This document shows positions 1-64,000 of a stretch of DNA of 64,000 bases, in pieces. Under the pieces are notes generated by a model that was given only the letters and a program-made list of their open reading frames with translations, was not told the origin of the DNA and did not search any database. The translations under genes were made by a program, and so were the position numbers. Origin of the DNA: Amoeboaphelidium protococcarum X5. Taxonomy: Eukaryota; Fungi; Aphelidiomycota. Within the stretch, counting starts at the first letter, position 1; each line of letters starts with the position of its first letter. The DNA lies in contig JALDTO010000098.1 of the NCBI GenBank assembly GCA_023515725.1, positions 832,164 to 896,163 on the forward strand, in the 5' to 3' direction.

Positions 1-1
1 C

Positions 2-1690
2 TAATTGTAATAGTAGTCTGAAGTTTTGAATGATCGCCATCCCTAGGAGTAGTAATAATCAAGGTATTTCAAGAAGATTTTGGATTAATTTAATAATCAG
101 GATCACTCAATTGCATACTAGAGTAAAAGTTTAGGATAATTAATAACTTCCTATTTGGTATTTAAAGCCTGCTAGATCGAGCTGCTGGTCAGTTCTTCGT
201 AGAATTTGCTCACCATGGCCAAGTCTGTGGGATTATCTTCATTGTCCAACTGGATTGTGAAGAGGACCTTCTTTGCCCAATTCTGTGGTGGAGAGAATGC
301 TAGCGAAGTTGTTCCCGTAATGACAACTTTAAAGTCTAATGGTATATCATCCATTCTGGATCTTTCCATGGAGTCTGACCTGTCAGAGGCTACAGATATG
401 ACTGTATATCCCGATGGAAAGACTGCTTCTGATTTGCGGGCTGAGCGTGTCGTTGAACTCATCAAAGAGTGTATTGATGCCGCTAGTAGCGTTAATTCTG
501 ATAATTTTGTCGCCATTAAAGTTACAGCCTTAGGCTCCACTAATTCTCTGCTGAATATATCTGGTGCTTTGAATTACATTTGGGATGGTTTTAATTATTT
601 AGACTCTGATTAGGATGGTATAATAACTCGAAGATAGTTAGAATCATTACTTCAACAATATCCTGGTTATGATTCAAAAATCAATCTAGAATTTTTCATG
701 AACAACTTTTTTGATCGTGATCAAGAGCAATTCTAATGGAATGATTTAATGCATGTAATCAGTCTGGAAACCGTTCCTAGACTATTTTATGGCGAGATAC
801 CTCTGGCTGAATGGTGTTTGAACCGGCAGTCTTCATCATCGCCCAAGTTCAGAGTTAATGCCTCAGAATATGATTTGAAGGAGCTTCATAAGATTGAGAG
901 CCGCTTGGATGAATTGTGTCGTTGGGCAGAGGAGAAGAATGTGAGGTTGATGGTTGACGCTGAGCAGAGTTATTTTTAATGTGCCATTGATTATCTGGCA
1001 CTCAAGATGATGCGCAAATACAATCATCCACTGAAAGAGAATGCTCGAGTTTATAACACGTATCAAATGTACTTGAAAGATGGCCTCAAGCGATTGATGA
1101 ATGATCTAGCTCTTTCGGATATGGGTGATGATGGAGGCTTTCTATTTGCTGTAAAGCTCGTTAGAGGAGCGTATATGCAGAGTGAAGATTCGCGAGCCAA
1201 AGTGCTTAACCTCAAGTATCCCATAAATGATTCCAAACAGGTAACAGATTAATATTATGATTAGGCGGTTGAGTTGTTATTGAGAAAGAATATGCAAGAT
1301 GCGAATGATAAGAGTAATACCATATAGAAGAGTGTCTCTTTAGTTGTTGCAAGCCATAATAGAATGTCAGTTTTGAAATGTTGTGCCATCATGGAAGATT
1401 TAGGTGTATAGAAAGACAGAGGCATCGTATACTTTGGACAGTTGCTGGGGATGCACGATCACCTTTCTTACAGCCTTGCAGCTAATGGATACCAAGTCGG
1501 TAAATATATTCCGTATGGTCCTATTGAGGATGTTATTCCTTACCTAATACGCCGAGCTCAAGAAAACAAGGCTGTATTTGGCAGTGTGTCAAACAAGTCG
1601 ACAGGGTTAGGTGCACAGGGCCTTGATGACATGTCACTCTTGTATGAGGCAATTCAGAATCGACTATTTCAATAGAAAGATGGTAATTGA
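2..1690 (+). CDS. PUT1: Proline dehydrogenase (5' end lies upstream of the window)
   Basis: One frame open from base 2 to TGA 1688-1690 with TAR=Gln. Motifs FFAQFCGGE, VAIKVTALG, VRLMVDAEQSYFQ, YNTYQMYLKD, KLVRGAYM, VASHN, FGQLLGM, KYIPYGPIEDVIPYLIRRAQEN. Confidence 0.95.
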
Positions 1691-1846
1691 AGCAGTGATT
1701 ATCAGCCGTAAACGTGTGCTGATTTTACATAATAGTGACAACAAAGATAATAGAATTGTCCTTCACAAGTATCACATTACTATCTTTCCATCTCAAAACA
1801 TTTCACATTGCACACCAACAGTTAAGTAGCTAATTAAACATGAATA

Positions 1847-3035
1847 TCAATGGCCCAGTTCAGCACTTCCTTTACTGCCTGTATCTGAGCCATATCGACT
1901 CTCCATATCTTTCAGCGACTACTCCTTCTTCATCAAATCTCTGCGACGAGCCTCAAGCTCATTCTACACCTTGGTCTCCATCTCCTTAAGGCGCTGACTC
2001 TCCTTTCTCAACAGCTCCTCTTTGATCAAGTGCTACTTGGCCAGTTCATCGCGCAGTTCCACATTGTCAACATATTCCTTCGACTGATCCCTGCTCAAGC
2101 TCTTCTCCTCACTAGACAATTTCAACGTACGATAAGTCTCATACAGAGAGTCTTCCGTGATGTCTTTCAAATCCTGCAGATGAGAGTTCAGCACAGCATA
2201 GCGCAGCCTTCCAAAGTCACAGTGATTCGCATTGTCAGTCTCTGCAATTCCCCACTGATACTGACGACCTCTCACCTTCTTTCCATTAACTGGGTACGTT
2301 CCCTCAGAGCCGATGACAGTAAATGGCATCATGGCTTTCAACTCTTTATTGTCAGTAATAGTCTCCTCATCATCATTCTCTGGATCCGATGGAAAGTCGA
2401 AAACTGGAATCTTGTGATAATTAATGTCTTACATGATACGGCGCTTGAAGGTGGCAATCTCCTCAGGACTCAGAGTATCAGCTTTGGCAATCACTGGGAT
2501 GATATTAACTCTTGGAGCTAGTCTCTTCATAAACTCAATGTCAAATTATTTCAATGCATGACCAGTAGGAGCGATAAAGTACAGCAGACAATGAACTCTA
2601 TTATCCTAAAACTTTGGATTTCTCTTAATTCTAGTCTCTTCCAACAGCGCTTCGTCATACTGAGTTTCGATGTAATTGAGACATTGGATATAACTGCTTT
2701 CATTCGATAATTTACATGCAAAATCTGGAGTATAAACTATAGTTAAAGTAATTTTCACTCCCTCCTCGTCCATCTCAATGTTGTATGGAGCCAGTCCAAC
2801 CTCCTTCTCCTGCTGTGCAGATTCCGCATCAGGAACATCTCTCGGCAAGATCAATTACTGCTCACACAGAGTATTGACAAAGGTTCCTTTTCCCAATCCA
2901 GCGGCACCTACAGTATCGTTACTTCTATTGTAAATGCTACAGCACTAATGTAAATTCAAAAAGCATACCTGCAATCATGACGGTAAAGTTTAGGCCCTTC
3001 TTGGCACCTTTCCTGCGCATTGCCGAAGACTACAT
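1847..3035 (-). CDS. CDC11: Septin, Cdc11/AspA-like; one intron 2908-2968
   Basis: [18 protein letters not shown]|[15 protein letters not shown]-loop, [24 protein letters not shown] and a C-terminal coiled coil; GT-AG intron; TGA at 1847-1849. Subfamily call is from N-terminal resemblance only. Confidence 0.85.
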
Positions 3036-4308
3036 ACTTAAGAAGTTGATAATTATAAGTTGAATAAATATAGCAAGTATCCTACCATTTTATGATTCAA
3101 TACCAAGTAAAGACTAAATGGACCACTATAATTTGGATATAATCTTATTATCGTTACGAGATAAATGGAACAAAAACAAGAAAATTGCGAAGCGAGAAAC
3201 ACTGAGAGATTTGACAGATAAAATGGAGTTTGTGGGGGAGGCACTTTGTGCGCGCAAATAGTCTGTCATATCTACTTTATCACAGTTCATTCTCAGATAA
3301 TATCTAATAGTTTGCAATTGTTGACAGAGATAGAGCGCCGTAAGTTGATACAGCGGAACAAGCCCATCAAAGTACTATAGTTGATGTCAACTCAACCTAT
3401 CTCTCCCGATGTGATTCATTTAAAACATTCTAAAACGTCTTTCTCTGTCTCAATCACTAATCAGACGGGTCATACTTGGCTAATGTTGAATAATACATGT
3501 TTAAAACGCCAGTCTAAGATAAATGCGCAGGTCTACATGGTGTTGATCAGCTATTATTTCAAACCAAATGATTCACTATATTCTGTGATGTGATGATTGT
3601 TTCTGAGGTAACAATACGCGTTAATGATGACTATTAGCTGACACGGTTCTTGTAATTTCATTCCATTATGCCTCCTAATGTATAAAAGTAATGGTTTAAA
3701 GAATGTGAGCCAAAATAATAGTACAGGTTCTCGTGTCGTCATTGATGCCGAGCGCAACCATGTCGCAAGTATTAGACTTTATTGAGTCTTGTAACAAGAT
3801 TATATCTTATTTATAAGAGCAGCCGTAAACTAATTAAAATGATCCCACCTTGTAACGTCTTAAATTCTTTGTGGCGAAGTACGACTTTTCCACGGCAAGG
3901 ATGGTGCTGACATACATATATAGTTAGTGGTAGGCTTGGAATAAGCTGCCTACAAGAATTTCAATTTAATGTGAGAGCTGAATCAAAACTTGATAGCCAA
4001 AATACACGATCTGGAAGAAGAGGTTGCCAGTCTGGAGGCAAGCTCTCAACAATCGCAGAGTCCGCCCTTAGCTGCAACAGGAAAGATGAATATAGGATGA
4101 GGAAAATATAAGTTAAACATGACCATAATTTAGTTGTCTTGAGTTTTACACTTTTTTGTATTTCATGAATCTTCTTAGTTTTACTAAGGCTCTGTTAATA
4201 CACAATACATTGCCGCGTAACATTCTTTACAGCTTCAACGCGATGTATAAAAGCTGAAACATTCATTAAAAAGGTAAATAAGCACCTAAAAAGAGTGTTA
4301 TAAAGAAT

Positions 4309-5475
4309 TCATACGGTTTTATCTTGACACTGTATTGCATCTTTCCAAGGTAGAAGAGAGCCAAACTTGAAATGCTACACAATAGGAAACTTACCCAGCA
4401 CTTCACCCAGAAACATCTTCAAAAGGCCCCGATTGACGCGCTCCCATCCACCACTTTTGATTCCACTAACATCATACAGATAGGGGGAATGCTCATGGAA
4501 TGGGCCACTCTTCATTTCATGTATAAATGCAATACATCCCATGAGCATGTACTCATTCTTACAATTGTCCACGACGTCTTTATTCAGAATAGACTTTGGT
4601 TTCAAGTGAGGATGATCAATCAACTGAGAACTTCCAAGTATATACGCGATAAATTGATAGTCATCAAGTCCCCAAACACCATGACTTCCAGCTGGTTCCA
4701 ATTTGTATAGTCGCTGCAGTTTTCTGACCAAATGCAAGTATCGATTAAAAATTGTGAATGATACATGCGGGTAATCATCCACGGAGAAGTAACTCAAAAG
4801 GTCCAGGCACGTAAGAAATGCAAAAAAGTACAGTTCATGACCACTGCCATAATCTAACCTTGCCTGATTACCAAAGGAATGCATCCAATATTCTTCTAAC
4901 TCTGAAATGGCATCTTAAGGTAGTTCTAATTGCTCCAACAATTACTCCGACTTATCGGTAACTCGCTATAGCCACTGTTTAAAGGCTACATTACCAAATC
5001 GTTATGGCTATTCAACAGGAGGTATTTCTTGGATCCATTCATCCAACTGATCAATCAACTTGACAAGCTTCAGTACTTTTGGACTTTCAGTACCTGCAAT
5101 TTAACGCGTCACTCCAATAGAAGAGGTGTTAATAACCATCAAGAACGTCATAATGGTGTCGAATGCTTCAGACTTGTTCCAAGCTTTGAGGTCAGATTAA
5201 GTATTAATACACTTTATAGGTGTACAATAACTCCCTCCAGCAATATTCTCTCTCTTTTTGCTTATCTTTTATAGCATAGTCTACAAGTAGGAACTCCTTT
5301 CTAATGTGACATTTCTCGCACTAGCGATTCCAACAGATCTTGTCATTGCAGTTGAATCTGATCTGAGGTTGGATGGAGGAAAGAACTCTGGTGATGGTAT
5401 CCTCTTAGGTGGGCCCATCTGACTAGGAAGCGGTACATCTATAGGTGGCCGCTTATAGCTTGGAATATTATCCAT
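4309..5475 (-). CDS. PTPA: PP2A activator (PTPA, Rrd1/Rrd2 family); an intron near 5230-5290 is needed to join the frames
   Basis: QPQRFGNVAF, SFGNQARLDYGSGHEL, LEPAGSHGVWGLDDYQF, EVLGKFPIVQHFKFG; TGA at 4309-4311. Start codon less certain. Confidence 0.9.
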
Positions 5476-5658
5476 TTTCAATCTTCTGACAATGTAATCT
5501 ATTGCGATTCAAGCTGAAAAGCTATGAGAACTCAGTAGTACAACTTAAAGAATGAACGTCAATTTAGTGATATCTTCTGGATTTGTAAGACAAACTAAAT
5601 ACGCTCTTTGCAATATATGTAAGAGTAAGTGAATTTAAGCTAATATGATTAGAAATGT

Positions 5659-6540
5659 TCACAGTTTAACAAACACTTCCCAATTCTAATACGGCAGAAT
5701 AAGATTATACTACTCGGCCAACTCTCTACAAACTCACGCAACATGAAGAGATATAACGGATTACGATTGAACATAATACTAAATCCTACCTTGGAATGAA
5801 GCGCCCAGCCAAATAATGAATGCCTTTGTAATGTTTCATGCAAATTTTGGGCGCTGTCAGAGAGATCACCATACTAGGATTGACTTAACATGATCGATGC
5901 GTAACTTCTACACCATTGGTTGAATATTATGTCAATCCATTTGAATCCCGATAATGAAATGATATAATACCGCTGTCGACATCCCATCCAGAAGGGATAT
6001 CTATTGAGATGATGAATTATCTGCTTTAGAACAGTTGAGACAGGACGCGATCGAATGGTTCACGTAGAGCGCCTTTAAATCCGAATCCGAATATCGCATC
6101 AACAACAATATCAAACTCTGATAGGACTGGAAACTCTGTAACAATCCTTATTTTCAAAGCATCTAGTTATTAAATCAAACCTGCATACAAATCTTTCTAC
6201 ACACTGCGCTCCTTCGTAGGATAGCAGACAGTACACTGCCATCGCTGCGGATCCATTAAAGTTAGATGACGCGCTGCAACCAGACCATCACCGCCATTAT
6301 TACCGGGACCACAGGTGAACAGAACTTTACAATCTTTCTATTTACCAGAGAATTAATCAGCAATACATTATGCCACAGCTTGTCCAGCTAACTCCATCAA
6401 AATGGCAATCGGCAATTTGTAATCGTTCACAAGTTTCAGATCAATCTCGCTAGCCTCGTTCTATGTTATAAACTACACTTACTAAAGTCAAGACAAGCTG
6501 CTAGTTACATTCTACTAATCAATTATAATATTACCTTCAT
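5659..6540 (-). CDS. NNR1: NAD(P)H-hydrate epimerase (YjeF_N / APOA1BP), spliced; missed by the ORF track
   Basis: MK|[81 protein letters not shown]. Confidence 0.92.
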
Positions 6541-6745
6541 ACCACCGCCCTCAATTTAGTTATCTGTAATCAATTTGGCGCGCTTTGTATATTGGCCTTA
6601 AGCGATGAATTAATGTACAATTACGCTGTTCTGACGGTCGTTCCGCTTTTCTCCCTAACAAAACGCATTTCACAATAGAACCGCATTCAGAATTTATATC
6701 TCCTTGTGGTAATTGACAGATTCTAAAATATCATTATTATAATAA

Positions 6746-8543
6746 ATGGAGCCAGTATCGCAAAAGTAGAGAGCATCGCTGTAGGAAGATAAGTTGGAAG
6801 TGGAATGTAAATCTGATTAGAGTCACGCTGACATGGAGGTTCAAGAGCGGCTAATAGATTTGAATTTGAGACGGAACAGTATAGAAGGCCAACAATTTTA
6901 GAATATAGATAATCCTGTGAGAGAGTCAAGAGCTTCTAGCATAGTGTCCAATGGCCCATCGCCGTATCTTGTATCGCCCACGGGGATTATATCGCATAAG
7001 GCCATCCGACAGACTCTGAGTGAATTGAACAAGGAGAGACCAGATGACACTGGTATTGGATCTGGTAGAATTAGACATTATGCGCAACAATCACCACAGC
7101 AGCCGGAATGGAAGCGACATGAGAAGCATTTCTTCCTATTCAGTTCTGCCGGTAAACCAGTGTATAGTCGGTATGGTGATGAGAATCTACTCGCTGGTCT
7201 GGTTGGCCTTCTGTAAGTTATTATTGCCACGTATCAAGAGGATGATGATCAGATTAAGAGCATACAATGCAATGGGATGAAGGCTGTATTTCTATTGCGT
7301 GGCCCTCTGTATTATGTATTGGTATCGCGCACAGATGAACCAGAGGTTGCACTTAAAGAGTAGTTGCTTTGGCTTCACTATTAGATTGTTTCCATCACTA
7401 CAACCACATAATTGACTCGGATATTTAAACAACATCCCAATTTTGATCTTAGAAGGTTACTCGGTGGGACTGAAGCATTTCTGGATCATCTATGTGAATC
7501 TGTTGGATTCGATCCCTGTTACGTATTTAATGCTGTAAAGACTTTGAAGATGTCTGATTAGTTGAGGCAAGTCGTGGGAAATGGTCTATTGAATGGTATA
7601 AAGTCTGCGATGAAAAATAGTCAGTCTAATAGTGGTGGTGGTGGTAGCGGCTTTCAATTGTTATATGGTATGCTCATTGTGGGTAGATAATTGATTACCA
7701 TCTTGCGGCCGTCCAAGCACTCGTTCCATCCATCCGACCTGCACTTGATCATCAACATGGTGAATTCGTCCACCTCGTTCAAAACATCGCCCGAGTCATG
7801 GATGCCCATTTGTCTACCCAAGTTCACTGATCAGTCATTCCTTCATGCTCATATCAGTTACATCACTCCCAACTATCCGCCTCCATCCTCTAATCTGTGT
7901 CTGATCTTGGTGAGCAGTGACGCTACCGACTTTCACAGAATGAGTGAGTGTAAGTAGAAGATTGTGAATGAGCTCAGTCAATCTGGCTCTCTGTATCTAC
8001 TCCAAGATTCTGTGCGTCGAAGCGATTATGACATTGGTAAGTTTATTACTGTATATCAGTGTATCTTTATGATATTATTTGTTTTCGTGCGACTTGAATA
8101 ATATTGTAGATGCAGTGCAAGTGCACGGATTACGACATTTCATTTACAAGAGTAAGCAGAACATACAGTACACTATGCCTCGATTTGAACAACCATACAA
8201 GGATAATTACGTGGAGCAAAGAAGGTAATGTTGATTGTGAGAGACTTGTGGACAAAGCATACATTGTTAATCATCGTTGCATGTTTTCAGGATATGTAGG
8301 ATCATGAGATTGTACTAGAGCATGAGATGTAGTATGACAAGTGTATAGAATCAAGATAAAGTGCAGTTTGCAGTTACAGAGCACGAGTCTATCTACGGGT
8401 GGATTACGCCATCGTTCGAACTGTTTGCTTTATTTGGACCGTTCGTTACTAAAGGCAATGCGTATATCGCTGTCAATTCTCTTCTCAAATGGATCAAGAC
8501 TGAAGAGAATTCGCTATTTATTGTCAATGCACCAACTCTGTGA
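6746..8543 (+). CDS. MON1: Vacuolar fusion protein Mon1 (Rab7 GEF subunit); introns ~8037-8110 and ~8225-8290
   Basis: KHFFLFSSAGKPVYSRYGDE, NFDLRRLLGGTE, HSFHPSDLHLIINMV, ESWMPICLPKF, GWITPSFELF, KWIKTEENSLFI. Confidence 0.93.
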
Positions 8544-8738
8544 ATATGAAATTATAATGCTCACTACTTTGCTTCATGATATTACATTTCATTTAATTCT
8601 AATACTTCATTTTACAACTACAAACTTTTTCACACCAACACCGACCAGCAATAAAATTTTTAAAATACTTTGTACTATGATACACTTTCTACTGTATCCC
8701 TACGCAACCATTGTCCAGTACCTTAGAACGACATTAAA

Positions 8739-10337
8739 TCAACACCAGGGGCCAAATAGAATGTGGAAATAAGTCAAGTGAGAGAATATGTTGAGGTTCT
8801 TGATACCACTAGAGCAGAGTACATTCTCCTAAGGATACAATTCATCGTCACTGCTTTTCTACTTTTAAGATCTACCGCCACTCAAATCACCATGTCCATC
8901 ACAGCTCCAAACCTGATCCATAGACTTCACAATGAACGATTCAGCCGTGTGATGCAGATAAGTCTTGTACTTGCCAATAATGATAGGAAACGCCTTCCTC
9001 GGTGGCAAGTGAGTGACCAAGTCCGAGTAGTACGTGGTTCTCTGCACAGGGAAATTCTTCATCTTCATCAACCAGCTGGCGAAGACGGCATTTCCTACAC
9101 GTGGCTCACCAAATGTGTATGTTCTGAAGGATACTGCTGCATTCTCGTAAAAGGCATAGCCACCATCGTGTCCGAGTAGATTCTTCAGAACGGGAAATCT
9201 ACCTTGCACAGCATAACGTCTCAATTCCAGAGCTCCTATGATAGCTGCAGCTCCACCCAACGAGTGACCAGTCAAGATGAATTCGAACCAAACTTTAGGT
9301 GAATTCAATGGCTATTCAGCCAGTTCCTACTTCATAACCTCAGTTATACCATCCACGATCTAGTCTTAAACATCTGTCCACACCTTCCAGAACCCCAAGT
9401 GAATTCGATTGTGTTGAGGACCTTCTGGATAAATGTAATCCAAAAGTGAGAACTTCAAGTCATGCACAAAATTCTTCAGATTCATTGAACCTCTAAACGC
9501 AATCACAATAGTCTTCTTCTTGTAACCAGGATACTAATCCACGTCATAACCATCTTGAGAATGATGCTGATCCAACAAAGGATTAGTAGCAATATAACCA
9601 GTCATCCCAGAAGATTTACCATGAAAGTACATATGGCTCTTGGTAGCTGCTAGTATATCTTGCTATGGTGCACCGCCAGAAGAGAACGAAGGAGATGATT
9701 ATTATGACAATGTGGCGTTGCTTTACGGATCTCTAATAGCATCCATTGTGAGATCACCATTTTTACAACGAGGATATCCGCACTTCCACTACGGATACAA
9801 ATTCCAAGACATACAATAAGATGAGGCTGCCAGAGAAGCATAAAGAGTCAATTCAGCCTTTCTGTGTTGCTCAATCTGTGGCAGCGCTTGTACTCTCTTC
9901 TTCATTAAAAGTTGACCATCATCACTATCAACAACATTCTATAAATCATTTTAATCTCCATCCGTATACGAATACTTGAATTCTGTACGATCAAGAAACT
10001 CTGTAAAGTTTTCTCTACTCAACTCCACCAACTGTTGTGCATATAAACTAGCAGCCTCTTGTTGAGGCGAGTTTATTGCCAATTGAGTGAGCAGTTCCCA
10101 CGCTTTTACAGACTTAGAATCAAACAAATCGACACCATTCAACCTCAGATCATTCTCACTACCAGATTTCTCAGTATTCAAAGATGGTACCTCATCATTC
10201 AGGGACAATTAAATCAACTACTGTTCGATCTAATACCGTTCATGGTCATTACGAAGAATCACCTATTAACAACACACAGCAACCAAACACAGACACAGTA
10301 TGAATAAACGAGATTAAGCACCAGAAAATACAACCAT
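8739..10337 (-). CDS. Secreted class 3 lipase with long N-terminal pro-region
   Basis: Hydrophobic N-terminus; IVIAFRGS, HLGFW, TGHSLGGA (GxSxG nucleophile), YTFGEPRVGN, DLVTHLPP, SHLTYF; single frame to TGA 8739-8741. Confidence 0.9.
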
Positions 10338-11113
10338 TGATAGACAGAAAATATATATAAACTATTGTAGTAAATTGTAAAACCAAAAATAACTACTCCT
10401 CAAGATTATGAAATGAGTGTAATAGTATTCAGAGACTCAAAGTGGTGAGAACAAGCAAGCAAGCAAGCAAAGCAGTGAGTGAGTGATCAAATGTTGGTCA
10501 AGTCTGTGAGAAAATCTAGACGCGTTTGCTCCGTTTCGTTTCATTTCGCCTCTCTCATTCGCCACTTCTCCCTTTCTGCCCGTTCTTCTTAAAACGATGA
10601 GTCGGCAATCAGTGATCGATTCGCAGTCGCACATTTAATGACAGACGTGGGGCGTTCCCTTAAAGAATGGATGACTCACACCGAGAATCTGGAAATAGCA
10701 AATTTTATTAGTTTTATTTTTCCATTGACACGAGAATGCCCTTATTTATTGCTTATTACAATGACCCAATTACTATGAGTGAAAAGTTGGATTTATAGAT
10801 TTAATTACACTACTTAGTTTCGAATAGTAATTGACTTGCATAGTCTACTTTGGTTCTTAAATTGTAGAATTGGTATGACATAATTCACTTACGGTTATTT
10901 AACAGATAAATATATTAATTATATTTCGTACTTGCTTTGTTGTATAGAGAGAGTGGCGTTTCGCATTGTTGAGGAATTTTAACTTGACAAAAGCACGTGC
11001 TATTATAAATCAGCAAAAGTTATGATGGTTCTTCCCTAAAGTCTCGCGTTTAATGCTTTTAAGTTTCATCATCTTTTTATTTGGTCTCATAAAAATTTCA
11101 ATTAGTATAAATC

Positions 11114-12115
11114 ATGTTTGTAATACGCGTTTTTTACGTTTGTATCGCCGTATTTGCTCTGGTAATGGCCACACTGTATCTGAGCTATCCTAAATACTCA
11201 GAGTACGGCAAAATGAACACGAAGAATATCAAGGTGGCTGCTAATCTGACGTCCCACTGGTAAATTGCTTCCAATGGGTGGAAATCTGTTGCATTGGATT
11301 TGCCCGATGGTGTAAAACTGCATTACGCGTACGAGCAGCCTGTCAATATATCTATGGTGGACGGTCCTATGTATTCAAAAAAGATTCGCTTTTCTAATTC
11401 AGAATATTCAGTCTTGGAGAAGGCAACATGGTTCAACTAGTCAATTCATACGTGCTTTACGACTGCTACAGTGGAAATGCGCTGTAAAGGATCTCCGCAG
11501 AATCCAAATGGTTTTGTGATTTTGAATCTAGGATTCAACCAAGCGCTGAAATGTTATATGAATAAGACTGCGAGCAATTATGCTGTTAGTTTTAAAGAGA
11601 AAAGCTGTGATGCGTAGAGGAATGGCGGCAGCTTTTTCGATAAAAGTGCCCGTAAGTCTGAGTATTGGTAGCGTGAAGTATAAAGCAGCGTTGGATTGAA
11701 CAATGTCCAGGACCTGGATCTTGATATTAAGGTTAAATTCCATGTCCCCGAGTTTAGTGTTCCATCTGCTAAAGTATGCGCCAGTCAAAAGTGTATCATT
11801 GAGCGTGGTCAGAGTGATTATGTCAGTCTGGTGCTATAATCGGGAATTCAATCTTCTCCGGCTGTCAGTGTAAGTCTTAATGTTAAATATGAACCGCTCT
11901 ATCGTGCATTCTATATACTGTGGGAACTATTCTATCTCTTGATTTGCGGAATTGCCTTACTTAGCGTGAATCCATGGACCTGGGTATTATACTTAGCATT
12001 TGGATGTTGTAATCCTATACTGATTATGATCAGAATGAAATATCGCGCTAGAAATTTACGTTAAAGAGATTTAAAAACTGAAATGAAAGCGCTGAACCCT
12101 GCTGATAAAGTTTGA
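11114..12115 (+). CDS. Uncharacterised membrane protein, 333 aa, paralog A
   Basis: ATG-to-TGA ORF under TAR=Gln; N-terminal TM/anchor, Cys-containing lumenal domain, C-terminal hydrophobic segments; clearly paralogous to 12506-13498. Confidence 0.8.
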
Positions 12116-12505
12116 ATAATTTGCTTTACTCTAAGATTTTTGTGATAGTTAGTAGGATGAATTGAGCTTGGTTTCCCTATTGGAAATGAAATTTGTTAAA
12201 TTGAAAATGAAATTTATTTTAATAATAGATTAGGAGCTTTTCTGGTTCCTTTGTCAACGCCGAGGCTTTAAGCTTCATCGTGCACTAATTCTTTGATGTG
12301 TTCGCATCATTTAATCGCCATTAGATTTGACAGCTCGCTTTGACACAACCGAGTTTTGACAACAAACACGCGGCATTACAAATCCATCGGTTCAGCATGA
12401 GAAGATATCTCAACCGAACATATCGGCTTGCCCTTTTACAATCCCCTTCCTTATTTTAAATATAGTTCTAGTGTTAATATCGAAATACATATACTGGCTT
12501 ATTTC

Positions 12506-13498
12506 ATGTTTGTAATTCGCGTTTTGTATGTTTGTGTCGCTGCATATGCTCTATTAGTGGCCACACTGTATCTGACCTACCCCAGATTTTCTGAGTATGG
12601 AAAGATGAATGGTAAGGATGTAGCAGTAACTGGAAACCTGACATCTCACTGGTAAATTGCAATGAATGGTTGGGAAAGTGTTGCAGTTGATTTGCCTGAT
12701 GGTGTTTTATTGCAATACGCGTACGATCAGCCGGAGAATATGTCCATTGTCGATGGTCCAATGTATAAGAAAAAGATTATCATTTCGCATTAAGAATCGT
12801 AAGGCGTTTAATCCGCCGCCTGGTTTAATTAGTGGATACATTAATGCTTCACTAATGTCACTGTGGAAATGAGCTGTAAAGGTTCGCCGCAGAATCCAGA
12901 CGGGTTCGCGACTTTGATTTTGGGATCGACAGCCCTGAGATGTTACTTGAACTAGACTATGAACAATTACACTCTAAATTTTCATAACCAAGAGTGTGAT
13001 TCGCAGAAGAATGGCGGTAACTTTCTTAGTATTAAGGATAAAAATTCTGAGTATTTGCAAAAGGAAGTATAAGCCTCAGTTGCTTTCAGCGATGTTTAAG
13101 GTCTAGAACTTGATATTCAGGTTCAATTTCAAGTACCCAAGTTTTACTTGCTATCCGGTCAAGTATGCGCTGATAAGCCGTGTATTATTGAGCGTGGTTA
13201 GAGTCAGTACGTTAGTATGGTGTTCTAATCTCAAAATCAATCTGCCGGTTTACGTAAAGTTGGTCTTACTGTACAATTCTCATCAATTTACCGTGCGTTC
13301 TACATTTTGTGGCAAGTTCTCTACTACTTCATGTGGGCTGTATTTGTTGTGAACGTGAACCCTTTTGTATGGCTTGCATATCCTGACTGTGGCTGCCTTG
13401 ATCCAATTTTGATCATGCTGGGAATAAAGAAGCGCACCAGATATCTCCACAAGCGTGACCAGAAAGTCGATATGGAAGCGCTTAATCTTCAAGTCTGA
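12506..13498 (+). CDS. Uncharacterised membrane protein, 330 aa, paralog B
   Basis: Shares MFVIRV, ATLYLxYPxxSEYGKMN, NLTSHWQIAxNGW, DLPDGV, CKGSPQNPxGF, CIIERGQS with paralog A. Confidence 0.8.
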
Positions 13499-13967
13499 CT
13501 GCAGTACCAATATTCTGTCTGAATATCTCTTGTGTTCTATTTTTGAGTTGTGTTCTGTTATCACTAAATTTTTGAATTCGATTCGAGTTACAACGTAGTT
13601 TTTTGTTATCAAATTGGAAGTTTACCACCTACAGCAATTCAACCTTTGCACTTTAGTGTTCTACGTTGTTACTATGAGACGTATTAGGAGATTATAGGGG
13701 ATGAAAGTCTATTTTACACCTGAAATTAGCCGATATACGCTTAATTTACTTGATGATTTATTGGATCAAGTCATTATCTTACCTCTCGAGAGATGCGAAT
13801 CACGTCGGAATTGATTTGAATGAGGTGCTTCTCTTGATCAAGGGGCTACACCAAGTCGTGTCCCTCCACATTACAACGCCGCAACTCATCAATATAAACA
13901 TTATTTTCATTAAGCGCGCCGGATTTAAAATTCTTATTAGACTTTAACGATAAAACGCCATTCTGCG

Positions 13968-15122
13968 ATGGATAACTTGTCTCACATATCTGAAGAGGAG
14001 GAGGAAGAGGTTGATTTTGATATTGAATTTCTGAGTATTAGTGGCCTTGGATTGGACTGTATTCCGACTGATGTGGGCTTATTTCAGCGATTGACTACTC
14101 TCTGCTGCAATGACAATTTTATCACTGATATTCCCAATATATTAACAGAATTGCCTTTGCGATGGCTTTATCTTTGTGGAAATTAATTGACTGACAGTGC
14201 AGTGTGGATGGTGGATTGGACGCGATTTCAATGTCTGCAAATGGTTGATCTGTCCAATAATGCCCTTACTCTATTTCCATAGAGTATAGCCTCGTGTCAA
14301 ACCGTGAAATTTCTATCTATAGCTGATAATGAATAGATTTAGTCCATTCAAGAAGGGGTGTTGCAGGAGTTTGAGAGATTGTAGTGTATCAATATCGCTG
14401 GCACTAGAATCCTTAAGGAGCAGAGGGATCCCACTGTTATAAAAGAGATTTAACATAGTAGAGTATCAAAAATAATTGTCGATTAGTCGTAATGTTTATA
14501 TTTGGGATCCGTCTATGACCGAAAAGAGCGCGATTTTTAGATTGTTATTACCAGGCATTGTGTAAGCGATCAAGAGCTTCTGATGAAGCGATTATTGGAT
14601 AAACGTAAGATGTTTTAATGGCCATCTGTCCCGTCTATGCCATAGATGTAAATAGTCGATGAATCGAAATATTAGGTGGAACGAGACGAGATACCGCCTC
14701 AGCCTGAATAGAATTTTGAATTATTGGTGGAGTTACATAATGAAGCTCAGTTCAAAGACGCGTATAAAGTTGATGATACCTTACAACTTGAAATCCTGAA
14801 CATTCCACCACCGATCATTTAGCCTTTACCAGATGACATTGTCTCTCCGCCGCCGCCAAAATAGGATGAATTTACGCTATTGCTTCCTAGTCCTCCGCCT
14901 TCACCCGAGTTTGATTATATGCTAGAGAAGGTTTTAACTGATAATGGAGAAACAGACGTTAACCTCAAGATGCTTCTTCCACCTCCGAGCATCGTCCCCC
15001 GATAGTCTGCTTCGAATCCAATTACTTCAACTTCCATTACGTGCGGCTCTTGTAATCAGCCAGTTAGTCTCGGATGGGTCCAAGTTCTGGGTAGTAAGAT
15101 ATATCATCGCGATTGTAAATGA
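13968..15122 (+). CDS. Leucine-rich-repeat protein with Pro-rich linker and the start of a LIM-type zinc finger; true 3' end unresolved (probably spliced)
   Basis: LRR consensus repeats (LTTLCCNDNFITDIP, LRWLYLCGNQLT, LQMVDLSNNALT, VKFLSIADNEI), PPPP tracts, then CGSC-x17-HRDC immediately before a GTAAAT possible donor. Confidence 0.7.
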
Positions 15123-15369
15123 ACTTTATGGTTTGAAATACGACGATTTCTTGTTTTGTTTAGAATGGATTGTCTTTTCTCTAACACCTCATTTTTATCA
15201 CCATCATAAACATGAAACTAGAAAGACATACTGTAGTTACCTATAAGTTTGTCGGTAATTTGAATACCGTATAACTGCCCATGGATCGGAAGTAACAGCG
15301 AAAAAGTATGGATATTTATAATGGAAGCGGGATAGTAGACAACGCAACAACAGTCTAAGAATCAATCAA

Positions 15370-17169
15370 TCACAATTTGTACATAACTTTCATTTGATAG
15401 AACCTCCGCATTTCCCTCTCAGTGCTCCGCGATACAAACAGAGATGATATGTTGATAAACAGGGTAATAATGAGCATCCTCACAGTCTGACCATCCACTT
15501 GCTGCCCAAATAACCAAATGTTCATACAAGATATGAAGATGGTGATGAACAGCAGAGACGACACTATTAGATACGAGTGGAACCTCATGCCAGTAGATGG
15601 AGCTAGAAATGACATTAACAATATGAATCCATTCAATTGAGAGATATACTTTGACACTCCAACTATATACTTATTCAAAAGCTCCTGATTGTATCTGGCA
15701 ATTACAATCTGGTTCTCATTCACAATAGCATAAACATTGGGTGCAATACTGGTCACATTAAAGCCGTCAATCACTTGATATCTATCAAATTCGCTATACG
15801 TGAATGGCTTTAGAAGTGGAGGTGGTAGCCATCTGAGATTATGCTCAATGAGAGTTCCATTTGAATGCGATGGAGTGTTGAGGGAAGGATTCTCACCAAA
15901 CGGATCCAATTGCTGGTAGACCAACTACAAGTCAACGTGCTATTGCATTATCAACAGCAAATTACCCACCACTATCATGAAGCACGCTATAGATATAATG
16001 TACTACAACAGCATAGGACGCGAATTAATGGCTGGCAGATGGATGACAATCATAGACACAGTGGCAACCAACGGGATATAGCCAAGCCTGACAATATACT
16101 CAAACACGGTGGACTGACCAAGGATAATATTCAGGACCATTGTGGATATGCACGCAGCAGTTGACACTGTTATGAACAATCTAATTCTATTAATGGCAAA
16201 GATGTTAGAATACTTTTCAAACTGTCGCTCCAGCCAGTTGTTCTCAAAAGACATACAGATCTTGTATTTCCAAAAATCTCTCCATACAATGTCCAGCGAT
16301 CTCCGGGAGTATCTAGATTACAGTGCATCCGGAATATGTGAAATGATACCAGGCAAGTCCTTTGTAATTATATCCAGAATATCATCATTATCATTAATTT
16401 CGGCAAGCTCTGCATTAAGAGAGCTCTGGTCAACAATAAATCTAGATGAGGAGGAGGCAAACTTCTTCTTCCATAACAGCTCTATATTCTACAGGTACCT
16501 GACCAAGAATACGCGCCGTATAAACATCTCTCGCCCGTACCTCCCAACAAAGGCAAACACAAACGCCAGCAGCAGAGGCATAAAGTAATTCACCAGGTAC
16601 GGAAATATCTCCTTGTATCGACGCGTCACCAGCAGTCCAATAACGCAGCATAGGAACTGAGAGGCCACAATAACGGCACATAGAGGAAGTGAGTCGCTCA
16701 GCCTGATCACGTTGATGCCAAACAGAAAGAACATCCATATAATGGACATACAATCAAGATCCAGGTAATCGCCAAGACTGAGGAGTACTATAGGCTAACC
16801 CACCGTCCATATCCAAGACACTAAAAACAGGCAGATGGCCATAGTGCGATGAATATGTGGAATCATATGAACCTGACGCACTCTGAACCAGCAGTACACG
16901 ATAGGAAATAACGACAAGCCAAGACTGATGGAGTATAGAAAGAATCTGAACGTGCTCTCAGTCATCCAGTAGAACAGGACATTAAGCAGCGTGGCAGCAG
17001 TAACAAAATACGTGAATGCTTTAGTGTATTTGTGGTACTTTAGATTGATTGCATAGAGGTATGCTCGCTCAATTTTCTAATCATTAAACTGCAACGTCCA
17101 GCTACGTATGGCGTCATTGAGAGTAAAAATTTCTGGCGCAAGCTTGAACAGATCTTTAATATTAACCAT
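15370..17169 (-). CDS. Polytopic membrane protein, 599 aa, two ~6-TM cassettes resembling the membrane anchors of class III adenylyl cyclases
   Basis: Single frame, ATG 17169 to TGA 15370. Internal duplication: TLQFNDQKIERAY...REMFIRRVFL and MSFENNWLERQFEKY...EREMRRFY. Confidence 0.7.
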
Positions 17170-17676
17170 CTGTCCGCTAATATCCCAAATACACCTATTA
17201 ACACACTGACTGACAAAGCCTCTATTTAAGAATTTACAGAAAAGGCGTCAAATCCCTCTATGAGAATAGACGCAATGTAACACGGTTTACATTGATCCAA
17301 GGGGTCGCATCGCCTTCGCGCTAAGATGCTGATTTCTAGTACGTTACTCAGCAATAATCGCGCCTGCCTTTATAATAAATCTCAACGAAGTGCTAGATCT
17401 ATTAAAGCCATTGGTATGATCAGTCACATTAAAGATAATTGGGCTAATGACTGTGTAATAAACTCGGCTTTCTATTCTATAACATTTAATCAGTGCTGAT
17501 TTGTCACAGTCCCCTCGTTCGTTCGAAGTTCTGCGGTCGGGGGGTTTCGTTCTTTAGAGCTCTCTTTCTCCATCTTTTTTCATTGAAGTGCCGCGCTAAG
17601 AACATTGAAAGTGCCTTGAATTCATATTAAACTGAATTATCTTATTTAGTTTATTAATTACATTGAAAGAGAAGAT

Positions 17677-18871
17677 ATGAAGATTACAGTCAAGACTTTG
17701 CAGTAGAAAACTTTCAACTTTGAGGTGGAGCTTTCAGACACGGTATATTACTTTCTTGGACACTTATTAACTCATCATACCATCTCAGTCTTATAATGGA
17801 CATTCTTTATTATTGTAGGTTCTTAAAGTTAAAGAGAAGATTGCAGCGTAAGACTCGTTGAATGCTTCGAGTACAGATTTGTAAAAGTTGATTTTTAGTG
17901 GAAAGATTTTGGAGAATGAGAAGCTGTTGTCAGATTATGGAGTCAAAGATGGGGATTTTATAGTGCTCATGGTGACTAAGCCTAAAGTTGAAAAGAAGTA
18001 GACTGCTCCTGCGGCTACACCTGCTCCTGCTACTCCTGCAGCTAAATAAACTTCCGGTGCGTCATAGTCAAAGTAATAGCAATTACAACCCGCTGCTCCT
18101 TAGAAGAAGGAAGGTGGTGCAATTTAAGTGCAGTAGTAATTGCAACAAGCTAGTCCTTCGGGAGGCGGATAGTTTTCAACTGGTGCCAGTGCTCTGCTCT
18201 CAGGCGAATAATACCAAGCGGCGGTGAATAATCTGTGCGAGATGGGCTTCACCAAGGAAGAAGTTGTTAAGGCTATGCGCGCTGCATTTAACAATCCAGA
18301 TCGTGCCGTCGAGTATCTAATGTCTGGTATCCCGGCTGAGTTGGCATAAAGTCAGGCAGGTGCTGGTGGTAGTGATGAGAATGCTTCTACTACTGCCACG
18401 GCTGGTGGAGATGTAGATGCTGCCGGTGAAGGAGATATGGATGATGTTGATGTGGGAGGTGTTGGTGAAGAGTACGATGATCAGGCGATGGAGCAAGGAC
18501 CTTCACCATTTGATGAGCTGAGACAAGTTCCGCAGTTTGAACAGTTGAGACAGATGGTGCTGACTAATCCTCAGATGCTGGAGCCTATTCTGGGTCAACT
18601 CGCTCAGTCTCATCCGCACCTGCTATAACTGATTGCATAGAATCCACAGCAGTTTTTCCAATGGCTGGCATATAGTGGTGGTGGCGAAGGAGGTGTGCCT
18701 GAAGGGGCCACTGTTATCCGACTCACCCGGGAAGAAAATGAAGCTATCGAGAGACTTGTGGCACTTGGATTTGATAGAAATTCGGCTGTGGAGGCATATC
18801 TGGCCTGTGATAAGAACGAGATGCTTGCTGCCAACTACTTGTTTGATTTGAACTAGCAAGACTTTTAGTGA
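17677..18871 (+). CDS. RAD23: UV excision repair / proteasome shuttle Rad23; intron 17743-17818
   Basis: [27 protein letters not shown]; UBA EMGF...[16 protein letters not shown]; XPC-binding [10 protein letters not shown]; UBA2 [17 protein letters not shown]. Confidence 0.96.
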
Positions 18872-18948
18872 AGATTAAAGGGATAAAATTTTACGAGTAC
18901 GCATGAAGAATATGAAATATATATGCTAGTAACACTATGAAATCATTA

Positions 18949-21900
18949 TCAATGTTTATAACTCTAGTTTCCTTGGTTTTACTTTGAATTCTAGTGCTAT
19001 TGATTCTACTGATGCTGATTCTAACCGCCACTGACAGGTCTACCTTAAGCATCGTACCAAATATGCTATGACTGTGCTCCTTGCTGGGGGTAATTATACT
19101 GCTATTACTAATTGTAGCCATAATACTATTATTATTGCTACCCATAACCATAATTTTATTACGCGTATCCATACTAGTATTGTTAATACGAAGATCCGTA
19201 ATAAGATTGCTACTGCTACTACTGCCCATAATATTGCTATTAAGTTCCATTCTAAGCAGGGTATCCAGATTGGTAAGATATTTAATGCTGTGCAAAATTA
19301 GATGCAGACTGCGGATAAACCTGCTACTGGGACTGGCCATCAAAGTTCTAACTACTTGACTATCGATTAAATGATGATGATGATTATGAAGATTGGCTAG
19401 CATGTCGACTCTAAGTACTCCTCCTTTAACGTCCACCCAACACAAACTGGCGATCATCTTCCGAGAGCACTCGCGCAGGCACTTTGGCATTTCTAGGTAT
19501 CTCAGCTGGAAAGCAATAGCCATCTTTCGGCTTGGTGTTGTAGTAATGCAGCGATATGGTCGAATGAACCTTCAGATCTGCCATACCAAACTGTTTAAAT
19601 GCACTCTTTACTGCACTGCCTTCTCTGAGAGCTTAATCAAACGGCTACACAGAGCCAGACAATAAAGCAATACCAGCATTCAAAGTCATTGGCTTCTTTA
19701 ATTTCTTACTACTACTATCATCATCGTAGCACACTTTCAAAAGATTATAGAGACGATTGCTTCGCTTACAAATGTACAAAATATCTTATCCAAACTGATC
19801 CAACTATAGCTCCTACTGATCAAGAAGAGCATATGACTACTCCATAGCATCCTTCAATCTATTCTCATCAATGAAGGGCAATAACGCTACTCCTTACCAG
19901 GCATACTTTTTACCATTCAAATCAATCTTAAAATCTTCAGGATAAAAGTCAATAATAGTAGAATCTTCTTTGGTCATCAGATGATGAAATTAATGAGGAA
20001 TGTGGCTCTTGGATCCGGCTGGCAGGACACCCATCAACTACTCAAACGGCTTAAATGGTGTACCTTTGTCAAATTCTATCTTGCACTCTGCCTACAGGTC
20101 AGTGAGTTCAAAATCCTGAGCAAACGGAGCATAATGGTACGGGAAATACCACTTCCACGACTGACAACCTTGAAAGTAGTACTTTAACACCCAGCATAAT
20201 CCTTCAACATAAGAATGTACAAGCTTCTTTCTAAAATCAACGTCAGCCGCATCAACTCCAAACTTGCGCTCATAATACCGATCTCTATACCCATCTTCCC
20301 AAAGACGTACATTATCTGCATTCGGATCATCCTCTTCTTCATCATCGTCAACTTCTTCTATTTCTTTTTAATCTTAATCGCCGTTCTCTTTAACCTCTTA
20401 TTGTTCAGTCTATATAGCATCAATATCCTAAAAATTCTCCTAGGAGTTTGAAGTAATACTGTCCTCAATAGCAATTGCTACCTCATCCTTAGATTAACTT
20501 TCATCAACATTGACGACAATGACTTTACTAGAAGGTAAATTACCATTCTGATCACCACCATCAGCCTCTTCTACACTCTCTTTAGAATCATCGCCAATAT
20601 CAATGCGCGATCTCTTACCAAGCAGCTTCTACCTCATCATCTCCGCGTGAGAGAAATTGCTCTTATTCTTCTACTCCAGAGTCTCTTTAACGAATTTCTA
20701 ATTCATCTCCTTCACCTTGTCAGGCCTATTGATAGGAATTACCTCCAATGACCTCTATTCCAAAATACGATTAGCTTTTTGCTCAGCTCTGCGGTCCTAT
20801 TAACTTATCGTAGACTATTTCCTATCCTACTTTTTATCATTATATCTATCCTCGCGTGCCTTCTATCTAGCCAAATGTTCATCTTCACGCTTCTTACGAT
20901 CCTAGAAAATCTTTGGCTCTTCCTACCCAACAGCCTCCATTAGAATCTACAGCCGCTGCAAATCAACGTCTCCTTTATGCACCAGATAGCCACCCATCTT
21001 CTGCAAATTGTCTTTATAAAGTCTAATCAGTCGACTAATGGCATCTTCACGAATCTCCAGCGATGGCATGTGCGGCAAGAAATCATTTCCCACAAAGAAG
21101 CACAAGAAGATCCAATCATCAATAGCTCGTTCAACATCAAACTTGAAATTTTATAAATTGGGCACAAACATTTCCACCTCGAGGTATTCTCTCAGCACGT
21201 TCACATTCAGAAATATGAATGGTTTAAGTACATGTACGTCATTATTAGTGGAACTCTGGCCTTGATTCAAATTCAACTGCCCTGTGCACTGATCCGATTT
21301 GTGTCCAAACTGATTACATCTGTAACATTTCTAATCTTTATCATTCTAAAAGAACACGTCCTCTCTCAGCACTTTGAAGTGAGGCTCATGTGTCAACAAC
21401 GCAAGCATAATGAGATCCGCGTCCAGTCCGTAAATAACATGCTTGAGATTGGGGTTATGCATCTAGTGAGCACGTTATCCTCTCAGATACTCCATAATCT
21501 TGTGCTCACCCTCACCAGGCACACTTGCATCTGACAATATAACTTTACACTCGCCCCATGCACCTTCTTCCAATCTCTGAGCTATATAGTATTAGAGAGA
21601 ATCTGACAACTTCTTCATGAAAGGAGTACCTGGAGTAATACAGTTGGAATCAAACCTCTCCTCCTCCTATTCGCCAGAGCCTTCCTCCCCACCTTTAGAA
21701 TTATCCTCCGCAAACACACCAGAATCTATTAAATCTTAACGCGCCTTTTTGGCAGACTCAGCTTATGCCTTGGCCTCTTACGCCGTCCTAAACCGCCTAC
21801 TTCTCTACTGATTCATTTTAGCCCTTGGCGCAGTTCCGTCAATGGCCATGTAGAGAAGCTTCCGCGGTCGAACGATGGCCATGATCCTATCAATGTACCT

Positions 21901-22146
21901 AAAAATCTCAATCATTGCCTCATCTTCATTCTTAGGCGGTGGCTTATCCTCGGGATGAGTACAAGGGTGCACTATACCATTCATGTCCAGGTAGAGATTA
22001 TCAAATTCCTCCCCATTCGGATTAGGCTAACTAAGATCAATAGGAATCTCAATTCCATCCACAGAATTCGGTAACTCTTCTTTACACTTGGAGATAATTT
22101 TGGGATAATTTTTCTACAACCATCTAAACAATGCAGGAACTCCCAT
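18949..22146 (-). CDS. XRN2: 5'-3' exoribonuclease 2 (Rat1/Xrn2) with Q/Y/G/N-rich C-terminal tail
   Basis: [95 protein letters not shown]. Confidence 0.96.
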
Positions 22147-22463
22147 CTCGACTCTACTACTAATGGACTATAATTATACGACAGAAGTCAATACTTATAT
22201 CGGTGTGAAAATAGAAGAAAGAAAGTCGCTCGGGAAGATTCAATCGTTTCAGAAGAAAACAACGCGTCGAGTCACAGTCACTAACGGTAGAGCAAAGACG
22301 TCCATTACTGTCTCACCCCTTGGTATATCAAGCTGTTAATTGGTGTCAATTGGATACTCATTCTTAGAAAAAACATATCCCATCACTACTTTCCATATCG
22401 ATAGCAAATGGGCGTTCTCAAAATGAAACAATACATCAACAACATGGCGTTCATCAATTGATC

Positions 22464-23195
22464 TCAAGTGAGCAAATCGAAAGATTTCAACAACTGGCCA
22501 GATAGACTGTTGATTAAAAATCCCACTGATGTATAAAACATTGCAGTAAGATAAGAAGTATCCAGAAACACTGACAATGCCTCTGTGTTTGAAGTAAATA
22601 CGAGCAGATCCACCATGTAAAACCATTCCCATCCAAACATATGTCCAAAAGACTTTTAATAGTCCCAAATCACCATGGGCAGGAGGAGAAGTTTCGGAAA
22701 CGAGCTAATGATGAGCGCTATAGATATGTAGTTGAACTTCACGATGGCATACCGAGCGGGCAGAGTTAATAGAACAAGTCCCCTCACAACGACGTGATAC
22801 AATAATACATCCAGTGCACTCCTGAGGAGTAATTACGCATAATTGCTAGCATAAAAACAGATTGCATCTGCTTGAGAAATCAAATTGTCAGATGTTTATA
22901 AGTATCCATTTCGGAGAGTTCTGACATAGACATCAAACAGCAACTAGAGAATAAGTATTCGTATTACAGGCATACCGAGACCATGCTCAACATACTCTAA
23001 TCTATTAAATAAAATATGTCGGTACACGTTCTTCTTGTGCAATAGCAGATCGATAAACAGAAGCGTGAATCCATGTTCAATGTACATATCAGCCACATTA
23101 TTTCCATGAGTACATCGAGTAAGCTTAATATTCCCCTTGCTATATTCAGTATACAGACTGCTCACACTATTACCACATTGCACGCAGACAGGCAT
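22464..23195 (-). CDS. ARV1: Sterol homeostasis protein Arv1
   Basis: MPVCVQCG...LYTEYSKGNIKLTRC, ADMYIE, IDLLLHKKNVYRHILFN, then several TMs with IISSFPK and IWDY. Confidence 0.92.
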
Positions 23196-24493
23196 AATAA
23201 AGTTGCTTGAGAATCCGTCAAAATTTACAAAGGTAGCCAAACACAGTAATCACTCAAAACGATCGGGTACGAACTATAAGATGAATGATGAATAGAAAAT
23301 GAAACAACTACACTGTCTAATCAAGATTAGAGCATCATTTCACCAAACAAATTTGTTTAGTCAAGATTAATAGCCTGAGTGACTGACCCTCAGCGATATG
23401 ATAAATAGCTGTGAGATCCGACTGTGTTGTGGATATTTCCAGCGCGTTTCATCTCAACGACAGATATGCGTACAGTAATGTCAGTTCTTTGGATTTATCC
23501 AAAGTACTATGAAGATTTTTTCTTGTCTGTTAGCACAAACCACGAGGTTAGATCGCGGACTATTCCCTTAGGCCCATAAAAAGTTCTTTTTTTCTCGGGT
23601 ATCAGATCCTGTCAGCTAAATTTGGCGTAGTTGATCAATGCAGTATCGGAATGCAGCATAAGTTGAGGGCTTATTATGGCAAGAAACACAACGACGAACC
23701 GTAAACATTGCTGCTTCTTGAGCATGCGCCGCTTGAAAAACTAAGGCGAATCTAATCTGGTTTGTGGAACACTGGTATGAAAAATTTGTTATTATTAAAA
23801 TGGAAAAATTATATTTTCGGATTCAGCGTCATTCAAATAGTAATCGCCTTTTTTCAGAGTATTTTTATTCGAAAAAACGAATCTAAATGGTGCGAATCTT
23901 AACGGTGGTTCACCTGTATAACAACCACATTTTACAATACAGTTGTTTCAACTCGTATATGAATGAGAAGAGCGACGAGTGCGTCAAGAGCTTCCGCTAA
24001 ACAGTAGCCACAGAATTTAAGCTAGCATAACGAGCTTATGCAATATAGATTCAAACTCCGTTCGCTGATCTTTGAAAGGGCATAAGCTTTTATGGTTAAC
24101 ACAAAATATTCATACTGTAGACGGTATGTTGTTTCATAAGAAATCGGAAGATGAAAGCGTGAAGGAATGATGTAATTGCCGACAAAAGTGCCTAAAATGG
24201 CAATTTAACTTAGAACGGGGTTAGAATCAAGCTGCGCATCAAGCGAGGCATCAAAGGACGAATCAAGGTTTTTGAATCAAGCTAACTTTGAACTCCCCTA
24301 ATATTATCATTCTATTGATACTTTAAGTCATATACATCATTTTGAAAATACGCGCCTGCCATGCACTGGCCTACACCATCCCATCCATCTGATCACTATG
24401 GAAACGTAAATGATCGCACAATCTGAATGAAAATCTTTCATGTTCATACTTAACTTATCTTGAGTTTTGGAATTGAATTGCCTCTTCATAAGT

Positions 24494-25153
24494 ATGGATA
24501 TTGATAGTGAGTCTTGTGTGAAGTGTGATGATTCAGCCAAGGCAGACTGTTAAAGAGAGATCAAAACTACAAAAGGTAAATATGCTCGTGGAGTAGATAC
24601 ATATCCGTCGCCAGTAGTGTCTGAAATTGCTTCACCTCTTCTTTAAAATAATAAAGTGGAACAGATTGCATAGAATCTTGGACCAGCGGATCTCAAAGAG
24701 TTTGTCAAGGTGAAACATGCGGCTCAGTTCTCACCGTAATCAGTATGCAGGCTAGCTCACGTTTCCATGAACATCAACATCTGTGCAGATCATGCGTTCA
24801 AATCTTAACTATTCACAGTTATATAGTCAGATAACGTAATCCAAATATAAATAGTATCCAAGGTGTATTATAAACAGCAAAAAGTGTTCCAGTGCCGAGA
24901 GATATGCCACACCGTGTTTGATGATGTAACAGGATTCTTTCTGGTGGCGGCTGACAACTCAGGCATTGACGGAGAGGTGTAAGAGTTGCTCACAAGAAAT
25001 GTCTCACTTAAAGATTAATCCATAGTTAATAGTTTAGCTTGCATAGAAGATATAATCGTCTCTCAATCAGTAAAGTTGATTGCAGATAATAGAGAATAAT
25101 TCACTAATCAATTTGACGTGGTTACATTTTTTAGAATTAAAAGTAAATATTGA
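24494..25153 (+). CDS. Hypothetical 219 aa protein; C-terminal region loosely resembles the TEAD YAP-binding domain
   Basis: ATG-to-TGA ORF under TAR=Gln. Family resemblance is by eye only; upstream exons cannot be excluded. Confidence 0.5.
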
Positions 25154-25178
25154 AATCATAAAAAATACATCTATTCTA

Positions 25179-26726
25179 TCATACTGTCCCAGTAACTACT
25201 TTTTGATTTAAATTCTAAATATCTGAAGCAACATCATTCGCGTATTATTCCATAAGAAGGTCATCGTCAATCATGGCAAATTTCCAGAAATGTTTAGATA
25301 TATGTCTAGGGACACGGTCGTAAATTCCAATTTCACTCTAATGCAATCCGTCGTCGATATTCTATGCCTTGGATGGAAGCAACCCCAGGCGTCGATACAG
25401 AATTCCCTCACGCCACAATTTGAGGAAACGCGACATGCCAGCCTCAACATCTGGTGCGCCATTTGCCAGTACAGAACCGCGCTGAGTAGCTATAAAGCAC
25501 GCAATTTAATGCATTTCCTCTTACACGCTCAACTATTAAACTGTAGAACCACCGTCTAATGAAGGATCAGTATCCAAAGGAGGCATTCCAAGAATTAATC
25601 TAATGTGAGCATCAAGTTTCCACACGTTCTTAATTCGCCACCACAGATAATGTGATAACTAGGACACTTGGATGCCGCGGACAGAGGATGAAGCATTGGA
25701 TACGAAATGAGTCTCTATCGGTACATTGTTAACGAGTCCAAGATTAAGCAGGCGTAGCAAATTCTTATGCCCTTTCGATGCTCTATCGTCGTCTCTGTAC
25801 AAATCGGGAGGTAATACGCCAGGTGAGTCCATGATGTAAACTCGTAATCTCACTCCATCCATTCGGAGTTACTTTGATATCTCAGTCTCTTTGACTCCAG
25901 CAGGCTACGGATCAACAGTATCTATAACCTTGATCTTCTACGATAAAGATGTTGTGAATCCTGGATTAACTCCCACTGCGGCAACCTTGTCGTTCTTCTA
26001 CCTCTTCCTCAGATTAGGAGCTCTCAAGTACCCCATACCATTGACGCGAAGTGAATTAATGAGAGTGCTTTTACCAGTATTGGGCAAGCCTATCGCCAGG
26101 ATAGTCAGCGCAGGATACGGCACTGATTTATATTGAGACATGGAGTCCCGGTGTATCTGAATCCATCGAGCAACCAAGTGCTGTAGCAGTTGACCAGTCT
26201 AATCCTTATCATCGGACGCTAGAAAGTATTTTGGAGTCTAATCTTCATCAAGAAGTTCTAATCGCTTTGGCCATGATGTGGACGACATATTTCCATCAAT
26301 TAAATCACATTTATTGTACAAAACAACGTGCTCTGGATGCTTAATGGGCGCACCGACCTTCTCGCCCCACGCATTTCTATAATACACAGTCTTTTAGTGC
26401 CCAGTCGAAGACGGAGAAAGCATTCGATTAAATCTCTAATTTACGCTAGATAAAGGTATTCTCGCGTCTCGCACTTCAAGAACCATACCAACGTGATTAT
26501 CAAGCTATTGCTGCGTTGTATGATAGGTATTTAATTTAGAGTTATTTGGATTGTTCTATTTCAATAGTCCTGTTGGTAGCAACCTTTACTCAATCACCTT
26601 CATGCACTTGGCCATATGACCAGGATACCAATTAAGGTTATGTGAATAGTTGTCAAATACTTCCCTCGGCACCTAAACAGGCTTGATACTCGACGCAGGA
26701 GGTAATGATTTGATAAATGCTTACAT
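25179..26726 (-). CDS. MTG1: Mitochondrial ribosome-associated GTPase (YlqF/RbgA family)
   Basis: NWYPGHMAK, LEVRDARIPLSS, VLYNKCDL, IGLPNTGKSTLINSLR, VGVNPGFTT, MDSPGVL. Confidence 0.9.
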
Positions 26727-26896
26727 TCTGCTGATCTTTGCTCAGTTTTTTTCAAGCTTTTAATTGACTGCAAAACACTTTTCTTCACCGCTTGAGAGAA
26801 AAAGGCTCTGATCACATTTTTCATCTCCGTTCTGTTAAAGACCTATATCTTTAAAATTTATTCAGTTATCTATATTAACTGTATCAGTATTTTAAA

Positions 26897-27370
26897 ATGT
26901 CAGCGGTAGTAATTGACGCGTCATTTGGTCTAGTTTAAGAGATAAAGACAAAGTTGAAGAGTATTTTCGATGGAATACTATTGGCGTCTCCAAAGAAGCA
27001 TAGATCTAAGGCTACTGTGCGTGCCAGACATCAAGTCTAATCTCAATAGTTTCTCAAAAAGTTTTAGTTTAACTTTAATAATGAGGATGATGATAATAAA
27101 AAGGAAGACGATCGTAATAGTTAATAGAATGACAAACAGAAGAGCAACAGCGACAAGGATGATTAATTACCGACATTGAAAGCCAACACGAAGAAGGTCT
27201 ACTTCTAGCTATCAAGGGACACGAATATGAATGATACTTTCACGCGATGTCCTCTATGTAATGGTTGGAAGCTCTAGAAATAAATGTGCCTTAATTGCTT
27301 CCAAGCCCTTCATGGTAGAAGCATACGTGTGAAAGATCCTAATTAAAATGATTCGTCAACTGACGCGTGA
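26897..27370 (+). CDS. MRPL32: Mitochondrial ribosomal protein bL32m with an acidic low-complexity insertion
   Basis: DGILLASPKKHRSK followed later by the zinc ribbon CPLC-x9-CLNC. Confidence 0.75.
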
Positions 27371-27414
27371 GTTTATATATACTGAATTTATTTTAGATAA
27401 AACCAATTTATATT

Positions 27415-28215
27415 TCATGCCATTCTATGCATGTGTTAAATCTTCCACTTAATTTCTTTACGTTCCTAGTCCACTACCCCATAGAACCATAAGTATACGT
27501 CAAATGGTGATAGTTCAAGGTTACCAGCCACCAGATCTCGGCCATTCATGACGCACGCCATTTCGAGGCCTTTCATCCGAACAATCATATTTGCCACCTT
27601 GTAATTCTCCTGCACCTGTGGATTGATCTTCTCGGCTTCAGTGAATCGAAACCATATCATATTTAAGTTACATCCCTACGCCTAGTACTCGTATCTGAAC
27701 TGACTATGCGGCATAAACGAATCCTGTCTATACGACATCTCCTTGAGAATATCTGCACTCAAATCCTCGATCACCAGATCTTTAACAGCCTTCTAGTTTC
27801 CAGCAGCAATAGCCCCCATAAGAAAACGATAATGACTCATGACAGTTTGCGCAATGGGCTTTAATCTCTAATCCTGGCGCACAAACGTAAATATATCCTT
27901 CCATTCCCACGGAGCTGATGGCGTATCCAGCTCTTTATCCATTTTATTCAGCGCCAATCTAAATCTCATTGGTCTATATAAAGTGACGCGTTCAGCAACG
28001 TTATTTAATATTTTCTTCCAAGTAGAAATAAGCTTCTAATCAGCAGGCGTCGGTGGCGACAACTATGCTTTCATCCACGCATATGGAGCCGGTGGAACCA
28101 TTGACTGCAGCGTGTCTTCATAGATCTACTTTGGCACTTCACCTCTCACAGCTTTGCCTTTTCCTGCATACGACATTGCAGTTCTTCTGCACTATCGCAT
28201 ACTTATCATCATCAT
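27415..28215 (-). CDS. Probable mitochondrial Tim44-like domain protein (Mba1/mL45-type)
   Basis: Arg-rich presequence-like N-terminus; 266 aa ORF; C-terminal LVAGN...D...WKI pattern typical of Tim44-like folds (by eye). Confidence 0.5.
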
Positions 28216-28914
28216 AATGCAGGTGATATTCGTTTTCAAATCTCTGATATTTTTAGTCGCGAGATTTTATAAAGTAGATCAGTGAGAGAAATCTGAAAAA
28301 TCGGTTCTCTGATAGTGTTATCAAAGAGATGAAGCATAAAACGTGTAGATAAACACTTTCAATAAGTCGTTGCTTTAGTACTGATTACTAATGATACATA
28401 TAAAGATCTCAAATTTGAATTCGAAATACAAAAAACACATAAAATAAATTAAACATTAGCAGGTTGGCTCCCAGATGTTGCTTGAATGTATTAGGATCTT
28501 CCTTTTGAGTTAGTTTCTTTGAAATATAGTGAGCACCGCATGTAGGTAGTGTATACCAGTTTAGGGATTTCGAGCCATTACGTTGACATTTTTGCCGTGA
28601 GAATCAATGTAACACTGTTTCACAATGTGAGACGCGCAAATAAACAAACAAACAAACTTTTTGGCAATAATAACATCCACTCACATACACACACGCCGTT
28701 TCACATGGTCGCACGCTCTTCCCATTGTTTTGTTTCATCCCCTCACGAGAGACAGCAGACGTCGTCTATCAAATATATATATTGCACACTTGGAGGTACT
28801 TTGTCTGGGCCTGCTGCTTCAATTATATATTTACAAGTAAAGCATCTCTTGTCTGTTTAATTAGTAGATTGAACTCTTCATCATCATCATTTGTCAAGAT
28901 TGAAAATTCTAATT

Positions 28915-30530
28915 ATGAGACATCGAAGTGACAGCAAGCGACCTGCAAATAACACTGTCAGAACAAGACGCTACCAAGAACAAGCCAAAGCAAGGAACTC
29001 CCCTGGATCTGCAAAGGTTTTGAAGTAGACTCTTAATGATGGTGTTAATGATAATTAAGGTTAAATGATGCAGGTATCTAGTCCACAGAAGAACGTTAAG
29101 TAGAAACATGTCAGATAAAAGACTCCTCCTGCAGATGGAGTCCATGGTTTCATGTTCACATCGCCTGCCCGCATTCATAAAAAGTCAAGTTTGGCTGGTG
29201 CCCCATTGTAGTAATCATAGCCAGAATAGAGTAGAGCTTCAAGTCGTAAACTAAATTTTAATACTTAAAAGTAGTCATCAAAGCCGCAGGTGGTACTGAA
29301 AGAGGTTGAAGTGTCTGAAGCTGCAGAATATTCTACGCCAGAAGTTAATATGACAGCAGCTGTCAATGACACAATAGTGGAAGAGACGCAGAAGAATGAT
29401 GAAACAGAGAATAGAGCCCTCTTCTCTCCTTATATAACTCAGCATAAGCACAAGTATTAGACTAGATCTGTAACAAGGAAAATCAGGGTTGATACTAGAC
29501 CAGTGTCCAAGTCTGGTAGTATTATCAGTTTAGATCAGCATGCCTTACATTAACAGGATGGTGACAAGTCTTTCGACCAATCCTATGAAGTGATGTCCAT
29601 CGAAGATAAGGAAAATCCTGCGAACGATCAAGTTCTCAGTATATCCTTCCATGAGCACATTGAGCTGTCCGACTAGCTGGATACCTCTGATCTGGTCGGA
29701 GAAGAAGCGATAGAGTCATTCCTTCTGGTATAGAGCATCAACAGTGATCCGAAGTCTAGCGATCATTTGCCGTTCACATAACATGCTCTACCGCCATTAT
29801 AAGAAGATAAATTGACTCTAGTTCTAGATTTGGATGAGACTCTGGTTCACTGTAGCACGGAAAGATCAAAGTTTTAGTCTTTTGATCACCATTTCACGGT
29901 AGACTTTTAAAACAGGACCTTTGATGTCTTCGCTAAATAGTAAGATTTATTGTTCACATCCGGGTGTTTATAATGGTATCAATCAATTAATGTAGGAGGC
30001 CGTTTGTATTGGATTTTCTCGACCATGTGTCAGAACTGTATGAAGTTGTCATATTCACAGCATCGCAGTAGATTTATGCTGATAAGATCTTGAATTTGCT
30101 GGATAAGAATAAGAAATGGACCAAGTTTAGACTGTTTAGAAATAGTTGTGTGCACATTGATGGGACGTTTATTAAAGATTTGCGTATTCTGGGACGTGAC
30201 TTGAGCAAGGTTATCATAGTGGACAATGCGATAGAGGCTTTCACATTTCAGGTGAATAACGGTGTGCCCATCAAGAGCTGGTTCGATGACGATAATGATA
30301 GAGAATTGGAAAAGTTAAAGCACATGTTGACCAAGATTGCTCAGATTCATTAGCAGTAACTACTTCAGGATCCCCGTAAGCAACTGCAGCAATAACGCCA
30401 CTAGTGCTTCAATGTTACTGATATTTTGAAATAGCAATTTTGCATGGAAGAGAGAATCGCCAAGATTAAAGCTGAGTATGATGAAGAGCCAAGATTTGGA
30501 TTTGGTGATGATAACGATGATGAACTATGA
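28915..30530 (+). CDS. FCP1/NIF-family (CTDSPL2-like) HAD phosphatase; intron 29940-29996
   Basis: KLTLVLDLDETLVHCS, YEVVIFTASQQIYADKIL, RLFRNSC, IKDLRILGRDLSKVIIVDN, NGVPIKSWFDD. Confidence 0.92.
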
Positions 30531-30623
30531 TCAATAGAATTGGTTATACTACTGTTTTGAGATTTATATTAAATTTTGATCACAATTTATACTTTCACAG
30601 GTACAAAGGCGAAAATAACATGT

Positions 30624-32330
<1,707 letters not shown>

Positions 32331-32680
32331 AATTCAAACAGTTATTAGTCCTCTCCCTAACACAAATTAATGTGATGATAATAATTGAGCAAAAAGATGA
32401 TGGTAAATGGGGAATTTCGCGAGATCAATTGTGTGCTCAGGGGATCAGTAAAATGCGTATTTTGTCCATTGAAAGCATCACGGTTTTTGGGTTAGTAAAA
32501 GAAAATTGAATATTAATCTTGAACGCTTTACAAGTAATTTATTAGTGTAGAAGTATGTGAGTTTTGGGTTGGTTTTGGTTATTAATCAAACCTCATCAGT
32601 GGTACCGTAACGGAACGTTCATCTTTTCGAATCTATCATGAAACGCTCATCGCCAAAAGCGGAACAAAATAAGATTAGCA

Positions 32681-33493
32681 ATGTCAGACTTGGTGGCGAA
32701 TTACCATTCAGTTAAGACCAGAATAGCAGCGGCTTGTTAGAAAAGTAATAGAAATGTGGCAGATGTTCAACTCGTAGCTGTAAGTAAGAGAAAGCCCGTG
32801 TCAGATATTCTACAATTGTACCACGCAGGCCACCGTGATTTTGGAGAGAACTACGTTTAGGAGCTGATCGAAAAGGCATAAGAGGTAAGTAGTTTCATAT
32901 TTAACGCGTTGTGACGTTAAATTACCAAAGGTTTATGAGTATTGTAGTGCCCGAAGGATATAAGATGGCATTTTATTGGCTCATTATAATCGAACAAGGC
33001 GAAAATGCTGTGCAAGATTCCGAACCTGTTCGCAGTTGAAAGCGTTGACTCGATCAAAATTGCTGATGCCCTCAATAAAGCTATGGCTAAAGAACGTGAT
33101 AGTGACGAGGTACAGCGCGAACCATTGCAAGTATATATACAAGTGAATACTAGTGGCGAAGAAAGTAAAGGAGGTGTGGAGCCATCGTAATTACTCGAGG
33201 TCGCCACTCATATCATTAAAGATTGTCCATAATTGATCTTGTGCGGTCTTATGACCATTGGCTCTCGAGAACATTCGCTTGCTGATGGAACTCTAAATCC
33301 TGACTTTAAGTGTTTATTAAAGTGTAAGCATGATCTTCAATAGGCTCTGTAAATGCAAGAAAATGTCCCTAATTTGCGTCAACCTTAATAACTACAACTC
33401 AGTATGGGAATGTCTTCCGACTATGAGCATGCTATTGAAATGCAAAGTAATCAGGTCCGCGTGGGATCCACTATATTTGGCGCTAGATAATGA
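32681..33493 (+). CDS. PLPBP: PLP homeostasis protein (YggS/PROSC); intron 32885-32947
   Basis: [69 protein letters not shown]. Confidence 0.95.
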
Positions 33494-33594
33494 ACCCAGA
33501 ATCTATATAAGACTAATCCTAATTCATAAGAATATAACCATTATAAGATAAAGAGATGCTAAATGATCCATCAATAGTATAAATCAGAACATTT

Positions 33595-35004
33595 TCATTT
33601 AAATCCTTTGAAATACTACTCTCTAAATGTGGCGTGTGATGGCTGTTGAGAGCCAACTATAATCCGTTGTGGGTCTGTACAAGGAACCACCTTCTCCAGT
33701 ATGATCAATTGCCTTTACCATTTTCCAAATTTCTATAGCGTTTATCCGCCATGTAGCAGTCGCATACACTCATGCACCGGAATATCATCAGTGGTAAAGT
33801 CGTCTGTCGTGGGCAACCAATAGACCAATCGCCCTCCAACTTTTAACGTGACGGCCGCAAACTATGTCAAATCCACGTATAATTACTCCATACTGTACTG
33901 CGATAGATCTTCCTTCTTGAGGCGCAAATGCTTATAAGAAGCTAAACTTGTTGGATCACTGCATTAATCTGATTAAATACTATTCGACTGATTATAAGTC
34001 TTGGCGCCTTCTCGAATTCCGTACGGAGGATCAGTGACAATCTAATCAAAAATCTCAGTCTGCTGCACAGTGGGCTTCATCATGTCATTTGTAAATAGAC
34101 CAATAAGCTTATGACTAAGACCGTACTGCGCAAAAACATCATATATACCGCCATTACTGATGGAGGCAGTACTCTGTTCATACTACTACTACCACTCTGC
34201 AATAATTTTGGATCGCTTCTATCGCATCCACTTGGTCCAACCGATAAGCACTTCCATGTCCAGATCGCTGCCCATTGCAAACGCGCCCATCTAAGCGCAA
34301 CATACCAGAACTGATCCAGTGCCACAGAACGGATCATATACCATGGACCCAGATCGACATTTCCCAATATTAGCCATAATAAGTGACAACTCAGCGTCCA
34401 TACTTGTAGTGGCAATATATCGCCGCTACTTAAGAGAGAACTAATTAGCCAGGTGTCGCACACCTTCACACAAATGTCTGGCGAAATACGCCCGCTGAAT
34501 CTATTTGGCATCACCATCCCCTTTACAATAGTCTCCAATCACTGCCAGTACAACATCAGGATTGACAGTGTTAACTGATCCACCAATATCAGTAAAGTAG
34601 AATTAGTTTATGATTTCTATTTTATCAGCCAGCGAAAGGTTCTTGTTCATTGTATAAACAATAAACTTCCAGCCAAAATCACATGGCATTATATCATTAA
34701 TTTCATGTTATGCATAAGTGATAATCTTTTGCCGCGACTCAGATCCCTCTTTAATCAGCGCTTCCAGAGTATCAGCTTCAGCCACGTATTAAAACATATT
34801 CTTAATCAGCACACATCTTCCAGCAACCTGGCGAGCAATATCAGCAGAGGGAAACCGCGCATAAAATAGTGTGCTCTCAGTACGCGTCTATCTCACTTTA
34901 TAATCATTAAATTCTCGGTCTTTATCAAATATCGCAATCACTCCTTGCAATTCAGCCAGCCATAAAGTGTGATGGAAATCGGCAAATTATATCAAGCAGT
35001 CCAT
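33595..35004 (-). CDS. TRM11: tRNA (guanine10-N2)-methyltransferase
   Basis: IATTSMDAELSLIMAN, YDPFCGTGS, GSDLD, IVTDPPYGIRE, GGRLVYWLP, C-terminal FREQYF. Confidence 0.92.
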
Positions 35005-35355
35005 CTTTATTTATTTAATTACAATTAAAACTTTTGATGGACGACTCGCGATGAATGTAACTCTGCAACACTAGAATTTTGCTGATTGAAAAAAGCTTAA
35101 ACTTACTCCCGCCCTTCCTTGCCATGCAAAGCAATCACTGCGCCCGTTCTTCAATCCTCCCAACAATATTCTCTTGGAACTGCCCTTGTCGTCTCTTTCT
35201 CTTCCTTTAGAACGGTCTTTACTCATCAATACAGTAGGCGATTCATTAAATCGGATTATTGTTCAAAGTTGAATTTTTTATTAGTTGTCCTTTATATTTA
35301 AAGCTGTGAACCGTCTAAAGAAAGCACCAATTTGTTAAAAATTAGAATTTGAGGA

Positions 35356-36468
35356 ATGAATGTAACTGCTGTGAATACTTAGAATGACATTGAAGTTGTG
35401 AGTCCACCGGGTGATGGCATATCGTCCATTTCTTTTAGTCCAGTGGCAGAGTATATGTGTGTCACTTCATGGGATAACACTGCTAGATTCTGGGAAATAT
35501 CTCCGAATGGATAGACTAATCCAAAGTTATAAATTACTCATGAGGCTCCTCTTTTATGTTCCGCATTCTCGAGCGATGGAAGTAAAGTGTTTGTGGGTGG
35601 AGCCAGTCCTCAGTAAGCGTAGACTGGCGCTGTTGGTGGCTTTGGCCTATAATAACCTGCTGCACAGGCGTCTTCTGGCTTTAATAGTGGTGGTGGTAAG
35701 TTGGTGGATCTTGCCACCGGATAGAGTATTCCCTTTGCCACACAACACACTGCTCCGATCAAGAGTTGCGCATTTGCCACCGTGTCCAATATGTAGAATG
35801 TGCTAATCACCGGCTCTTGGGACAAGACTGTTAAATTCTTTGATATAAGACAACCTGGTAATCAGCCTCTGCTCTCCCTTAATATGCCAGAGCGAGTGTT
35901 CTGCATGGACGTTGCTGGACAGTTGATGACTGTGGCCACGGCTGAGCGACATGTGCTTATGTATAATCTAGGTAATCCTAATACAGTTTACAAGTAGTAG
36001 ACTAGTCCGCTTAAATTCTAGACCAAGTCGATCGCTAATTTCACGACAAACAATAGTAATGGCTATGCTCTTGGAAGTGTGGAAGGTAGAGTTGCTATTC
36101 AGTATATCGAGGACAAGGATGTGGGCAGAAACTTTACTTTCAAGTGTCATAGATCTGGAAATGATGTGTACTCTGTTAATGCCATTTCATTTCACCCTGT
36201 ACATGGAACATTCACTACTGCTGGTGCTGATGGAGTGATCACATTCTGGGACAAAGACGTTAAGTAGAGGATCAAGCCGTTCCCTAATCTATAGAGTCCA
36301 GTTGCATGCACACAATTCAATAGGAATGGTACTATATTTGCATATGCACTATCCTATGACTGGTCTAAAGGCCATGAGCATTATAAACCGAATGAACAGC
36401 GAAATAGAATACTTTTACACGCCACTCAAGATGATGAAGTTAAACCAAAGTCTGGCGTAAAGAAATGA
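35356..36468 (+). CDS. RAE1: mRNA export factor Rae1/Gle2 (WD40)
   Basis: [69 protein letters not shown]. Confidence 0.95.
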
Positions 36469-36649
36469 TCAAGTATTACATATAGCGCGTCGAAATAGAT
36501 TAATTTGCTCATCTTGATATTTTAAAATTTTTTAAAGGGTCTTTTGATTATAGCTTTAAGATGTTTGATCTTTCAGCCAGGCTTTACACTAACTTGGAAG
36601 TTAAAGCGACGAGAACTATTTTTCTTTAAAGGAGCACTTTACTCGAGCT

Positions 36650-37372
36650 ATGACACTCAAGACACCCTCAATCCATTACGAAATGTTAAGTTCCTAAGTG
36701 GCCCAGAACCAAGGTCCTTAAGTATAAACCAATTAACATTAAAATAAAGATATACCTCAATATGTTCAATAGTTGGAGTAGCTTTTGGTTGAAAAGCAGA
36801 ATCAGATTGAATAATTACAGAAGGAGATTGTTTAGTTGAAACTTGGTTAATAACAACCTGTTGCTGGTAACAACAATTCAGGTGTCTAGTCTGATCAAGT
36901 CATAATCCCTAATAGAAATTAAAGTCTTTAGAGCGGAGATGATGTCGATAATCCGTAGTAAAAATAAAAAGATTTTGAAGGTCACATCAGTAGAGTAAGT
37001 CAGTTGACTGAACAAATTCTGGGCCTCCTCAGGTAGAGAAATGCTGGCCATCCTCAGCCTGTACCAGATGACCTCTGCAGTCGTGATAAAGAAACGAAAC
37101 GTGAATTACAACTTAAATAAAACACGAAAGATGAAGACGTACAGGTAGAAGAATAAGGCGATAATTAGTAGTGTAAGTCTGATGGCAATGAAGAGAATTA
37201 GAAAGAGGAGGCGGATGATGAAGAAATTGAAACAGAAACGCCTCAACGAAACGATTCGCTCAAAAAGGAAATTTAAGTTGATCCGCCAGAAACTATTGAA
37301 GCGCCTGCCAAAGATCATAACGGCGACAAATCATGGAAAGATGAAGTATTACAACTGCTGGATAAATGGTGA
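36650..37372 (+). CDS. Hypothetical Gln/Glu-rich coiled-coil protein, 240 aa
   Basis: ATG-to-TGA ORF under TAR=Gln filling the intergenic gap; heptad pattern YVQQLEQLLVEKQNQIEQLQKEIVQLK. Confidence 0.6.
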
Positions 37373-37440
37373 TAATGAAGATGATGATGTAGTCTATATG
37401 ATTTACATTAAACGATAATGTAATCAATCTCACTTCTCTA

Positions 37441-38808
37441 TCATTCATTCAATCTTTTCCTATCGGTCGGCGGCGACGATTACCAGTCTTTACTCAAAAT
37501 CTCCAATTCTAGTCGGGAGCAGATTTCCCAGCCTATTCGTGAATATTTATTACAGATTCGATTGACTAGAGCATCCGCGTCACTAAACATTTCATGCGGG
37601 AGATGTAGAACAAAAGGGATAAGTTCCTGAGAGGATGGACACTTTCGAAGGAGATGTGACTGACACGTATCCATGATTGCTAAACTAGTTCTAAAAATCA
37701 CCTTAGTACCTTCATTCAACAATATATCCCAGATGCGTAGAACCACCTGCCATGGTAATGCCATTGTAAATAGGGTCATAAACCAGTTGGTGCAATAGAT
37801 CAAAGGGTCGACATCATTTCGCTAAAGGTGCTTATATAATTTAGGAAGATTCTGCTAGAGTAGCCTATCATACACCTGTGCATGTACTTTAATTCGCTTC
37901 AGATCAGTGTTATAATAGTCTCTGCACACACCTTGATCTATGAGAGCCACCAGACACCAGAATGCATCTTCAGCAGGCATCTGCATCAAGAACATGCCAA
38001 CTACACGGCCCATGCCTTGGCAATAGCCCACCTTCTAGTTGAGGATAGAGTACGCCTTCAAAATTAGTGTGAGATCAGTCAGAGTCGGAGTGGTGGCATT
38101 AGAGCTAGAGGATGTGAAGAGATAGTGGTCCGGATATGACCGCCTAATATCGCGCATAATTACTTCAAACAATTAAGATTGAGCATCTGAGGGATGATCG
38201 CACAGTTAGATTAGATGCTAATACAAATTATTGTCAGATTAAGTGAGTAGTGGATCTGTGGCCCTCCATTTTTAAGTCTAAAACTCTTTCACTGTATCAT
38301 TATTGAGTAAAAGTTGCCATACTCTACCGCGGACACTGACAGGAATTCCCATTCTACATAATGCTTTCACCTGATTCCTTCGCTATTATATCTCTCTATA
38401 GAAATCAAAGTTAGCAATAACATCAACCCATTTAAGTTCCAATTTAACGTAATCATCTATAGATCGCACCCGCCTGGTAGTTAGAGTCCACACTGAGGCC
38501 TGAAGAGAATTTTACAGTGCCTCGGAGCTTTTCCGCTATTACTACTACGACTAAGATTTACTGATATAGAATCCAAATGCGTCAACCTCTCCAGGTGGGA
38601 TGTCTTCCAGTCTCGGCTACTCGACAATCACCTCAGGCTCAACTGTATTAGGACTAGTGACAACTTGAAATTGTTCAGAGTCTGAGGTTTTAGCTGATGT
38701 TTCCATTGGTACCGATTTAGCATTCTACAACTATTCTTATTGTATAGCACTTACTACAATGACAACGGCGTCTCCTTTAACTTCTTCTATTTTAACTCCA
38801 GTGTCCAT
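37441..38808 (-). CDS. TBC-domain Rab GTPase-activating protein
   Basis: DAFGF, GIPVSVRGRVWQLL, IMRDIRRSYP (Arg finger), VGYCQGM (Gln finger), EDAFW, YCTNWFMTLF, LRIWD. Confidence 0.92.
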
Positions 38809-39225
38809 ACTCAAATCTATTGTAATTATTTAAGATAGAAGGAAATATTAAATAGTTTAATGTGATCAAATAGAATCAAGACAAGATTAAAGTGTGAGAC
38901 AATCTTGGCAAAGAACAGAGCTCAGCTGCAGCGAAAGAGCGAAAACGAGGCGATCTACGAGAGAAAGGCAAGATCACTAAAGCGAATGAGATAAGCGGAC
39001 CACTCGATCAAAGTAGAGCAAATGATGTAGAAGGACGTTCATTGGATGCTGGAAAGAATTGAATGTCCAATGGGCGTAAAATATCGATATAAGACGCGAT
39101 TAATCAAGACTGACTCAAGTCAACTTTCCATATGAGATACCACTTGAAATAAAAACATCCATTAAATGCAAATAAACACCAAGTATATATTCGCTCAAAT
39201 TTATTATAGTATAATAATTCAACAA

Positions 39226-39450
<225 letters not shown>

Positions 39451-39831
39451 TTTGAATCTATATATTCTTTCAACGTTAACGTCTCTAGTACTAATAAATA
39501 AATTGCTGAATGACTAAACTTAACTCGGACGTAACACGGTACGAAAAGATTTCGCTAAGGCTTCGGTTAGAAAGTGTGTTGTCCCGATCTTTGTCCGTGT
39601 CGTGTGAATGAAAGGGTAAGCTAAGGAGAGCGGACTTCAAGCTTACCAGAGACTACACAGAGTGAGTGAGTGAGAGAGTGCAAGAAAGTGAAAAGAGATC
39701 AAAAGTACCAGGGGCGATTTTAACACTTTTCGCGTTGTATATCACAGAATTTTCTTCTTCTGATATACTAATCTGTTTAATATTTACAGCAAGTAGCACT
39801 AATTTCTAGATAATATCATACAAGTAATAAA

Positions 39832-41088
39832 ATGTCTCTGTTTTGGAGTTTGAGAGTTGAGCCTGGTAAAGAGTACTCGCAGACGGTGGAGCACACCTTC
39901 CGTCTCACTAATGTGTGCATTGATTTTGACGCGTCCAAGACTAAGCCTGCTGGTAAGAATGTCCGCACCGTGTTGAAGGTGAAGACCTCTCCGTCTTTTG
40001 AGGATCTGGAGAATGATACTGAACACACTTCCGAGTTCATGACCGTGTGTAATCTGACCGAGTAGAAGGATCAGGTATCGCTGGAGTTGGCGTTTGGATC
40101 TGGCGAAGACGTGACATTCATGGTGCCTGCTGGTGGATACACTCTGTGCTTGTCTGGTAATTACATTCCTGAAGAGGATCAATATTCCGATGATGAAGAG
40201 GATGGCGATCAAGAGGAGTATGACGAAGATGCAGAGCTGTACGGCGATGAGGATATCTCTGATGAGGAGATTGATTCCGATGTCGTTGACGATGAAGATA
40301 TTGAAAAGTACATGTCCATGGTCCGCAATGGATCTGATTTATCTGATGATGATGAACTGCTGGAAGGTAGCGATCTGGACGATATGAGTGAGTCTGAAGA
40401 TGAGCTTGAGAGCGGTATCGTCAAGCCAAAGATTGTTGAAGTGAAGGAAGAGCCTAAGGCAGTTAAAGACAAGGTGGTAAAGGTTGAGTCCAAGAAGCCT
40501 GCTGCTGCTGCTGATAAGAAATCTGTCAAGGCAGATTCAGCTAAATCTTCACCTGCACCTGCTGTAGAGAAAAAGCAGCCTGAGGCAAAGAAAGAGGCAC
40601 CTGCTGCTGCTGCTAAATAGCAATAGTAGAGCAAGAAGCGCCAGAATGAGGAAGCTGCATCTCCTGCACAGTCCTCCGCTGCATCATCTCCTCAAGAGGC
40701 AAAGAAGTAAAAGTCTGAGTAGAAGTAGTAGCAGCGTTAGACTCTTCCTGGTGGCCTCGTTGTGGTTGATCAGAAAGTTGGTAATGGTGAGGTGGCAAAG
40801 GCTGGCAAGCGCGTCCAGATGCGTTATATCGGAAAGTTTGCACCTAATCATCCAACCAAGGCTGGTAAGCAGTTTGACGCCAACACTTCTGGCAAGCCGT
40901 TCTCCTTTGTACTCGGTCGCGGTGAGGTAATCTAGGGATGGGATCAAGGTATTGTGGGCATGAAGGTTGGTGGCCAGAGAAAGCTGGAGATTCCATCCAA
41001 GTTGGCTTACGGTAAGAAGGGTGCCGGCAAAGATATTCCACCTAACTCTGATCTGGTGTTCGAAGTTAAGCTGCTTAATGTGAAGTGA
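39832..41088 (+). CDS. FPR4: Nucleoplasmin-like/FKBP peptidyl-prolyl isomerase (Fpr3/Fpr4 type)
   Basis: N-terminal nucleoplasmin-like domain (FWSLRVEPG...LSGNY), acidic and Lys/Ala tracts, FKBP domain [42 protein letters not shown]. Confidence 0.9.
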
Positions 41089-41350
41089 TTCTTATAGGAA
41101 CCAATTTGAAATAAATTTCTAGAATATTCATACCGTCTTTTGTTTTTGTTCTGCTATAGTTTTATAGCCTCTGAGTAAGTCTTTAATCCAGTTTAACTTT
41201 CAATTGTAAGAGCGCTACCTCCAACCACCATCTGTGTGGATATGCTTATATTGTTAATATATTTAGTTAAATGAGTCAATAAGTTAAAAACGCGGTAAAA
41301 AGAGAGTAACATTCTTAGTATAGGGACAGTTTTTAGAACAACGATAATAA

Positions 41351-42999
41351 TCATTCCCTGGTTCTTTGACGAGGAGCAGCGCGGATAATATCATCGACAC
41401 GGAGGATCATTTCAGCAGCCTCACTAGCACTCAGCAACACCTGTCTTTTTAATTTGAAGCTCTCAGTCACTCCAATCTCGCGCATATCAGCAACCTTGGC
41501 ATTGTACAAATCCAGACCGCTCGTATTCTTACCATCATAGTGAGCTGCACGAAGCTAAGACACCAAATCACTACTATCGTATCCAGCATTATCAGACAGG
41601 ATAGTAGGCAATTGACGCAGTGCACGAGAGAAGGCCTCTACAGCCAGTGCCTTCTTACCCGGTGTCTTGGCAGCTAGTTCATCCACAGCCTTGGACATGA
41701 GCATCTCTGAACATCCACCACCCAGAACAGTGGCAGTTTCCTTCACAGTCTACGAAAGGACACACAGAGCATCATGTAGGGAGCGTTCTGCTTCATCAAG
41801 TAACTGATTAGTGGCTCCGCGCAACACCACAGTACATGCCTCACCAGCCTTGACACCAGAGAACTTGATCATCTTCTCCTCTCCAACCATAACTTCTTCA
41901 ATTAGAGCACATTCTCCCAACTTGACCAACTCCGGATGATCAAATGTAGATGTAATCTCACCACCGCTCACCAGTGCCAATCTCTCCACTCCATCGAAAT
42001 CAGCGTGTTCAATAGCCATTATACCAGCATCTGCCAATAACTGCTCAGGATAATTATAGATCAACTGTCTGTTGACAAAACAATTGATACCATGCTTCTT
42101 GATTCTCTCCACCTTCTCCTTCATCTTTTCACGTTCAGCACGCTCCAAATCCGCCAACTTGGCAGTAGAATCCACCTTGACACGAGCACCAAAAATCTTG
42201 ATCTTGTCAGTGTCCATAGGGGTGTTGGCCACCAGGATCTTGGCATTCTTGATCATCTTTGGAGAGTTGGTGGATATCTTCTTATTCAGAATGAAGCCCT
42301 CATCCAGGAACGAGTCAGATAATCTTCCACCCACCTTCTTAATGATCTGAATATGCTCCAAGCTAGTGGATCCCTTCAGGCGCAGCACTGCATCAACCGC
42401 CAGTTTAGCAAAGAACTCCTTATCCTGAGACAGTACTTTAGAACTCAGCGTGGTTCTGGCAATGTTCAACAAGTCGGTCCTGAACGCGTCCGGATTCTTA
42501 GAGTTGTCAACAGCTGAGCTCTACAATGCCTGGAATGCAGCCTAACTAGCCAGTCTGTATCCTTCCACAATAACTTGAGGATGAACGCGCTGATTAATCA
42601 ACTTTTCAGCTTCTTTCAGCAGCTCAGATGCCAGAACAGTGACACTGGTTGTACCATCACCCACTTCATCGTCCTGCACCTTGGAGATGTTGACTAGGAC
42701 TTTCGCTGCTGCATTGTCCAGATAAATTGACTTCAAGATTGTTGCACCATCATTAGTAACCATAATCTCGCCCTTGCTAGATTAAATAATCTTGTCCATA
42801 CCCTTGGGACCGAGCGTGCTCTTCACCAAATCACCAACTGCAATGGCGCCCACAAACATGGCCAGACGCGCATTCTCAGCCTTCTCCTCACCCGCTCCAT
42901 CAGCGAAAACTTGCACTGGTGCTAAACTCTACACGCTTGCTTTGATAATCGTTAAATGCATTGCTCTAACACAAACCGTTATATAGATTGACTTACCAT
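41351..42999 (-). CDS. CCT2: T-complex protein 1 subunit beta; intron directly after ATG
   Basis: [67 protein letters not shown]. Confidence 0.97.
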
Positions 43000-43281
43000 T
43001 GCTCAGCGCGATGTTTTTACAATGTTAATAGTAACAAAGAATTAGAGAGCGATTGGAACTGATGAAGAATTGAACTAAACGGTCGCTGAACGGAGAGGCG
43101 GCGATCGGGAAAGAAAAAAACCACAAAGGGGAACCGAGAGAGCTCTAAGTGAGACTTACAGCGCAACGAGCGAAATCTAATATAATCCAGCCTACTTGAT
43201 TATTTCAACTTGCCTTAAAATAAAGATAAATGTGTATTTCGATAGTGAGTAAAGAATATTCACAATTTCAATAGATAGAAT

Positions 43282-44418
43282 TCATAATTTCTGACTAGGA
43301 GTAACAGACTAGAGCCATTTCAGAATCTCTGCGTTACCATCTTGATCTGAACATTACACCTACTGAGTAATAAAAGGATGCTGTAACAATTCCATATAAC
43401 TTGGCCTTTTCTATGGATTCCGATCGAGACATTTATCGAGAAAGTCTTGACATTGGGGAGAGAATTTAGAGGAATCAAGTGGAGGTGGCCGTTCATTGAT
43501 AATGGCGCTGAGTTGAGCAAATACCGAATCATACAGTTTAGGTGAGAATGGGTAATACCCATTAGCACACTCCCACACTGTCATTCCAAGTGACCAGACA
43601 TCAGATGCCACAGAGTACGGTGCCTATGGATCTATACCGGCAATCCGCTCCGGCGCCATATAACTCTGACTGCCAATATGCGTCTTGGCCATGGACTGTA
43701 TCAACTGACCACTAACACCAAAATCGCACAACTTTACCTGACCGCGCGAGTTCATTAGAACATTTGTAGGCTTCACATCGCGGTGTATAACATTCAGCTC
43801 ATTCTTCAAAAATTATAACCCCCTAATAATTCTCTAAGTTATTAAACTCAACACTGGTTCTTCCATACCTTGACCATACAATCTATCCAGAGATCCCACA
43901 TCCATGTACTCAATGCACAAGAACACCGATCCTTCGGCAAAGAAAGCCCCATAAAAATCGACTATATACTCTGATCGGGCCCTGTGCAATACATCCAATT
44001 CCATCTGAATCTACCTGAATCCAACATCTGAAATCTCTAATCTGATCTACTTCATGGCCATCGTTACATTTGAGGGAACGTGCAATACCTTGCTCACCAC
44101 TCCGTACTATCCTTTGCCAATCTCTTGTTGCACCACCAGCTCACGAAGGTTAATCTTGTACTTGGATGCCACAGAGCCATTCGATTGAAACTCTACACCT
44201 TGCGAGTTGATAAGCGTCTTGCCATTAAAAATAAGATTTCCAGCTGGATCTATAAACTTGTTGTAATTCAGCGCTCTATTAACCAGCGATGGAACTTGCA
44301 CTATACTCTGCACTTCTCCAGCTGCATTACTTACAGGCGTTGTATTGTACTACTCCTGCTATTACATCTGTTATTGTGACTAGGACAGAGCAGATAGAGT
44401 AAGCTACGGTTTCGGCAT
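43282..44418 (-). CDS. PBS2: MAP kinase kinase, Pbs2/Wis1-like (short form)
   Basis: [67 protein letters not shown]. Confidence 0.88.
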
Positions 44419-44591
44419 TTTCCACAAAGACCTGATTAAAATTTAATTTTTAAATGATAGAACTCAACAATTTAAGCAAAAGTATATTATGTAAGAACCT
44501 TGAATAGGTGGATGTTAGATGTGGTTGTTTATTGGAACAATAAGGGAATGAGTGAATGAAGGAGAAAACAAGAAACTGAATGAGAAAGATC

Positions 44592-44613
44592 GACTGACTG
44601 ACTGACTGACTGA
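44592..44613. repeat. (GACT)n microsatellite upstream of PBS2
   Basis: gactgactgactgactgactga. Confidence 0.8.
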
Positions 44614-44760
44614 GAAAGAATCGCGTTGAATCAACTGAAGGAGGAGACAGAGACGACGCGATCTGAAGGAGGGATCACAGTGAATACAATGCAGCTAATG
44701 TTGCATTCATAAGGCAATAGTTACATTCGTATAGTAATATAATAAGCTATAATTTTATAT

Positions 44761-45115
44761 TCAATCTTCATATCCACTAATTGCCTTTCTTTCCCCATCT
44801 GGATCTACAATATTTGATAAAAAGAATAAATCTAAGATTTCCGACTAAAAGCTCAATAAAGTCAACATTACATGGATAAGTCCTGGGAACGTCATTAAGA
44901 GGCTTGTATCCAGCAGCGTGTCGCATTTACGGGTAGATTAACACAATCAATGGACCTACATACTTATTTATTTATTTTTAATACAATATAGCAATTATTT
45001 CGATTTCTAGCATGTATTGAATAACTTTACCAGTGAGGCCGACAACAACAGAGTAACTCCATGCTGGCTTCTGCGTCCATGAATAAGTCCACAAGTGCTT
45101 CAATTACTAAATCAT
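44761..45115 (-). CDS. NADH:ubiquinone oxidoreductase 9.5 kDa subunit (NI9M / NDUFA3-like), 3 exons; missed by the ORF track
   Basis: Spliced product MIQQLKHLWTYSWTQKPAWSYSVVVGLTG|PLIVLIYPQMRHAAGYKPLNDVPRTYP|YPDGERKAISGYED matches the fungal pattern KPA..SV..G..GP...PxTYP.P...R....GYDD. Confidence 0.85.
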
Positions 45116-45363
45116 TACTATTCTACTTTTGCAATCCTTAGTATTTATATTCTGAATTTCCAAAGTGTAAATAAAAGTATTCAATGAAAAGTCTATCTAT
45201 AACTATACGAAAGAATGAAGAGAAAGTGATTGTTAAAGTAACGACTCGAATAAGAGAGAAAGCGCATTCTCTAATGAAGTTAATCTCTGGTCTTTTCTCT
45301 CTGTAAAGTTGAATGATACTGTAATCATAATTTTCAAGGAAAATAAAATATCGTGGTTGTAAA

Positions 45364-47283
45364 ATGAAAAATTTGGTAGATTTTATAAAGTAGATGAGAT
45401 TGTGTAAATCTTAAGCTGTACTGGAGCGATGCATTGCACTTAATCTGAAAGAAATTCGATTGGAGTTGCAGAGTTCTGATATTGATGAGAAGCACTGTGC
45501 GGCATAAAAGCTGTGTTATATCAATATGCTGGGGTACCGGGTAGATATTCCCGGTGTAGTTGATATGATACTTATGGAGCTGATGTCTTAGAGTAAGAAT
45601 GTGGAGTATAAACGCGATGGATACTTGCTAGCATCAATGATGGTCTCTTCTGATAGTTCATGCTAGTCCTTATTGATTAATCAGGTGCGCAAAGATTTAG
45701 CGTCTCCATACAGCGTAGAAGTTGGCTTGGCATTAGAATATATATCTCAGGTGGCGAATGAAGAGTCCGTATCTCATTATAGATCTGATGTGGTTCGAGT
45801 GATAGTAAAAGCTTAGAAGCAAAAAGATACTATAGTTGTTAGTAAAGTAATATTATCGCTGCATGCAATCGTTAAAGCATGTGGGTTGGACAAATAGATT
45901 GTTGAATTGCTGGTGAACATTCTTAAGAGCAACTAGGATTAGCGAGTGATAAACTCTGTAGTAACATTGCTGGGTGATCTTGTATTGAATTAGGCTCTGA
46001 GATCAGAAGTACTTGTTCTGGCACCTGCTCTATTCAAGCTTCTGATCACTGTAAAGAACAATTGGCTGCTGATCAAGATTATTAGAATACTTGGATAGCT
46101 TGCGTCTGCGGAACCTAGACTGTATCCCCGATTACGCGGACCATTACTAAAGATTCTGTAATTTACTCCTGCTCCATCTGTTATTTATGAATGTGTTGCC
46201 GTTCTCTCCGAAGATTCCGACTTGGGAACTGATAACAGGGGTGAAATTGTTTAAAAGTGTTTGATATTCTTTCGAGTGCATGACGTTAATTTATACTTGG
46301 CTGGTCTTAAATTGTTGATTTAGATGAGTGCAGTGGATGTAAGTGTTCTCAATGAATGTAAACAGTAGATTATGACTTGCGCGTAATTGCCAGATGAATA
46401 AATTTAACGTTTGGCTTATCAGTTGGTATCTCGATTGATAGATGTTGATAATGTTTAGACAGTTGTTGATAGAATGCTGTAGAATGCTAATGCTGTTGTG
46501 GTAAAATAAATAATTCAAACATTATCTTCTACTGAATATGCCCTGGTTACTGACGCGTCATGGTTCTGCAAAGTTCTTCGTTAGTTGATTGATTATAGTC
46601 TTTAATTAGATGGCGAGGATCTTTCTATGGATGTTGACTCTTTATATTATTTTATCATTGGTTATGTTGATCAGTGCTAAAATCTCGGGGATCAGATTGA
46701 AGTTTTATAGATGGTTTGTATCTCTTTATGCTCCAATCTATCTTTAACCAGGTTTGTATCGTCTAATTGGATTGTGATGATGATCGCTGTTTGCATCAAG
46801 TACCTCGATGTGTATAATGATTTTGACCGCCTTATCTCCATATCAATTAATTATGCAGATTCTATCGAGTTGAATAAAAGCTATGCTTAGCTATTGATTT
46901 TCTCTTTCACGTCCTAAAGTCTAAAGTTGGATGAGAAGACATCTAAAAGCCGCGTGAAGAAGGTTGAGCAAAGATTGAAAGGTGTTAATGGAATGGACTA
47001 TGAGGGATCGTTACTCAAAATGATAGCTCAAGATTCATTTAAAGCATAATTATCGTAGATGGATAAAGAATATAATCGTGCGTAATAAGCTGCTATTGAT
47101 AACGTTGAGGTTGAGGATGACCAAGTTTAAACTTTGAGTAAAGAATCTGTCAAGGCGCAACTTTTCAGCTTGATAGATGTATCTCCTCTGCAAGATAATC
47201 TGCTCCTCTCCAATTAACATTCGTAAAGTTTAACCGATAAGTAGAATCAAGTCCGCACTTCTAGTCCCTTCTACTTAAAATGA
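45364..47283 (+). CDS. APL5: AP-3 complex delta adaptin (divergent, ~640 aa); missed by the ORF track
   Basis: KLCYINMLGY, YKRDGYL, LINQVRKDL, LAPALFKLL, NNWLLIKIIR...EPRL; single TAR-rich frame to TGA 47281-47283. Confidence 0.85.
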
Positions 47284-47373
47284 TGCATTGAAAAGTAAAG
47301 AGAACTAAAGTGATGTTTATATCAAAAAAGTCTATAACTTTACTCGCTTCACTTACATTACGCGATACTTTTC

Positions 47374-48460
47374 TCATTCCTCACCTTCATCTTCATCCTC
47401 AACCTCTTCGTCTTCATCTGAAAAGTCAGAGGACCCCCAATCTGCCTCATATTCTTCCAAAATTTCTTCCATCGAAGCTTATAAGTCTTCGCTAGGATCT
47501 TCAATCTGACCATAAACCTGCTTAATTTCCTCAACGATGGACTCGAATTCATCCTCATAAAATTCCAACTTTACTAGCAAAATATCAAACTTTGTCGTTA
47601 GCATCTCTTGCTTGATGGATGGATACTTGGAGAAGACTTCACCCCAAGTTTGTTGCAACGATTATAGCATACTCACTTCTTCTTCCGCATCGTCATCGGC
47701 CATGACCACTAACTGAAGTTTAGCCAGCTGGGATTACACGCGTAATAACTCCATCTACGGCTTTAACTCAGGCTCAGCGCACTCAAGCCCTTTTTCTACA
47801 ATTTTCGCAATCAATTTAATACCATCAGACTCCAAGCTGCAGTCGAATACAATGATAGCAAAGCCACAAAGCGAAATCAAATTTTAATCCGCCTTGATAC
47901 TAGGTAGATCAGCCAAACGCGTCAAAAGGGTCATAGTGTCATCTCCAGCGTCATCATCAATTATGAAATCTGCCAAACATTTCAGCACGTAATAATCCTA
48001 ATCACGCTTCTCTTCATCAAGGTCGTAAAGAATATCCTAGACTAGCATCAGATACTCTTCACTTTAGTCATGCTCCTCATGATCCTCGTTGTGACGCAGA
48101 TACTGAGCGAAAGCGAATAAAGATTTGGCACAAACGTAGACCACTTGACCATTCTCAGAATCGGCATCGTACAGCTTTCTACTTTCAATTACTGCAGCTC
48201 TGATGCAAAGCTCTTATTGGTCTTAATTGCCTTCGCCTACATTATCACAATATCAAGATGGTTAAATTCAATGTTTGGATAGATTCAATATTACTTTCAT
48301 GCTGAGCGGCAGTGGTAAGAAGTTGTGCGATATCTTCGACCGTTATCTAATCGTCGTCAGTCTTTCCAGGTATGACCACAGCCTGCTATAGCTCAGTAGC
48401 CTTGTTTTTCTGTTCCTCCACTGCTGTACGCGCTAATACTGCTGGTTTCCTCTTGACCAT
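47374..48460 (-). CDS. Acidic helical-repeat protein, possibly Nro1/Ett1-like; intron ~48237-48294
   Basis: MVKRKP basic start, long helical ORF under TAR=Gln, acidic C-terminus ending in TGA 47374-47376. Family guess is weak. Confidence 0.55.
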
Positions 48461-49130
48461 TCTAGCAATAATTTGATATCAGGAACAATAATTTACAATC
48501 GCGTTTGATTTGTTTTCACGAGTAAAAAGGGATCACTTTAACGGCCACGCACACGTCGTTTTTAGCATGTGTACACAATAAAAGAGGAACGTCTAACAAA
48601 AAGTGCTTCCTCTGAGAATCGAACTCAGATTTGAAGATTATGAGACTTCTGTCCTAACCCTTAGACGAAGGAAGCTTTTCTGGATGAAATGAGAAAGGCT
48701 GTAAATTAATAAACCATAATTAAGTGTGTCGCTATGCATAGTAAGGCTCGTCTCGTCTCTTAGAGTTCTATGATGATGGTACTCATAAATTCTTAAAAGA
48801 ACGTGTAGTTTCTTATGTTTCTTTTCTTACTTTGTAACCTTAACGCAAGTGATAGAGAACCGAATTATATTGCGTGTATTCTGTCCGAGTTATTTTATAC
48901 TGATAAGCTTAAACATTAAATCTCAGCTTAGCGGGTCTGTTTTGCATTCTGCGCCTCTAAGCAATCGCTTATGAAAAAAGGTAGAACCGGCTTGTTTGAA
49001 TCATCTGTATCCAGTCCGATCAATTGCCCAGAAAGTGCTGATCTGATATAACCTCTACCACTATAAAAGGATCGATAATACCCATGTCCATCTCTTTCTC
49101 CAATACCAAACATCCTGAAAGTGACCAATA

Positions 49131-50081
49131 ATGAAGACTACAATCTTGGCAACTGTTGCAACCATCATCGCGTGCTCCTCCAACTTGGTGGCTGCTGATG
49201 ATCACAAGGATTTCAAGGTGCTGGTGACTCCAAAGTTGAAGTATCATGACGCGTCCAAGTACTGCAAGATCCAAGGCTACTCTCTGATTGATGTCACTTC
49301 TGAGAACTTTAATCCACTGTCCAAATTTGTGTCCAAGAAATTGGGAAAGGATCCTGTTTGGATTCGCTCCTGGAATGGCGATGATTATGAGCAAAAGTAT
49401 GGTCAGACTCCACTGGCTTTGACTCCAATGAGCAAGTTTGGCAAAGGTTCCATCAATGTCCGCAAAGATTATGGGTTGAAACTACGTGGTATCTGCCAGC
49501 TGTATCCGCGCGTCTCCTATGGCTATAAAAAGAAGGACTATGGTAAGAAGGATTACGAGAGCAGATCTATCTCTAACAATAGTTACGGATATGATGACAA
49601 GACTGGTGTCTATAAGGTTCCTACTTATGGCTTTGATAGTGAGAAGAAGGACTATGGCTACGGCGACAAGGAGAATTATGGCTCTGGTGACAAGAAAGAT
49701 TATGGCTACGAGAACAAAAAGGAGCACGACTATGAAGTTGAAAAGCCACACTATGGATACGATGAGCCATCTTACGGATATGATCACGTAAAGTAGTATG
49801 GTGTCAGAGATTTGAAGGTTGACAACAAGGACTATGAGAAGAAGGACTATGAGAAGAAGGACTATGGCAAGAAAGACTATGGTAAAGATGAGAAGAAAGA
49901 CTATGGCAAGAAAGACTATGGTAAAGATGAGAAGAAAGACTATGGCAAGGACTATGAGAAGAAAGATTACGGCAAGGAGAAGAAGGATTATGGTAAAGAT
50001 GACAAGAAGGATTATGGCAAAGATGACAAGAAGCCTGAGGATGGTTACGAGAAGCCTTACCCAATGCCAACCTGGGAATGA
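49131..50081 (+). CDS. Secreted protein: signal peptide, C-type-lectin-like domain, KKDYG/KKDYE repeat tail (316 aa), copy 1
   Basis: ORF-track pieces 49131-49796 and 49812-50081 are one frame joined through TAG=Gln; YHDASKYC...GYSL, VWIRSW, RGIC; TATA-like tataaaag at ~49062. Confidence 0.85.
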
Positions 50082-50253
50082 TACTGATGAAATGACGCGA
50101 ATATCATGAATGTATGAATGAATGAATCAATGAAATATACTGCCATTTGAAAATATCATAAAGCCTGGTTTAAAATTTTCTTCTAATGCAAGATTAAAAA
50201 AAGTATTGCGGCGTAAAGGCCCTCAGTCATGGACTTCCTAAATCAAACTGGTT

Positions 50254-50733
50254 TCAGGAATCAGTCTTATACCCATTACGATGATTAAAGGCTTGAACAT
50301 CAATGCACCAATGATTAAGCTGACGGTTCTCATCATCCTGAGCACGCGCAATTTTCAGATCCAGAGATTCTGCAGCCGCCGACTTGTCGCGTTAGAACTA
50401 TTCACCGCTCTTCTGCAGCTCCTTCTCCATCTGCTGCAACATTGCACTGTTATCAGTAGCATCTCCTTGCTAGGCCATGACTTCAATTTAGTTACGTAAT
50501 TTCGTGATCTTGATGGCAAAAGCTTCATTTACAGTGTGATATTCGTGTTCCATCTCGTTGCGACGGGCAGCCATGCTTCTTGGTGACATGTGGACCGATA
50601 ATGGCGCGACAATGCCAGACTCGTTTGTATCGACATCAGTTCTTTGACCGTTGACAAACTTGTTCATGACGCTACCCACCAACTCACGTATTGGATCCTA
50701 TTGCTGGGTGTTGTTGTTATTTGGAACCGTCAT
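50254..50733 (-). CDS. Hypothetical coiled-coil protein (159 aa), copy 1
   Basis: ATG-to-TGA ORF under TAR=Gln, the same as 56767-57246. Confidence 0.7.
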
Positions 50734-50796
50734 TATGCGTAATTATCTGATCAAGGATCAGAACATGATGAATCGCGTCGTTGCTAATGGTTGAAA

Positions 50797-51177
50797 GCTG
50801 TCAAAAAACTGCTGGGGACCAATAGTTTGAAATACGATGACAGGTAGAAGTTTGTCGTGTTTTTTGGAGAGGCTGGAAAGTCAGGCTTTAGCAACTTTGG
50901 ACGGAAGCGGCGTGCTCCTTTGGCTGAGTTTAGACGCATATTGAACAACTATGCCATCGTTAAATTAACGCCTGAGAATTGGTCGAGTTAGAGGTGCTGT
51001 CAATGTCCTGATTTCTCAATTGGAATGAGAAACTTGGCAGATGGCTAAGACGCATTTCATTGTCATCATGGCCACCAAGCTGATGGAGATTTGAACGCCG
51101 CAGTGAATATCCTCTTCATTGGACTCTACATGATGATGAATAATGGAGTCTTCCCAAAGATCTTTGTCAATGTTTGA
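50797..51177 (+). pseudogene. 5'-truncated Fanzor/TnpB-family RuvC endonuclease (RuvC-II, Zn finger, RuvC-III)
   Basis: Frame 1 with TAR=Gln: KFVVFFGEAGKSGFSNFGRKRRAPLAEFRRILNNYAIVKLTPENWSSQRCCQC...FHCHHGHQADGDLNAAVNILFIG...*. No RuvC-I or REC/WED region is visible. Confidence 0.8.
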
Positions 51178-51564
51178 ATGAGTTTGTCACGAAAGATTTT
51201 ATTTCTTAAGCTTACTATTTTGTTGAATATTGTTATTGCATTTTACACCAATTTGTCAAATTGATTGATTTGGATTTCGCAAGCATTCTAGCGTGTCTCA
51301 TAAATCAAGCGTTCATTACAGGGAATAATCAAGCTGTCATTCAAGTCTTTAGATGTCAATGTCTTTTGGCAATGGTGTCTTGGGACGCGACATGAGATGA
51401 TGTGATCAATCAGGTTTAGCTTGTTTGCTTTGGAGGTGAGATGGCATCAGTTGACTATAAATTCCGATGAATGAAATATTTTTGTTTTGAATATGAATTT
51501 TAGTAATCTATAATACTCTCCATATCTCTGTCTGCTTCTATCACCAAGACTTGTAATATCAGTC

Positions 51565-52158
51565 ATGCTTGCTGCTAATCGTATCAATGAAAAATAAATT
51601 ATTAAAGATTATATCCACTAAGTCGGTGGATTTGATGACGGGCGTATAGTGAATCGATAAACTGGCGTCAACGTGAGAAATTTTCTGTTTCAGCACTACG
51701 GAACTTAAACGCTTGTCTTTGGAGAAATTTTTGGAGATGCGAGATGGTCTGTTGGCGGCGATGAAGATGCTGCGAGAATGGTCTTAATAAGGCTTATTCG
51801 ATATTTTCCTTCTGATATGCGAAGTTCGATGCGCAATTTGATGAAGGTGAGTCCCATGGCGTGGTGACACAAGGTGTTGGAGGAACGTTCAAGAATGGTT
51901 GCCCGCGACAAGGAGGTGCAATTAGTTTTTGAAGCTCATACTAATTACAAGGAGGTGTACGCTTAATGGTTGACTCAAACTAGTCTGCGAGGTTTTTAAT
52001 TAGTAATCGCTGCTCGTCATCGTGCTGAGTCTGATCCTGGCACTCGATTCATTTAAGAGAATGGTGAAATTGGTTAGAGTGCGTTCCGGCACTATGACAC
52101 TAAGCAAAGAAAGATTGTCTAAAAGCCTAAAAGAAAGAGATAAAAACTGCCAAGTTGA
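51565..52158 (+). pseudogene. Orphan ORF (~197 codons) with one internal TGA at 51865-51867
   Basis: Frame open from ATG 51565 to TGA 52156-52158 except one TGA, which sits inside a possible 27-nt GTGAGT...AAG segment. Confidence 0.45.
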
Positions 52159-52475
52159 TCTTCTGAAATTGAAACTTAATGATTGACATGAATTGATTTT
52201 GCTCATCGCTTTTTAACTTCCTAAACTTTTTAGCTTTCAGATATTTAATAAAACTGCTGCTGTGAGTTGAAACAGCAAATTGTAATATCTGACTTGACTT
52301 TTAAATTATGCGGGATCATAATATAATTATTGCTCGATGCTTTAAATTATGAAATACCATATTAAAGCTGTTAATTATAGGTGTATTGACAAGTAGCAGG
52401 CTGTGATGATGTGAATTTGAATAGTGAGGCAATACGTCAAATACAAGATATTGAATTGCTATATATTTTAGACAT

Positions 52476-52802
52476 TCAATCATCGAAGTTGAATCCGGTT
52501 GCAACTTTGCGTTCATTGATAGTCTGTGCAACAAACTTTCTGTCCGTATACTTACTCTTAGGAACAGAAATCAGATTCGCCATCCGTTTTGCCGTATTCT
52601 AGGATGCATTAGGATATTTGCGTTTGATGACACGATGAACAGTCTCTACCAGTTTTGAAGCAGGTGGAGTAACAGTGCGGATAATGGTTGTCTTGGCCAA
52701 CTCCTTGATTCTTGCTTTCTCTCTTTCGATCACCTTTTCAGTTACCTTCAGCTGCTTTGGAATCTTCTTGGACTTTCCTTATTGTTGCTTCTGCTTTGGC
52801 AT
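52476..52802 (-). CDS. Small highly basic orphan protein (108 aa)
   Basis: MPKQKQQQGKSKKIPKQLKVTEKVIEREKARIKELAK...GFNFDD*. Confidence 0.5.
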
Positions 52803-52912
52803 AGTTATTTGAAGAGGAAAACATCGTGTTAGAGTTGCCACGTCAAACTGATTAAAGCCGCAACGTCTAACTGATGGAATCAATCTCGTCTTACTACCGT
52901 TTTGGGAAGTGG

Positions 52913-53086
52913 TGATCCCTCTCCTGCGCGCAGCCGGCTTTTCTCAACAGTACGCTTGCCTCACAAAATTTTTTAAATTAAGGCCTCACAAAATCCTCTC
53001 CCTAGTAATTACGCTTAGCATCTTCAAAATGAGAGTACGCTGAGCGTACTCAAGCGTACAGCTGGCTACGCTACTGATCCCTCTCC
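52913..53086. repeat. Cluster of two 12-bp direct repeats and a perfect 8-bp-stem hairpin
   Basis: tgatccctctcc at 52913 and 53075; gcctcacaaaat at 52958 and 52983; gagtacgc-tga-gcgtactc at 53033-53051. Confidence 0.75.
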
Positions 53087-54657
53087 GCAGTTTAAAAGCG
53101 CTTTAATCACCTAGAAAGTCTTTCTCTCTTACTTTCGCTTATCTGGTGATCAAGATATTTGGCATCTCCAACTGACTGCCAATATCAAGAAGGTGTTCAA
53201 TGGAAGATACTACATGTTTATAATGTCTGGAATAGGGTACATCTACAGTCCACTGGTTGGTATTAATCGTCTTCTAGTTACAAGGCTGCTTGAAATTGTC
53301 TGCTGGTAAAATGCGGCGTCAACTGATATTCCATTAGCTTGGCTTTTACAAAGTTGTCTACTGGCAATCTGCTGTTGGTAATCAAGAAGTAAAAAGTTGT
53401 CCACTGATAATCACTGCTGCCGAAAAATGTATATTGATCGCTAAATGGCTAGGAGGATCCTTCTTGTAAGTCAAATTGCACTTATTGCTAATCTATTCAC
53501 TCTGCTTTAAGAAAGCTGGTACATGGACAAAAGAAGGCATGGAATCTGTGGATGGCACGACGTAGCAATGTCTGTCAGATATTTGGCGACGCGTACCTGT
53601 GGCTCGATTTCCTTTTCGTTTGCCTTTCGTTTCGAATTCTATCTTGCCTATACTGGCTTACTTTCCTTTTAATCTTGAATGTTAGCTTGACTTGACTTTC
53701 TCTTGCTTGGTTGAATTTCAAATTTGTGTTTGCCATGCATCTTTCTTCCTTTTCGGGAGTGAGATTGCCTTGTATTGGCTGCGCATAGACGACTCAGTCG
53801 TTGGGTCTTCCATTTCGGGAGTCCTGGTTCTTAACCTGCCCGCAATGGCTCGAGCGCCTAGCAGACATGGTGTGTCCGCCCAATGTCGTCACTTTCCATT
53901 GGCTGGGCTCACCCTTTGGTGTCTGCGCGTGTGAAGAAGGGGGGATCTTGAGAGGAAGGTCAGCAACGCTGTATCGAAATACACTGAATGTCAATACTGT
54001 CAATACCTAGTCAAATTCTTCAATCTTGTTCTTGGGCATAAAATTTTCAGTATTAATGTCTTTATAGATTGAGTGATGTTTATATAATATTCGGTTAAGA
54101 ACAGAATGACTTTACTTTGCACTATATCATACTTTGAGGCTTACAATGGTTAGTTAAAGCTTTCCGCAGGTGTTCAGAGAAGTTGATCTAAATGCGATAG
54201 ATAAAACACTGAACTTTGTGAAAGCCTACAGTAGTTAATTGACTAGTCTATAGGTGTGAAGTTAGGTAAAGATAAACCAAAATACAGCTTCTTAATTAGG
54301 CTCATCACTGATAGCATAAACAGTATGGAACCATTCTGAAATTCAAAGACAACCCTCTGGAAACGGATAGGTTAAAAACACGTGACTTTCATAACGAGAG
54401 CGGTAATACTCAAAATGCCAAGTACAGTAGAGATAGACAGTCGATAGCTAAGACTTTTAAAAAGGAGGATTGTAACATGATTTAAAATGATTTTGGGCAA
54501 AGTTGGCTCTATAAATTCACAATCTGTAACGTTACATGCCATGAGCCGATTCTCGTGATTTCGACACCTGGCCATCCAACAGACTTTTCGTTGATATTGA
54601 CACTTTCTTTTCACCTTTTTCACTGATATAAAATAGATTTAGATATTAGAGTGAATT

Positions 54658-55326
54658 ATGAAGAGCTTTTTGAACATTGCAATTATAGTTTCAGTAGTCT
54701 CAAGTGTCCCTCTTCCTGGTAAATAGGAACAGGGTGGCGTTGGCAAGGCGGGTTTCGGTGGCTTTGATGTTACTTAACCAGCTCAGTCGCAATAGGCGCA
54801 CCAAGTAGTTGGGTATCCTTATGCCTCAGCTGGTACCAGTTTCTAGTATCCACCGTAATAGCATGCTGATAATGGTGCAAGGGTTTATGGTCAAAGAAAT
54901 CAGGTATTTGGGACTAGAGCATTTCAAGCTTAGTATCCCACCATGTAAGGAATGTAGCATGACCATGACGCGTCAAAATTTCACTAGCATCACCACTATG
55001 GATAAAGATCGCGTAATGTTTAAGCTTTCTAAGTTGTTAGTTAGGACTCCCGTTAAGGCCATGGAAGAAATTATGGCTCAGTGGTACCTTTTCCTGATTT
55101 GGGCTATGCATCCAATCCTGTTGCACCATTGCCTGATTTATCGCCTGTTCTAACTGCCAATGTTGCTGGTCAAGGTCAAGGCATAGGCTCTTTGGGTCCC
55201 GATTATTTTGCTCGTCCTGACATTGATGGTGCCACTGGAAATCTGCCAGATACTCTCGGAGACGGCGGTAATCTCGATTTTGGGGCTGCAGATTGTGACT
55301 GTGCCGGCTGTTGTGTCATTTCATGA
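54658..55326 (+). CDS. Secreted Gly/Gln/Pro-rich orphan protein ending in CDCAGCCVIS (CaaX-like), 222 aa
   Basis: Signal peptide MKSFLNIAIIVSVVSSVP; single frame to TGA TGA TGA; TATA-like tataaaa upstream. Confidence 0.75.
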
Positions 55327-55628
55327 TGATGATCAATAATAGAGTATATAAGTTACAAAAATGTTTTTAGCTTTGAAAATGGCATTTGTCGATTGACCAG
55401 TTTCCAATCTGAGCGATTGCGACTGTCAGTCAGTCTCGACTCTGTTTTCATAGCATTACGGGGTATGGAGTGAACATGGAATAAATCCTAGTAGGACAGT
55501 CCCCTCTAATGTCATCGATTAAAAAGTTAAAGTGGATTATCTGAGGACTGCCGTCTTAGTATGGCATTTGATACCGGAAGACTAGAATAATCGATTATTA
55601 TTCGGGTCCGCGTTCTATTCAAGTAGGT

Positions 55629-56126
55629 ATGACGAAGAGTCTGGATGTTGCCTGCTATGTATTAGTCAGCTTGTTGTCTATACAAAATATCGTAGGAAAC
55701 GCACTTCGGTCTATACAATAAGAGTTATGGCTCGCGCCGGTTAATGGCCTTTGGACTGGTCTCCTCAAATCTTCTGGTAATCAAAGGCTTTCACCGTGCT
55801 CTGGGTTTGCCCCCATTGTTGTCGAGGAATCCACCTTTGCTTATGCAAAATTATTAGATGAGATATTGGAGGTGCCCTACATGTGCACGGTTTCTTACGA
55901 CGTGAGTGCAGAACAGATTATACAGATGAAGTAAGCTCAATGTGTTGCCCATACCAATTTCTTTGTTAACCACGCCGAGGTAAATGAGATCCGCAAGCAT
56001 TTATCAAATTGGCGTTTGTATAAACTAAGTGATAGGGATGAATATTTCGCAATAATTATTCCAAAGGAAGTACCAGCGTACTCGTGTTGCTGTTTGAACA
56101 AGCGTCTTTACTTAGAATATGCATGA
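55629..56126 (+). CDS. Orphan 165 aa protein with hydrophobic N-terminus (possibly secreted)
   Basis: ATG-to-TGA ORF under TAR=Gln: MTKSLDVACYVLVSLLSIQNIVG...CCCLNKRLYLEYA*. Confidence 0.45.
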
Positions 56127-56766
56127 AGCAGTAACTACAGACAGCTAATGCTTAAAGTAAACGAATCCGATTCAACTCTACGGCACTGCAAATTTCCGGT
56201 AAATATCGTACAACCTGAGCGGCATTTTGATCGAGTTGCGTCTGTGAATGGCACCATACATGTTAAGTACGTAAAGATCGTTTTCAAATTTATCTGTTGA
56301 AATCTCCAGTCGTTTAGCACCGTACATCATGATATACAGGCAGGGTCCAGTATATTCAGAACTGAGTGGGTAGTTGCACTAGAATTAGCCTTATACTCAC
56401 CCGGCTCTTTGAAATGATATCATTGAGAGTACTGTGTATCCAACCACTCACGTACGCTCAGAAGAGAAGCCAAGCTACAGCACGGCGAGCCATCTACAAT
56501 GCTGCGCTCTGCCAGAGGAAGCGCATTGGTTACTAGTATAATAAAGGGAACTCACCGGGGAAATTATAGATCACCATTGATTGAGAATAGGTGTCATATC
56601 GGAAACAAATAAAATCTTTCGTCTTCCAAATGGATGGAATGGATGTTTCAGCCGTCAAACAGGAGCCGTCCGCGGTCCGCGGTTTTTTGAAGCGACGAGC
56701 CCGTTTCAACCATTAGCAACGACGCGATTCATCATGTTCTGATCCTTGATCAGATAATAACGCATA

Positions 56767-57246
56767 ATGACGGTTCCAAATAACAACAACACCCAGCAAT
56801 AGGATCCAATACGTGAGTTGGTGGGTAGCGTCATGAACAAGTTTGTCAACGGTCAAAGAACTGATGTCGATACAAACGAGTCTGGCATTGTCGCGCCATT
56901 ATCGGTCCACATGTCACCAAGAAGCATGGCTGCCCGTCGCAACGAGATGGAACACGAATATCACACTGTAAATGAAGCTTTTGCCATCAAGATCACGAAA
57001 TTACGTAACTAAATTGAAGTCATGGCCTAGCAAGGAGATGCTACTGATAACAGTGCAATGTTGCAGCAGATGGAGAAGGAGCTGCAGAAGAGCGGTGAAT
57101 AGTTCTAACGCGACAAGTCGGCGGCTGCAGAATCTCTGGATCTGAAAATTGCGCGTGCTCAGGATGATGAGAACCGTCAGCTTAATCATTGGTGCATTGA
57201 TGTTCAAGCCTTTAATCATCGTAATGGGTATAAGACTGATTCCTGA
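56767..57246 (+). CDS. Hypothetical coiled-coil protein (159 aa), copy 2
   Basis: MTVPNNNNTQQQDPIRELVGSVMNKF...NGYKTDS*. Confidence 0.7.
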
Positions 57247-57418
57247 AACCAGTTTGATTTAGGAAGTCCATGACTGAGGGCCTTTACGCCGCAATACTTT
57301 TTTTAATCTTGCATTAGAAGAAAATTTTAAACCAGGCTTTATGATATTTTCAAATGGCAGTATATTTCATTGATTCATTCATTCATACATTCATGATATT
57401 CGCGTCATTTCATCAGTA

Positions 57419-58330
57419 TCATTCCCAGGTTGGCATTGGGTAAGGCTTCTCGTAACCATCCTCAGGCTTCTTGTCATCTTTGCCATAATCCTTCTTGTCA
57501 TCTTTACCATAATCCTTCTTCTCCTTGCCGTAATCTTTCTTCTCATAGTCCTTGCCATAGTCTTTCTTCTCATCTTTACCATAGTCTTTCTTGCCATAGT
57601 CCTTCTTCTCATAGTCCTTCTTCTCATAGTCCTTGTTGTCAACCTTCAAATCTCTGACACCATACTACTTTACGTGATCATATCCGTAAGATGGCTCATC
57701 GTATCCATAGTGTGGCTTTTCAACTTCATAGTCGTGCTCCTTTTTGTTCTCGTAGCCATAATCTTTCTTGTCACCAGAGCCATAATTCTCCTTGTCGCCG
57801 TAGCCATAGTCCTTCTTCTCACTATCATAGCCATAAGTAGGAACCTTATAGACACCAGTCTTATCATCATATCCGTAACTATTGTTAGAGATAGATCTGC
57901 TCTCGTAATCCTTCTTACCATAGTCCTTCTTTTTATAGCCATAGGAGACGCGCGGATACAGCTGGCAGATACCACGTAGTTTCAACCCATAATCTTTGCG
58001 GACATTGATGGAACCTTTGCCAAACTTGCTCATTGGAGTCAAAGCCAGTGGAGTCTGACCATACTTTTGCTCATAATCATCGCCATTCCAGGAGCGAATC
58101 CAAACAGGATCCTTTCCCAATTTCTTGGACACAAATTTGGACAGTGGATTAAAGTTCTCAGAAGTGACATCAATCAGAGAGTAGCCTTGGATCTTGCAGT
58201 ACTTGGACGCGTCATGATACTTCAACTTTGGAGTCACCAGCACCTTGAAATCCTTGTGATCATCAGCAGCCACCAAGTTGGAGGAGCACGCGATGATGGT
58301 TGCAACAGTTGCCAAGATTGTAGTCTTCAT
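57419..58330 (-). CDS. Secreted lectin-like/KKDYG-repeat protein (303 aa), copy 2
   Basis: As copy 1, minus one 13-aa repeat unit and with one F-to-Y change. Confidence 0.85.
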
Positions 58331-58928
58331 TATTGGTCACTTTCAGGATGTTTGGTATTGGAGAAAGAGATGGACATGGTATCATTGATCCTTTTATAGT
58401 GGTAGAGGTTATATCAGATCAATACTGTTTTAGAAATCTGTCAGACTGGATGATCTAGTAAATCAACAAGAGGCTTCAGGACTCATCAAACTGGCATTAC
58501 AGTTCAGCCTATCAATCATAATCGCATCACTTACAAACCAGAGTTAAGAAATTAATACACTACTTATGGTCCAATTGACTGGCTGTATCGCAATAAGCCA
58601 AACAGCACCTGGATTCGAAAACTACGATAGAGTTAATCGAGATAAGTCTCTCAACAGATCCATCATTAAGTTTACGGAAGACGCGATTTTAAGACCTGCA
58701 ATCGTGATGAACTATATACACTTTAACAATAATGCCCAGTCTTGCTAGTTAAATCATTAGTTGAATTAAATGAGGAAATTATAAACTTGTCTTGTAACTC
58801 TTTCTGGACATCGCCGTGAGCGGAAACTCTTTCTCCTCCTCACCGTATCCAACGATACAGTACAGATTGCGCTCAGTATACGATGTAACGACGTAGGAAG
58901 CAGTATCATTTATAGAGTCAAGATAAAG

Positions 58929-59719
58929 ATGAGTATGACGAGAAAGAGGATGACCCAACACCTTACTGTGCTATCACTGCGTATTGTAAGTACCCATTTC
59001 GCTGTCACTCGAAAATCATGTCTCCGTGTAGTTGTAACATTATTCATAGTGGTGACTTTGTGCCTGAGTTATATCATTACTGGTTCTTACACTTGGGGAT
59101 ATGAATTGCCAAATTTTAGAAGCAAAGCTATAGTAAAATTTACATCGAGTTGGTTACCACGTCATTGTTATAATCTTTGAGCACAATTTGGTAGTAATCT
59201 GGATATTTGAAAGAGCTAATGTTCAGCGAGGATGAACTGAAGCAGTACGATGGAAGTGATCCGTCAAAGCCGATATATCTTGCAATTGACGGCAATGTCT
59301 TTGATGTCACCTCTGGACGTGCTCACTACGGACCTGTAAGTATGTTGTTTTGGAATAAATTCAAAGTGACGAAATGAGTTGTAGGATGGTGGATACTCAT
59401 TCTTTGCCGGACGTGATGCTGCAAGAGCTTACGTTACTGGTTGTTTCAAGGAGCATCTAACTCACGATCTGCGCGGATTCACTCGAGATCAACTGAATGT
59501 AAGTATTTTTATAGTTTATCTTTCGCCGAAGTATTGCTATTAATTACGTCAATTCGTGTGATGTAGCAAGTGAAAGATTGGGTAGACTTTTACAAGAGTC
59601 ATGCAAAGTACGTGTATGTTGGAAAGGTTATTCACCCACCAACGAGTCCGGATACTCCCATCCCTGAAGATTGTAAGAAGAATAAGAAGCCTCAGAAATT
59701 GCCACCCAATGCTTCATGA
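58929..59719 (+). CDS. Cytochrome b5-like heme/steroid-binding protein (MAPR; neuferricin/Dap1-like), multi-exon
   Basis: FSEDELKQYDGSDPSKPIYLAIDGNVFDVTSG, YGP|DGGYSFFAGRDAARAYVTG, W..FY...KYVYVGKV; GTAAGT donors. Confidence 0.9.
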
Positions 59720-59950
59720 ATTCGTGGCTTTGTATTGTATAGTGTATTATTGTATCCTATAAATAGTAAGCTAAATCATGTTCTTGAGTTTGGTGCTATT
59801 TTTAGTATCAATCAGCTCTAAATAGAAACTTTTGTCGACAAAAATAGAATGCACCCCTTCCAACCGTGATATATAAGGTGATCATTACCTTTGCCTTCTT
59901 TCTATCTCATCGGATAAAAAATTCCTCCTCTCATAATATCAATATCAATA

Positions 59951-60838
59951 ATGGATTTCCTTAATGCTGATTTTTTGTCAAACTGGATGCAAGAGCCAGA
60001 GAAGGTTGCGTTGTCGCCTCTGCAGAGCGCTGGACTTGACTTTCTGAGCGACGAAGATTACTTGACTGACAATGAGTTTGATCTCAGCTCTCTGTCTAAA
60101 TCGTCTACTCTGGACTCTCTGCTGAGCGAGGTTTCTATTATGGGGAGTGTCAGTGATAATATCAACATTTCGAATGAAAATCTTGCAGCTGCCAAGAGTG
60201 ATGATCCAGCTGATATTGTGTCATCGTCAATGACTAGCCTGGCATCTGATGCTACCGCTCTAAGTGGCTCCGAGTAGTAGAACACCAAAAGACGTCGATT
60301 GACGTAAGATGAGACGCGTGTACTTATGAGTGTATTCATGAAGACTCAGCGTCCTTCGCCTGCATTGAAACAGCAGCTGGCCCAGTAGCTGAACTTGAGC
60401 GTCCGCAACGTGCAGATCTGGTTTCAGAACAAACGCGCCAAAACTAAGCGTCATCGCAATGATTTCATCCTGGATCAGTCGGTCACCCAGATTCCATAGG
60501 AATTCCTGTAAAGACCAGGTGGACTCAAGATTATGTCCATAGCTCCTAAGCCTTAGATGCAATTGAATCATCAAATGCTTTATAATCCTTACACCATGTA
60601 CTCTATGCCTCAGCTGTATCAAATGCCACTAAAGTAGTAAGATGGTTCAACCGCTGAATTGTCGGATCAGGCCAGCTTGTTTGAAATAAACTTCAACCAA
60701 GATCAAGGAGTTGGTGAGACGATGATTGCTGAAGAGCAGCAGTCTCTCGGTGTACAGTAAAAGAGAAAATTGCGATCTATCGACTCTACGAGCCAACCAG
60801 AGATTATGAATAATAAGAAGGGACGTGTGGCTATGTGA
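59951..60838 (+). CDS. Homeodomain transcription factor with acidic N-terminus
   Basis: KRRRLTQDETRVLMSVFMKTQRPSPALKQQLAQQLNLSVRNVQIWFQNKRAKTKR. Confidence 0.92.
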
Positions 60839-60915
60839 AGATTGTATTAAATTAAAGATTAATAAATCTAAAGATAAAACCATTTGGTACCATTATCTTT
60901 TGATTCATTCATACT

Positions 60916-62271
60916 TCAGTGGAGCTTACTGATGGCTTCAATCAGATTTTCGTACTCACTTCTGATGCTGGATGCATAGCGCACAACCTTCTCTTTAGAG
61001 TCCAAAACTTCAATACTCTCAGTATAGGCATTGTAACGAACAGAAAACTACCTATCCATGCTTGATGCAAACTAGCGAACCTTCTCTGTCGCGTCTCTAA
61101 ACGATTCCGCTACAAAGTACTGAGGCTGATACTGAGTAATAGGATAATCAGTCACGGCCGCCTTCTCCGGATCAAATGGCAACAACTTGGGCTCCGTACC
61201 AACACAATACTCCAACTCACCAAAAGACGACAGCAGCCCGGCACCATACGCCTTAATCTAATCCCCCTCTTTGCACACACCAAATTCCACAGTGAACCAA
61301 TAGATGGTTGCCAGCTTCTTAATATCATCATCAGACGCGCCCAGTGATGCCAAACCAATTTCCTGACTAAACTCTGCAAATTCAGGATCAGCAAACAGAG
61401 GAACATGTCCAAGCAGTTCATGGCAAACATCAGGCTCAGGAGTGTAAAATGGCTTGGAATGATGTCTAATGTACTAAGTAGAGTGGAAGACGCGAAATGC
61501 CAGACCATTCAAAAAGTCTCTAGAAGAGAGTAATCCCATCACGGGACGCAGAGTGAACCCAGTACAATCTTTCAAAAATCGGGAAATATCTTCTAGCTGT
61601 GGAATATTCTTATCGCTATATCCACAATTTTGAATCAGTAGAGGGAACACATACTAGTGCTATCTGCAAGCGTGAGTTGGGTACAACTGCGTGAGCTTAT
61701 TAAAAACAATACTCCACGTCTACAACTCACTCTCCGTATACTCAATGTGAGGAATAGGCTAGTTGGTCTTGTAAGTTCTCGCAATAGCAGTAATCTCATC
61801 ACGTCTCTTTCGATACTCCAAATCCTTAAATCCGGGATGATCAGCATCCAGTTCAGCGCCATAAGACAGCACCTTCTCCGCGAAAGAGTCAAGATCGTAC
61901 TTGCGGCGAGGAAACCATGGTATTGCCTTGGAGTTTAAAGACTGCGGTGATGATGCCACAATGTTAACTTTACTGACAACACCTTTCAGTGAGTTTACCA
62001 CAGCATTCACGCGGCGCTACTCTTCAGCAGGATCCTCCTCGCCCTTGGTACCATTATTATCGCTGACAGTCTTCTGAAAATTGAGTTCAACGAAAAAGTC
62101 ATAATCATACTCTGCCGTAATAGATGGACGAGATTCAATGCGGCTCAGATTGACACCCTACTACTTCAAAATCTACAACACCTCATCCAGTGCACCAATC
62201 TTGTCGCTAATAGAGAAGAGCAATGTAGTCTTTTAATGGGCGACAGGTGACGTTACCACAGACTTGTACAT
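60916..62271 (-). CDS. PAH: Phenylalanine-4-hydroxylase (ACT + biopterin-dependent hydroxylase domain)
   Basis: [92 protein letters not shown]. Confidence 0.95.
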
Positions 62272-62652
62272 TTTCCACAGTCTTGGATGTTAAAGCCAAC
62301 AAGAATCTAGATGGTTATTATGCACAACGACCAAATATGGCTTCCCGGGAATGACAAGAAGAGGATCTGTTAAAAAGACAAAACAACTCTCTCAGAATCA
62401 AAGCCGAAATCAGCGGAGGCTTTCTTTGTTGATGATCTGAGCAAATCGTCAATCAGTCAAGCAAGAGCCATGAACATTTCACTCGTCATCGCGTTCTGAG
62501 AAAGCTCTGATAGGCTCGGCTGTGATCGGCAACGCGTTTCTGTTTCAACTTTGAGTTACGGTTTCAAGTTGAGCTTCTCTGTGGGTGTAAAAGAAGGTGA
62601 ATATCTGACTATCTATCTGCATAGTATCTTTTCAATACCAACACTTGAGAAT

Positions 62653-64000
62653 ATGACCGTGAAGGATGGGTTTAATGTGCCATTGAACAACTGCTGCCAG
62701 GTGTGTGGTGGTTTTGTTGAATTGAAAAGAGGAGATTTCGTTGCTGCCCACTCAGTGTAAGAGTGTCCTCTCACGGTCACGCCTGATTCAGAGGACGCAG
62801 AAGATGGAATTGCTTAATTGATATCCATTCTGAACCACATTAGTGAACGCCTATCTGATTGTGAAATTTAGGAAATTATTGTTGAACCTACACTTTAGAG
62901 ACTGGCCTTGCGTAAAGCCTTAATTGAGTAGCATCTACATCGCTTGAATGTTGCTTTGATTTATTATGGTCCTAGAATTATTTACTTTGAATATAATAAA
63001 CCAGTAGTAGATGAATTATCGAATGATGATTCTGCTGCATAGAACGCTGTTGATAGCATACCGTAAAGTTAGAATAATCAAGATGGTTTGGATGACTTTT
63101 TATGGGATGATGCTCAAGTTCTACAGTACATTCAGTCGAGTGCTGAAGATCAAATATAGTCTGATTAATAAAATGTTCAAGGTAATAGTAATAATAAAAG
63201 TCTTAAGCGCAAATTACTGGAGATGGTTGGATCCGATGATGAATATTAAATCTTCAAGTCTAATTTGAATCTCTAAAAGAGTACTACTAATAAAGCTGTA
63301 TAGAATAACATTCTCACTGGCGTTGATATTATTGATAACGGGGATGATAATTCGAATGATGTTGACAATGATGATGATGATAGCGATAGTGATTCTCTCT
63401 TTCCTGAGAATCGTGTTAGTAAGACCAGAGAGCCTGGGGATGAGTATAGAGATGATGATGAGGTGCAAGTTACGAAGGATGAGCTATTAGATTTGTTTGA
63501 ACTGAGTGCTGAAGTGGCCGAAGATGAAGCTGGTGACAGCTCAGGAAATTCATAATCTAATGAGGAGGTGTAAGATAATGCTGCTGCTAGAATATAGTTG
63601 TTTGACCAAGAAATGCTTTGCTAGTTCCAGTAGTAGCTATCAGAAAATCTCCAAATAGTATTGTAATCGCTCGCTATTTCTAAAGAATTTCAACTGCTTA
63701 ATCTATAAAACTTTAATTATTGGAAGTTATAACTGTCTGGTTTTATCGATTTGGTGAGATTGGGGATGAATGATACTTAATCCACGTCGACTATGCTGGA
63801 CCAAGTGCCTCTTCTTAAAAATTAATTGCCTCTGCTAGTCAAAACGATCAAGGATATCGAACATGCACCAATCTCTGCAGACTTTAATAAAGGCTTGCTC
63901 CAGAATTGGAATATCATGGGCCAAGCAGCGTCTCTGAACCGCAAGAAGAGGACGCACATCCCCTTTCCAAACTCGTTGTAGATTCTATTAATGAACCTTG
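62653..64000 (+). CDS. Hypothetical protein with acidic low-complexity middle; runs off the window end
   Basis: Frame appears TGA-free from ATG 62653 to the end of the window under TAR=Gln; no recognised motif. Confidence 0.6.

Follow-up and report, generated by a model that had tools for sequence, protein, structure and literature searches.

A truncated Fanzor1 gene, probably the dead 3′ remnant of an old resident subfamily, in Amoeboaphelidium protococcarum

The window analyzed here is a stretch of 64,000 nucleotides (C98:832164-896163) from Amoeboaphelidium protococcarum X5. When TAA and TAG are read as Gln, it contains 76 open reading frames (ORFs) of at least 200 amino acids, compared with 7 under the standard code; the assignment of UAR to Gln has been published for this species (PMC5304391). 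Read in this code, the plus strand from 50797 to 51174 is an open frame of 126 amino acids that represents the C-terminal end of a Fanzor1 protein and is closed by a TGA stop codon at 51175-51177. The first-pass annotation of the window had described a Fanzor-type fragment at this place, and on recheck all of its coordinates and motif positions proved correct. The features of the fragment are as follows:

50797-51177, plus strand: Fanzor1 3′ fragment, subfamily D1 (126 amino acids plus TGA), without RuvC-I, REC, WED or an upstream ATG
50866-50868, plus strand: Gly of FVVFFG at the canonical RuvC-II Glu position, aligning with the YG of the Fanzor1 profile
50974-50976, plus strand: alternative RuvC-II catalytic Glu (GAG), 36 residues past the Gly (definition in PMC10530073)
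50989-50991, plus strand: TAG encoding the Gln of SSQxC; also TAG in the contig C155 copy and in the other strain, CAG in the D3 copies
50995-51075, plus strand: zinc finger, CCQC (50995-51006) and CHHGH (51061-51075), with the His kept in all D copies
51088-51090, plus strand: RuvC-III catalytic Asp (GAT) in GDLNAA, with Gly for the usual Arg, placed by motif alignment and the Fanzor1 profile

Other TAR codons in the fragment are a TAG at 50845 and a TAA at 51046. With PF07282, the fragment scored 31.8 bits (cut-off, 26.3 bits; E = 3e-6 per genome), and with an outside Fanzor1 profile, made from 7 Fanzor1-like proteins from other sources, it scored 21.8 bits, the best of 2000 shuffled sequences reaching at most 5.4 bits. 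Taken together, the PF07282 score and the comparison with shuffled sequences show that the homology is more than chance. The suggested identity as a Fanzor thus held up in the profile search and could be narrowed to Fanzor1.

Fanzors have a rearranged RuvC-II, in which Gly or Pro occupies the canonical Glu position and an alternative Glu lies ~45 residues further on (PMC10530073). The fragment has both of the residues by which Jiang 2023 recognized Fanzors, the Gly at 50866 and the Glu at 50974, and both align to the Fanzor1 profile, as the first-pass annotation had proposed; the Asp that it had assigned to RuvC-III is likewise present and aligned. The Glu that directly follows FFG was considered as the catalytic residue and rejected, since it is not conserved in D2 and D3. 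The motif of Bao and Jurka, [TS][TS]xx and then the zinc finger (PF07282), is present as SSQR-CCQC. Their RuvC-I Asp, 125 to 275 residues before [TS][TS]xx, is absent from the truncated window copy and is found at that spacing in the C155 paralogue, where Asp 332 precedes SS 519 by 187 residues. The C-terminal template expected of TnpB and Fanzor proteins applies only in part: the CCQC half of the finger follows it, but the second half is C-x3-H (CHHGH) rather than CxxC, and RD at RuvC-III has become GD, the Asp being kept and aligned and the Arg replaced with Gly throughout D. Because the His is conserved in all D copies, the D zinc finger is probably C3H rather than C4, with His as the probable fourth ligand. 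The Gln of SSQxC, described earlier as conserved and encoded by TAG, does have a TAG codon here but is not invariant, the D2 copies having Lys.

A complete D-E-D triad in a single translatable ORF is absent from the fragment, where the RuvC-I and N-terminal lobe are both missing, as had been noticed before. The open frame reaches 70 codons into the adjoining repeat arm, and the first ATG comes no earlier than 51025. The earlier judgment that the copy is probably inactive therefore stands, as it has no RuvC-I and no upstream ATG.

The fragment is part of a larger insertion, the anatomy of which is as follows:

49009-50796, plus strand: left arm of an inverted repeat (1.75 kb), made up of a secreted-type gene with KKDY repeats, orphan DNA and Y
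50132-50142, plus strand: left copy of an 11-nt direct repeat, GAAATA(T/C)ACTG, single copy in the empty sites and 10/11 identical to the right copy
50143-50329, no strand assigned: orphan DNA of 187 nt, found only in the two arms, a possible left part of the element
50330-50796, minus strand: copy of the local host gene Y, in the place of the 5′ three quarters of the Fanzor gene
50792-50796, plus strand: 5-nt microhomology TGAAA at the truncation junction, common to the arm and the Fanzor paralogue
51178-51275, plus strand: AT-rich non-coding DNA after the stop codon (98 nt), common to the C155 copy, no significant fold
51276-53770, no strand assigned: nested insert of 2.5 kb, standing for ~80 to 86 nt of the C155 copy
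51288-52182: decayed ORF Z in the nested insert, 76% like DNA beside a D2 fragment on contig C264
52926-53079: 150-bp dispersed repeat in the nested insert, with three more genome copies, 76 to 95% alike
53771-53975, plus strand: GC-rich (56%) segment R, ~200 nt, 85% like the end of the C155 insertion
53976-53986, plus strand: right copy of the 11-nt direct repeat, where host sequence resumes as in the empty site
56704-58451, minus strand: right arm of the inverted repeat

The length of the insertion, 3,844 bp, follows from the empty sites, as the homeologous locus on contig C207 joins 50131 directly to 53976, and the second strain has the same joint. No contig of the second strain covers 51340-52923, and such contigs show presence better than absence. 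The fragment had been said to be cut at the inverted-repeat arm, and this was borne out: the arm ends at 50796, the similarity to the paralogue starts at 50792, and the two arms differ by 1 mismatch in the inner 909 nt beside the junction. Words spanning the junction occur at single-copy depth in DNA contigs from the same sample.

Alignment of the copy ends, proposed in the first-pass annotation, located the right end by means of the C155 insertion (767640-771493; L055, L041), which is occupied in the other strain as well (L056). There, the counterpart of R lies 80 nt further on than the 3′ DNA after the stop codon. Since R stops no more than ~20 nt from the insertion boundary, at C155 and in the window alike, its end (53956-53975 in the window) is the probable right end of the element, which would thus not lie beside the stop codon. 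At C155, ~415 nt of host DNA (the 3′ part of a gene and its UTR) is found on both sides of the insertion; the empty homeologue (C146:1019626-1022988; L075) has a single host gene. Between the insertion ends we found no terminal inverted repeat (TIR), and the duplications, of 11 and ~415 nt, are not of a fixed length. A test for Helitron1 and Helitron2 features, which covered the 3′ side (the left end may be lost), gave no shared hairpin with a stem of at least 5 bp at the end and no CTRR. Rfam gave no match on 49000-58500, and the 150-bp dispersed repeat had no Rfam or tRNA match.

Several further observations concern the surroundings. Both D1 insertions stand directly behind secreted-type KKDY-repeat genes (window 49125-50078; C155:766742-767515), with GAAT repeats in the 3′ UTR of these genes at both sites; this could reflect either chance or a target preference. 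There is a weak direct likeness between part of the orphan left DNA (50203-50239) and the beginning of R (53771-53810), reached by 1 of 200 shuffles in one of three tests. Homologues of ORF Z (window 51565-52158; L051:2370-2900) adjoin D2 copies, lying upstream of the copy on C264:1214k, and weak homologues lie 1 kb downstream of D2 on C69 and C264:288k. ORF Z, which had no Pfam or Atlas match, is possibly a cargo of D elements. At C207:34750-43430, the homeologue of the inverted-repeat cassette has an 8.7-kb insertion of its own at the position of window 54612-54614. A minus-strand tRNA-Met(CAT) gene, at 48603-48675, is 330 nt outside the left arm and is also present in the homeologue.

PF07282 recognizes 41 places in the genome, 36 of them over the cut-off, which sort into at least 7 lineages, labeled A to G; the RuvC-II piece of the window fragment alone matches 11 places. 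In a midpoint-rooted tree that included the outside proteins and no named Fz1, Fz2 or TnpB references, the window and C155 copies group together (support, 100/99) within a D clade (100/98), and lineages C, D and F are separated from A, B, E, G and the outside proteins by a 100/99 split. The claim that a Fanzor family exists in this lineage is thereby supported.

The assignment of D to Fanzor1 comes from a chain of profile comparisons rather than from a direct structure. An alignment of D proteins matched the outside Fanzor1 profile in HHalign from the REC lobe through to the C terminus, a span of 448 columns (99%, E = 4e-18), and a profile of the outside proteins plus three A-type proteins matched SpuFz1 with an E value of 4e-24, TnpB and Cas12 chains giving 1e-8 or weaker. 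The top structures for an AlphaFold model of family A (pLDDT 67) were SpuFz1, GtFz1 and PpFz1. In the ESM Atlas, the first 467 residues of the D1 protein, which exclude the finger, matched DUF8286 clusters from Mucoromycota and giant viruses at 0.97. The window fragment itself is 86% identical in protein sequence to the C155 copy, and it is through such paralogues, with their large REC/WED lobe, that similarity to Fanzor1 over the full length is shown. Folding the D1 protein with AlphaFold from the single sequence gave no usable model (pLDDT 32), and individual stop-free D pieces drew no matches, or weak ones at best, from Pfam and PDB; the database searches used such pieces separately, and read-throughs, with an X for each frame break, were scored in scripts. 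On these comparisons, C, D and F make up a divergent Fanzor1 branch in a genome with at least 7 Fanzor1 lineages.

The longer homologue that had been sought is the nearest copy, C155:769379-771148, which is 87% identical in DNA sequence and retains RuvC-I (FIGFDGN). It has a 1-nt deletion in the finger, confirmed in read contigs; several frameshifts and TGA stops interrupt its orthologue in the other strain (GCA_023515745.1, L056). No D1 copy other than those of the window and C155 turned up in the assembly or the read contigs, and a genome search for an orphan D1 5′ half found none. Frameshifts also mark the D copies on C69, C264:288k, C155:119k and C98:1474k; those on C264:1213k, C207:1017k, C214, C233 and C212 are partial, and 5 further places match part of the D1 protein only. 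Every D locus examined, several of them viewed within ~1.5 kb of the match, is truncated, frameshifted or interrupted by TGA stops. Thus, the suggestion that intact copies might exist elsewhere is right for the genome, through families A, B, C, F and G, but not for D. Most D copies are paired and have long flanks in common, as expected of old duplicated relics; no 3′ end is common between subfamilies.

The window copy is the best preserved of the D copies, with 126 codons free of stops and frameshifts. Its branch has 6 synonymous and 6 non-synonymous changes (pN/pS, 0.27; P = 0.024), these being 12 changes only, on a branch pooled with the ancestor of C155 and L056. By this measure, purifying selection is shown to have acted on the lineage of the window copy, which, being undecayed, probably died recently. 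Two other observations on D loci stand apart from this. Between the strains, ~190 codons around RuvC-I of the same dead gene are identical (L045:66-1434 versus L056), whereas the parts flanking this region differ by ~10%, which hints at gene conversion or introgression. A tRNA-adjacent habit of D was rejected: a tRNA is near only two D loci of the genome (C155 and L054), the C155 tRNA is found in the empty site too, and the L056 orthologue likewise has the tRNA.

The proposal that the element evolved in the host's code was upheld by the D copies, in which conserved Gln columns have TAG in some copies and CAR in others: for SSQxC, D1 uses TAG and D3 uses CAG (D2 having Lys), and for an HQ pair, the Gln codon is CAA in D1 and D3, TAG in D2 and CAG in D4. 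Across D, 31 of 63 Gln codons are TAR, a share at the level of the host ORFs (380 of 660; P = 0.23), whereas the GC-richer family A has 5 of 22 (P = 0.002). With TAR use at the host level in D and well below it in A, D is likely to be an old resident in the TAR = Gln code and A a recent arrival.

The claim that standard-code surveys would miss the element is true only for D. Standard-code translation breaks the fragment into pieces no longer than 47 amino acids, and NCBI models of the D1 gene have no Pfam match because they splice out the Glu, the zinc finger and RuvC-III; KAI3637759.1, the model of the closest paralogue (C155), does have Gln where the DNA has TAR. The intact family A, in contrast, is already in the NCBI nr database as correctly translated proteins of 696 to 704 amino acids with PF07282, unnamed. 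The survey of Jiang 2023 searched annotated proteins, and the Saito 2023 supplement lists at least two Fanzors of Amoeboaphelidium occidentale, KAI3658238.1 and KAI3657820.1. A literature search found no paper with both Fanzor and Amoeboaphelidium in the main text.

Subfamily D resembles SpuFz1 of Spizellomyces punctatus (PDB 8GKH/9CEU; PMC10432273, PMC11423790) in the RuvC-II Gly and downstream Glu, the zinc finger, the RuvC-III Asp with its NAAxNI helix, and, in the longer D copies, the REC/WED architecture; as with Spu-1, there are many partial copies per genome. Unlike SpuFz1, the window copy is a stump of 126 amino acids, and D has C-x3-5-H for the second CxxC, GD for RD, an acidic insertion before RuvC-I and TAR for Gln, and lacks the 30-nt TIR, the TA site and the compact omegaRNA region of 80 to 90 nt. 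The non-autonomous Fanzor1 elements CRe-1, -2 and -3 of Chlamydomonas show 5′ truncation, target site duplications of 7 to 19 and up to 443 bp, and captured 5′ bits (Bao and Jurka 2013; PMC3627910). The D1 insertions share with them a truncated 5′ side with foreign DNA, an intact 3′ side and target duplications that vary in length (11 nt in the window, ~415 nt at C155), but, unlike them, showed no Helitron2 hairpins or asymmetric TIRs (ATIRs) and no TTTT before the duplication, and number two copies rather than hundreds. The listed A. occidentale Fanzors come from the same genus; the two species are reported to stand far apart (PMC10608142). Family A of the same genome belongs to the same superfamily and uses the same code as D, but is young (98 to 99% identical), intact, 696 amino acids long and on the other side of the 100/99 split.

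We consider it quite probable that the window copy is a dead 3′ remnant of Fanzor1 subfamily D, an old aphelid resident, beheaded by an exchange between the repeat arms. The intact ancestor would have resembled SpuFz1, in which the catalytic residues are D383, E541 and D606 (PMC11423790) and the omegaRNA comes from the right end of the element (PMC10432273): an omegaRNA from its 3′ end would have guided a RuvC cut, by a D-E-D triad, next to a TAM. By this analogy, we infer that the ancestor was an RNA-guided DNA endonuclease, one whose finger and RD motif deviate from the known pattern. A complete D1 element would have inserted in the 3′ UTR of the KKDY gene. Then, very recently, the inverted arms would have undergone gene conversion or a template switch that overwrote the first three quarters of the Fanzor gene with local gene Y and rejoined at TGAAA. 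As encoded, the remnant cannot cut DNA, because it has neither the RuvC-I Asp, one of the three catalytic residues, nor the lobe that binds guide and TAM; without these, and having lost its start codon with the 5′ part, it would now be decaying. This order, insertion and then conversion, is reconstructed from two strains and one homeologue and is favored by the lack of a donor copy, the undecayed tail and the near-identity of the arms.

The 5′ part could also have been missing from the start. A copy born truncated, by one-ended copying of the break-repair type from the right end with capture of foreign DNA on the 5′ side, would differ from the main reading only in how the 5′ part was lost, the arm match being made later when the junction was copied to the other arm. 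The intact 3′ end common to both D1 copies, the 11-nt direct repeat here and the ~415-nt duplication at C155 relative to its empty homeologue, the lack of TIRs and the same pattern in CRe-1, -2 and -3 (PMC3627910) all speak for this possibility. However, we hold it to be somewhat unlikely: despite the undecayed state of the copy, neither the assembly nor the read contigs contain an intact donor; neither a Helitron2 hairpin or ATIR nor a TTTT target is present; and in strain 2, gene Y occupies its ancestral position at the other arm, in keeping with that arm as the source of a conversion. Whichever way the 5′ part was lost, the intact 3′ end, the variable and even very long target duplications and the foreign 5′ DNA at both D1 insertions suggest copying into a DNA break, not cut-and-paste; two cases cannot establish Fanzor as the maker of the break. 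A bolder proposal, which we rate as unlikely, is that D is an aphelid-restricted, code-adapted lineage without transposase or TIRs that was copied into breaks made by Fanzor itself and was kept under selection until the window copy, perhaps the last working one, was beheaded. Such a spread would explain duplications as unlike as 11 and ~415 nt, and wild strains may then carry a live D copy. Finally, the junction might be an artifact of assembly, a repeat arm glued to the tail of an intact Fanzor gene. It does coincide with the end of a repeat that is near-perfect, the arm is present on a leftover contig of 1 kb (C37), and no single listed contig spans the whole stretch. The overlap of 5 nt, however, is far below the assembly word length, and an independently assembled read contig from the same sample (50767-53004) shows no difference and single-copy depth, with 30 letters to the left of 50797 where our rule asked for 31. 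The only alternative 5′ neighbor is C155-type sequence, and no orphan 5′ half turned up, so that we regard an artifact as very improbable.

The class of the protein and a possible afterlife of its RNA raise two more alternatives. PF07282 and the C-terminal motif alone cannot tell Fanzor1 from Fanzor2 of the IS607 type or from bacterial TnpB, but an origin from either of the latter is scarcely credible, as the longer D copies align with Fanzor1 across REC/WED and RuvC, the N-terminal part of D1 matches Atlas clusters of the Fanzor1 type, and, for the related family A, Fz1 structures rank far above ApmFz2. Codons and flanking DNA are of the host type, and no serine recombinase is found near D loci, a search for a TnpA neighbor among the short, decayed stop-free pieces of the neighboring ORFs having given no Pfam match. 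As for RNA, R is the only omegaRNA candidate of the locus. A coding role for R was rejected, the listed differences falling on all three codon positions. An omegaRNA directly after the stop codon was rejected as well, the homology to C155 stopping at 51275 with a fold z score of +1.4, and the last 14 to 20 nt of the insertion do not significantly resemble a guide or flank from the C155 site (P ~ 0.06). Because ghost loci produce omegaRNAs in S. punctatus (PMC10432273), R (53771-53975) might be transcribed as a ghost omegaRNA that serves, in trans, an intact Fanzor from sister family C or F, a reading helped by its GC richness, its end at the insertion boundary, the retention of three copies and the unbroken frames in the sister families. 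It is improbable nonetheless, for the fold of R is no better than that of shuffled sequences (z = -0.5) and covariation is slight, Rfam and the 3′ regions of other families yielded nothing similar, and the 2.5-kb insert stands between R and the stop codon.

The locus is thus a real relic, ordinary and of a kind already known, whose insertion anatomy is of mild interest. What is new here is the divergent Fanzor1 subfamily D in the algal parasite A. protococcarum, Fanzors as a kind being already known. Current gene models and searches based on ORFs cope poorly with the Fanzor1 branch (C, D and F) that the locus marks. An empty site is known for each D1 insertion, and one insertion has a ~415-nt duplication, so that the two form a natural insertion record that bears on a question standing since 2013, namely, how Fanzor elements that lack ends insert. 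TAR usage may be readable as a residence clock, with the old D at the host level and the young A well below it.

Those who seek an active enzyme should turn to family A, B or F rather than to the window copy. Family A has four unbroken genes of 696 codons, 98 to 99% identical, with all three catalytic residues (L003 to L006; C154:217483-219567, C212:54234-56318, C205:401784-403868 and C13:151529-153613), whose proteins include KAI3633313.1, KAI3641888.1, KAI3638071.1 and KAI3630610.1. It has a conserved 90-nt 3′ region that ends sharply before TA at at least 12 unrelated sites, and the four genes, judged by their sequences, are the most promising candidates if an active system is sought. No relative of the family A tail was found in viral contigs, and phages gave weak TnpB-like matches only. 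The nearest unbroken kin of D are, besides C, in lineage F. Unbroken frames of at least 665 to 698 amino acids at L067 (C155:875800-878000), L068 (C212:695000-697100) and L070 (C207:293400-295500) represent Fanzor1 lineages F and G and have catalytic motifs. Family C (L012, L016, L017 and L018) has ~600 nt of conserved non-coding DNA 3′ of the stop codon, much longer than the SpuFz1 omegaRNA. Family B (L023 to L025; L019, L020 and L029) has sharp 3′ ends, which in L023 to L025 are CTAG and Helitron-like. The family A genes have ~1.2 kb of upstream sequence in common, including the reverse-strand tail of a family G Fanzor, and just past the end of the family A gene on C13 (L005, ~1850-2200, minus strand) the element sits inside a decayed D-like Fanzor gene. 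A 708-amino-acid model that clustered with a family A fragment (P0038; KAI3635929.1) has a KDZ (Kyakuja-Dileera-Zisupton) transposase domain (E = 7e-28) and is either a fusion or a gene-model chimera.
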